The position numbers were made by a program, and so were the translations under genes. A stretch of DNA of 32,000 nucleotides, from NCBI RefSeq assembly GCF_018336915.1, contig NZ_CP064923.1, positions 5,100,001-5,132,000 on the forward strand. Direction: 5' to 3'. Source of the stretch: Acaryochloris marina S15. Its GTDB lineage: Bacteria > Cyanobacteriota > Cyanobacteriia > Thermosynechococcales > Thermosynechococcaceae. The notes below the pieces were generated by a model. The model was given only the letters and a program-made list of their open reading frames with translations, was not told where the DNA came from and did not search any database. This document shows positions 1-32,000 of this stretch, piece by piece (position 1 is the stretch's first letter; the number at the start of each line of letters is the position of its first letter).

Positions 1-375
1 TTAATCCGCCCCCCACGTCAGAAATTTCAATTCACTCATATTCACGGCATTACCTGGTCAGATGTAAAACATCATCCAACCTTTGCCGAGCTGTGGCCAA
101 ATCTTCAACCTAAATTTGCTGGTAGTGACTTTGTCGCGGCCCACAATGCCAATTTTGATCGGTCAGTTCTCAATGCATGTTGCCAGATAGCAGAGTTAGA
201 TCCCTTACCGCTCCCTTTTCTCTGTACCGTCCAGCTTGCTCGGGAAGTATGGAACATTCGACCGACAAAATTACCCAACGTTTGTGACTTCTTAGATATC
301 CCATTACAGCACCACCAAGCCCTTTCAGATGCCGAAGCCTGCGCCAAAATAGTGATCGCAGCTCGGCAACAGTGA
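1..375 (+). CDS. 3'-5' exonuclease, DEDDh/DnaQ-epsilon-like (C-terminal part; 5' end outside window)
   Basis: Absent from the ORF track because no start codon lies in the window. Frame +1 is open from nt 1 to TGA at 373-375. It reads ...FVAAHNANFDRSVLNACC...LCTVQLAREVW...LQHHQALSDAEACAKIVIAARQQ*. AHNAxFD and HxAxxDA match the Exo II / Exo III-epsilon motifs of DEDDh exonucleases. The minus-strand track ORFs 105-347 and 170-520 look like shadows. Confidence 0.8.
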   Translation, partial: LIRPPRQKFQFTHIHGITWSDVKHHPTFAELWPNLQPKFAGSDFVAAHNANFDRSVLNACCQIAELDPLPLPFLCTVQLAREVWNIRPTKLPNVCDFLDIPLQHHQALSDAEACAKIVIAARQQ

Positions 376-516
376 ATGGTTTTACCTTTGAGTGGCTGGG
401 CTGATGGCCTAATTGATATTGTTCAACCTCATTCCTGAAGCGAAGAAAGTCGGTTCTTGACCCTTGCCATGATCTGAATCGAGAGTCCAACATAACGGTT
501 GAGGGATTAAACCTCG

Positions 517-1083
517 TCAAGAGTCAGCATTCAGTTCCAAAGTCATCAAGTACTCATCATAGAATTGTCCATCTTTGATAAAGGTTTCCGGCTCTGTACC
601 GTAGATATGGAAGTCAAAAGATTGGTAAAGGCGAATGGCACTTTTTTGTTGGGTGACAACCGTTAAGTTGACCCGCCTGATGCCAGCAATCATCGCTGCT
701 CGATGTAAGGCTTGACTCACCAGCGCTCTGCCACAGCCACGTCTACGAAAGTCGGGTAGGACATAAAGGCCCGCCAGATAAGCACGATGTTTTTCGTTAG
801 CGGCTTCATAGCGAGACAATCGAACAATGCCGAGGAGCTGTTTGCCTTGAAAGGCACCAAAGAAGCAACGATCCTCACTCTCGGCTAGTCGAACAGCAGT
901 TTCAGCGAGATTGGGTTCTGTTTCGGGGAGGGAACCAAAAGCTGGAGGCCGTTCATGGAGTGCACGCAGGCGCACTGAACGATATACTTCTGCATCAGTA
1001 GGCGTCAGCACCCGTGTACTGATACTGGACTCTAGGATTGGGTGATCGTCCATATAATGGGCAGCATATTGCCTACTCTGCAA
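517..1083 (-). CDS. GNAT family N-acetyltransferase
   Basis: 188-aa ORF. The acetyl-CoA binding motif A is RRRGCGRALVSQAL (R/Q-x-x-G-x-G/A), followed by ...AIRLYQSFDFHIYG, which is typical of GNAT folds. Confidence 0.85.
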   Translation of the reverse strand: MQSRQYAAHYMDDHPILESSISTRVLTPTDAEVYRSVRLRALHERPPAFGSLPETEPNLAETAVRLAESEDRCFFGAFQGKQLLGIVRLSRYEAANEKHRAYLAGLYVLPDFRRRGCGRALVSQALHRAAMIAGIRRVNLTVVTQQKSAIRLYQSFDFHIYGTEPETFIKDGQFYDEYLMTLELNADS

Positions 1084-1175
1084 TGATTAAGAGATTGAGT
1101 CTCACTGTTCCAAACAGATACTTTCATTGTTGTGGCGTTAGATTGAACTTATCAGAATTCAGTAAGAGTTAGAGA

Positions 1176-1412
1176 ATGGTAGCCGTTGATATGGAGCAAT
1201 ATATCGCAGCTAGTGAGATCATTGACTAGCATCATCCTGACATTGTTGCCCTGACCAATCACTTAGCTTCAATCTGTGAAGCATTGAGTGCGATGGCCGT
1301 TAGCGAAGCTCCTTCTCTGGAGGCAGGCCGGTCAAAGACCATCGCATACAACACCTGCCAACGAGTCGGCGATCAGATTCACCATCAATCTCGATACCAG
1401 GCACATCCTGTA
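1176..1412 (+). pseudogene. Decayed 5' fragment of a transglutaminase-like gene (paralogue of 2745-3422)
   Basis: ATG at 1176 followed by MVAVDMEQYIAASEIID* aligns with MVTDEMEQYLKASEVIDWHHPDIV of the intact gene. The TGG (Trp) codon is TAG at 1227-1229. Nucleotide similarity continues to about 1412 with an extra ~24 nt, then is lost. The upstream 1083-1175 also aligns with 2660-2744. Confidence 0.7.
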
Positions 1413-2032
1413 ATACACACACGGTAGATCAGTGAGAGGACTCATCGATTACTTCAAGATGGGGTAGAGTCATCCTACTTTTTATCCAGGTTATTAAAAC
1501 AGGCCTAGATTCTTTAGGTAATAGAGAGCTGATCTAATACTTGCAATCAACATTTGATCTTTGTATGTAAAATCTACAAAAGAAAAAAGCAAAGAAATAT
1601 TTCTTCATTCTAGGCCTAGTCTATCAAGACAATATATATGAGTTCTGACAAAGATAGATATAGCTCACTTTTATGTTGTAAATACTGGCCCGAGTATATC
1701 AAAAAGATAGGAGCATACTATAGAAGCAGGAAAAAAATACAGCTGCAAGCCTATATCTGAAAGCTTTCCAGAAATCCCTTAGAACCTTTTAGACTCATAT
1801 CGCTGTTAAAGATCACGTTTAAAAACAAGAAGTATCACGTTGTTGATGTGATCCAGGTTAGATAAACAGAAAGACTTTACCGATACCTTGTAAGAAGAGA
1901 GACAAACAGATTGAAAGCAAGTTTCTCGGTTATCTATTACTAATAAACAGAGAACTCAAAATGGCTTCATCTGGAGAATCTCTGATCAATCAGTCAACGT
2001 TCTAAATTTGATTTCTGTTGGAGGAATCCATC

Positions 2033-2356
2033 ATGCTAAAGCCAATAAAAGTTACCCTGCTAGGTGTAATGGCAGCAACCACAACTACACTCGCTATCCC
2101 TCAAGCGAATGCCTTCTCTCCATCGGTTGGACAACAGCCTGAAACTTCGGAGCAAGTTGAAAGCACATTAGTGGCTTCCCGATGGCGATCTCGGTGGCGA
2201 AAAAGACATAGAATTCGTCGAGTACGCTGGCGCAAAAAGTGGGTCTGCTTCAAGCGCCCAGTCGTCTTCTATCACCATGGCCGTAAAATCGTGAAGTTCA
2301 AGCGGCATTGTCACTGGAAAAGGTTCCGCGTCCATCATGGCGGACATCATTTCTAA
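2033..2356 (+). CDS. Small secreted protein: signal peptide, short acidic segment, extremely cationic Arg/Lys/His/Trp-rich C-terminal region
   Basis: The track ORF starts at TTG 2018. I prefer ATG 2033, which has GGAGGA at 2020-2025 seven nt upstream. The N-terminus MLKPIKVTLLGVMAATTTTLAIPQANA|FSP has n/h/c regions and an A-x-A cleavage site. Residues 28-49 carry three Glu. The last 58 aa contain 15 R, 8 K, 9 H, 5 W, 2 C and no acidic residue. No family recognised. Confidence 0.55.
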   Translation: MLKPIKVTLLGVMAATTTTLAIPQANAFSPSVGQQPETSEQVESTLVASRWRSRWRKRHRIRRVRWRKKWVCFKRPVVFYHHGRKIVKFKRHCHWKRFRVHHGGHHF

Positions 2357-2585
2357 ATTGTGATGCTAATTGATAGCAAACTCAGGCCTGAGATTTATCG
2401 ATAATGTCATTGATTAGAATGAACTTCAGCAACTCTAGGAGATTTGGTTCTTCTGGAGTTGCTTGGGCGAAAAATAATTGGTCAACGACTTTTCTAATGG
2501 GTGGAGTAGCTTCAAAAAATCAGGCCTGGCAATTCAGTACCATCGGAACTGGCACTATCCCGTAAGTGTTAGATGTTGGTCAATA

Positions 2586-2659
2586 GGAGTTGTTTGCCTT
2601 GCCATGGGACCAATCATTACTTTCGGCTAGCCGAACAGCAGGTTCAGCGAGATTAGGTC
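2586..2659 (-). pseudogene. Remnant of a GNAT acetyltransferase gene (paralogue of 517-1083)
   Basis: ggagttgtttgcctt...ctttcggctagccgaacagcaggttcagcgagattaggtc aligns with 834-918 of the intact GNAT gene (ggagctgtttgcctt...ctctcggctagtcgaacagcagtttcagcgagattgggttc). The remnant has an 11-nt deletion. The equivalent of GNAT nt 919-1083 (N-terminal ~55 codons) is missing. Confidence 0.6.
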
Positions 2660-2744
2660 TTATTTAAGTATCACTCTTCTAAACAGGTACTATTTTGATT
2701 ATGACTTTAGATTGAACCTATCAGAACACAGTGAGAGGTCAAGC

Positions 2745-3422
2745 ATGGTAACCGATGAGATGGAGCAATATCTCAAAGCCAGTGAGGTTATTGACTGGCA
2801 CCATCCTGACATTGTTGCACTGGCTCATCAGTTGGCATCAGGCTGTGAATCATCAACTGCAATGACCAATAGCCGGTCAAAGACCATCGCCAAACAATCC
2901 TTCGAATGGGTCCGCGATCAGATTCGCCATAGTTCTGACTATCAGATGAATCCTGTCACCTGCCGCGCCTCTGAAGTCCTCAAACACAAAACAGGCTACT
3001 GCTTTGCCAAAAGTCATCTATTAGCCGCACTCCTCCGAGCCAACCATATCCCAGTGGGATTTTGTTACCAGCGACTCAGCATTGATGACCAAGGTGCACC
3101 CTATAGTTTGCATGGGTTTAATGCCATTTATTTGCCAGAAACAGGTTGGTATCGCGTAGATGCGAGGGGCAATAAACCAGGTATCGATGCTCAATTTACG
3201 CCACCCCAGGAAAAGCTCGCCTTTAGTCTACAGTTTGCAGAAGAGGCAGACTTTCCTGCCGTACTGGCTGAGCCGTTGCCTATTGTTGTATCGGCGTTGC
3301 GATGGTCTTTGACCGGCCATCGGCCATCGCACCCCACTTGGGATGACATGCTCCGCAATCTTCCAGACATTTCCTTGGAGTCTGCAAAGCAGCATGGACT
3401 AGAGACAAAAAATGATAACTGA
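2745..3422 (+). CDS. Transglutaminase-like (cysteine-protease fold) superfamily protein
   Basis: The track ORF begins at TTG 2712. The in-frame ATG at 2745 with GAGAGG upstream is more likely. Candidate Cys-His-Asp triad: KTGYCFAKSHLLAALLRA (Cys), YSLHGFNAIY (His), GWYRVDARGN (Asp). Spacing is typical of bacterial transglutaminase-like enzymes. Confidence 0.8.
   Translation: MVTDEMEQYLKASEVIDWHHPDIVALAHQLASGCESSTAMTNSRSKTIAKQSFEWVRDQIRHSSDYQMNPVTCRASEVLKHKTGYCFAKSHLLAALLRANHIPVGFCYQRLSIDDQGAPYSLHGFNAIYLPETGWYRVDARGNKPGIDAQFTPPQEKLAFSLQFAEEADFPAVLAEPLPIVVSALRWSLTGHRPSHPTWDDMLRNLPDISLESAKQHGLETKNDN
2857..2890 (+). repeat. Left arm of intragenic inverted repeat (partner 3299-3332)
   Basis: ctgcaatgaccaatagccggtcaaagaccatcgc. 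The reverse complement of 3299-3332 is gtgcgatggccgatggccggtcaaagaccatcgc, giving 29/34 identity. The inner 19 nt (2872-2890 vs 3299-3317) are perfect. The same 19-mer also occurs at 1327-1345 in the pseudogene copy. Confidence 0.9.
3299..3332 (-). repeat. Right arm of intragenic inverted repeat (partner 2857-2890)
   Basis: See the left arm. Both arms lie in frame inside the transglutaminase-like CDS, 408 bp apart (2891-3298). Confidence 0.9.
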
Positions 3423-3432
3423 CGTAGTTTGG

Positions 3433-3466
3433 GAGCCGTAAATGCTGTTTTTACGGCTCTTCTTAG
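3433..3466 (+). terminator. Putative rho-independent terminator after the transglutaminase-like gene
   Basis: 10-bp perfect stem gagccgtaaa (3433-3442) / tttacggctc (3450-3459) with a 7-nt loop, followed by a T-rich tail ttcttag. It starts 11 nt after the stop codon. Confidence 0.55.
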
Positions 3467-3559
3467 CCTGATTTCCTCTAATTTACTGAGGAAAGCACTG
3501 GTACAGGAAGTTAGCTATGCGCCCCACTGATATCCAGATATTGCTCATAACCAGAAGTA

Positions 3560-3940
3560 TTAGCCGTTATTATCAACATCTAGTGCCATTTTCCAATCAC
3601 CCTCTTCATCACGACGATAACCAATCACTAAACGGCCCGCACCTCCTCCTTGCTCTCCAGTTTCTTTATGAGTCGTCTTGACGTCAAAGTGAGTGACCAT
3701 AATTGCAAAATCACCCAATATTTTGATTTCGTCAATTTCAACCTCAGACTTAAACGTGAACGCTTTTATACGCGGTGCATACTTATCACGCAGAGCCTGG
3801 AGACCCATCGATGTTGGAGAATTTTCGTTACAAATGATGAGGTCTGGGTCACAAATTGCCACCAATCTTTCAATATCACCACTATCTAGGGCTGCATTCC
3901 ATTCGTCGAGGGCAGCTTTGAGCTTTTCAATGTCATTCAT
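3560..3940 (-). CDS. SnoaL/NTF2-like (DUF4440-type) small protein
   Basis: 126-aa ORF. The N-terminus ...LKAALDEWNAALDSGDIERLVAICDPDLII... and overall length fit the NTF2-like/ketosteroid-isomerase-like fold family. It starts 4 nt after the stop of the upstream ORF, suggesting an operon. Confidence 0.65.
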   Translation of the reverse strand: MNDIEKLKAALDEWNAALDSGDIERLVAICDPDLIICNENSPTSMGLQALRDKYAPRIKAFTFKSEVEIDEIKILGDFAIMVTHFDVKTTHKETGEQGGGAGRLVIGYRRDEEGDWKMALDVDNNG

Positions 3941-3944
3941 CGTT

Positions 3945-4250
3945 CTATGCCTCAGTAGGTAAGTATTCAGTAAAATATTGTCCGACTAGCGTCTCTTCAA
4001 TTTCGGCCAGAAACGCTTGGGTCCGCTCACGTTCGGCAAATTGTGGCGTTACTCGTTTTGCGGTTTCTTCATTGGGGAACGTATATATTTCCGCAAAGAG
4101 TGTGGGCCGATCAGGGGATATGGTCACATAGGTTTTCCATGAGGTAACTCCTTCCAAGGAGGTGAAATCTGCCCACGCCCGCTCTCTGATGGCAGCAGCA
4201 CGCTGAGGATCTTTCATCTTCAACACAAAAATCTCTGTTATTTCAGCCAT
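3945..4250 (-). CDS. Small alpha+beta barrel protein, ABM (antibiotic biosynthesis monooxygenase)-like
   Basis: 101-aa ORF of ABM-domain size, with pattern IFVLKMKD...AW...F..LEGV....TYV. The family call comes from pattern memory only. It is divergent from the LysR gene. Confidence 0.45.
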   Translation of the reverse strand: MAEITEIFVLKMKDPQRAAAIRERAWADFTSLEGVTSWKTYVTISPDRPTLFAEIYTFPNEETAKRVTPQFAERERTQAFLAEIEETLVGQYFTEYLPTEA

Positions 4251-4469
4251 AGTCGCCTCTCTGTATATGGGGACACGTTAAATCCGGCCTTATTTAATTG
4301 TTTGGAGTCGCTCGTGACTAGCTGCCCCAAAAAATCAAATAAAGCTCGCGAATCTCTGAAGGCCGGAGTAATATCTGCGTACTTTTGAACCCCGACCACT
4401 CAAATATAGGCAAGTTTATTGTTACTGTAAATAGAACTATAAAAAACAGATTGCTCTGTTAAATGAACA

Positions 4470-5369
4470 ATGAAAAATGCAAGTCTGAATGATATCTGGG
4501 TATTTGCGGAAGTCGCACGGGCGCAAGGGTTTCGTGCGGCGGCAGCCAATCTGAATCTTGGGGTTGGGTCGGTCAGTGAAACGATCCAACGTCTTGAAAG
4601 ACGTTTGGGTGTCCGCTTAATTGAGCGCACCACCCGAAAAATATCTTTGACCTATGCAGGCGAACAACTGTTTGAAAGAAGCCTGCCTGCTCTAACTGAT
4701 TTAGCCAGTGCGCTGGATGATTTGAACGACGATCAAAACACAATTGCTGGCACATTGCGTCTGTCAGCGCCCCGAAGCAGCTCTCCATTTTTTCTCGATG
4801 AGGTGATCGCGAAATACTGTGCGACCTATCCAGCCGTCAATCTTGAAATCATGTATGACGATCACAAAGTCGATCTAGTCGCGTCTGGTGTTGACGCAGC
4901 GATTCGCTCCCAAACGTTGGTGCAGAAAGGCTCCTTCTCCGTTGAAATTGGTCCGAAACTAGACATGGCTCTGGTCGCCTCTCCCACCTATCTAGAGCAA
5001 AACGGCAGCCCCAAAAAGCCGACGGATCTCACAGACTATGACGGCATACGCTTTGGCTTTGGGGGTACAGATCGACTGGCCCCGTGGTCATTTGTGGAAG
5101 GTAAAAGTAAAAAAAATTACACCGTCTCGCCCAAATCGCGCATGATCGTCAACGATTTGGTGTCGATGATCAATTTTGCCAAGGCTGGGCTAGGACTGGC
5201 ATATGTTTATCGAAAGCCCGCCGAAACTTTCATGGCTTCAGGCGAGTTAGTCACGCTGTTTGATCAATACATTCCGTCATTGCCCCGTTACACCATTAAC
5301 TATCTGACGAAGCGCCATGTGCCCGCGCGATTAAAAGCATTTATTGATCTGGCTAAGAAGATAGGGTAA
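4470..5369 (+). CDS. LysR-family transcriptional regulator
   Basis: 299 aa. N-terminal wHTH: LNDIWVFAEVARAQGFRAAAANLNLGVGSVSETIQRLERRLGVRLIERTTRKISLTYAGEQL, followed by a periplasmic-binding-protein-like effector domain. It is divergently arranged to a two-gene operon, which is classic for LysR regulators. Confidence 0.9.
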   Translation: MKNASLNDIWVFAEVARAQGFRAAAANLNLGVGSVSETIQRLERRLGVRLIERTTRKISLTYAGEQLFERSLPALTDLASALDDLNDDQNTIAGTLRLSAPRSSSPFFLDEVIAKYCATYPAVNLEIMYDDHKVDLVASGVDAAIRSQTLVQKGSFSVEIGPKLDMALVASPTYLEQNGSPKKPTDLTDYDGIRFGFGGTDRLAPWSFVEGKSKKNYTVSPKSRMIVNDLVSMINFAKAGLGLAYVYRKPAETFMASGELVTLFDQYIPSLPRYTINYLTKRHVPARLKAFIDLAKKIG

Positions 5370-5420
5370 GCGATTGAACCATGGCACTTTTAGATTAGCC
5401 ATTGCTTATGTCGGCAAGGG

Positions 5421-5458
5421 TAAAAAAATATCTCCCCAACATCAGCCAGGGAGATATT
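5421..5458 (-). terminator. Rho-independent terminator downstream of the transketolase-like gene
   Basis: On the minus strand: stem aatatctccc (5449-5458 rc) / gggagatatt (5427-5436 rc), 10 bp perfect, with a 12-nt loop. A T7 run follows (A-run 5422-5428 on the plus strand). Confidence 0.65.
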
Positions 5459-5480
5459 CCAAGATTGAATCTAATTGAGA

Positions 5481-7382
5481 TTAGCTAGCGAGAGACTTAA
5501 CGGTCTTCATAATGCCAGCGGGGTCAATTCCCTGGTGAGGGAATTGCTCCCAAAGACCACCGCAACCTTCTTCATGGGTACCCAAGTAAGCAAACTTAGG
5601 AGATAAACCACGCTCTAGCAACCAAGAACCAAAGCGGCTACCTAGACCAGTCCGACGGTTGAAGGACTCAACCACCACCACAAAAGAGGTGGCTCCAATC
5701 TTTTTCATCATGTCCTCATCCACCACATTGAGGGTGGACTTATTGATTAGACCGACATCAATGCCTTCTTTCTTCAGACGCTCAACAGCATCCAAAGACC
5801 GATAGAGGGCTTCACCAAAGCTGACAATATAACCCGCAGTCCCTTCACGGACCACTTCGTCTTTACCAGGGGTAAAGGTGTAGTTCCCTGCATACAGCTC
5901 ACCACCCTTGGTATCTGTAAGGAGAGGCACCTTAGAGCGAGTGGAGAAGATAAACCGAAGACCAGGATTGTTAAACACCGACTTCACACAGGCCTTCATC
6001 TGGTTAGCATCAGCCGGGAAATAGAGCCGAGTCTCGTAACCATCATCCAAACCATTATCGGCAAACATATTGTTGATACCGAAGTGGCAGGTATTATCCG
6101 CCATGTCGTCAATTCCCGCATGGGAGAAGTGACAGAGCAAGTTGGACTTGTTCAAGCGGGCCATGGTGATTTCAGAGATACACATCTCCAAAAAGGCACT
6201 AAAGGTGGCGAAAATGCCCTGCTTGCCTTTGGCCATCCCAAAACCGGCAGCCGCAGAGAGGTTACCCCGCTCTTGAATACCACCACTGATAAAGATTTCA
6301 GGGTTAGCAGCCCGAATCTTGTGGAGACCACAGGACCCTTCTAGGTCGCTATCTACCACGAGCACCTTAGCCTTGCGGTCGTCTTCGCTCATGCCGCTGA
6401 GGACGTCAACGACGGCATCACCGAAGACGTTACGGTTGGAGTCGTACTTCTCAGAGGCCCCAAGGAAGGTATAGTCCTGACTGGGTTTGACAACGCTCTT
6501 CAGATTGGCAACCGCATCAGAATGACCGCGAGCCTCTAGATACTTGAGGGCGGCATCCACAGAAATCACGTCATGACCGTGGTTAGACCCTTCCAGGCCG
6601 TCAATACCCACACACATAGCCCGCTTGTTGATGACAGCCACGGGACCGGGGGTGTTTATGGCTTCACAAATGCGAGCGTAGAGCCCGTCAACATCTTCGC
6701 CATCGCCTTCTAGAACCTTGAGACCATGACCTTCTAAAGTCTTTTTGACGCTAAAACCAGGCAGATAGTCGGAAGGGCTACCGGCAATAGTGATGTCGTT
6801 ATCATCAATTAGGAGTTTGACATTAATCTGCTGAGCAACGGCTAAACGAGCGGCTTCAGCGTCATTGCCTTCTTGTTGAGATCCGTCTGAACCTAAACAG
6901 AAAGCCGTTTTGCCAGGATTCGCGAGAGCAACACCATTCACATAGGGCCACATATGTCCCAATCGACCCGAGCTGAATTTAACGCCAGGGGTAAGACCCA
7001 GTTCAGGGTGTCCCGGCAAGGTGGAGTTGGCACCCCGATAGTTCATCAACTGCTCAGCAGGCAAGGAGCCTTCTAAAGTAGACATCAAGTATTGCGTAGC
7101 GACTCGGTGTCCAGCTTCGTCAAAAAAGATAGGAACATACTTGTCGGAACTCCCCCGAAAGAGAGCATCCAAAATCATGACTTCGGGGACAGTATCGTAG
7201 GGTCCACCCGTATGTCCGCCCACGCCTCTGGCTGCACCAGTAGCGGTAAAAAATACAATGGCATCACGGCAAAGCTGAATATTCGCTTTAAGAGCATCCC
7301 GTTGCTCTGGGGTGAGTTTGGGATTGCTAGCGTCCAGGGTAAGCGGTTTATAAGCTTTTAAATTAATAGGGAATGTTGACAT
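5481..7382 (-). CDS. Transketolase-family thiamine-diphosphate enzyme (atypical 633-aa paralogue)
   Basis: N-terminal GGHTGGPYD, a variant of the transketolase GHxGG motif. ThDP/Mg motif: GSDGSQQEGNDAEAARLAVAQQINVKLLIDDNDITI. Middle Pyr domain (FGMAKGKQGIFATFSAFLEM) and C-terminal domain are also present. N-terminus and length differ from the canonical ~670-aa TktA. Confidence 0.85.
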   Translation of the reverse strand: MSTFPINLKAYKPLTLDASNPKLTPEQRDALKANIQLCRDAIVFFTATGAARGVGGHTGGPYDTVPEVMILDALFRGSSDKYVPIFFDEAGHRVATQYLMSTLEGSLPAEQLMNYRGANSTLPGHPELGLTPGVKFSSGRLGHMWPYVNGVALANPGKTAFCLGSDGSQQEGNDAEAARLAVAQQINVKLLIDDNDITIAGSPSDYLPGFSVKKTLEGHGLKVLEGDGEDVDGLYARICEAINTPGPVAVINKRAMCVGIDGLEGSNHGHDVISVDAALKYLEARGHSDAVANLKSVVKPSQDYTFLGASEKYDSNRNVFGDAVVDVLSGMSEDDRKAKVLVVDSDLEGSCGLHKIRAANPEIFISGGIQERGNLSAAAGFGMAKGKQGIFATFSAFLEMCISEITMARLNKSNLLCHFSHAGIDDMADNTCHFGINNMFADNGLDDGYETRLYFPADANQMKACVKSVFNNPGLRFIFSTRSKVPLLTDTKGGELYAGNYTFTPGKDEVVREGTAGYIVSFGEALYRSLDAVERLKKEGIDVGLINKSTLNVVDEDMMKKIGATSFVVVVESFNRRTGLGSRFGSWLLERGLSPKFAYLGTHEEGCGGLWEQFPHQGIDPAGIMKTVKSLAS

Positions 7383-7604
7383 AGAAGCTGTTCCTTAAAT
7401 GGGTCAATGTGAAGAGTTATAACGGGCTAGCCTGGCTATCGTACCATTTTGTCTTTATTGCTCTAGGAGTTTTTCAATCCTTAGACCTGAGGTCATCTCA
7501 GGCTAATCTCAACCGAAGACACATGAGCTGACAAGGCTGAATGGTGATATTGCCGCCAAGCTGCAATTTCTTAAGTATTTTTACCTATTATACTGGCTTG
7601 TTGT

Positions 7605-8192
7605 CTAAACGATGGCCAAGGGCTTAATCACAGATGAAATCGCATTCGTAATCTCTTGGGGAGACAGACTGCCATCAATTTCCACCAAACATTGGCGACG
7701 CCGATAAAAGTCAATTAACGGGACAGTCTGTTCGTTATAAACCTGCAAACGCTGTCGGATCAGGTCTTCGCTATCATTCTGTCGACCTCGCTTTAGCATC
7801 CGCTCCACGAGTTTATTTTCGGGAACATCAAAGTACACCACCTGCCCATAGGGTTGTCCCATAATTTGCAGTAAGGTATCCAGAGCCTGGGACTGAGCCA
7901 GATTACGAGGAAACCCATCCAAAATCCATCCATGCTGGGTGGCGGGCGTGCCAAAGCTTTCCCGCATCAGGTCAACCATCAGCTGATCGGGCACGAGTTC
8001 TCCCGCTTCCATTTGGGCTTGGGCTTGTTTACCTAAGTCAGATTGGGATGCGATGGTTTCCAACCGGCCTTTGGCCATCGCATCTCGCAACAGATCCCCC
8101 GTAGACAGGCTGGGAATCCGCCAGCGGGCAGCCAAAGATGCTGCTTGGGTACTTTTGCCAGAACCCGGTGGGCCAAGAAAAACAAGTCGCAT
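7605..8192 (-). CDS. adk: Adenylate kinase (short-lid type)
   Basis: P-loop MRLVFLGPPGSGKSTQA; STGDLLR; ELVPD; ILDGFPRNLAQ; RGRQNDSED...R lid without a Zn-Cys4 motif. The track ORF starts at 8222. The internal ATG at 8192 gives the canonical N-terminus. The gene stands alone, not in a ribosomal-protein cluster. Confidence 0.9.
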   Translation of the reverse strand: MRLVFLGPPGSGKSTQAASLAARWRIPSLSTGDLLRDAMAKGRLETIASQSDLGKQAQAQMEAGELVPDQLMVDLMRESFGTPATQHGWILDGFPRNLAQSQALDTLLQIMGQPYGQVVYFDVPENKLVERMLKRGRQNDSEDLIRQRLQVYNEQTVPLIDFYRRRQCLVEIDGSLSPQEITNAISSVIKPLAIV

Positions 8193-8584
8193 AGGGGTAG
8201 GGAGGAATGACAGGACAACCAAAAATGTTCTGAAAAACGCTGTGAATTAGAGGAGAAAACCCACTAACCCAGCTCAATATGTAATTGGAACAAGAAGCTT
8301 ATCTTTTGATGTCAACGTTGCTCTAGATGGTGAGTATAAGAAGATCCAAAGGAACTCATAACCTTCACTTAATCAAGAGAATGAAGCTTTTTCTGTAACA
8401 TCCCCTTTACTATACACTGAATCCGATCCATCCCCAGTCTCAGCAGCGGTGAACGGAGATAAATGGGCTTCTTAGGGTTCTTAAGGTCTATTCCTAAAGG
8501 GAAATGGGCTAGGCAGAGGGACCGCTTTGGGTCATGCTAGAAATCGTGAGTTTTCTCAAGCAGCTTTTTTTTGGAGGTTCAGAT

Positions 8585-9292
8585 ATGAGCGCAGTTGATC
8601 CCGTTAAGTTAATGAAACAACAGGTGGGCAAAGCCGCAGCAGATCGGGTTCAGTCTGGCTCAGTGATCGGGTTGGGAACCGGGTCCACCACGGCATTTGC
8701 CATTCAGTTTTTAGGTGATCGGATTAAGTCAGGTGAATTAACCGATATCAAAGGCATTCCCACCTCCTTTCAAGCCTCCGTATTGGCCAAGCAATATGGC
8801 ATCCCCTTAACTACTCTGGATGAAGTCGATCGGATTCATATCGGCATTGATGGAGCAGACGAAGTCGATCCTCAGAAAAATTTGATTAAAGGCGGAGGCG
8901 CTGCCCATACCCGCGAGAAGGTGGTGGATTCCCTGGCCGAGCAATTTATTGTGGTGGTGGATCAATCCAAAATTGTCGATAAATTGGGATCGACTTTCCC
9001 CGTGCCTGTAGAGGTATTACCCATGGCGATCGCCCCTGTCGTCAAAGCCTTAGAAAAGCTAGGCGGCAAGCCAGAACTGCGCATGGGCATCAAAAAAGAT
9101 GGTCCCGTGATTACCGACCAGGGCAACATGGTATTGGATGTCACCTTCAGCGCCATTCCCAATCCTCCTGAGCTGGAGAAAATCATCAACAATATTCCGG
9201 GCGTGCTGGAAAACGGCATCTTCGTGGGCATGACCGATATTGTCTTAATCGGTGAGATTAAAGACGGAACTCCCATCGTTCGCGAGATGTAA
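8585..9292 (+). CDS. rpiA: Ribose-5-phosphate isomerase A
   Basis: Motifs [39 protein letters not shown] at 8585 with GGAGG 7 nt upstream is preferred over the track start at 8534. Confidence 0.9.
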
Positions 9293-9299
9293 TTGACTT

Positions 9300-9330
9300 G
9301 CAGGGTAAGAACTACAAGCTCTTATCCTGC
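9300..9330. terminator. Hairpin between convergent rpiA and cysK (possible terminator)
   Basis: 11-bp stem gcagggtaaga (9300-9310) / tcttatcctgc (9320-9330) with one G:U pair on the plus strand and a 9-nt loop. No clear U-tract on either strand, so the function is uncertain. Confidence 0.3.
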
Positions 9331-9372
9331 TCACCGCTGACTCATACTGGCGGCACGCACAAATTCAAACCG

Positions 9373-10317
9373 CTAATGAGATTCGGCATCATGGAACAGG
9401 GGTGTACTGAGATAGCGCTCACCAAAGCTAGGCTGAATCATCACAATCAATTTGTCTTTATTTTCAGGTCGTTTCGCCACTTGGATGGCAGCACATAGAG
9501 CCGCGCCGGATGAGATCCCAGAGAGCAATCCTTCTTCCCGCGCTAACCGCCGACCATAAGCGATGGCATCGTCATCATTGACCAGAATCACTTCATCAAT
9601 CAGATCCACTTTTAAAACGGGAGGCACAAATCCCGCGCCGATCCCTTGGATTTTGTGGGGACCGGGAGATCCGCCAGATAAGATCGGGCTGCCTTCCGGC
9701 TCCACTGCGATCGCCTGAAACGATTTCTTCCGAGCTTTTAAAACTTCTGCCACCCCGGTCAAGGTACCCCCCGTTCCCACTCCGGCAATTAAGAAATCTA
9801 CTTTGCCATCGGTATCGGCCCAAATCTCCTCTGCTGTGGTTTGGCGATGAATTTGGGGATTAGCTGGATTACGAAACTGCTGCAGCATATAGGCATTGGG
9901 GAGAGTATCCACTAGCTCCTGGGCCCGTTCGATACAGCCCCGCATCCCTTCTGTGCCTGGGGTCAGCTCCAACTCAGCACCATAGGCCCGCAGCATCGCC
10001 CGGCGCTCGGCACTCATGGTTTCCGGCATCGTTAAAATCAGGCGATAGCCTTTGGCCGCCGCCACCATTGCTAAGGCAATCCCCGTATTACCAGAGGTGG
10101 GTTCCACCAATACCGTGATGCCAGGATGAATCAGTCCTTGCTTTTCAGCAATAGCAATCATATTGCTACCAATCCGATCTTTCACTGAAGAGGACGGATT
10201 GAGGCTCTCCAGCTTGATAACAATTTTGGCAAGGCACCCTTCCATCTTGGGAATGCGATTGAGTTGAATGAGCGGCGTTTTACCAATCAGTTCAGTAATA
10301 TCGTGGGCAATACGCAT
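9373..10317 (-). CDS. cysK: Cysteine synthase A (O-acetylserine sulfhydrylase)
   Basis: 314 aa. PLP-lysine motif [11 protein letters not shown]; [10 protein letters not shown]; [10 protein letters not shown]. Confidence 0.9.
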
Positions 10318-10389
10318 AGTGAAAGTCTCTGCTTATCAGTTCGGTCAAGGAGGGAAGCGTAGCTCAGGCAACTGAGGCCTGCCCTTAGT

Positions 10390-10827
10390 TTAGATGTAAT
10401 ACATTAAGTCAATTTGTTTTTTAGCATCTCTGCGATCGCAAAGATCTTGCAACGTACAATTCTTGAGGATCTGACTCGCCGCCTGATCTGCTTCTTGCCA
10501 CAGTTCCTGGACCACGGCTTTCTCCGTCGTCAGTCCCGGTTGAGGCAGGGCGTTCGGTTGTGCGTCTCTCCCTTCTATACAGTTAATGATTTCTAGAAGG
10601 GTAATTTTCCAGGGTTCACGGGCCAATAAATATCCGCCGCGAGCCCCCCGCTGAGAGCAGACTAAACCTGAACGACGCAGGATTGCCAGGAGCTGTTCTA
10701 AATATCGATCGGGAATATGTTGTTGGGCTGCAATTTGGCGGATTCGTAGCGGCTCCCCTTGAGGGTAGTGATCCACCAGGGACAGTAACGCCAACACCGC
10801 ATATTCACATTTACATGACAATTCCAC
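10390..10827 (-). CDS. Rrf2-family transcriptional regulator
   Basis: 145 aa with a GTG start. CKCEYAVLALLSL...PLRIRQIAAQQHIPDRYLEQLLAILRRSGLVCSQRGARGGYLLA is the Rrf2 wHTH signature. It lies 72 bp upstream of cysK on the same strand. Confidence 0.85.
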   Translation of the reverse strand: MELSCKCEYAVLALLSLVDHYPQGEPLRIRQIAAQQHIPDRYLEQLLAILRRSGLVCSQRGARGGYLLAREPWKITLLEIINCIEGRDAQPNALPQPGLTTEKAVVQELWQEADQAASQILKNCTLQDLCDRRDAKKQIDLMYYI

Positions 10828-10941
10828 AGGGCAAGCCCCCCTGAGGCAACGACAGCCTTGGACCTAGTATACTCCGGTTCTCCATCGGAGTTTAGGGATT
10901 ATCATGTCTGGCCCCAACCTCAGGGGGCAAGAGACCAAAAC

Positions 10942-11781
10942 TCACCCTAATTCAATTCCCATCCAGCCATACAGCCACAAAATCCCCTGCTGATAGCCCG
11001 TCCAAATGTGAGCCCCCCACATCATGCAAAGCAATGCTCCCAGCACGAGGAATGGGCCAAAAGGAATGTACTGAAATCGACCGATCTTGCCAAAAGTTCG
11101 ACCTCCTAGCCCCACAATTGAACCGACTAGACAGGAGAGAAATAGGGTTAGCAAGACATATCGCCATCCTAACCAAGCACCAATCATCGCCATCAGTTTG
11201 CTATCGCCGCCGCCCATGGCGACACGGCCAAAAGCCAGGTGGGCCAGGAAACCAATCACATCAATCAGCCAGATCCCCGCAATCACGCCTAAAGCACCGA
11301 AGGTAAACCCTTGGGCCGCCCCCACAAGACCATTTTGATGCCAGCCGACTAGAGTCTGAAACGTAATGCCTGAGATCACACCTAACTGGGTCAGGGGATT
11401 AGGCAGTAACATCACATCTAAATCGATCAGAGCCAGGGAAATGAGCACGCTGGCAAACAGCCAATAACCCAAGGTTTGCAGTTGATAGCCAAAAACCAAG
11501 AAGATCCCCAGAAACATGCAGGCTGTGGCTGCTTCAACTAAGGGATACCGACTAGCTATCGGGGTTTTACAATAGCGACATTTGCCTTGAAGCCACAGCC
11601 AACCTAGAACAGGGATATTGTCATAAGGCTTCAGTGGGGTGTGACATTTAGGGCAGCGAGAGGGGGGATGGAGTAAAGATAAGCCCTCGGGTAGCCGATA
11701 AATTACGACATTCAAAAAGCTACCGACCGAAGCCCCCAGGCTAATCACCAGTCCATAGATAAAGATTTCTGCCCAACTCAT
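10942..11781 (-). CDS. pilD: Type IV prepilin peptidase / N-methyltransferase (A24 family)
   Basis: 279 aa. Cys motifs CPKCHTPLKPYDNIPVLGWLWLQGKCRYCKTPI; multi-TM; GGGDSKLMAMIGAWLG with the catalytic Asp. Confidence 0.9.
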   Translation of the reverse strand: MSWAEIFIYGLVISLGASVGSFLNVVIYRLPEGLSLLHPPSRCPKCHTPLKPYDNIPVLGWLWLQGKCRYCKTPIASRYPLVEAATACMFLGIFLVFGYQLQTLGYWLFASVLISLALIDLDVMLLPNPLTQLGVISGITFQTLVGWHQNGLVGAAQGFTFGALGVIAGIWLIDVIGFLAHLAFGRVAMGGGDSKLMAMIGAWLGWRYVLLTLFLSCLVGSIVGLGGRTFGKIGRFQYIPFGPFLVLGALLCMMWGAHIWTGYQQGILWLYGWMGIELG

Positions 11782-11911
11782 ACCTTTATGCGCACGGATA
11801 TCCAGATCCCAGGGTGGATCACGGCTATCTTTTGAGTGCTTCTCCTTGATGTTTGAAGGGAGAAAACCTCTGCCAGAGAAGTTCCACTCCTATAGGCAGG
11901 ATACCCACTCT

Positions 11912-12196
11912 CTAATTGAGTTCGATATCTTCGGGTTGAGATGGCTCGTCGATTTCGATTTGTTCAGCAGAGATAAAACATTCATGGGGCAGCAAGATGG
12001 GTTGCTCAGAAAAAATCAGTTGTCCGCGCCCTGTATTCCGATCCATTGCCACCCCAACAGGAGGCTGTGCATCGATATGGATCTGGCAATAGGATTGATA
12101 TGCCTCACGAGCAGTTGCCAACATCATGTCTGGAGATGGCAATTGAATCGCTTCAGAATGTCGATTTTGATCAGGGGGATTATGAACGAAAGTCAC
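11912..12196 (-). CDS. Hypothetical small protein (uncertain)
   Basis: A 94-aa ORF with a GTG start; an internal ATG-ATG would give 71 aa. It overlaps a 125-aa plus-strand ORF. The minus-strand product has the more protein-like composition, while the plus product is rich in C/R/W. No family recognised. Confidence 0.3.
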   Translation of the reverse strand: MTFVHNPPDQNRHSEAIQLPSPDMMLATAREAYQSYCQIHIDAQPPVGVAMDRNTGRGQLIFSEQPILLPHECFISAEQIEIDEPSQPEDIELN

Positions 12197-12614
12197 TCGA
12201 ATATCCCTGTTTTACTAGGTTGAATTACCTGTAATTTGTAGCAAGAAACCTCTATTTCAGCAAGGGCAAAGATAGAATTTACCGATAAAAAGTTGTACTT
12301 ATTCTCATTTTTTGAGGCCAATAATCCACAAAAGGAGTGATGAATTGAGAGTCAACATCTCTTGAATCAGCCTGACCATCCCCCTAGCCAGGTATTCTCA
12401 TTCGCAGTGTCCGGTGATTTTAGGGGCAATAAAACGAAACTATTCTAAAATGCGATGGACATCTTCTGGTTATTGCCGTCTGCATAGATGAATAATGACC
12501 GATCAATCATGGGGACACCTAGGGATTTGGCTGATTCCTAATTGCGATCGCAGGCTTTACCTAAGTTAGTGAAGTTGTGCATACTGACCTCTACACCTTG
12601 GATTTAACTCAACC

Positions 12615-14303
12615 ATGAGCGAACGACCCACTCGACCGACCCGACCCAACCGATCTAAGCTGGCCAAGCGGAAGCCGCAAAAAAACCAGTCACGGACTTT
12701 GATGTTGACCTTGGGTGGCGCAGCGTTGCTGGTGGTAGGCGGTACCCTCGCGTTCTTTCTGCTTCAAGGTGAAGAGAAAGCGGGGCCTTTACCCCTAGGT
12801 TCCAAAGTAGTGCCCAGAGATGTGATGTTAAGCGTCACCCTCAATACCGGGGGTAACCAATGGCAACAAATCGCCCAGTTCGGCACCCCTGACACTCAAA
12901 AGACGTTGCAAGACCGGCTCCAGCAACTAGAGACGGACGTATTGAAACCCAATGGCCTGTCCTATAAAGCCAATATCCAGCCCTGGGCCGCCAATCAACT
13001 GACCATGGCTCTGTTGCCCCCCACGGTGGAATCGGTGGAGGAGCAAAGCCAACAAGCCACCATTTGGATAGTGCCCATTCGAGATCAAGGCCAATTTGAA
13101 AAAGTCTTTCAAAATAAGCTGACTGCTGCTAATTCGACAGATACGCGCACCTATAAAGAAACAAAGGTGTATGAATTTGATGCAGAGGATGGCAAACGCT
13201 ATGGTTTTGCCACGTTAGATAATCGCTGGTTAGTGTTTACATCCGCCGATGCCCCCATCAACGCCGTTATCGATACCCATAAAGGGAAGCCCGCCTTAGC
13301 CGATGTGCCCCGCTATCAAGAGGCCCTCAAAGAAATCGAAAACGATGCTGCGATCGCAAAGGTCTATATTAATGTCCCCATCGCCGCGGCTCAGATGAGT
13401 CGCGTGCCCTTATCTCCGGCCAGCCAGGAACGCATTCAGAGTGTTCAGGGGATTGGCTCAACCCTGATGGTAGTCAAGGATGGCATCCAATTTAAGGCGA
13501 TCTCCTGGCTAAAGCCCGATGCCAAAGACACCTTAGAGACCAAAAACGAGGCTAAAGATATTGCCAAACATTTACCCGACGATACGTTATTGATGACCTC
13601 GGGAGGGAATTTTCAACAGGTCTGGCGGGACTATGCCCAGGGAAATTTAGCCAAACTGGTGTTTCCCCTCAATCCCAAAGCTTGGAATGATGACCTGAGC
13701 AAACGCACGGGCATTGACTTCAATAACCAGTTTGTTAGCTGGATGGATGGCGAATTCTCTACCGCCATCATCCCTGCCCAAACCAAGGATAAAAAAGGGG
13801 TCGGGATCGTTTTCTTAGCGAAGGCCAAAGATCGGACCACCGCCAATCAGGCCTTTCGAGCCCTCGATGAGGCCATGCGCGATCGCTTTAATTTTCTAGT
13901 GACTGAATCCAAAGTGGGGAAGAAAACCGTAACGAACTGGAAGGTGCCTCCCGGACTCCCCATTGCCAGTCATGGCTGGTTAGATAATGATGTGGCCTTT
14001 TTTACCCTTGGGGCTCCCATCGCCAACCGCTTGCTCCCGGCTCCGAAGACAAATTTAACCCAAGCCGCGAGCTTTAAAGGGGCCACTACTTCAGACTTGG
14101 ACCCCAATAACGGCAATTTCTATATTGATATGCCGCGCATGCTGGGATTGCTAGACACCAATCCCCTACTGCCAAAACTGACGCCAGACACCACAAAATT
14201 TATGCAAGGGATTGAAACAATTGGCGTGACGACAGCCATTAACAATGAGTGGAGTACCCGCTACGACATTCATGTCAAACTAAAGAAGAAGAAAGAATCC
14301 TAG
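12615..14303 (+). CDS. Membrane-anchored conserved hypothetical protein (possibly the cyanobacterial DUF3352 family)
   Basis: 562 aa. It has a basic N-terminus, one TM helix (LMLTLGGAALLVVGGTLAFFLL) and a large soluble domain. The DUF3352 assignment is from memory of the architecture and is not verified. Confidence 0.6.
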   Translation: MSERPTRPTRPNRSKLAKRKPQKNQSRTLMLTLGGAALLVVGGTLAFFLLQGEEKAGPLPLGSKVVPRDVMLSVTLNTGGNQWQQIAQFGTPDTQKTLQDRLQQLETDVLKPNGLSYKANIQPWAANQLTMALLPPTVESVEEQSQQATIWIVPIRDQGQFEKVFQNKLTAANSTDTRTYKETKVYEFDAEDGKRYGFATLDNRWLVFTSADAPINAVIDTHKGKPALADVPRYQEALKEIENDAAIAKVYINVPIAAAQMSRVPLSPASQERIQSVQGIGSTLMVVKDGIQFKAISWLKPDAKDTLETKNEAKDIAKHLPDDTLLMTSGGNFQQVWRDYAQGNLAKLVFPLNPKAWNDDLSKRTGIDFNNQFVSWMDGEFSTAIIPAQTKDKKGVGIVFLAKAKDRTTANQAFRALDEAMRDRFNFLVTESKVGKKTVTNWKVPPGLPIASHGWLDNDVAFFTLGAPIANRLLPAPKTNLTQAASFKGATTSDLDPNNGNFYIDMPRMLGLLDTNPLLPKLTPDTTKFMQGIETIGVTTAINNEWSTRYDIHVKLKKKKES

Positions 14304-14349
14304 TCGCCCTGGCGCGGCAGACCCACAACATTCAGATTGGAGGTTTCTC

Positions 14350-14628
14350 ATGGCTGCAAGGTTAGATGATGCGACCATTCGTGAACGGGCACAGTCCCTC
14401 GCCGGTTGGACCGTAGACGGCCAATCCCTCAAAATCACCCGCAGGTTCAAGGATTTTTTGGCGGCTATGGCTTTTGTCAATCGCCTGGTAGACCCTGCTG
14501 AAGCCGCAGGCCATCACCCCGATATTTATATCAGCTATAACCGGGTCGATATTACCCTCACTACCCATGATGCGGGGGGACTGACGGAAATGGATTTCCA
14601 AATGGCCCAAACGATTTCTAATCTATAG
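14350..14628 (+). CDS. Pterin-4-alpha-carbinolamine dehydratase (PCD/DCoH)
   Basis: 92 aa. [28 protein letters not shown]...[30 protein letters not shown] is the PCD signature. GGAGG lies 7 nt upstream of the ATG. Confidence 0.9.
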
Positions 14629-14651
14629 AACTAGATCTAGACGGACAACCT

Positions 14652-15434
14652 ATGAGCGACCGCACATTACCCAATCGATCTGACGTGTGGCTGCAAACCT
14701 TGGGCTGGCAACCGACCTCGGAGCAGGAACAGCAGTTTGAACGCTTGTTTCAGCAAATTCTGCGGGCTAATCAGCAGCTTAATCTCACCCGAATTACGGA
14801 TCCCCAAGACTTCTGGGAAAAACACCTGTGGGATTCTCTCGTGGGTATTGCGCCTTGGTTGCCGCCTGGCTCTCCTATACCTACTTGGCTCCAAGACCTA
14901 GCGAGCTTATCTACAGACCTCAACCAAGCCATGCGGGTGATCGATATTGGTACAGGGGGTGGGTTTCCGGGTTTACCGATCGCAATCATCAAACCGACCT
15001 GGCCCATTACTCTACTCGACTCCACCCAAAAGAAGCTGACCTTTCTAGAACAGGCAACGGCTGACCTGGGGTTGGAGAATGTGGAGGGGTGTTGCGATCG
15101 CGCTGAAAATCTAGGCCAACAGTCCCCCTATAGAGAATCCTTTGATCTGGCCCTCGTTAGAGCCGTGGGTCCAGCCTCAGTCTGCGCTGAATATGCACTC
15201 CCTTTATTAGCCTTGCAAGGCTATGCCGTGCTGTATCGCGGCCAATGGACAACGGAAGAGCAGGAGGGATTAAAGGCTGTGGCATCCAAACTTGGAGGAG
15301 AGGTCGTGGCGGTATTGCCTGTGAAGATGCCCCATTCTCCAGGCATCCGGCACTGTATCTATCTCCGCAAAACCCAACCCACCGATCCCAAATTTCCGCG
15401 ACGAGTGGGCGTGCCTACCCGTAAACCGCTGTAA
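14652..15434 (+). CDS. rsmG: 16S rRNA (guanine527-N7)-methyltransferase
   Basis: [21 protein letters not shown]; SAM motif [17 protein letters not shown]; [12 protein letters not shown]. Confidence 0.9.
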
Positions 15435-15487
15435 GTTCACACCTATTTATTGTTTTTGCACCTAAGTTATTGCACCTAAAATTAGCG

Positions 15488-16168
15488 CTATCGATAGGCT
15501 TCTAAGCCACCAATCCAGGTGACAAGAGCACAGCGCATTCCTGCGGTCATAGCGGTAACACGATGCAAAGTATAGCTAGGGAATATAACGAGGGTGCCCC
15601 GGGAGCGAGGCATCAGGACAGGCTTTTGAGTGGCATGGAGTTCTAGTCCACCGCCTACGTAGGTATCCGGGTCTGAGAGCTGCACCGAGACGGACAGCTT
15701 CCGCAAGCCACTCCGCCGCGACCCAATATCCTGATGCCAGGTGTAATGGCCACCGGGTTCATATTCCGTGAGTTGAATAGAGCTTTCAAATCCATCTAGC
15801 CGAAACTGCCAGTTTTCAGCATTGACCTGGGCAACGTGGTTCATGATTTTTTCGTAGATCCACACGCTGTCTGGGTATTCGTTTAGCCGTAGCCAGCGGA
15901 GGGTGCTGTCGCGGGTTGCTTTGTGGACCGCTTTACCGCCCACTTCTCCAGTCATGGTTTTGACTTTGGAAAAGTAAGTTTCGATGGCATCACATTCTTG
16001 ATCGCTAAAGCAATGCTCTAGAGCGACATATTTGCTAATGGTGGCGTCGTTGGGGTTTTCGGAAACAAATTGAATTTTGGTCTCAACCTGCCGATCCATC
16101 AACTGGATGTTATAGACCTGTTGGTTGATGACTTTATATTCAACGTTGGATTGGGCAAGGTCAGGCAT
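15488..16168 (-). CDS. 2-oxoglutarate/Fe(II)-dependent oxygenase (prolyl-4-hydroxylase-like)
   Basis: 226 aa. HxD...H facial triad candidates WHQDIG and YTLHRV, with a distal Arg in RCALVTW. GGGLEL and LVIFPS are typical double-stranded beta-helix strands. Confidence 0.8.
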   Translation of the reverse strand: MPDLAQSNVEYKVINQQVYNIQLMDRQVETKIQFVSENPNDATISKYVALEHCFSDQECDAIETYFSKVKTMTGEVGGKAVHKATRDSTLRWLRLNEYPDSVWIYEKIMNHVAQVNAENWQFRLDGFESSIQLTEYEPGGHYTWHQDIGSRRSGLRKLSVSVQLSDPDTYVGGGLELHATQKPVLMPRSRGTLVIFPSYTLHRVTAMTAGMRCALVTWIGGLEAYR

Positions 16169-16434
16169 AGTGGCTTGGGCACAAGGACTGCATATTATCG
16201 AGATTGTATCTTTATCTACGGCTTGGCTAGGGAGGGTGCAGCTTTTCTTTAGCTTGGGGTTTGATAAAAAATGAACGACTAATCATCACCATTGATGGCC
16301 AAATTCTAGGTAGATTTTGGGGTTTTTATTCGTCACTTTTTAGCTTAAAGCTATCTTAAAAATATCCTGACAAAAGATACTTCATCCATGATTTCAGGAT
16401 TAAATAAGGTAATCTTGCCAAATCCACTTGAATT

Positions 16435-19400
16435 ATGGGTTCTGAAACTCCTCCCCCTCCACCAGAGCATTTTTTGAAATCTTCAACTGAGTCAATGGCT
16501 CAGTTGCTTCGCTGGATCGCGGAGTTAGTCCGACAGCGCAATTGGTACATGCTGTTGGTTTTAGTAGGAGTAGGGCTAGCACTATTAACTCATTTCGGTC
16601 GAGATCAGCTCAATCAATTCATCAAGCCAGAATATCAAACTGCCTTCTCATTTTTTCTATGGGGTGGGGTGGTGTTGATCATTCTAGTGGCTTTGGGGTT
16701 TGCCCTCAAAACCCTACCTCGAACTCAGCCCCCTAACCTCGAAGATTTAGCAGAGCGCAAAGCGATTAAGGGACTGCGACCCTTTAGCCAAGACGATGCA
16801 GAAATTTTTGCCCGATTGCAGCGAGAACGATTGCTCCAAACTTGTGTAGAAGTGATCACTAGCTCTGACTTCCGATTTGGAATTTTAGTAGGAGAGTCGG
16901 GCTGTGGGAAGACTTCTGTTTTACAAGCTGGAATTTTACCTCAGTTTCTGAGGTCCGAATGTGAGTTCTGCGGTGTATACGTGCGGTTTTCGGACCAAGA
17001 ACCGCTGGCTGCCATTCGGCAGGCATTAGCTGAGCAGCTAGAAATTCCGATGGAGTGGTTGACCACTGAAACGGATGCACATCCTTTTTTGGCGCTCTTA
17101 ACGCAAGCGGTGACTGCTGCGGACAAGCCTGTGGTCCTGTTTTTGGACCAGTTTGAGCAATGGTATGTCCATGCCAAGCAGCCCGAGGATCGTCAGCCGT
17201 TTTTGCAAGGGTTAATGGCATGGTACAAACAGCCCACTCCGCCAGTGAAGATTCTGGTCTCGATCCGCTCAGATTTGTTTTTCCATATTGTAGAAATCCA
17301 GAAGGCACTCCACTTTGACCTCGGTCCCCAGGATGTGTTTCAGTTGGCCAAGTTTACGCCTGCTGAAGCGACCCAGGTATTGGCGGTGATTGCTCACACA
17401 GAAAATCTCCGGTTTGAAGAATCTTTTGTCATGGAGCTGGCGGAGCAAGAGTTGGCAGGTCGGGAAGATGGGCTGATTTCTCCGGTGGATGTGCAGATTT
17501 TGGCCTGGATGATTGAACGCCAAAATGCCTCGGAGTTGCGGGCCTTTAATCGCCAAGCTTTCCAGAAGTTTGGGGGTGTGGAAGGGCTGTTGATGCGGTT
17601 CTTGGATAAAGCCTTGATGGCTCGGGTCTCGGAGGGGCAGCGACAGGCTGCCTTAAAAGTATTGTTGGCCCTAACGGATTTGGAACGGCAGGTACGGGCA
17701 GGGGTTTTAACGGTCAGTGAATTACAGCAAAAATTAACGGGATCTCTCTCTTCTCAAGAGGTGCGCGAGGCGGTGAGATGGTTGGAGCGGGGAGATGTAC
17801 GGCTGATTACCCCGATCAACCGACAGCAGCAAGAAGTGGGATATGAACTGGCCCATGAACGCTTAATTCCATCCTTACTCAAACAGGCGGGTCGAGAGTT
17901 ATCGGCGGCAGATCAGGCGAATCAGCTTTTGGATCGGCGGGTGAATGAGTGGTTGGGGAATAACCGCAGTGGGCGTTATCTTTTTGGTCCACGGGAGTTG
18001 TGGTCGATTAAACAGCAAAAGCCCTATTTAACCTGGGGACCCAAACGGCCTCAAAAAGAAAAACTGTTGGCTTTAAGCTGGCGGCGAGTGCAAGGATTCA
18101 CGGGGGCATTGATGGCAGTTTGTTTAGGGATTTCTGTGTTTTTAGGTTGGCTATGGTATATGCCGGCAGGACAAATTCAGCAAGTGCGGTGGGCCTTGGT
18201 GAATCCAATGGGTGGCCCCTTAGATAGAGTTAGCGATGAAGATGCAGTCAGTGCAGCGATTGCTTTTGCCAAAGATGGCAAGAAACAAAAAGCAATGGAT
18301 ATGGTGACCCAATATGTTGATCGTCCAGGGAGTCAGGCTCAATTTTTTAGTCAATTTACATCTGTGTTGATTCATGAGACTGACCATCAATCCATCAAAA
18401 AAGATTTAAACCTAATGCAAGTAAGGGCCAAAAAAATTGATGGCCCAAGGTACAAATCTTCTGCCCTGAGAGCGATTGCAGCCGCCTATGGTCAAATTAA
18501 TGACCCCAAACTCGCTCATGAAGTCTTGAAAAATGCCCTAGCCGTCGCCGAAAAATTTGATGACCCATATTCCAAATCTTCTGCCCTGAGAGCGATTGCA
18601 GCCGCCTATGGTCAAATCAATGACCCCAAACTCGCCCAGGAAGGATTGAAAAATGCCCTAGCCGTCGCCGAAAAATTTGATGACCCAAGTTCCAAATCCG
18701 ATGCCCTGAGAGCGATTGCAGCCGCCTATGGTCAAATCAATGACCCCAAACTCGCCCAGGAAGGATTGAAAAATGCCCTAGCCGTTGCCGAAAAAATCGA
18801 TGACCCAAGGTACAAATCCTCTGGCCTGAGAGCGATTGCAGCCGCCTATGGTCAAATCAATGACCCCAAACTCGCCCATGAAGGATTGAAAAATGCCCTA
18901 ACTGTCGCCGAAAAAATTGATGACCCAAGGTACAAATCCTCTGCCCTGAGAGCGATTGCAGCCGCCTATGGTCAAATCAATGACCCCAAACTCGCCCATG
19001 AAGTCTTGAAAAATGCCCTAACTGTCGCCGAAAAATTTGATGACCCACGTGACAAATCCAATGCCCTGAGTGCGATTGCAGCCGCCTATGGTCAAATCAA
19101 TGACCCCAAACTCGCCCATGAAGTCTTGAAAAATGCCCTAACTGTCGCCGAAAAATTTGATGACCCACGTGACAAATCCAATGCCCTGAGTGCGATTGCA
19201 GCCGCCTATGGTCAAATCAATGACCCCAAACTCGCCCATGAAGTCTTGAAAAATGCCCTAACTGTCGCCGAAAAAATTGATGAGCCAACTGACAAATTCT
19301 ATGCCCTGAGAACGATTGCAGCCGTTTATGGTCAAGTCAATGACCCCAAACTCGCCCATGAAGTCTTGAAAAATGCCCTAACCGTCGCCGAAAAAATTGA

Positions 19401-20334
19401 TGACCCACGTGACAAATCCAATGCCCTGAGTGCGATTGCAGCCGCCTATGGTCAAGTCAATGACCCCAAACTCGCCCATGAAGTCTTGAAAAATGCCCTA
19501 ACTGTCGTCGAAAAAATTGATAACCCAAGTTCCAAATCCAATGCCCTGAGAGCGATTGCAGACGCCTATGGTCAAATTAATGACCCCAAACTCGCCCATG
19601 AAGGATTGAAAAATGCCCTAACCGTCGCCGAAAAAATTGATGACCCACGTGACAAATCCAATACCCTGAGAGCGATTGCAGATGCCTATGGTCAAATTAA
19701 TGACCCCAAACTCGCCCAGGAAGGATTAAAGAAGACTCTAAAAGCTGCAGAAGCAGCTAATGCCGAAAGTGTTATGGAAGCAATTTCTGTAAAATATGCC
19801 TATCTAAGCGATTGGGGACAGTCATTAAAGGCCCTGAGATATTGCCCAGAATCTTGGAAAGTGAAAGCCCAGATCAAACTTTTGACCCTTTGGGCTGAGA
19901 AAAAAAATCCTAGATTGATCAATGGCGCAGTGATTGTAGAGCAGCCTGAAGCATCTGAAGAACGGGGTAAATATACCTTCAAGGCCAATCTTTATGGTCC
20001 TACAGAAGGTTGTAATCAGTATGTGGATTGGTGGGAAATCCTAAGTGAAGATCAGGAGCTATTAGATCGCCCCCATTTTGACATCAGTCATGATGATCAA
20101 CAGCCTTTCTCTAGTACGAGTAAGCCCATCCAAGCGTCAGACAATCAAACACTTCTAATTCGGGCTCACCTCCATCTTGAAAACAAAGATAAAAGTGGCT
20201 ATGAGGCCAGACAGGCTTGGAAAGGAACGATCAAAGATGGCTTCGAAATGATTCGCCTACCTGAGAGATTTGCCACCAATCTTGCCAAAGCGGACCCACA
20301 ACCCAAACCTTGCCAAGATAAGTCCCTAACTTAA
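16435..20334 (+). CDS. Membrane-anchored STAND-type P-loop NTPase (NLR-like) with 11 tandem 40-aa helical repeats and an orphan C-terminal domain
   Basis: 1299-aa ORF. Two hydrophobic helices at aa ~37-54 and ~69-91. Pre-P-loop motif KGLRPFSQDDAEIFARLQRE. Walker A GESGCGKTS at 16891-16917. Walker B VVLFLDQFE at 17131-17157. A helical/wHTH-like region ends YELAHERLIP...RRVNEWL. A third hydrophobic helix, GFTGALMAVCLGISVFLGWLWYM, is at aa ~554-576. The repeat array is at 18439-19758. The ~190-aa C-terminal region is unrecognised. The motif order resembles the 'novel STAND' NTPases often fused to WD40/TPR arrays in cyanobacteria and actinobacteria (from memory, not searched). Confidence 0.85.
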   Translation: MGSETPPPPPEHFLKSSTESMAQLLRWIAELVRQRNWYMLLVLVGVGLALLTHFGRDQLNQFIKPEYQTAFSFFLWGGVVLIILVALGFALKTLPRTQPPNLEDLAERKAIKGLRPFSQDDAEIFARLQRERLLQTCVEVITSSDFRFGILVGESGCGKTSVLQAGILPQFLRSECEFCGVYVRFSDQEPLAAIRQALAEQLEIPMEWLTTETDAHPFLALLTQAVTAADKPVVLFLDQFEQWYVHAKQPEDRQPFLQGLMAWYKQPTPPVKILVSIRSDLFFHIVEIQKALHFDLGPQDVFQLAKFTPAEATQVLAVIAHTENLRFEESFVMELAEQELAGREDGLISPVDVQILAWMIERQNASELRAFNRQAFQKFGGVEGLLMRFLDKALMARVSEGQRQAALKVLLALTDLERQVRAGVLTVSELQQKLTGSLSSQEVREAVRWLERGDVRLITPINRQQQEVGYELAHERLIPSLLKQAGRELSAADQANQLLDRRVNEWLGNNRSGRYLFGPRELWSIKQQKPYLTWGPKRPQKEKLLALSWRRVQGFTGALMAVCLGISVFLGWLWYMPAGQIQQVRWALVNPMGGPLDRVSDEDAVSAAIAFAKDGKKQKAMDMVTQYVDRPGSQAQFFSQFTSVLIHETDHQSIKKDLNLMQVRAKKIDGPRYKSSALRAIAAAYGQINDPKLAHEVLKNALAVAEKFDDPYSKSSALRAIAAAYGQINDPKLAQEGLKNALAVAEKFDDPSSKSDALRAIAAAYGQINDPKLAQEGLKNALAVAEKIDDPRYKSSGLRAIAAAYGQINDPKLAHEGLKNALTVAEKIDDPRYKSSALRAIAAAYGQINDPKLAHEVLKNALTVAEKFDDPRDKSNALSAIAAAYGQINDPKLAHEVLKNALTVAEKFDDPRDKSNALSAIAAAYGQINDPKLAHEVLKNALTVAEKIDEPTDKFYALRTIAAVYGQVNDPKLAHEVLKNALTVAEKIDDPRDKSNALSAIAAAYGQVNDPKLAHEVLKNALTVVEKIDNPSSKSNALRAIADAYGQINDPKLAHEGLKNALTVAEKIDDPRDKSNTLRAIADAYGQINDPKLAQEGLKKTLKAAEAANAESVMEAISVKYAYLSDWGQSLKALRYCPESWKVKAQIKLLTLWAEKKNPRLINGAVIVEQPEASEERGKYTFKANLYGPTEGCNQYVDWWEILSEDQELLDRPHFDISHDDQQPFSSTSKPIQASDNQTLLIRAHLHLENKDKSGYEARQAWKGTIKDGFEMIRLPERFATNLAKADPQPKPCQDKSLT
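18439..19758 (+). repeat. 11 in-frame tandem repeats of 120 bp (40 aa) inside the STAND gene
   Basis: Repeat units start at 18439, 18559, 18679, 18799, 18919, 19039, 19159, 19279, 19399, 19519 and 19639. Consensus: DDPRxKSxALRAIAAAYGQINDPKLAHEVLKNALTVAEKI. Lines 19021-19140 and 19141-19260 are letter-for-letter identical. More degenerate units flank the array on both sides. Confidence 0.97.
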
Positions 20335-20374
20335 ACTTCAGTGATCTAAGCAGATTAAGTAAACAATGGGCTTT

Positions 20375-21829
20375 CTATCGATTCACCACTCGGTTATAAA
20401 TCTGCTCATTCACCTTAGCCGACTGCCACAAATCCACCATCGGCTCTGGATAATCTCGCCCCACAACAAACCCAAACATCTCCTGTTCCAACGCTGTTAA
20501 TTGCCAAGGCGTCTGTACCTGTCCCCCTGGCACATCCTTCAACTCCGGTAACCAATGGCGCACATAATCCCCCTGGGGGTCATAATCCTTCGCCTGCTTA
20601 ACAATATTGAAAAACCGGAATCCTCGGGCATCATTCCCCACCCCTGCTGCATAATTCCAATTGCCCCAATTGCTGCAGACATCGTAATCAATCAGGCAAG
20701 ATTCAAACCATTCCGCCCCCATTTGCCAATTCAGGCCCAAATTCTTGGTTAAAAAGCTGGCCACATTCTGCCGTCCCCGATTGGACATAAACCCCGTTGC
20801 CGCCAACTCCCGCATATTGGCATCAATCAACGGGAATCCCGTCTGGCCTGTTTGCCATTTCTCGAAGGTTTCGCGGTTGTCTTGCCAGGGCAACGCCAGC
20901 TCCTGCAAGCCCGACAGCCGAAAGACTCCCTTGCCATGCTTGGCACAAATAAACCGAAAATAATCTCGCCAGATTAACTCAAAAATCAGCCAATACGTAG
21001 AATTATTTTTGACTCGCTCCTGCTCATAAGCCTTTACCTGCTGGTGAATATAGCGCGGCGATACACAGCCCAAGGCTAACCAAGGCGAGAACTTCGTGGA
21101 ATCATTGGGCTGCAGCATCCCGTTACGGGTTTCCTTATACTGCTTTAGACAATCTTGCTCCCAGAGATAGTCCTGCAATCGCTCCAGTGCTGCCGTTTCT
21201 CCACCCGAGAACCGAATCATCGCCCTGGAGTCTGGCTGAGCAGTGGATAATCCCCAGTTTTCCAGTTGGGGCAGCTCACCTGGCTCAGAATCTGGCAGTG
21301 CCGATAAAGTCTGTGGTGTCGGGAACGGGGGTTTAGGCTTAGCTGATTTTTCTACCTGCTTACGAAACTGGGTAAACACCTCCGGCAGCTCTCGAATCGG
21401 AAAGGGCAGCTGTTCTGGGTGATAGAGGGTACTGCTCCAAAACCTTAGGCAATCAATCCCTAGGTCGGCTAAAGCTTTGCGCAGATGGTTTTCGACCTCC
21501 ACCTCTTCAGAGGTAACTTCTCGATTGAAATACACTGCATCGACGTTCAACGCTTGCGCTAGCTCAGGCAGAATCGTTTCAGGATGGCCCTGGCGCAGGA
21601 TCAGATCGCTCTGCTTAGCCCGCAAGGATTGACGCAAATCCGCCAGACTCTCCAGCAAAAACTGGGCTCTAAACGGTCCTGTTTTGGGAAAGCCAAAAGG
21701 CGTTTGACCGAACTGGCGTGGATCGAAGCAGTAGCAGGGAATCACATCCGCATTAGAACGCACCGCCTGGTGCAGCGGGGCATGGTCATGGAGCCGCAAG
21801 TCATTGCGAAACCAAATGAGAACGCGCAC
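20375..21829 (-). CDS. cry: Cryptochrome DASH / photolyase-family flavoprotein
   Basis: 484 aa with a GTG start. N-terminus RVLIWFRNDLRLHDHAPL. FAD-binding region TGFPLIDANMRELAATGFMSNRGRQNVASFL...WGNWNYAAGVG, which matches Cry-DASH more closely than class I CPD photolyase. Confidence 0.9.
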   Translation of the reverse strand: MRVLIWFRNDLRLHDHAPLHQAVRSNADVIPCYCFDPRQFGQTPFGFPKTGPFRAQFLLESLADLRQSLRAKQSDLILRQGHPETILPELAQALNVDAVYFNREVTSEEVEVENHLRKALADLGIDCLRFWSSTLYHPEQLPFPIRELPEVFTQFRKQVEKSAKPKPPFPTPQTLSALPDSEPGELPQLENWGLSTAQPDSRAMIRFSGGETAALERLQDYLWEQDCLKQYKETRNGMLQPNDSTKFSPWLALGCVSPRYIHQQVKAYEQERVKNNSTYWLIFELIWRDYFRFICAKHGKGVFRLSGLQELALPWQDNRETFEKWQTGQTGFPLIDANMRELAATGFMSNRGRQNVASFLTKNLGLNWQMGAEWFESCLIDYDVCSNWGNWNYAAGVGNDARGFRFFNIVKQAKDYDPQGDYVRHWLPELKDVPGGQVQTPWQLTALEQEMFGFVVGRDYPEPMVDLWQSAKVNEQIYNRVVNR

Positions 21830-21831
21830 CC

Positions 21832-23529
21832 TTAACCTCCTGGAGGTGTCACCCCACTGACGGGCTGAGCATAGCTGGTGGCCCGCTGGAGGGAAATTAA
21901 AGCTCGGTTATAGTTCAAAATAGCGGAAATTAAGTTACCTTTTGCCTGAGTCAACGAGTTTTCAGCACTGGTCACATCTAGCTGAGTGCCAATCCCGGCG
22001 CTCGATCTCAACCGCGCTAAGGCCAAACTTTCCTCTGCCAACTGAACACTGCTCTGGGCCGTATTAATATTGCGTAAATTCGACTGCAGATCGGAATAGG
22101 CTTGCTCTACTTCAAACCGCAGATCATTTTTGGTATCGGCAAATTGGGTTTCTGCGATCGCAATACTCTCTTCCTGCTGTGCCGCCCTAGATTTAGCCGC
22201 TTTGCCGTCAAAAAAGTTGATGGACACTTGCAAGCCGACGGCATAGCCAAAGGCACCGGACACACCATCATCCAGCCCTTCCACCACTTCCGCACTGGCA
22301 AAGGCCTGCAGTTGAGGCTTATTCGCCGCCAGAGCAACGCGACGCTGCTGCTGAGCCAACCGGCGTTGACTGAGGAGCTGCGCCAGCTCCACCCGATTTT
22401 GGAGGGCCAACACAATACTTTCTTCTAAGGTCAACAGCCAGCCGCCAGCAATATTGACCTGATCCGCAGCCGACAGGTTGACGGTTTCTTTCACATTGAG
22501 CCGCTGGGCTAGTTGGCGTTGGGCAATCTTCTGCAAATTCTCGGCCTGAGTCGCATTTTGGATCGTATCGGCTAACTGAACTTCCGACTGCAGCACATCA
22601 AATTTGGTACCAAGCCCGGCCTGTTCCCTAACCCTAGCGACCTCAAGGCTAGCCTCCGCATTCCGCACCGCATCCTTCGACACAGTAATCAGGGCTGACG
22701 ATTGTTGAAGATTGTAGTAGTCATTGGCAACATCCAAGCGCAATTGCTCGAGCTGCCGCTTCAGCTCTAACTCAGAAATTTTGACCTGGGCCTTAGCTGC
22801 CCCAATTTGCCCCGACCGAAACCCGGAAGTATAGATATTGTAGGTAGCCGATACCGTCCCTTGAATTCGATTCGAAATGCCTCCACTGTTCCCTTGACTA
22901 ATCGGCACTGCAGCAATGGGCTGCAAAGGTGCCACATTCGTAATCGCAAAGGGCGTCGCACTCGTATTAGCGCGCAACTGGAGCTGCTGAATTTGCTGAT
23001 CAAAAATTTGCTGTTGACTCTGGTTTTGATCCTGCTGTAGCCGGGACTGCAGTTGCTGAATATCGATAGACAGTTCCTGTTGGGACTGAAACTGCTGGGT
23101 TTGCAAACTTTGCAACGTTCGCTGCTGAGCTTGAAGTTGAGCTGCCGCATCCACCTGAATTGGCGTTTGGTTGAGCAGAAAGTTAGCAGAATCCGTCCGG
23201 GTCAAGGCTGACTGCACACTCACGGTGGGCCAGTTGGCGGCTTTGGCCTGGGTCAAAAAACTCTGGTTTTGCTGCAGTTGCAGCTCGGTCACTTGTAGAG
23301 TCAGATTATTGCGTAGGGCTAACTCATAAGCCTGTTGGAGAGCGAGGGGCTGATTGAGATTAATCTCTACATCTGACTCTTGAGTGGGCAAACTCAACAA
23401 GGAGGAGTCGCGGTTCAGTTTAGGTTCTGGCACAGCTGTTTCAGGGGTCTGCCCCAAAGACGGCTGTCCCCCAAGGCCAATCAGGGCTATCCCTAAACCA
23501 GCCGCCACAAGATACAGTCGGATCACCAT
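21832..23529 (-). CDS. tolC: TolC-like outer-membrane efflux protein (OEP family)
   Basis: 565 aa. It has a signal-like N-terminus (LYLVAAGLGIALIGLGG) and two OEP repeats with typical coiled-coil heptads: LTLEESIVLALQNRVELAQL... and ...AEESLALARLRSSAGIGTQLDVTSAENSLTQAKGNLISAILNYNRALISLQRATS. Confidence 0.85.
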   Translation of the reverse strand: MVIRLYLVAAGLGIALIGLGGQPSLGQTPETAVPEPKLNRDSSLLSLPTQESDVEINLNQPLALQQAYELALRNNLTLQVTELQLQQNQSFLTQAKAANWPTVSVQSALTRTDSANFLLNQTPIQVDAAAQLQAQQRTLQSLQTQQFQSQQELSIDIQQLQSRLQQDQNQSQQQIFDQQIQQLQLRANTSATPFAITNVAPLQPIAAVPISQGNSGGISNRIQGTVSATYNIYTSGFRSGQIGAAKAQVKISELELKRQLEQLRLDVANDYYNLQQSSALITVSKDAVRNAEASLEVARVREQAGLGTKFDVLQSEVQLADTIQNATQAENLQKIAQRQLAQRLNVKETVNLSAADQVNIAGGWLLTLEESIVLALQNRVELAQLLSQRRLAQQQRRVALAANKPQLQAFASAEVVEGLDDGVSGAFGYAVGLQVSINFFDGKAAKSRAAQQEESIAIAETQFADTKNDLRFEVEQAYSDLQSNLRNINTAQSSVQLAEESLALARLRSSAGIGTQLDVTSAENSLTQAKGNLISAILNYNRALISLQRATSYAQPVSGVTPPGG

Positions 23530-23685
23530 ATTGCTGGACCTATCAATTCTTTGCTCATATGCTATGGGGATCGGTCTAATTCCACCTTAAAACCACTTAG
23601 AGTCGCAAATCTCAGTGTAAACCATTGTCTGTGACTGCCTCTGTAACTTAGAGATGGCGTACAGGTGGGCTAGATAAACAGCGTT

Positions 23686-24858
<1,173 letters not shown>

Positions 24859-25176
24859 TCATTGTCCTACACCACTTAGGAACTTTTCATCACTTACATC
24901 TCTTCTTTCATCATAGGATCTGGCCGAGAAGAAGACAGGATGTAACGTAATCAAAACAAAGTTAGCCCCAGGAGGGCTCGCGAGGAGCCAGGGAGCAGAA
25001 CCCCTGAGGCAAACGCCATCCTAACAAGCTCATTCGTTTATCCACCTGAGTGGATTTACGGAAACTATTTTTTTCTGAGAACCAGTATTAGTGAGGTGCT
25101 CAGTCATGGGTGCCCCGTCAGACCTTTGAGAACTAACGGTCTTTAACAGACCCAAACTACCTCCTAAAGAAAACGA

Positions 25177-25205
25177 CTCAGCCCTGACAAAAAGTTGAGG
25201 CTGAG
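25177..25205. terminator. Weak bidirectional hairpin downstream of the SLH-protein gene
   Basis: 7-bp stem ctcagcc (25177-25183) / ggctgag (25199-25205) with a 15-nt loop. T-rich tracts follow on both strands: plus ccgttttta, minus tcgttttcttt. Confidence 0.4.
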
Positions 25206-25297
25206 CCGTTTTTATACCTTCCCATGGGATACAGCACTCTACGAAGGAAGCATTGCTCTATCAGTAGAGACGACATTCGAGATTGTGAGTCGGAGTC

Positions 25298-26647
25298 CTA
25301 AGGCTTAGGAACGGATGGCATCGGCACAGTTGGGGCGATATTGGAATCCGCAGGAGGAACCGTGGGCGCATCCGGTACAGAAGGAGTAGTCGGTACTGAT
25401 GGCTTGGGAACCGATGGTAACGGCACAGTTGGGGCAACCGATGGTTCCGATGGTGCTCCCGCTGGAGCAGGCGATGCACCCGTCGATGCATCTGCTTTCA
25501 CGCAGTTGAGGGTACGCAAGGTGGCTGCTGCTGCATAATTACGCTGAGCCGATTGATTCGGGGTAAAGGCCAAACCCTTTTCATTTAGGGGAGAGGCAAC
25601 TCCACAATAGCTAGACATTTCCGTAATCACGTCAACTGCCCAATGACCACTGGTATCCGTGAAATTAGTAGGGGGTTGCTTCACGGCCAGTTGCGTATCA
25701 AGTCCGCCTAAGGATTTAGCATAAATGGCGGCGTTCTTAAGGACTGCCATCATTTCTGCTCGGGTGACTTTACGAGTCGGCTGGAAGGTCCCATCAGGAT
25801 AACCCTTGACGATATCGTTTTGCTGAGCAAAGGCAATCTTGGCTGCGCTCCAACGGCCTGCTTCCACATCAGGATAGGGATTACTGCTGGCCTGACTAGG
25901 CACGGTAAAGCTCACCCCAGGAATATTCTTCAGGGACTCCAGAATCATAGACACCAATTGCTCACGGGTCAGGGATTCTAGCGGACGGAAGGTATTATCT
26001 TCAAATCCGGCAATAAACTTGAGGGCAACGGCCTGACTAATATCTTTGAGGTAAATGTCATTTTCAACATCGGGAAACGGCACGGCGCTAATGCCCTTGG
26101 AGATATAGACATGACCTAGGGTTTTCTTTTTGAATGCTCGCTTGGTCAGCCGCCAGTCAGGATTGAGGGCAATCTTGGCAAATCCTGTTGTTTTGCCGTT
26201 GGTCCGACCCAATTCAATCTCCTGATCACCCCCGGCTTTGGAATCAGGAATTCCCATCAGCACCATATCCGTGTCAGTCTTACGGATTTGGACCAAATAT
26301 CGGCCTCCCAAATCGTCACCGTCCACACGAATCGAGTAACCATTTTGATCGACGCTGCGGCTACACAAACCGGTGAAGTCAAAGTTCAGCAAAAGCGGAT
26401 CAATGACGACGGGATTGCTGCCACTTTCACTCCAACATTCTTTTTCAGTAGAAATTTGTTCCAGGATCAGGAGTTGGTGAATATTGCCATTGCCGATGGG
26501 GGCGGCTACTAAAACAAACTTAGACTGATTGATTTCTTTCTCACTAAAAGTAGCGGCTCGGGCCTCTGGGACAGTAGCTCCCACTGCAAACGTGGCAGAG
26601 GCCGCAACAGCGAGTAATTGAACAATGGGGCGTAATGATAGTTTCAT
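25298..26647 (-). CDS. Secreted protein with an N-terminal DUF3747-like domain, three SLH domains and a Pro-rich C-terminal tail
   Basis: ATG at 26647 (MKLSLRPIVQLLAVAASATFAVGATVPEARA) gives a signal peptide; the track start at 26713 is less likely. SLH-like segments: FPDVENDIYLKDISQAVALKFIAGFEDNTFRP, YPDVEAGRWSAAKIAFAQQNDIVKGYPDGTFQP, FTDTSGHWAVDVITEM. The tail contains APTVPLPSVPKP and APTVPMPSVPKP. Confidence 0.8.
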   Translation of the reverse strand: MKLSLRPIVQLLAVAASATFAVGATVPEARAATFSEKEINQSKFVLVAAPIGNGNIHQLLILEQISTEKECWSESGSNPVVIDPLLLNFDFTGLCSRSVDQNGYSIRVDGDDLGGRYLVQIRKTDTDMVLMGIPDSKAGGDQEIELGRTNGKTTGFAKIALNPDWRLTKRAFKKKTLGHVYISKGISAVPFPDVENDIYLKDISQAVALKFIAGFEDNTFRPLESLTREQLVSMILESLKNIPGVSFTVPSQASSNPYPDVEAGRWSAAKIAFAQQNDIVKGYPDGTFQPTRKVTRAEMMAVLKNAAIYAKSLGGLDTQLAVKQPPTNFTDTSGHWAVDVITEMSSYCGVASPLNEKGLAFTPNQSAQRNYAAAATLRTLNCVKADASTGASPAPAGAPSEPSVAPTVPLPSVPKPSVPTTPSVPDAPTVPPADSNIAPTVPMPSVPKP

Positions 26648-26802
26648 GGGTTTGGCTCTACAACGTGATGGTGAATTATGTTGAGCGACATGGGTCAGCC
26701 TTTGTGACGACAAGCATCGTCTGGCTTGTTCCAGGGGTTCGTTTTAAGTCGAGAGTGTATCACGCCAAACCATTTGTTTTTCTTTATCCCCCAAAAATAT
26801 AA

Positions 26803-27513
26803 CTAATTTTTAAGCCCAGATTTTGGCAGAGAAGGGGGTCTATACCAGCGCCATAAACGATGAGGGCTGACTCCCAAGGTGTAAAGCCCCAACAACATCC
26901 AATTCCGCAGGGTACAGCGAAGAATGCCTTCTTGTTCCCAACGCCGAGGCGAAACCAAAACGCGATCGCGCACAATTTGAATCGGAATCCGCTGCCGTTT
27001 GAGCTGCTGCATCAGAGCCACATCTTCCATAATCGGGATATTGGGAAAGCCACCCACTCGCATAAACGTGGCTCGATCAACAAAAATAGCCTGGTCACCA
27101 TAGGGAATGCGCGTGAAACGCGATCGCAAAGAGGCAACCCGACTGATCCACTGCAGGCTTGTTCTAGGACTATCAATCCCTAGATCAAACGCCCCCGCAG
27201 TCGCTTGCTCCCGAGTCCTACAGATTTGGGATAGAGCAGTCTGGGGCAGTCTGGTATCCGCATGTAAAAACAGCAGGGTTGGAGCTTGAGCTAGTTTAGC
27301 CCCGGCATTCATCTGCGTTCCTCGACCCGCTGCAGCCGTTATCCCTTGGATGTCGGGGGGCAGATATTGCAGGGTTGAGCCCTCTGGATCACCATCCACC
27401 ACAATGACTTCATAAACCCTATCCCCGGCAATGGCCTTGAGATGATCAGCCAGGAGCAAAATATTCGCCCCTTCATACAACACAGGAATAACAATAGAAA
27501 GTTCAGGTTTCAT
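26803..27513 (-). CDS. Family-2 glycosyltransferase (resembles TIGR04283 'transferase 2, rSAM/selenodomain-associated')
   Basis: LSIVIPVLYEG...EVIVVDGDPEGST...GRGTQMNAGAKLAQAPTLLFLHADTRLP. ATG at 27513 is preferred over the track start at 27531. It overlaps the upstream gene by 11 nt. Confidence 0.8.
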   Translation of the reverse strand: MKPELSIVIPVLYEGANILLLADHLKAIAGDRVYEVIVVDGDPEGSTLQYLPPDIQGITAAAGRGTQMNAGAKLAQAPTLLFLHADTRLPQTALSQICRTREQATAGAFDLGIDSPRTSLQWISRVASLRSRFTRIPYGDQAIFVDRATFMRVGGFPNIPIMEDVALMQQLKRQRIPIQIVRDRVLVSPRRWEQEGILRCTLRNWMLLGLYTLGVSPHRLWRWYRPPSLPKSGLKN

Positions 27514-28207
27514 CGTGGCCCAAAAGGTCAAGATGTTCCTGAAGAAAAGCCATACTCTCTGTTTGGACGCCAGCTAGGGATAGTCTTTGGTGGAAGTGGC
27601 GTAAATCTTCTAATGTATCGACATCATACCAAGTTGGCAGTTGGTGGACTGGACGAGGTTGGAGGCGCTGGAGGGTCTGCTCAAAGACCGTCTCTGTACT
27701 CCAGGGCATATCTGAAAAAACGTCAGGGGTAAAAGTCTCAGGGGTAAACCCCAGGGTATAGTATCCACCATCATCGCTAGGACCAATCACGATGTGCTGC
27801 TGCTTCAGGGCATTGAGTCCATTCTGCAAATAGGACAGGGGCAAATCAGGACTATCACTGCCCGTAATTAAAGCACCGCCATATCCCCTCTCAAAACAGG
27901 TGGTAAAGGCATGGGCCATCCGCTCGCCTAAATCATCCCCTTGCTGAGAAAGATAAGTATATTCAGACCCTAACCAATCCCGCACCGCCGTTTCCACTTC
28001 TGCCGGGGCATAGAAAATAAGTTGGTCTATCCCCAGTTGTTGAGTGGTGAGGAGTAAATCCCTAGCAAAGCAGCGATAGAGCGCAGCAGCCGCTTCAAAC
28101 CCAATCCTTCGTCCTAATCGAGATTTAACAGTGCCAGGGATAGGATTTTTGACAAATAGCAGCAGGCAAAACGGGGCATCGGAGGAGGACCTATCCTGGT
28201 CGTTCAT
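27503..28207 (-). CDS. DUF2064-family nucleotidyl/glycosyl-transferase-like protein (resembles TIGR04282 'transferase 1, rSAM/selenodomain-associated')
   Basis: 234 aa. CLLLFVKNPIPGTVKSRLGRRIG...AAALYRCFARDLL...ITGSDSPDLP...VIGPSDDGGYYTLG, the typical DUF2064 pattern. Confidence 0.75.
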   Translation of the reverse strand: MNDQDRSSSDAPFCLLLFVKNPIPGTVKSRLGRRIGFEAAAALYRCFARDLLLTTQQLGIDQLIFYAPAEVETAVRDWLGSEYTYLSQQGDDLGERMAHAFTTCFERGYGGALITGSDSPDLPLSYLQNGLNALKQQHIVIGPSDDGGYYTLGFTPETFTPDVFSDMPWSTETVFEQTLQRLQPRPVHQLPTWYDVDTLEDLRHFHQRLSLAGVQTESMAFLQEHLDLLGHDET

Positions 28208-28246
28208 AAAAACTGTGGCAAACCGAACGTCCCTATCATATCGGCT

Positions 28247-28684
28247 CTAAGCCGCTTTGAAATGAGGGGATAGGGCTCGACAATGCCCTAAGGCATAGCA
28301 GAGGCGACGCTCTAACGTGCGATGGTTACAGCGCACTACCCGATTTTGATCAGTATTGGTAAAGAACCAATCACAACGCCAAAAATGGCGCTGACAGGTC
28401 AATACCCACTGTTGTCCCTCAAATTCAAATTGAGCCATGAAATGGGCCTGATGTTCCGCTTGCTCACTAAGGCAAATTTTTAACCCCAAGCCTTTTTGCA
28501 GTTTGGCACTTAAGGCCCGATCTAGCTCGTTCTGGAAGGCTGCTCGCAAAAGTACTAACCGCCGTCGATACCGAATTGCCATGCGGAGTTTGCGCTTTTG
28601 ATACCGCTGGCGTTGGTTGCAATAGGCTTGATCCACTTTGGTTGCCACAAACGTTGGGGGAGGAGTGGTAAGACCGATGGACAT
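28247..28684 (-). CDS. Hypothetical protein (basic, Cys/His-containing)
   Basis: ORF with probable ATG at 28684 (MSIGLTTPPP...), 145 aa. No recognisable motif. Arg-rich segment QRQRYQKRKLRMAIRYRRRL; C-terminal region with CQRHFWRCDW...RCNHRTLERRLCYALGHC. Confidence 0.45.
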   Translation of the reverse strand: MSIGLTTPPPTFVATKVDQAYCNQRQRYQKRKLRMAIRYRRRLVLLRAAFQNELDRALSAKLQKGLGLKICLSEQAEHQAHFMAQFEFEGQQWVLTCQRHFWRCDWFFTNTDQNRVVRCNHRTLERRLCYALGHCRALSPHFKAA

Positions 28685-28855
28685 TGCTTGAGTCTCCAGA
28701 GGGGCTGAGTTAGTACAAATGTACTTTATCTGCATTTTTTGCCCCTGTCAATCCCTAAACAGGTGAAGTGAGGATTTCATGAATATTCGACCACTACGCC
28801 ATATGTAGTTAAAAATACAATCTAATGTCTATATATAGCGTCTTTATCCCATAGC

Positions 28856-28886
28856 CCAAAAAAAGAGGCTCTGGGAACAGAGCCTC
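28856..28886 (-). terminator. Rho-independent terminator downstream of ftsH
   Basis: 10-bp perfect stem 28863-28872 / 28877-28886 (agaggctctg / cagagcctct) with a GGAA/TTCC tetraloop. A run of six T (complement of the A run 28858-28863; the first T pairs in the stem) follows on the minus strand. A second 9-bp hairpin (28922-28930 / 28935-28943) lies just after the stop codon. Confidence 0.7.
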
Positions 28887-28951
28887 TTGAGATAGTCAAT
28901 GATTAATGCAGGATGTGAAACCACCAGAGACTTATCTCTGGTGATGCAGCG

Positions 28952-30796
28952 TTATGCGATCGCAGCCATTTTCACTTCATTCGTATTCAGAATTTCCTGA
29001 AGTTCATCAGAATCTACCGTTTCCTTCTCAACCAATCGTTCAGCAATTTTATCGAGTACTAAACGGTTAGAAGTCAACACATCCTTAGCCCGACGGTAGG
29101 CTTGATCCACTAGGTTACGCACCTCATCATCAATCGTAGAGGCAGTCTCTTCAGAGAAGTCCCGCTCACTCATGATGTCGCGTCCCATGAATGGATTGCC
29201 TTGCTGACGGCCTAGGGCCACAGGCCCCAAACGATCGCTCATACCAAAACGAGTAATCATCTGGCGGGCAACGCGAGCCACTTGCTGCAGGTCGTTAGAA
29301 GCACCTGTTGTCACTTCTTCCTCACCAAAGATGATTTCTTCAGCAATTCGACCGCCTAAAGCAACAGCCATTTGGTTCTGTAAGTAGCTGCGGCTGTAGA
29401 GACCAGAATCCATTTGGTCTTCGTTCGGTGTAAACCAAGTTAGACCCCCTGCACCACCTCGAGGAATAATGCTAATTTTTTGAACTGGATCATAATCCGG
29501 CATCAATGCACCCACAAGAGCATGACCTGCCTCGTGGTATGCCACTAAGCGCTTGCGGCGCTCGCTCATGACGCGGTCTTTCTTCTCAGGTCCAGCCAAG
29601 ACCCGATCGATGGCATCGTTGATTTCATCCATCGAAATCTCAGTCAGATTTCGCCGGGCTGCTAGAATCGCAGCTTCATTTAAGAGATTCGACAAGTCAG
29701 CACCCGTAAATCCAGGAGTCCGACGAGCCATCTTCTCTAAATCAACATCCTTAGAGAGGGTTTTGCCTCGGGCATGGACGTTAAGGATTTCACGACGTCC
29801 TTTGTAATCTGGACGATCCACCACTACTTGACGGTCAAAACGACCGGGACGCATCAGAGCAGAATCCAGTACGTCAGGACGGTTGGTGGCTGCAATGATA
29901 ATGATGCCGGTATTGCCTTCAAAACCATCCATTTCCGTTAGGAGTTGGTTAAGGGTTTGCTCCCGCTCATCATTACCGCCGCCTAGACCAGCACCTCGCT
30001 GACGGCCAACAGCATCGATTTCATCGATAAAGACGATACAAGGGGCATTGGTTTTAGCTTGCTCAAACAAGTCTCTGACTCGAGAAGCACCCACACCCAC
30101 AAACATTTCCACAAACTCTGAACCAGAGATGGAGAAAAAGGGAACGCCCGCTTCTCCAGCTACAGCCTTCGCTAGAAGGGTTTTACCCGTTCCAGGAGGA
30201 CCCACCAACAGTACGCCTTTAGGAATCTTGGCACCCACGGCAGTAAAGCGGTCTGCGTTCTTTAGAAAGTCAACGACTTCCGTCAGCTCCAACTTTGCCT
30301 GCTCAATACCCGCCACATCATTAAAGGTGACTTGGGTCTGAGGTTCCATCTGGACTCTGGCTTTGGACTTACCAAAGTTCATGGCCTGGTTACCAGGTCC
30401 GGACTGAGCCCGACGGAACAAAAAGAAAAGTCCCACGAGTAAGAGGACGGGCACCAAAAATGTGCTCAACGCCTTAAACCAAACCCCTTCTTCTCTTTGA
30501 GGAAGGACAGCAATATCAACATCTTGCTTAGTTAAGATATCGATAAAGTCTGGATCCGGTGGCAAGTTGACGGTAATTATACCCTCGCCAGATTTCACCT
30601 CAGCCATCGTTCGATCGGCACTGATGCGAATTTTTTCAACGTTGTTATTTTCAACTTCTTCGATTAGCTTGCTGTAACGCCAAGTTGGGTTATCAGCAGG
30701 CTGGCGCTCTAGTAAAGCTGTCCCTAATGCCAAGACAACAATGGCTAACAGCGCATACAATCCTGCATTTCTCCACCGCTTATTCACGGACTTCAA
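28952..30796 (-). CDS. ftsH: ATP-dependent zinc metalloprotease FtsH
   Basis: 614 aa. N-terminal TM; Walker [24 protein letters not shown]; Walker [10 protein letters not shown]; [22 protein letters not shown]; Zn site HEAGHA. The start is ambiguous: TTG at 30796, or GTG 9 nt downstream with better Shine-Dalgarno spacing. Confidence 0.95.
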
Positions 30797-30868
30797 TCCT
30801 CCAGGTTCAGAATGGGGCGATGCGATCGCTACATTAACTAATGTTAACCCATTCTTTCAGAGGTGGGG

Positions 30869-32000
30869 CTAGCTACTGGGAATTACGCTATTTTCTGGGT
30901 TCACCAAACGCAAGAGCTTTTGCTTAATTTGGGTATCGTAGACACTCCACTTCAGCTTAGCGAAATCCGAATTCTCATTTAAGCCCGACAAAAAGCCCAT
31001 GGGGATTTCAAATCCCCCTGCAAGGGAGCGACCACCCCCAAAAAAGCGGCCATGGGTATCTTGGCCAAAGGCCTCTTTGATAAATTCATCCGGGTCAAGG
31101 GTAATTTTCGTGGTGCGCAAGGACCCAACCACCAGTTCTAGGTCTTCATCTTCATCATGGACAATGCCATATACCACAGCTGTATGGACATTATCTTCCG
31201 TGACTAAAAAATCTGCGGCTTGAGGAATCGCATCACGATTGTCATAGCGGAGAAACCCCACCCCCGCAATCGTTACATTGTTATAAACGCTGCGATTTTT
31301 GAGAGCACTCTCAATCACATCCATCACCTGCTTTGACCGCGAGGACTGGAGAACCGTATTCAGTAACTGGCTGTCATAGAAGCGGCTCAGGTAGGCAGCT
31401 GCCAGAAAATCTTCTTCCTGGGCTTGCCTAAGGAAATTAGTGTCGGAGCGTAGCCCATGCATCAGTGCAGTTGCACAATGCACATGTTCACTAACGCTGC
31501 TATCAAACTCTAGTAAACCGGCCCGGAGATATTGGGTGAGGATAGTTGCTGTGGCTCGGGTATTCGGCCGCACATCCGTAAATTCAGCTTCAACCCCTTC
31601 TTGCAAACTATGGTGATCGATGATGATAGTGATCGGAATATTCGCTGCCTGCAAAGTCGGCAGCAATTGGCTGGTGGTGCCTTGATTATCAATCAAGACA
31701 CAGCCCTGGTAAGCCGATAAATCTTTTCCTTTCGTTTTAGGAGACTGACAAGCCCATCGTTGCACGGGCAGGTTGGTCAACTTTACAAGGGCAATGTTTT
31801 CTTGATGACTGAGGGTACCAGCGTAGAGAATCTCACATTGGATATCAAACTGTTCCGCAATGAGCTTATAGGCCCATGCAGAAGAAAGGGCGTCTGGATC
31901 TGGAAAATCTTGTAAAACGACGAGTTGCGAGTCGCCCCGATGGCTTTCGAGAATCTTGGCAAATGCGTCAGCGCGCTGTTCCTGGGCTCGCCCATTCAGG
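30869..32000 (-). CDS. DHH-family phosphoesterase (NrnA-like), 5' end outside window
   Basis: The track ORF (30869-31780) starts at an internal TTG. The same frame stays open to the window edge and reads LNGRAQEQRADAFAKILESHRGDSQLVVLQDFPDPDALSSAWAYKLIAEQF...(DHH motifs I/II), then IIIDHHS (motif III) and GGGRSLAGGF (DHHA1 GGGH-like). Confidence 0.8.
   Translation of the reverse strand, partial: LNGRAQEQRADAFAKILESHRGDSQLVVLQDFPDPDALSSAWAYKLIAEQFDIQCEILYAGTLSHQENIALVKLTNLPVQRWACQSPKTKGKDLSAYQGCVLIDNQGTTSQLLPTLQAANIPITIIIDHHSLQEGVEAEFTDVRPNTRATATILTQYLRAGLLEFDSSVSEHVHCATALMHGLRSDTNFLRQAQEEDFLAAAYLSRFYDSQLLNTVLQSSRSKQVMDVIESALKNRSVYNNVTIAGVGFLRYDNRDAIPQAADFLVTEDNVHTAVVYGIVHDEDEDLELVVGSLRTTKITLDPDEFIKEAFGQDTHGRFFGGGRSLAGGFEIPMGFLSGLNENSDFAKLKWSVYDTQIKQKLLRLVNPENSVIPSS

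Follow-up and report, generated by a model that had tools for sequence, protein, structure and literature searches.

What kind of protein is encoded by a gene that joins three membrane segments, a P-loop NTPase and a repeat array in a single chain, and on which side of the membrane would each part lie? The question was raised by an earlier note on a window of Acaryochloris marina S15 DNA (the whole 32-kb stretch that was analysed), which had read one 1299-aa open reading frame as a candidate novel NLR-like sensor or conflict protein. Every detail of the five-part layout claimed there was confirmed, the parts being, in order, a 2-TM hairpin, a P-loop NTPase, a further TM helix (TM3), eleven 40-aa repeats and a C-terminal domain (Table 1). 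The motif positions were also correct (KGLRPF at 112, DDAEIF at 120, GESGCGKTS at 153, VVLFLDQFE at 233 and YELAHERLIP at 470), and since GESGCGKTS begins at 153, the numbering of K159 holds. The start codon is backed by homologue alignments that begin at residue 1, and a Kyte-Doolittle scan of the full ORF found no hydrophobic segment beyond the three peaks listed in the table. Chance is not the explanation: upwards of 100 homologues share this arrangement.

Table 1. Features of the gene, with coordinates in the window (KD, Kyte-Doolittle; AF2, AlphaFold2; TRF, Tandem Repeats Finder).
Feature	Residues	Position	Strand	Basis
Whole gene, 1299 aa + stop	1-1299	16435..20334	+	ORF list; ATG start
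N-terminal tail, predicted cytoplasmic	1-36	16435..16542	+	Family alignment; AF2 helix 11-33
TM1	37-55	16543..16599	+	KD 1.82
TM2	70-91	16642..16707	+	KD 2.66 (peak aa 73-91); AF2 helix 65-93
nSTAND1 NTPase module (NBD, helical domain, winged helix)	112-511	16768..17967	+	Pfam PF20703; AF2
Walker A GESGCGKTS, K159	153-161	16891..16917	+	Sequence
Walker B VVLFLDQFE, D238, E241	233-241	17131..17157	+	Sequence
Winged-helix motif YELAHERLIP	470-479	17842..17871	+	Alignments; AF2 model
Juxtamembrane helices, highly conserved, predicted cytoplasmic	480-554	17872..18096	+	Family alignments
TM3	555-573	18097..18153	+	KD 2.01; AF2 continuous helix 538-575
Pre-repeat helical region, predicted extracytoplasmic	574-665	18154..18429	+	BLASTP; family alignment
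Eleven 40-aa TPR-like repeats	666-1105	18430..19749	+	TRF; Pfam TPR_12 124.7 bits
Helical cap, degenerate repeat-like helices	1106-1159	19750..19911	+	AF2
C-terminal Ig-like beta-sandwich	1160-1299	19912..20331	+	Alignments A1, A3; AF2

The NTPase falls in a STAND family, as had been supposed, with a full-length match to Pfam nSTAND1 (PF20703; 135.1 bits against a cut-off of 27.1, E=6e-39, profile positions 3-376 of 379). The AlphaFold2 model of this module (pLDDT >85) has an NBD-HD-WHD fold, and Foldseek matched the modelled NOD to Orc1/Cdc6, 2qen, CED-4 and the ZAR1/Sr35/G10 resistosomes with E values of 1e-8 to 1e-6. A NACHT identity was rejected (19.4 bits, Pfam cut-off 26.7), as was that of a known Avs, for which the PADLOC models gave no match; no Pfam match to KAP was found, and the PADLOC defence models returned nothing apart from generic TPR. 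Walker A residues G153, G156, G158, K159 and S161 do not vary among 75 sequences, the invariant residues of the Walker B region being D238, Q239, F240, E241 and Q242. The YELAHERLIP motif, with invariant E471 and H474, falls in the winged-helix strands (458-472) and helix (477-488) of the model, and H474 is a candidate counterpart of the NLR 'MHD' histidine. In the juxtamembrane helices, which close with a polybasic cluster, R502 and W506 are invariant in alignments A2 and A4 and N504 in A2, many neighbours being near-invariant. The NOD and juxtamembrane regions retain 50-58% identity across cyanobacterial orders; such conservation is unusual for an immune gene, and a conserved signalling role would also fit.

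The explanation to which we give slightly better than even chances is a single-polypeptide, membrane-integrated NLR-like receptor of periplasmic ligands, in which oligomerisation would cluster the N-terminal hairpins and perturb the membrane. Weighing against it are the housekeeping setting, the synteny of the locus, the occurrence of the hairpin beside EAD11 or a kinase, the high conservation of the NOD and juxtamembrane regions, and the PADLOC result.

The output of such a receptor depends on how the hairpin is read. It follows a tail ending with a conserved basic, amphipathic motif (RWIAELxRxRNW), and of about 120 representatives of the clade, 66 have both TM1 and TM2, joined by a loop of median 18 aa in which K/R are scarce. 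Family alignments reveal near-invariant W37, L41 and L43 in TM1 and an invariant or near-invariant small-xxx-small pair, A86/A90, in TM2. Because the hairpin is dropped exactly when TIR or CHAT is present, carries these conserved residues and stands alone in the majority of the clade, and because 7 loci show no conserved partner gene, we infer that it may act as the effector or output module. The earlier claim that it is the only candidate output would fit most of the clade, where it is the sole N-terminal element, but not the relatives in which it sits beside EAD11 (EAD11+2TM+nSTAND1+TM; P0358, P0359, P0361) or a kinase (Pkinase+2TM+nSTAND1+TM; P0262); in the light of these, the hairpin might serve for anchoring or packing and not as an effector. 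The receptor would then be the same, and its oligomer would signal to an unlinked cytoplasmic partner, e.g. via the RWIAELxRxRNW tail, giving a regulatory or stress response or an effector recruited in trans instead of damage to its own membrane. This alternative, which agrees with the conserved tail motif, the strongly conserved cytoplasmic parts and the housekeeping gene context, is possible but rather doubtful: no neighbour gene is shared by the 7 loci, the hairpin is alone in the effector position for most of the clade, and the TIR and CHAT variants lose it while keeping TM3, so that anchoring does not require it and its behaviour is that of a swappable module at the N-terminus.

Beyond the membrane segments, a pre-repeat region with a conserved P.GQIQQVRW motif is kept in more than 45 homologues (BLASTP), and the 11 near-identical helical repeats described previously were recovered by Tandem Repeats Finder as a 120-bp unit in 10.8 copies (93% matches, 0 indels, 18427-19723), the 11 in-register units having pairwise nucleotide identities of 78-100% with units 6 and 7 identical. 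Repeat positions 5, 7, 8, 11 and 14 are hypervariable, the same five in 19 family members, and pN/pS is 3.8-4.2 at these sites vs 0.41-0.45 elsewhere, a contrast that contains some circularity, variability having been the criterion for picking the sites, and that is complicated by concerted evolution among repeats. The 98%-identical sister strain (96% DNA identity between the strains) has 1 repeat vs 11 here, and its copy, with two frameshifting indels, appears frameshifted.

TIR, caspase-like CHAT and EAD11 domains are hallmarks of conflict systems. The homologue survey found swaps at both ends of the protein, the N-terminal slot of close relatives being filled by TIR_2 (7 relatives), CHAT, Pkinase or EAD11 at 43-56% NOD identity and the sensor of some other relatives being of FGE-sulfatase/CLec type, and it found a patchy, multi-phylum spread (343 clusters). 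The domains in the N-terminal slot, the hypervariability of the repeats and the patchy distribution thus lend support to a family that, as judged from sequence, would behave as a conflict system. The NLR-like signalling or defence role advanced in the earlier note gains from the same observations and loses from the neighbourhood, which consists of housekeeping genes, including rsmG, photolyase and a TolC-like gene; the 32-kb window contains no defence or mobile genes and is not a defence island. This neighbourhood of core genes, syntenic between two Acaryochloris strains, together with the frequent involvement of periplasmic TPR proteins in building the envelope, would suit a housekeeping envelope protein without any part in conflict, namely an ATP-driven scaffold or chaperone that uses its periplasmic TPR array to organise how the envelope or thylakoid is assembled. 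Such a role is improbable given the patchy phyla, identities to homologues that are similar within and beyond cyanobacteria, the indels and single repeat of the sister strain's copy, the close paralogues that begin with TIR, CHAT or EAD11 and have FGE/CLec sensors, and the hypervariable repeat positions.

The placement of the sensor across the membrane was assessed by hydropathy and comparative inference. The distance from Walker A to the hydrophobic TM3 segment is 393-425 aa in nearly all full-length homologues, and TM3 is kept in 94 of about 120 representatives, TIR, CHAT and EAD11 variants included. Charge is distributed as the positive-inside rule predicts (mean K+R of 5.4 in the 15 aa before TM3 vs 1.7 after, n=90), and the ectodomain is replaced in relatives by a signal-peptidase domain (Peptidase_S26) or YbbR, both extracytoplasmic domain types. 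The ~190-aa C-terminal domain, described earlier as unrecognisable, is real and conserved; AlphaFold2 (pLDDT 84) models it as a ~55-aa helical cap with conserved W and L residues (helices H12-24, H28-36 and H40-58 in the numbering of the aa 1100-1299 model) and a ~140-aa beta-sandwich. The latter, covered by no Pfam family and with neither a structural match at E<1e-3 nor a sequence match in the PDB, has conserved DWWE and RAH motifs and a Cys pair (C1193, C1293) present in 116 of 119 domains. Its 151 homologues are for the most part free-standing lipoproteins; the free-standing relatives are predicted to carry signal peptides, with an N-terminal hydrophobic region in 86 of 107 and a strict lipobox in 41. 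Four independent lines, namely the fixed TM3, the charge bias, the swapped ectodomains and the lipoprotein-type beta-sandwich with its Cys pair, therefore argue for an extracytoplasmic sensor, and the predicted topology, in which the NTPase is cytoplasmic and the repeats and C-terminal domain are not, is well supported, in agreement with the membrane separation suggested earlier.

If the protein were instead an intracellular NLR of the classical type, only tethered to the membrane, 'TM3' would be a buried or peripheral hydrophobic helix, and everything from the repeats to the C-terminus would be cytoplasmic. This reading would match the characterised bacterial STAND sensors (Avs, bNACHT), all of which act in the cytoplasm, and the moderate hydrophobicity of TM3 (KD 2.0), which has no invariant residues. 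It is nevertheless very unlikely in view of the strong charge bias, the signal-peptide or lipobox relatives, the conserved Cys pair, the S26 or YbbR replacements and the AlphaFold2 model, in which 538-575 form a single long helix standing apart. That the gene, with its expanded repeats, is decaying or non-functional and serves no purpose at present, as the sister strain's apparently frameshifted copy and the lack of an exact match to the 1299-aa protein among 15 billion collected proteins might suggest, is hardly credible beside an intact 3.9-kb ORF, pN/pS of ~0.4 at non-hypervariable repeat sites and the retention of every catalytic or structural residue that is invariant in the family.

Among known systems, the plant CC-NLR resistosomes (ZAR1, Sr35, wheat G10) are the best analogue of the proposed output, combining an oligomerised STAND ring with N-terminal helices that form a membrane channel and ranking with the nearest structures to the NOD model; they differ in an N-terminal helix that is soluble until activation, a cytosolic LRR sensor, an NB-ARC rather than nSTAND1 module and an effector without sequence relationship to the hairpin. 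The fungal NLRs HET-E, HET-D and the NWD family, which serve non-self recognition with a cell-death output, carry internally highly conserved WD/ANK/TPR repeats and share the near-identical units, the variation at few ligand-facing positions and the strain-variable repeat number, but they are eukaryotic, cytosolic NACHT/NB-ARC proteins, whereas the unit here is a 40-aa TPR-like one that is predicted to be extracytoplasmic. KAP proteins are likewise membrane-embedded P-loop NTPases of the same conflict-system contexts, with TM helices inserted within the NTPase domain, whereas here TM helices flank an intact nSTAND1 module. Fungal NLRs of highly conserved repeats are touched on in PMC10907252, and KAP NTPases are mentioned in PMC8195603. 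Avs proteins follow the same tripartite plan, with the effector at the N-terminus, the STAND switch in the middle and a TPR-like sensor at the C-terminus (PMC13581612 and earlier work), ligand-induced oligomerisation switches their effector on, and TM N-terminal modules appear among Avs7 and Dsr1 partners; however, Avs are cytoplasmic sensors of phage proteins and are found in defence contexts, while the predicted sensor here lies beyond the membrane.

The description of the system as novel was overstated. The nSTAND1 conflict-system NTPases were named in 2021 (Kaur, Iyer, Burroughs and Aravind, eLife 2021, PMC8195603), and the source data of that study list 'nSTAND1+TM' 412 times, a total that includes nSTAND1+TM+TPR (22), TIR+nSTAND1+TM (16), CASPASE+nSTAND1+TM+BetaPropeller and EAD7+nSTAND1+TM+FGS; an Acaryochloris marina CASPASE+nSTAND1+TM protein is listed too. 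Additionally, one sentence in Kibby et al. (bioRxiv 10.1101/2022.07.19.500537) predicts that some bNACHT proteins with TM regions sense periplasmic signals, although these belong to another NTPase clade and have several TM regions, which in some cases lie within the NACHT module itself. The NTPase family is the same by profile as that of the PMC8195603 set, but it describes neither a hairpin-only N-terminus nor internally homogeneous 40-aa repeats nor a beta-sandwich of lipoprotein type; 'TM+TM+nSTAND1' is absent from its source data, 'SIG+TM+nSTAND1+TM' appears in 2 entries only, and the main text does not discuss a TM or extracytoplasmic sensor of nSTAND1. The literature search, like the earlier note, yielded no characterised counterpart of the layout. 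Novelty is therefore moderate, since the family, a large one, is already catalogued and nSTAND1+TM+repeat architectures appear in those source data.

Under the favoured reading of a membrane-integrated receptor, a cytoplasmic N-terminus would lead into the TM1-TM2 hairpin, the cytoplasmic nSTAND1 switch and juxtamembrane helix, and the TM3 crossing, placing the 11-unit TPR-like solenoid, the helical cap and the disulfide-bearing beta-sandwich on the periplasmic side (or in the thylakoid lumen). By analogy with other STAND/NLR proteins, the repeats may use their hypervariable face to bind a variable ligand, probably a protein, for which the candidates are a toxin released by a competitor, a surface molecule of non-kin and a part of a phage on its way through the envelope, and the signal would travel via TM3 and the juxtamembrane helices to an ADP-locked NTPase that would swap its nucleotide and oligomerise in the plane of the membrane. 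In the least certain step, the ring would gather the N-terminal hairpins into a leak or pore, and the cell would be arrested or killed. For sister proteins of the same clade, the output would instead be TIR, a caspase-like CHAT or an EAD11 adaptor, and the family is presumed to consist of bacterial immune or conflict proteins.

The gene under study encodes a protein in which a Kyte-Doolittle 19-residue scan finds exactly three hydrophobic segments, TM1, TM2 and TM3. The motifs claimed by the earlier note, including K159 as the Walker A lysine, were all found at the positions given, and its placement of the NTPase among STAND proteins was confirmed by profile search: the cytoplasmic NBD-HD-WHD module (hereafter NOD) is an nSTAND1 domain (Pfam PF20703, 135.1 bits against a gathering threshold of 27.1, E=6.4e-39) with near-complete coverage of the profile (positions 3-376, 374/379), and every relative scanned likewise passed this threshold. 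The Walker A and B motifs fit a STAND P-loop; G153, G156, G158, K159, D238 and E241 are invariant across 75 sequences, the second acidic residue of Walker B being E241 at +3 rather than +1. An AlphaFold2 model of aa 1-600 (75-sequence alignment, mean pLDDT 85) predicts an alpha/beta NTPase, a helical domain and a winged helix, amid long isolated helices corresponding to TM1, TM2 and TM3, which agrees with the expected STAND-type arrangement of the NTPase segment. The nearest solved folds to the modelled module in Foldseek were Orc1/Cdc6, the archaeal ATPase 2qen, CED-4 and the plant ZAR1, Sr35 and G10 resistosomes (probability 1.00, E 1e-8 to 1e-6), a neighborhood that, for a predicted structure, is as expected for a STAND module. 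Additionally, H474 in the ELAHE motif of the winged helix is invariant family-wide and is plausibly the counterpart of the NLR "MHD" histidine.

Several other assignments were considered. NACHT (PF05729) scored 19.4 bits, below its gathering threshold of 26.7 (E=1e-3). In KAP NTPases, TM helices sit within the P-loop domain; in the study protein the TM segments flank the NTPase, no hydrophobic segment lies within aa 92-554, and no Pfam KAP match was obtained. Among the defence-system protein models of PADLOC-DB v2, the sole match was a generic "TPR repeats containing protein" (E=1e-13), a match to PDC-M14B being non-significant; membership of Avs or another catalogued antiphage STAND group was rejected, with neither a PADLOC model match nor a defence-island location. 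A phmmer search of the NOD against PDB sequences returned no match. For the N-terminal hairpin (aa 1-100), no Pfam or NCBIfam family was matched at E<=1 except a non-significant AmaP anchor (E=0.39), and known Pfam pore-forming 2-TM effectors such as SLATT gave no profile match. An exact-sequence look-up found no entry in the collection searched, and the protein therefore has no public name. The most likely reading of two antisense ORFs in the NTPase-coding region, whose translations are low-complexity and Pro/Gln-rich, is that they are spurious and merely shadow the conserved plus-strand gene.

Features of the study gene, its window and its homologues (aa, residues of the study protein; window, positions in the 32,000-nt stretch; L-numbers, homologue loci, with L001 from Acaryochloris sp. 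'Moss Beach'; P-numbers, homologous proteins)
Feature	Position	Members or comment
Study gene	window 16435-20334 (+)	1299 aa
TM1	aa 37-55	first helix of hairpin
TM2	aa 73-91	second helix of hairpin
nSTAND1 (NOD)	aa 112-511	
Walker A	aa 153-161	GESGCGKTS
Walker B	aa 233-241	VVLFLDQFE
TM3	aa 555-573	
Repeat array	aa 666-1105	eleven 40-aa units, in register
Antisense ORF	window 16859-17308 (-)	149 aa
Antisense ORF	window 17269-17556 (-)	95 aa
Tocopherol cyclase gene	window 23686-24837	between TolC-like and DUF3747/SLH genes
'Moss Beach' split orthologue	L001:7826-8068 and 8001-10466	compared with window 16435-16700
'Moss Beach' gap matching the tocopherol cyclase gene	L001:13662-15430	1.8 kb, no gene called
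Uma2-family genes	L003:6123-6707; L004:6049-6654	PF05685
ORF with TIR_2 match	L049:7754-8029	91 aa
2TM-nSTAND1-TM-FGE gene	L049:8001-10475	
Free-standing lipoproteins	L046:6001-6468; L047:6001-6495; L048:6001-6486	examples from P0131-P0240, ~160 aa
TIR_2 N-terminus, no hairpin		P0091, P0278, P0297, P0310, P0312, P0345, P0356
CHAT N-terminus, no hairpin		P0347
EAD11 alone, no hairpin		P0353, P0362
EAD11 plus hairpin		P0358, P0359, P0361
Kinase plus hairpin		P0262

A word-indexed search with aa 1-600 retrieved 326 proteins, most of them spanning 95-100% of the query; the top 120 had E<1e-143. An exhaustive phmmer search of 1.84 billion representatives gave 343 clusters (50% identity) at E<=1e-30, the top 150 all at E<=1e-99. 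Very strong conservation was seen in the cytoplasmic juxtamembrane parts, namely RWIAELxRxRNW before TM1 and KAIKGLRPF..DAEIFARLQRE, and a stretch of ~70 residues that ends polybasic before TM3 is also extremely conserved. The matches listed include many cyanobacteria as well as Acidobacteriota, Marinobacterium, Saprospiraceae, Corallococcus, Nitrosococcus and KSB1, with identities outside the cyanobacteria similar to those within, and one MAG carries two loci of the family. As judged from these sequences, the distribution of the clade appears patchy and horizontally spread; in place of a universal core gene with invariant repeats, patchy distribution and variable repeats were found. The domain survey proposed by the earlier note revealed that N-terminal and ectodomain modules vary on a constant chassis of NOD and TM3. 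In about two thirds of the clade the N-terminus carries nothing but the hairpin, the remaining combinations being listed in the table, and sensor types following the NTPase include TPR, FGE-sulfatase, YbbR and S26 domains, as expected of STAND proteins. TIR domains, caspase-like proteases and EADs are signature output modules of conflict systems (Kaur et al., PMC8195603); the term "EAD11" is absent from that paper, and a literature search for it gave irrelevant matches only. At locus L049, the ORF matching TIR_2 lies upstream of and overlaps a hairpin-bearing FGE-type gene; it is TIR-like over ~55 aa only (MENTKIFISYSWADRD...), the remainder reading as out-of-frame, and it may be the remnant of an N-terminal TIR that was displaced by, or formerly fused ahead of, the hairpin. 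The source data of PMC8195603 (file 1) also list, for Acaryochloris marina MBIC11017, a CASPASE+nSTAND1+TM protein (WP_012165630.1, 1013 aa) and a CASPASE+CASPASE+nSTAND1+BetaPropeller protein, so that the genus has several nSTAND1 paralogues with differing outputs.

The C-terminal domain was modelled by AlphaFold2 (17 sequences, pLDDT 84) as four helices capping the repeat solenoid, followed by an eight-stranded sandwich. Foldseek found no PDB structure at E<1e-3, the weak matches being to Ig-like folds only (superoxide reductase, NPC2, GH2 Ig domains and the Kir cytoplasmic domain); a profile search of PDB sequences was empty, and Pfam holds no model for the domain. A metal site like that of superoxide reductase, suspected from motifs, was unsupported by Foldseek, the matches being too weak to assign function. 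A profile search with the beta-sandwich recovered 151 proteins, mostly free-standing and of 130-200 aa. The domain has the conserved motifs C-x4-DWWE, RAH, GY..QA.KG and P.P..C, and it defines a family of cyanobacterial lipoproteins so far without annotation; these relatives show only the site at which the domain acts. A set of free-standing cyanobacterial members without Pfam annotation (P0131-P0240) carries C-x4-DWWE, GY..QA.KG and the C-terminal P.P..C, with RAH in less than half. Two of three loci examined for the free-standing homologues lie near uvrC, their contexts being otherwise uninformative.

The earlier note's claim that a membrane lies between sensor and NTPase is well supported by four independent comparative lines, which together place the repeats and C-terminal domain in a predicted extracytoplasmic location. 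First, a hydrophobic segment lies 393-425 residues past Walker A in nearly all full-length homologues, and TM3 is kept in 94 of ~120 clade representatives. Second, charges follow the positive-inside rule, with a mean K+R of 5.4 in the 15 residues before TM3 and 1.7 after it (n=90), and 2.8 at each flank of the hairpin compared with 1.6 in its 18-aa loop. Third, the region after TM3 is replaced in relatives by a signal-peptidase S26 domain (P0356), a YbbR-like domain (P0075), or FGE-sulfatase/C-type-lectin-fold domains; the S26 and YbbR-like domains are of types that work outside the cytoplasm. Fourth, among 107 complete free-standing relatives of the beta-sandwich, a hydrophobic signal segment is present at the N-terminus of 86 and a lipobox in the strict sense (for example LSGC) in 41, and the two cysteines flanking the sandwich (C1193, C1293) are conserved in 116 of 119, a pair that would fit a disulfide in an oxidizing compartment.

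The repeat array consists of a 120-bp unit in 10.8 copies with 93% matches and no indels (Tandem Repeats Finder); DNA identity between units is 78-100%, with no difference between units 6 and 7. Since the units differ among themselves, an assembly duplication artefact was rejected as the origin of the array. Pfam TPR_12 (PF13424) matches seven stretches at 124.7 bits against a gathering threshold of 30.1, the unit being 40 aa as opposed to 34 in a canonical TPR, and the NCBIfam matches in this region (FimS, NsdA, AfsR, MalT) were below threshold and judged to be repeat-driven. Both the 40-aa period and the high internal identity are characteristic of the family, 15 of 74 homologues showing at least 80% self-identity across three units. 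Across the arrays of 19 members the most variable unit positions are the same (11, 7, 8, 5 and 14), and they fall in the loop and the initial turns of the first helix. In the study array, pN/pS reaches 3.8-4.2 at these five positions as against 0.41-0.45 at the remaining 35, values to be read in light of site classes picked for variability, mostly from other proteins, and of inter-unit gene conversion, which runs counter to what the model assumes. The orthologue at the same syntenic locus in 'Moss Beach' (96% DNA identity) has ten units fewer, that is, one repeat, and P0241, a homologue 84% identical over aa 1-600, has at least eight. Fungal allorecognition NLRs likewise combine hypervariable repeat positions with copy-number change, and here the two features argue for a fast-evolving ligand-binding surface. 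The repeat region (window 18001-20000) has an AT skew of +0.15 to +0.21 and a GC content of 0.46-0.47, below its flanks, which reflects the composition of the amplified unit and not foreign origin. In the 'Moss Beach' genome (CP071717.1), two extra bases in homopolymer runs (C6 to C7 near codon 7, and a G inserted after a T-run inside TM2) have the result that the hairpin falls in an 80-aa ORF of its own and that the main gene is called from a start inside TM2; this split gene is either a genuine pseudogene or the product of long-read homopolymer error.

All 32 kb of the window are housekeeping in content (GNAT, LysR, adenylate kinase, cysteine-synthase-like PALP, prepilin peptidase, DUF3352, pterin dehydratase, RsmG, 2OG oxygenase, photolyase, a TolC-like gene, tocopherol cyclase, FtsH and others), with no mobile or defence genes. 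Across seven homologue loci no conserved partner gene was found, the neighbors being variable and non-defence. The neighborhood survey therefore indicates a single-gene system and provides no defence context, and a "defence island" argument does not apply. In two loci a Uma2-family gene (putative endonuclease) lies ~300 bp upstream of the homologue on the same strand, the other neighbors differing; this adjacency may be coincidental, Uma2 genes being very abundant in cyanobacteria. A sensor of the DGR-diversified STAND-CLec type was rejected, the study protein having no FGE domain and the window no reverse transcriptase; none was found near FGE-type clade relatives in two loci examined.

Combined, these results establish family membership, modular exchange and repeat variability, and a trans-membrane nSTAND1 receptor of conflict type with an extracytoplasmic sensor is, in our judgment, quite likely. 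In the proposed mechanism, the repeat array would bind a ligand in the periplasm, the signal would be relayed via TM3 and the conserved juxtamembrane helices, and nucleotide exchange would lead to oligomerization in the membrane plane. Clustered hairpins may then perturb the membrane, the favoured output and the least certain step, for which the plant resistosome would be the closest mechanistic analogue; with this step included, the full model is given slightly better than even chances. A membrane output is favoured because the hairpin is lost precisely with TIR or CHAT although TM3 alone keeps the membrane location, because W37, L41, L43 and A86-x3-A90 are specifically conserved, because most members have no N-terminal element other than the hairpin, and because no partner gene is linked. 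The main rival, in which the hairpin is an anchor only and output passes to an unlinked partner, draws on the members that combine EAD11 or a kinase with the hairpin. A cytoplasmic sensor, a housekeeping role and a pseudogene are each contradicted by several observations.

The NLR-like interpretation of the earlier note was largely right, and its novelty was less than claimed: the kind is known, nSTAND1 having been named in the eLife 2021 paper (PMC8195603), and the TM-plus-repeat layout is already catalogued in that paper's source data. There, "nSTAND1+TM" occurs 412 times, including nSTAND1+TM+TPR (22) and TIR+nSTAND1+TM (16), alongside CASPASE+nSTAND1+TM+BetaPropeller, EAD7+nSTAND1+TM+FGS and an Acaryochloris marina CASPASE+nSTAND1+TM, whereas the "TM+TM+nSTAND1" type of the study protein is absent and SIG+TM+nSTAND1+TM appears in two entries only. 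No discussion of a trans-membrane sensor for nSTAND1 was found in the main text. A paper on bacterial NACHT proteins (10.1101/2022.07.19.500537) states in one sentence that some TM-bearing members likely sense intramembrane or periplasmic signals, a DGR paper (PMC10907252) describes one TM-bearing NACHT target whose CLec is predicted to be periplasmic, and the tests of a 2026 survey of 589 STAND clades cover cytoplasmic Avs sensors only. A literature search found no experimental work on any clade member. To this background the present analysis adds comparative sequence evidence pointing to an extracytoplasmic location, the hairpin-only majority form as an equivalent of TIR and CHAT, repeat positions that are hypervariable throughout the family, with unit number expanding from 1 to 11 between strains, and the un-annotated lipoprotein-type beta-sandwich.

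More tentatively, the clade may comprise prokaryotic NLRs that watch the periplasm, uniting a surface pattern-recognition receptor with an NLR switch: rapidly diversifying repeats would detect phage or competitor proteins crossing the envelope before genome entry, the protein's own hairpins would form a pore like that of a resistosome, killing or silencing the cell, and the beta-sandwich would be a new domain with a co-sensing or tethering function. The homogeneous yet hypervariable repeats parallel those of fungal allorecognition NLRs, suggesting convergent generation of receptor diversity. The bacterial NLR-like sensors characterized so far (Avs, bNACHT) all respond to intracellular triggers; if a STAND switch does have its sensor across the membrane, this would mean that bacteria couple extracytoplasmic recognition to NLR-type oligomerization. 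Such a receptor would also pose a mechanistic question that no solved NLR answers, namely how the signal of a bound ligand passes along one TM helix to reach the nucleotide switch. A large clade (343 clusters), in which TIR, caspase-like and hairpin outputs can be exchanged while the chassis stays constant, would be a convenient system in which to test this relay.

Follow-up and report, generated by a model that had tools for sequence, protein, structure and literature searches.

A homogenised TPR array with clustered variable positions in an nSTAND1-clade NTPase of Acaryochloris marina, a candidate ligand-sensing solenoid

Why should a cyanobacterial gene carry eleven nearly identical 120-bp units that differ mainly at a few codons, and what might such an array do? 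We analysed a window of 32,000 nucleotides from Acaryochloris marina S15, in which the array lies inside a long open reading frame (Table 1). The encoded protein is a STAND NTPase of the nSTAND1 clade with 40-residue TPR repeats, and thus has an NLR-like architecture. Its NTPase module matches the Pfam profile with an E-value of 6.4e-39 (135.1 bits, cutoff 27.1; 374 of 379 profile positions covered), and the repeats match the TPR_12 profile with 125 bits. The NCBI protein P0001, annotated as an 'AAA family ATPase / nSTAND1 domain-containing NTPase' of Acaryochloris marina, is 100% identical. Its deposited start lies 20 codons 3' of the ORF start, and the longer N-terminus is kept in orthologues. 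An amphipathic helix (aa ~12-36) precedes TM1. The sequence of the capping helices is kept across the family, with the consensus ANA..L..I...YA....W..AL.AL..C. The C-terminal beta-sandwich has no Pfam or NCBIfam match and gave generic sandwich matches alone in a Foldseek search of the PDB (E at least 2.8e-3). Its invariant residues among homologues are W/E in DWWE, R, Y, Q, G, F and R, and two cysteines (aa 1193 and aa 1293) are nearly invariant.

Table 1. Features of the gene in window coordinates. H numbers are AF2 model residues (model residue + 585 = protein residue).
Feature	Position	Strand	Residues (aa)	Remark
Whole gene	16435..20334	+	1299 aa	ORF; nSTAND1 NTPase, three predicted TM helices, TPR array, C-terminal beta-sandwich
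N-terminal membrane hairpin	16543..16707	+	TM1 37-55, TM2 73-91	Kyte-Doolittle peaks 1.82, 2.66
nSTAND1 STAND NTPase module	16768..17967	+	112-511	Pfam PF20703
Walker A GESGCGKTS	16891-16917	+		Motif in NTPase module
Walker B-like motif VVLFLDQFE	includes 17137-17157	+		NTPase module
TM3, between NTPase and solenoid	18097..18153	+	555-573	Hydropathy peak 2.01
Two degenerate TPR-like hairpins, solenoid N-terminal cap	18235..18438	+	~601-668	AF2 helices H16-28, H32-42, H46-60, H66-80
TPR array, 11 x 120 bp (40 aa)	18439..19758	+	669-1108	Hypervariable codons 2, 4, 5, 8, 11, 12
Solenoid C-terminal capping helices	19759..19905	+	1109-1157	AF2 helices H526-572
C-terminal beta-sandwich, Ig-like	19948..20259	+	~1172-1275	AF2 model, 8 strands

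Tandem Repeats Finder reported a repeat at 18427-19723 with a period of 120, 10.8 copies, 93% matches and 0% indels. Read in the frame of the ORF from 18439, it comprises 11 units of 40 codons each, as an earlier note on this DNA had described. The mean pairwise identity of units 1-10 is 91.1% for DNA (range 85.8-99.2%) and 83.6% for protein, and the 3' third of unit 11 is degenerate at its junction with the C-terminal cap. Units 7 and 9 are not adjacent and are 2 nt apart; the most divergent unit (8) sits between them. Within the window array, variation is concentrated at codons 2, 4, 5, 8, 11 and 12. Half of the 30 variable columns (15, with 9 expected; p=0.006) fall in codons 1-12, and 10 codons have at least two variable positions (p=0.01). 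The codon variants listed in the earlier note are all correct, and four of the eight codons that it singled out (4, 5, 8 and 11) stand across the family. It missed codon 2 (G/D/E/N, entropy 1.28), and its other four, the helix-B codons 27, 29, 35 and 40, turned out to be dimorphic markers of unit subtypes that are not hypervariable family-wide. Single-unit changes at codons 7, 9, 12, 15, 16, 20 and 37 are likewise absent from the note. The charged helix-B residues K24, E28, K31, N32, E38 and K39 are invariant in units 1-10, and therefore the variability does not simply track charged, presumably exposed positions. The consensus base is A in 8 of the 30 variable columns and in 39 of all 120 columns, which amounts to no adenine bias.

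The AF2 model (pLDDT 87.6, pTM 0.82) consists of regular hairpins, with helix A at positions 3-19 and helix B at positions 23-38 of the unit, in agreement with the helix-turn-helix-turn unit proposed earlier. The nearest solved folds in Foldseek are the 40-residue TPRs of LGN/Pins (E ~1e-8). On helix A, the variable residues lie about 140 degrees off the hydrophobic moment (variability moment at 137-165 degrees in four arrays), and helix B of the same four arrays gave no comparable signal. The hypervariable residues thus probably form a helix-A stripe opposite the hydrophobic core, and not within it, a mapping based on the periodicity of the helix and the hydrophobic register of TPRs rather than on measured coordinates. 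This agrees with the earlier placement of positions 4, 5 and 8 on one face of the solenoid. For the concave-face assignment, we take L10/I13/A14/Y17 to be W4/L7/G8/Y11 of the TPR register. The concave groove of TPR solenoids is lined by the solvent-facing side of helix A. In LGN/Pins, the A helices line the inner groove along which the ligand peptides extend.

The same positions vary in other cyanobacteria. Identity at a lag of 40 residues is at least 0.7 in 45 of 120 homologues. Across 16 arrays of other cyanobacteria with internally conserved units, mean within-array entropy is highest at positions 8 (1.84), 4 (1.50) and 5 (1.22), followed by positions 2 (1.11), 11 (1.06) and 12 (0.90), and all other positions have values of at most 0.57. 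A rank test that left out the window array gave p=4e-5 for the variable positions.

Acaryochloris orthologues are found in synteny, flanked by GidB and a 2OG-oxygenase on one side and by a photolyase and OEP on the other. They carry 1, 13 or 14 units, whose sequences differ from those of the window array. The units cluster by genome in a nearest-neighbour analysis, and 41 of 91 informative site pairs, all within 120 bp, fail the four-gamete test, so that the units are mosaic. Because the unit counts vary, the units cluster by genome and the four-gamete test fails, these patterns indicate that unequal recombination or gene conversion, as supposed in the earlier note, probably operates in the array. 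The chimeric single unit of the Moss Beach orthologue and the 2-nt difference between the non-adjacent units 7 and 9 likewise speak for recombination. Exchange with paralogues was not detected for this single-copy, syntenic locus, and a scan of species-representative genomes with the DNA pattern of the unit found just one other occurrence, at the orthologous locus.

Substitutions in the array are neither evenly spread nor mostly synonymous. By minimal-event counts, the window array has 2.17 amino-acid-changing events per codon at the six hypervariable codons versus 0.29 elsewhere, and 0.17 versus 0.18 silent events. Nei-Gojobori dN/dS for units 1-10, a rough measure when applied to recombining paralogous units, is ~5.3 at codons 4, 5 and 8, 2.95 over codons 1-12, 0.36 over codons 13-40 and 0.85, i.e. 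not above 1, over the full unit. When four arrays are pooled, the ratio of amino-acid-changing to silent events (N:S) is 46:6 at the hypervariable codons versus 64:35 at the remaining codons (odds ratio 4.2, p=0.002), and the former exceeds the neutral ratio of 3.25:1 (p=0.024). In the window array alone, the excess of 13:1 over neutral is not significant (p=0.12). There is thus modest support for dN/dS above 1, rather than relaxed constraint, at the hypervariable codons. Purifying selection on the NTPase flank is strong (omega 0.07-0.12), and therefore the gene is functional.

We favour, with a probability of roughly 0.6, the reading that the array is a shuffling ligand-sensing solenoid of an nSTAND1-clade NLR-like NTPase and that the helix-A stripe is a combinatorial binding surface. 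Neutral repeat turnover is an unlikely, though not negligible, alternative: slippage or unequal crossing-over alone would keep the units of a recent tandem expansion alike, variation would be left at the least constrained exposed codons with no role in adaptation or recognition, and the solenoid might serve as a spacer or scaffold that is free to vary in length. The full-unit dN/dS and the non-significant excess in the window array are consistent with it. So are the loosely constrained array size, with a single unit in one strain and old, divergent arrays in some orthologues (NIES-2412, P0004, P0006), and the within-array pS of 0.10, which is close to the divergence of the window strain from Moss Beach (0.07-0.13). 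However, an identical set of six positions tops the variability in 16 independently homogenised arrays, and amino-acid changes are enriched 4-7 times at these positions while silent changes are not. The pooled N:S ratio above neutral, the invariance of probably exposed charged residues in helix B and the purifying selection on the NTPase flank of a functional gene also argue against neutral turnover.

The presence of a TM helix between the NTPase and the array was unexpected. Exactly one such helix is found in 104 of 112 homologues, and two hydropathy peaks precede Walker A in 76 of the 112. Around TM3, K+R residues average 7.4 upstream and 2.5 downstream, with the upstream count higher in 102 of 104. 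TM3 is conserved and has this strong positive-inside bias, which predicts a periplasmic or lumenal location for the array and the Ig-like domain at the C-terminus. The TM1/TM2 hairpin with its amphipathic helix is a candidate output or effector module. STAND autoinhibition usually involves direct contact between sensor and NOD module, and a TM helix between the two fits this scheme poorly. The neighbouring genes are housekeeping genes and not a defence island.

The predicted topology also bears on whether the array is instead a variable envelope target, whose variation would serve escape from phage receptor-binding proteins, bacteriocins or grazers, i.e. antigenic or receptor variation like that of surface proteins with repeats, and not new specificities. 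Its predicted location outside the cytoplasm would suit such a target, as would the in-frame copy-number variation between strains, which is typical of variable surface proteins. We consider this improbable, since its fusion to a STAND NTPase switch in the cytoplasm implies signal transduction, and since the array would lie poorly accessible under the outer membrane and varies in the helix-A groove stripe but not over its whole exposed surface.

The one-unit Moss Beach gene carries two frameshifts, and its unit joins a match to unit 2 (nt 1-87) to one to the terminal unit 11 (nt 88-120), exactly the chimera expected from a first-to-last collapse; this allele could be an assembly collapse. Mis-assembly or repeat collapse as the source of the near-identical units or copy-number differences, with which the end of the IP29b contig 61 bp past the gene and the truncated C-terminal domain there would also agree, is very improbable, because the window lies on a contig of 5.88 Mb and the gene of Moss Beach on a record of 5.70 Mb, the array is in frame and free of indels with all units distinct bar near-duplicates, similar arrays occur in those 45 homologues from many independent assemblies, and substitutions at codons 8 and 11 are private to the Moss Beach unit.

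The array belongs with the highly internally conserved repeats of NLR-like proteins, which are known from fungi and have been briefly noted for bacteria. The fungal repeats are highly conserved internally, are polymorphic in number and show positive selection on the concave face of the TPR, and repeat shuffling has been proposed as both cause and consequence of their conservation (PMC4986451). Examples are the Podospora HET-E/NWD family and NB-ARC/TPR genes such as Pa_2_10340 (Paoletti 2007, as cited in Dyrka et al. 2014, PMC4986451). The likeness to this fungal signature, already drawn in the earlier note, is borne out: in both, repeats that build a superstructure follow a STAND NTPase, the units exceed 80-90% identity, strains differ in repeat number, and each unit has a few hypervariable positions on the binding face of the TPR helices. 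On the other hand, the Acaryochloris host is a bacterium, the NTPase is nSTAND1 and not NACHT or NB-ARC, the units have 40 and not 42 residues, and the locus is single-copy and syntenic without detected paralogue exchange. The protein also has three predicted TM helices, with the sensor probably outside the cytoplasm, and no HET, HeLo or PNP-type effector domain.

Like their fungal counterparts, bacterial NLRs contain WD and TPR repeats whose units are 80-90% identical, and it has been suggested that they may diversify rapidly (Dyrka et al. 2020, bioRxiv 10.1101/2020.01.06.895854). The Acaryochloris gene is an example of this class, described there from multicellular bacteria. That study defines NLRs by NB-ARC or NACHT, whereas the present protein is nSTAND1, and does not analyse variable positions, copy-number polymorphism or topology. 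The Acaryochloris gene has no Bell domain or amyloid-motif partner among its neighbouring genes. In the antiviral STAND NTPases of the Avs families, the sensor binds its target protein by shape complementarity, leading to oligomerisation, and the order of N-terminal output (a candidate in Acaryochloris), STAND NTPase and C-terminal TPR-like sensor is shared (PMC13581612). However, Avs sensors are irregular, non-repetitive and cytoplasmic, whereas this one is a regular, homogenised 40-residue array after a TM helix. In PADLOC, the protein matched a generic TPR model alone and no defence STAND, and it has no recognised enzymatic effector.

Diversity-generating retroelement (DGR) systems of multicellular bacteria diversify C-type-lectin sensors on STAND NTPases (nSTAND1/NACHT) (Doré et al., bioRxiv 10.1101/2023.09.22.558884 / PMC10907252). 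They share the concept of a hypervariable sensor, in some cases the nSTAND1 clade, and in some cases TM regions with a variable domain predicted to be periplasmic, as in the Acaryochloris protein. In contrast, the Acaryochloris gene has no reverse transcriptase or template repeat in its neighbourhood and no adenine bias, and it is a TPR array rather than a CLec fold that varies, through repeat recombination and point substitutions. The TPRs of LGN/Pins (PDB 3sf4, 3ro2, 4a1s) likewise have a 40-residue helix-A/helix-B unit, but these are eukaryotic scaffolding proteins with divergent repeats and without an NTPase, at 15-16% identity to the Acaryochloris protein.

If the array is a shuffling sensor, residues 2, 4, 5, 8, 11 and 12 of the helix-A stripes would jointly make the combinatorial binding surface. 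The 120-bp units share ~91% identity and each spans a whole number of codons, so that unequal crossing-over in register, slippage and gene conversion among them could add, delete, reorder and mosaic units without loss of frame. Such recombination would keep the scaffold homogeneous (concerted evolution), and selection would favour, or at least tolerate, amino-acid change at the contact positions. Ligand binding by the helix-A stripe may drive NTP-dependent oligomerisation, with the N-terminal two-helix membrane hairpin as the putative output, for example by membrane perturbation. Because of TM3, sensing would take place outside the cytoplasm. We infer that the array serves as a recognition surface, and strains of Acaryochloris would consequently bear different sensor surfaces.

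We found a single strong tandem array in the window, with a period of 120, 10.8 copies, 93% matches and 0 indels (Tandem Repeats Finder), inside one long open reading frame. The register proposed in the earlier note is in frame, giving 11 units of 40 codons. Among units 1-10, mean identity is 91.1% for DNA (85.8-99.2%) and 83.6% for protein (70-97.5%), and the last third of unit 11 is divergent, merging into the C-terminal cap. No overlapping ORF of at least 80 aa lies on the opposite strand of the array, and Rfam and tRNA scans detected no RNA genes in the window. Ahead of the repeats, the protein matches the nSTAND1 family (Pfam PF20703) with 135.1 bits against a cutoff of 27.1, over profile positions 3-376 of 379. 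The Walker A and Walker B-like motifs, the latter a hydrophobic strand with an acidic residue, are intact and nearly invariant among homologues. Kaur et al. 2021 (PMC8195603) described nSTAND1 as a new STAND clade, one of predicted conflict systems. The TPR_12 family (PF13424) matches the repeats in seven stretches (124.7 bits, cutoff 30.1), and the unit length is exactly 40 residues, not the canonical 34, as in the longer TPR_12/LGN-type variants. By its predicted domains the gene product is NLR-like in architecture, and the analogy with fungal NLRs drawn in the earlier note thus extends from the repeat pattern to the domain architecture (nSTAND1 plus TPR). The N-terminal and C-terminal regions have no Pfam match, a Bcl-2 hit at E=0.047 being non-significant. 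An identical protein is deposited for Acaryochloris marina as 'AAA family ATPase / nSTAND1 domain-containing NTPase'. This NCBI entry (P0001, 1279 aa) begins 20 codons 3' of the first ATG; orthologues keep the longer N-terminus (MGSE-P..PP..FL), which makes the upstream ATG probably the true start.

Coordinates of the study gene, its orthologues and the neighbourhoods of distant homologues (window positions unless a locus is named)
Feature	Nucleotides	Residues	Detail
Study gene	16435-20334 (+)	1299 aa	
Stretch absent from P0001	16435-16494		20 codons
TM-like segment 1 (TM1)		37-55	hydropathy
TM-like segment 2 (TM2)		73-91	hydropathy
nSTAND1 match		112-511	PF20703
Walker A		153-161	GESGCGKTS
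Walker B-like motif		includes 235-241	VVLFLDQFE
Block of raised synonymous identity with IP29b		~542-1168	array included
Upstream flank of array in block	18058-18438	~542-668	compared with IP29b locus L002
TM-like segment 3 (TM3)	18097-18153	555-573	hydropathy; between NTPase and solenoid
AlphaFold2 model		586-1299	
Tandem Repeats Finder call	18427-19723		period 120
Repeat array	18439-19758	669-1108	11 units
Downstream flank of array in block	19759-19938	1109-1168	compared with IP29b locus L002
Ig-like beta-sandwich	19948-20259		invariant DWWE motif
Cysteine within sandwich		1193	nearly invariant
Cysteine just past sandwich end		1293	nearly invariant
Moss Beach frameshifts	L001 (CP071717.1) 5826-6100		two, at homopolymer runs near 5' end
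IP29b sandwich truncation	L002 9700-10012		after '...DDQQPFS'
HEARO RNA near distant homologue	L005 358-586		Rfam RF02033, 128 bits
ORF-free stretch 5' of homologue	L005 2906-4620		tandem repeats
ORF-free stretch 5' of homologue	L006 2577-4640		tandem repeats

We then investigated how the units differ. Codons 1-12 contain half of all 30 variable columns, nine being expected there (p=0.006), and 10 codons carry at least two variable positions (p=0.01). The earlier note had listed variants at eight codons; every listed codon variant is correct, but codon 2 (G/D/E/N) and several single-unit changes had been missed. By the Nei-Gojobori method (units 1-10), dN/dS is about 5.3 at codons 4, 5 and 8, 2.95 over codons 1-12 and 0.36 over codons 13-40, with 0.85 for the whole unit. 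Minimal-event counts give 2.17 amino-acid-changing events per codon at codons 2, 4, 5, 8, 11 and 12 versus 0.29 elsewhere, with silent events equally frequent in both classes (0.17 and 0.18 per codon). Only amino-acid changes are thus in excess, and the pattern does not reflect a local mutation hotspot.

The AlphaFold2 model is confident (pLDDT 87.6, pTM 0.82) and consists of two degenerate capping hairpins, 11 regular hairpins, capping helices and an eight-stranded beta-sandwich. In each unit, helix A spans positions 3-19 and helix B positions 23-38 (16-17 residues each). The top fold matches among solved structures are the 40-residue TPRs of LGN/Pins, and a PDB sequence search with the array returned designed helical repeats and TPR-like proteins only, which did not help to map individual residues. 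Placing the variable residues by helical periodicity, not by model coordinates, we found an angle of 137-165 degrees between the variability moment and the hydrophobic moment of helix A in four arrays (permutation p 0.0002-0.054); helix B shows no directional variability signal in these four arrays. L10, I13, A14 and Y17 are invariant, and we take them to be the TPR packing pattern W4/L7/G8/Y11. Unit positions 8, 11, 12 and 15 would then be TPR positions 2, 5, 6 and 9, presumably the classical groove-facing sites, with positions 4 and 5 on the same face of helix A one turn earlier. Units 1-10 all share the charged helix-B residues K24, E28, K31, N32, E38 and K39. Their charge suggests that these residues are exposed, and if so, exposure by itself would fail to explain the variability.

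The same pattern recurs across the family. Lag-40 identity reaches at least 0.7 in 45 of the best 120 homologues, nearly all of which are cyanobacterial by source name, and of the 74 homologues whose lag identity is 0.5 or more, 72 have a period of 40. Within-array entropy was computed for 16 arrays, each with six or more in-register units and a mean identity of at least 70%. It peaks at positions 8 (1.84), 4 (1.50), 5 (1.22), 2 (1.11), 11 (1.06) and 12 (0.90) and is at most 0.57 at all remaining positions; a rank test of position variability with the window array left out gives p=4e-5. The helix-B sites 27, 29, 35 and 40, counted earlier among the variable codons, are not hypervariable family-wide; in the window array they are dimorphic and mark unit subtypes. 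Two distant homologues, which share 43-46% protein identity with the study gene, have arrays with 87-90% internal DNA identity. In four arrays, pN at positions 4, 5, 8 and 11 is 0.24-0.40 versus 0.05-0.10 elsewhere, and the pooled N:S counts are 46:6 at hypervariable codons and 64:35 at the others (odds ratio 4.2, p=0.002).

We propose that an NLR-like switch uses the array as its sensor. The helix-A stripe would form a combinatorial binding groove, which recombination among the near-identical 120-bp units could reshuffle and resize in frame. The scaffold would be held by selection, with change at the contact residues favoured, or at least tolerated. Once a ligand is bound, the protein would be free to undergo NTP-dependent oligomerisation. 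As output module, the only candidate is a conserved N-terminal amphipathic helix with a TM hairpin, and it is pure speculation on our part that clustered N-terminal hairpins might perturb the membrane. The main rival is neutral turnover of units with constraint relaxed at the groove positions; the pooled 46:6 ratio departs from the neutral N:S ratio with p=0.024.

The predicted membrane topology was not anticipated. Of the three TM-like segments, TM3 is matched by exactly one helix at its place in 104 of 112 homologues. In these 104, the 25 residues upstream of the helix contain 7.4 K+R versus 2.5 downstream, and the upstream count is higher in 102 of them. Under the positive-inside rule, the N-terminus and NTPase are predicted to be cytoplasmic, and the TPR array and beta-sandwich periplasmic or lumenal. 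Modelled alone, the beta-sandwich has a pLDDT of 87.6; it matches no Pfam or NCBIfam family, and a fold search returned generic Ig-like sandwiches only (E 2.8e-3 or worse), with no significant solved fold. The sandwich is conserved, and its two associated cysteines fit an oxidising compartment, short of proof. Such an extracytoplasmic sensor would be unusual among NLR-like proteins. There is a precedent in the predicted periplasmic variable sensor on TM-containing STAND proteins that are targets of diversity-generating retroelements (DGRs) (bioRxiv 10.1101/2023.09.22.558884). For membrane-spanning STAND receptors with repeat sensors, a targeted search of the literature gave nothing relevant. 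A further reading, tentative and in our judgement less likely than not, is a membrane-spanning NLR-like receptor with a cytoplasmic STAND switch, a single TM and a hypervariable, shuffled TPR plus Ig-like exterior, sensing envelope-level non-self. Its exterior would face the periplasm or thylakoid lumen, its candidate ligands would be phage ejection or tail proteins, toxins or neighbour-derived ligands, and activation would have to be transmitted across the membrane instead of following from the release of a direct sensor-NOD contact. If true, the protein would be functionally the bacterial equivalent of a pattern-recognition receptor with a repeat ectodomain, not of an intracellular NLR. As a rival to the sensor role, the variation might be escape variation of an envelope target, which we consider less likely than neutral turnover.

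We then investigated the orthologues. The gene is syntenic in three other Acaryochloris genomes, with GidB and a 2OG-Fe(II) oxygenase on one side and photolyase and OEP on the other.

Arrays at the syntenic Acaryochloris locus
Genome	Units	State of array	Flank dS
Window strain	11	homogenised, 91% DNA identity	reference
Moss Beach	1	single unit	0.07-0.14 vs window
IP29b MAG	13	homogenised, 90% DNA identity	~0.7 vs window
NIES-2412	14	mostly divergent	~0.8 vs window

In a nearest-neighbour analysis, units of the window strain and IP29b fall with those of their own genome, with a single exception. All four gametes occur, inside the 120 bp, at 41 of the 91 informative site pairs of the window array, and the most divergent unit (8) interrupts the near-identical units 6, 7 and 9. 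Together with the differing copy number, these sequence patterns indicate concerted evolution, in which units are still being duplicated and lost and gene conversion has its breakpoints within units. Exchange may be RecA-dependent or may occur by slippage. The single Moss Beach unit matches unit 2 at nt 1-87 and the terminal unit 11 at nt 88-120; its codons 8 and 11 carry changes found in it alone. This junction would result from an in-register deletion between the first units and the last, and equally from assembly collapse. The Moss Beach gene is called from an internal start (821 aa) because of two frameshifts, which reflect either a pseudogene or long-read homopolymer error. In IP29b, the beta-sandwich is truncated and the contig ends 61 bp past the stop codon; the truncation could be an insertion or a contig-end artefact. 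A DNA-pattern scan for the 120-bp unit in species-representative genomes gave a sole match, to the IP29b MAG at the orthologous locus. An assembly artefact is likewise a less likely rival than neutral turnover. DGR mutagenesis was excluded, there being no reverse transcriptase among the window ORFs or syntenic annotations, no template repeat and no adenine bias (consensus A at 8/30 variable columns versus 39/120 overall).

The window and IP29b genes share a block of raised synonymous identity that includes the array. Synonymous-codon identity is 0.84 in the array flanks versus 0.63 over aa 1-541 (Fisher p=1.8e-6), and only 2 of ~28 synonymous sites separate the two unit consensus sequences (pS 0.07 versus 0.46 in the flanks). 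We rejected selection on the DNA sequence as the cause of the low unit pS and preferred a recombination tract, since synonymous identity is also elevated in the non-repeat codons directly beside the array. Window and NIES-2412 show no such block. This comparison suggests that a recombination tract carried the sensor segment between lineages.

The neighbourhoods of the distant homologues (loci L004-L006) contain transposases and toxin-antitoxin genes (BrnT, HepT/MNT, PIN, Uma2), in contrast to the housekeeping genes around the Acaryochloris locus. Directly 5' of the homologous genes at L005 and L006 lie ORF-free stretches of ~1.7-2 kb. Non-coding tandem repeats make up these stretches, the unit sizes being ~290 nt and ~80 nt, and the GCGATCGC palindrome occurs within them. 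The window has no comparable upstream repeats, its intergenic region being 266 nt. A HEARO RNA is also found at L005.

Conserved repeats with a few hypervariable positions are a hallmark of rapidly diversifying fungal NLR receptors. For fungi, Dyrka et al. 2014 (PMC4986451) described repeats that are strongly conserved within a protein, polymorphic in number and positively selected on the concave face of the TPR, and defined highly internally conserved (HIC) repeats by >85% identity over at least 100 aa. On these measures, the study array has a lag-40 identity of 0.92 in its best 160-aa stretch and an all-pairs protein mean of 83.6%, above the threshold locally and just below it as a mean. Like the fungal NWD/HET-E HIC repeats, it is fused C-terminally to a STAND NTPase, and its unit number varies at one locus (11, 1, 13 and 14 in four syntenic Acaryochloris genomes). 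Bacterial NLRs with WD and TPR repeats of 80-90% unit identity have been reported, and a similar diversification was suggested for them (Dyrka et al. 2020); in the searchable literature we found only one short passage on bacterial HIC-type repeats. The study locus differs from known HIC NLRs in its nSTAND1 clade, 40-residue unit and predicted transmembrane topology, and in being one syntenic locus amid housekeeping genes. In PADLOC, only the generic TPR model PDLC01169 matches (1.2e-13), with no NTPase model and no catalogued defence STAND (Avs, bNACHT), and NCBIfam gives no family match. Matches to the TPR-containing models FimS, NsdA and AfsR are spurious and repeat-driven, all far below their cutoffs except NsdA (77.4 versus 75 bits).

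The locus is a clean and tractable bacterial example, apparently single-copy and syntenic, with alleles ranging from one unit through homogenised 11- and 13-unit arrays to divergent ones such as the 14-unit array of NIES-2412. If confirmed, it would make experiments on how repeat shuffling yields new specificities possible in a prokaryote, and would offer protein engineers a natural design of scaffold plus variable positions. The stripe recurring in at least 16 cyanobacterial arrays is the probable ligand-contact code of the 40-residue TPR, and the predicted topology suggests that bacterial NLR-like sensing may reach the cell envelope.
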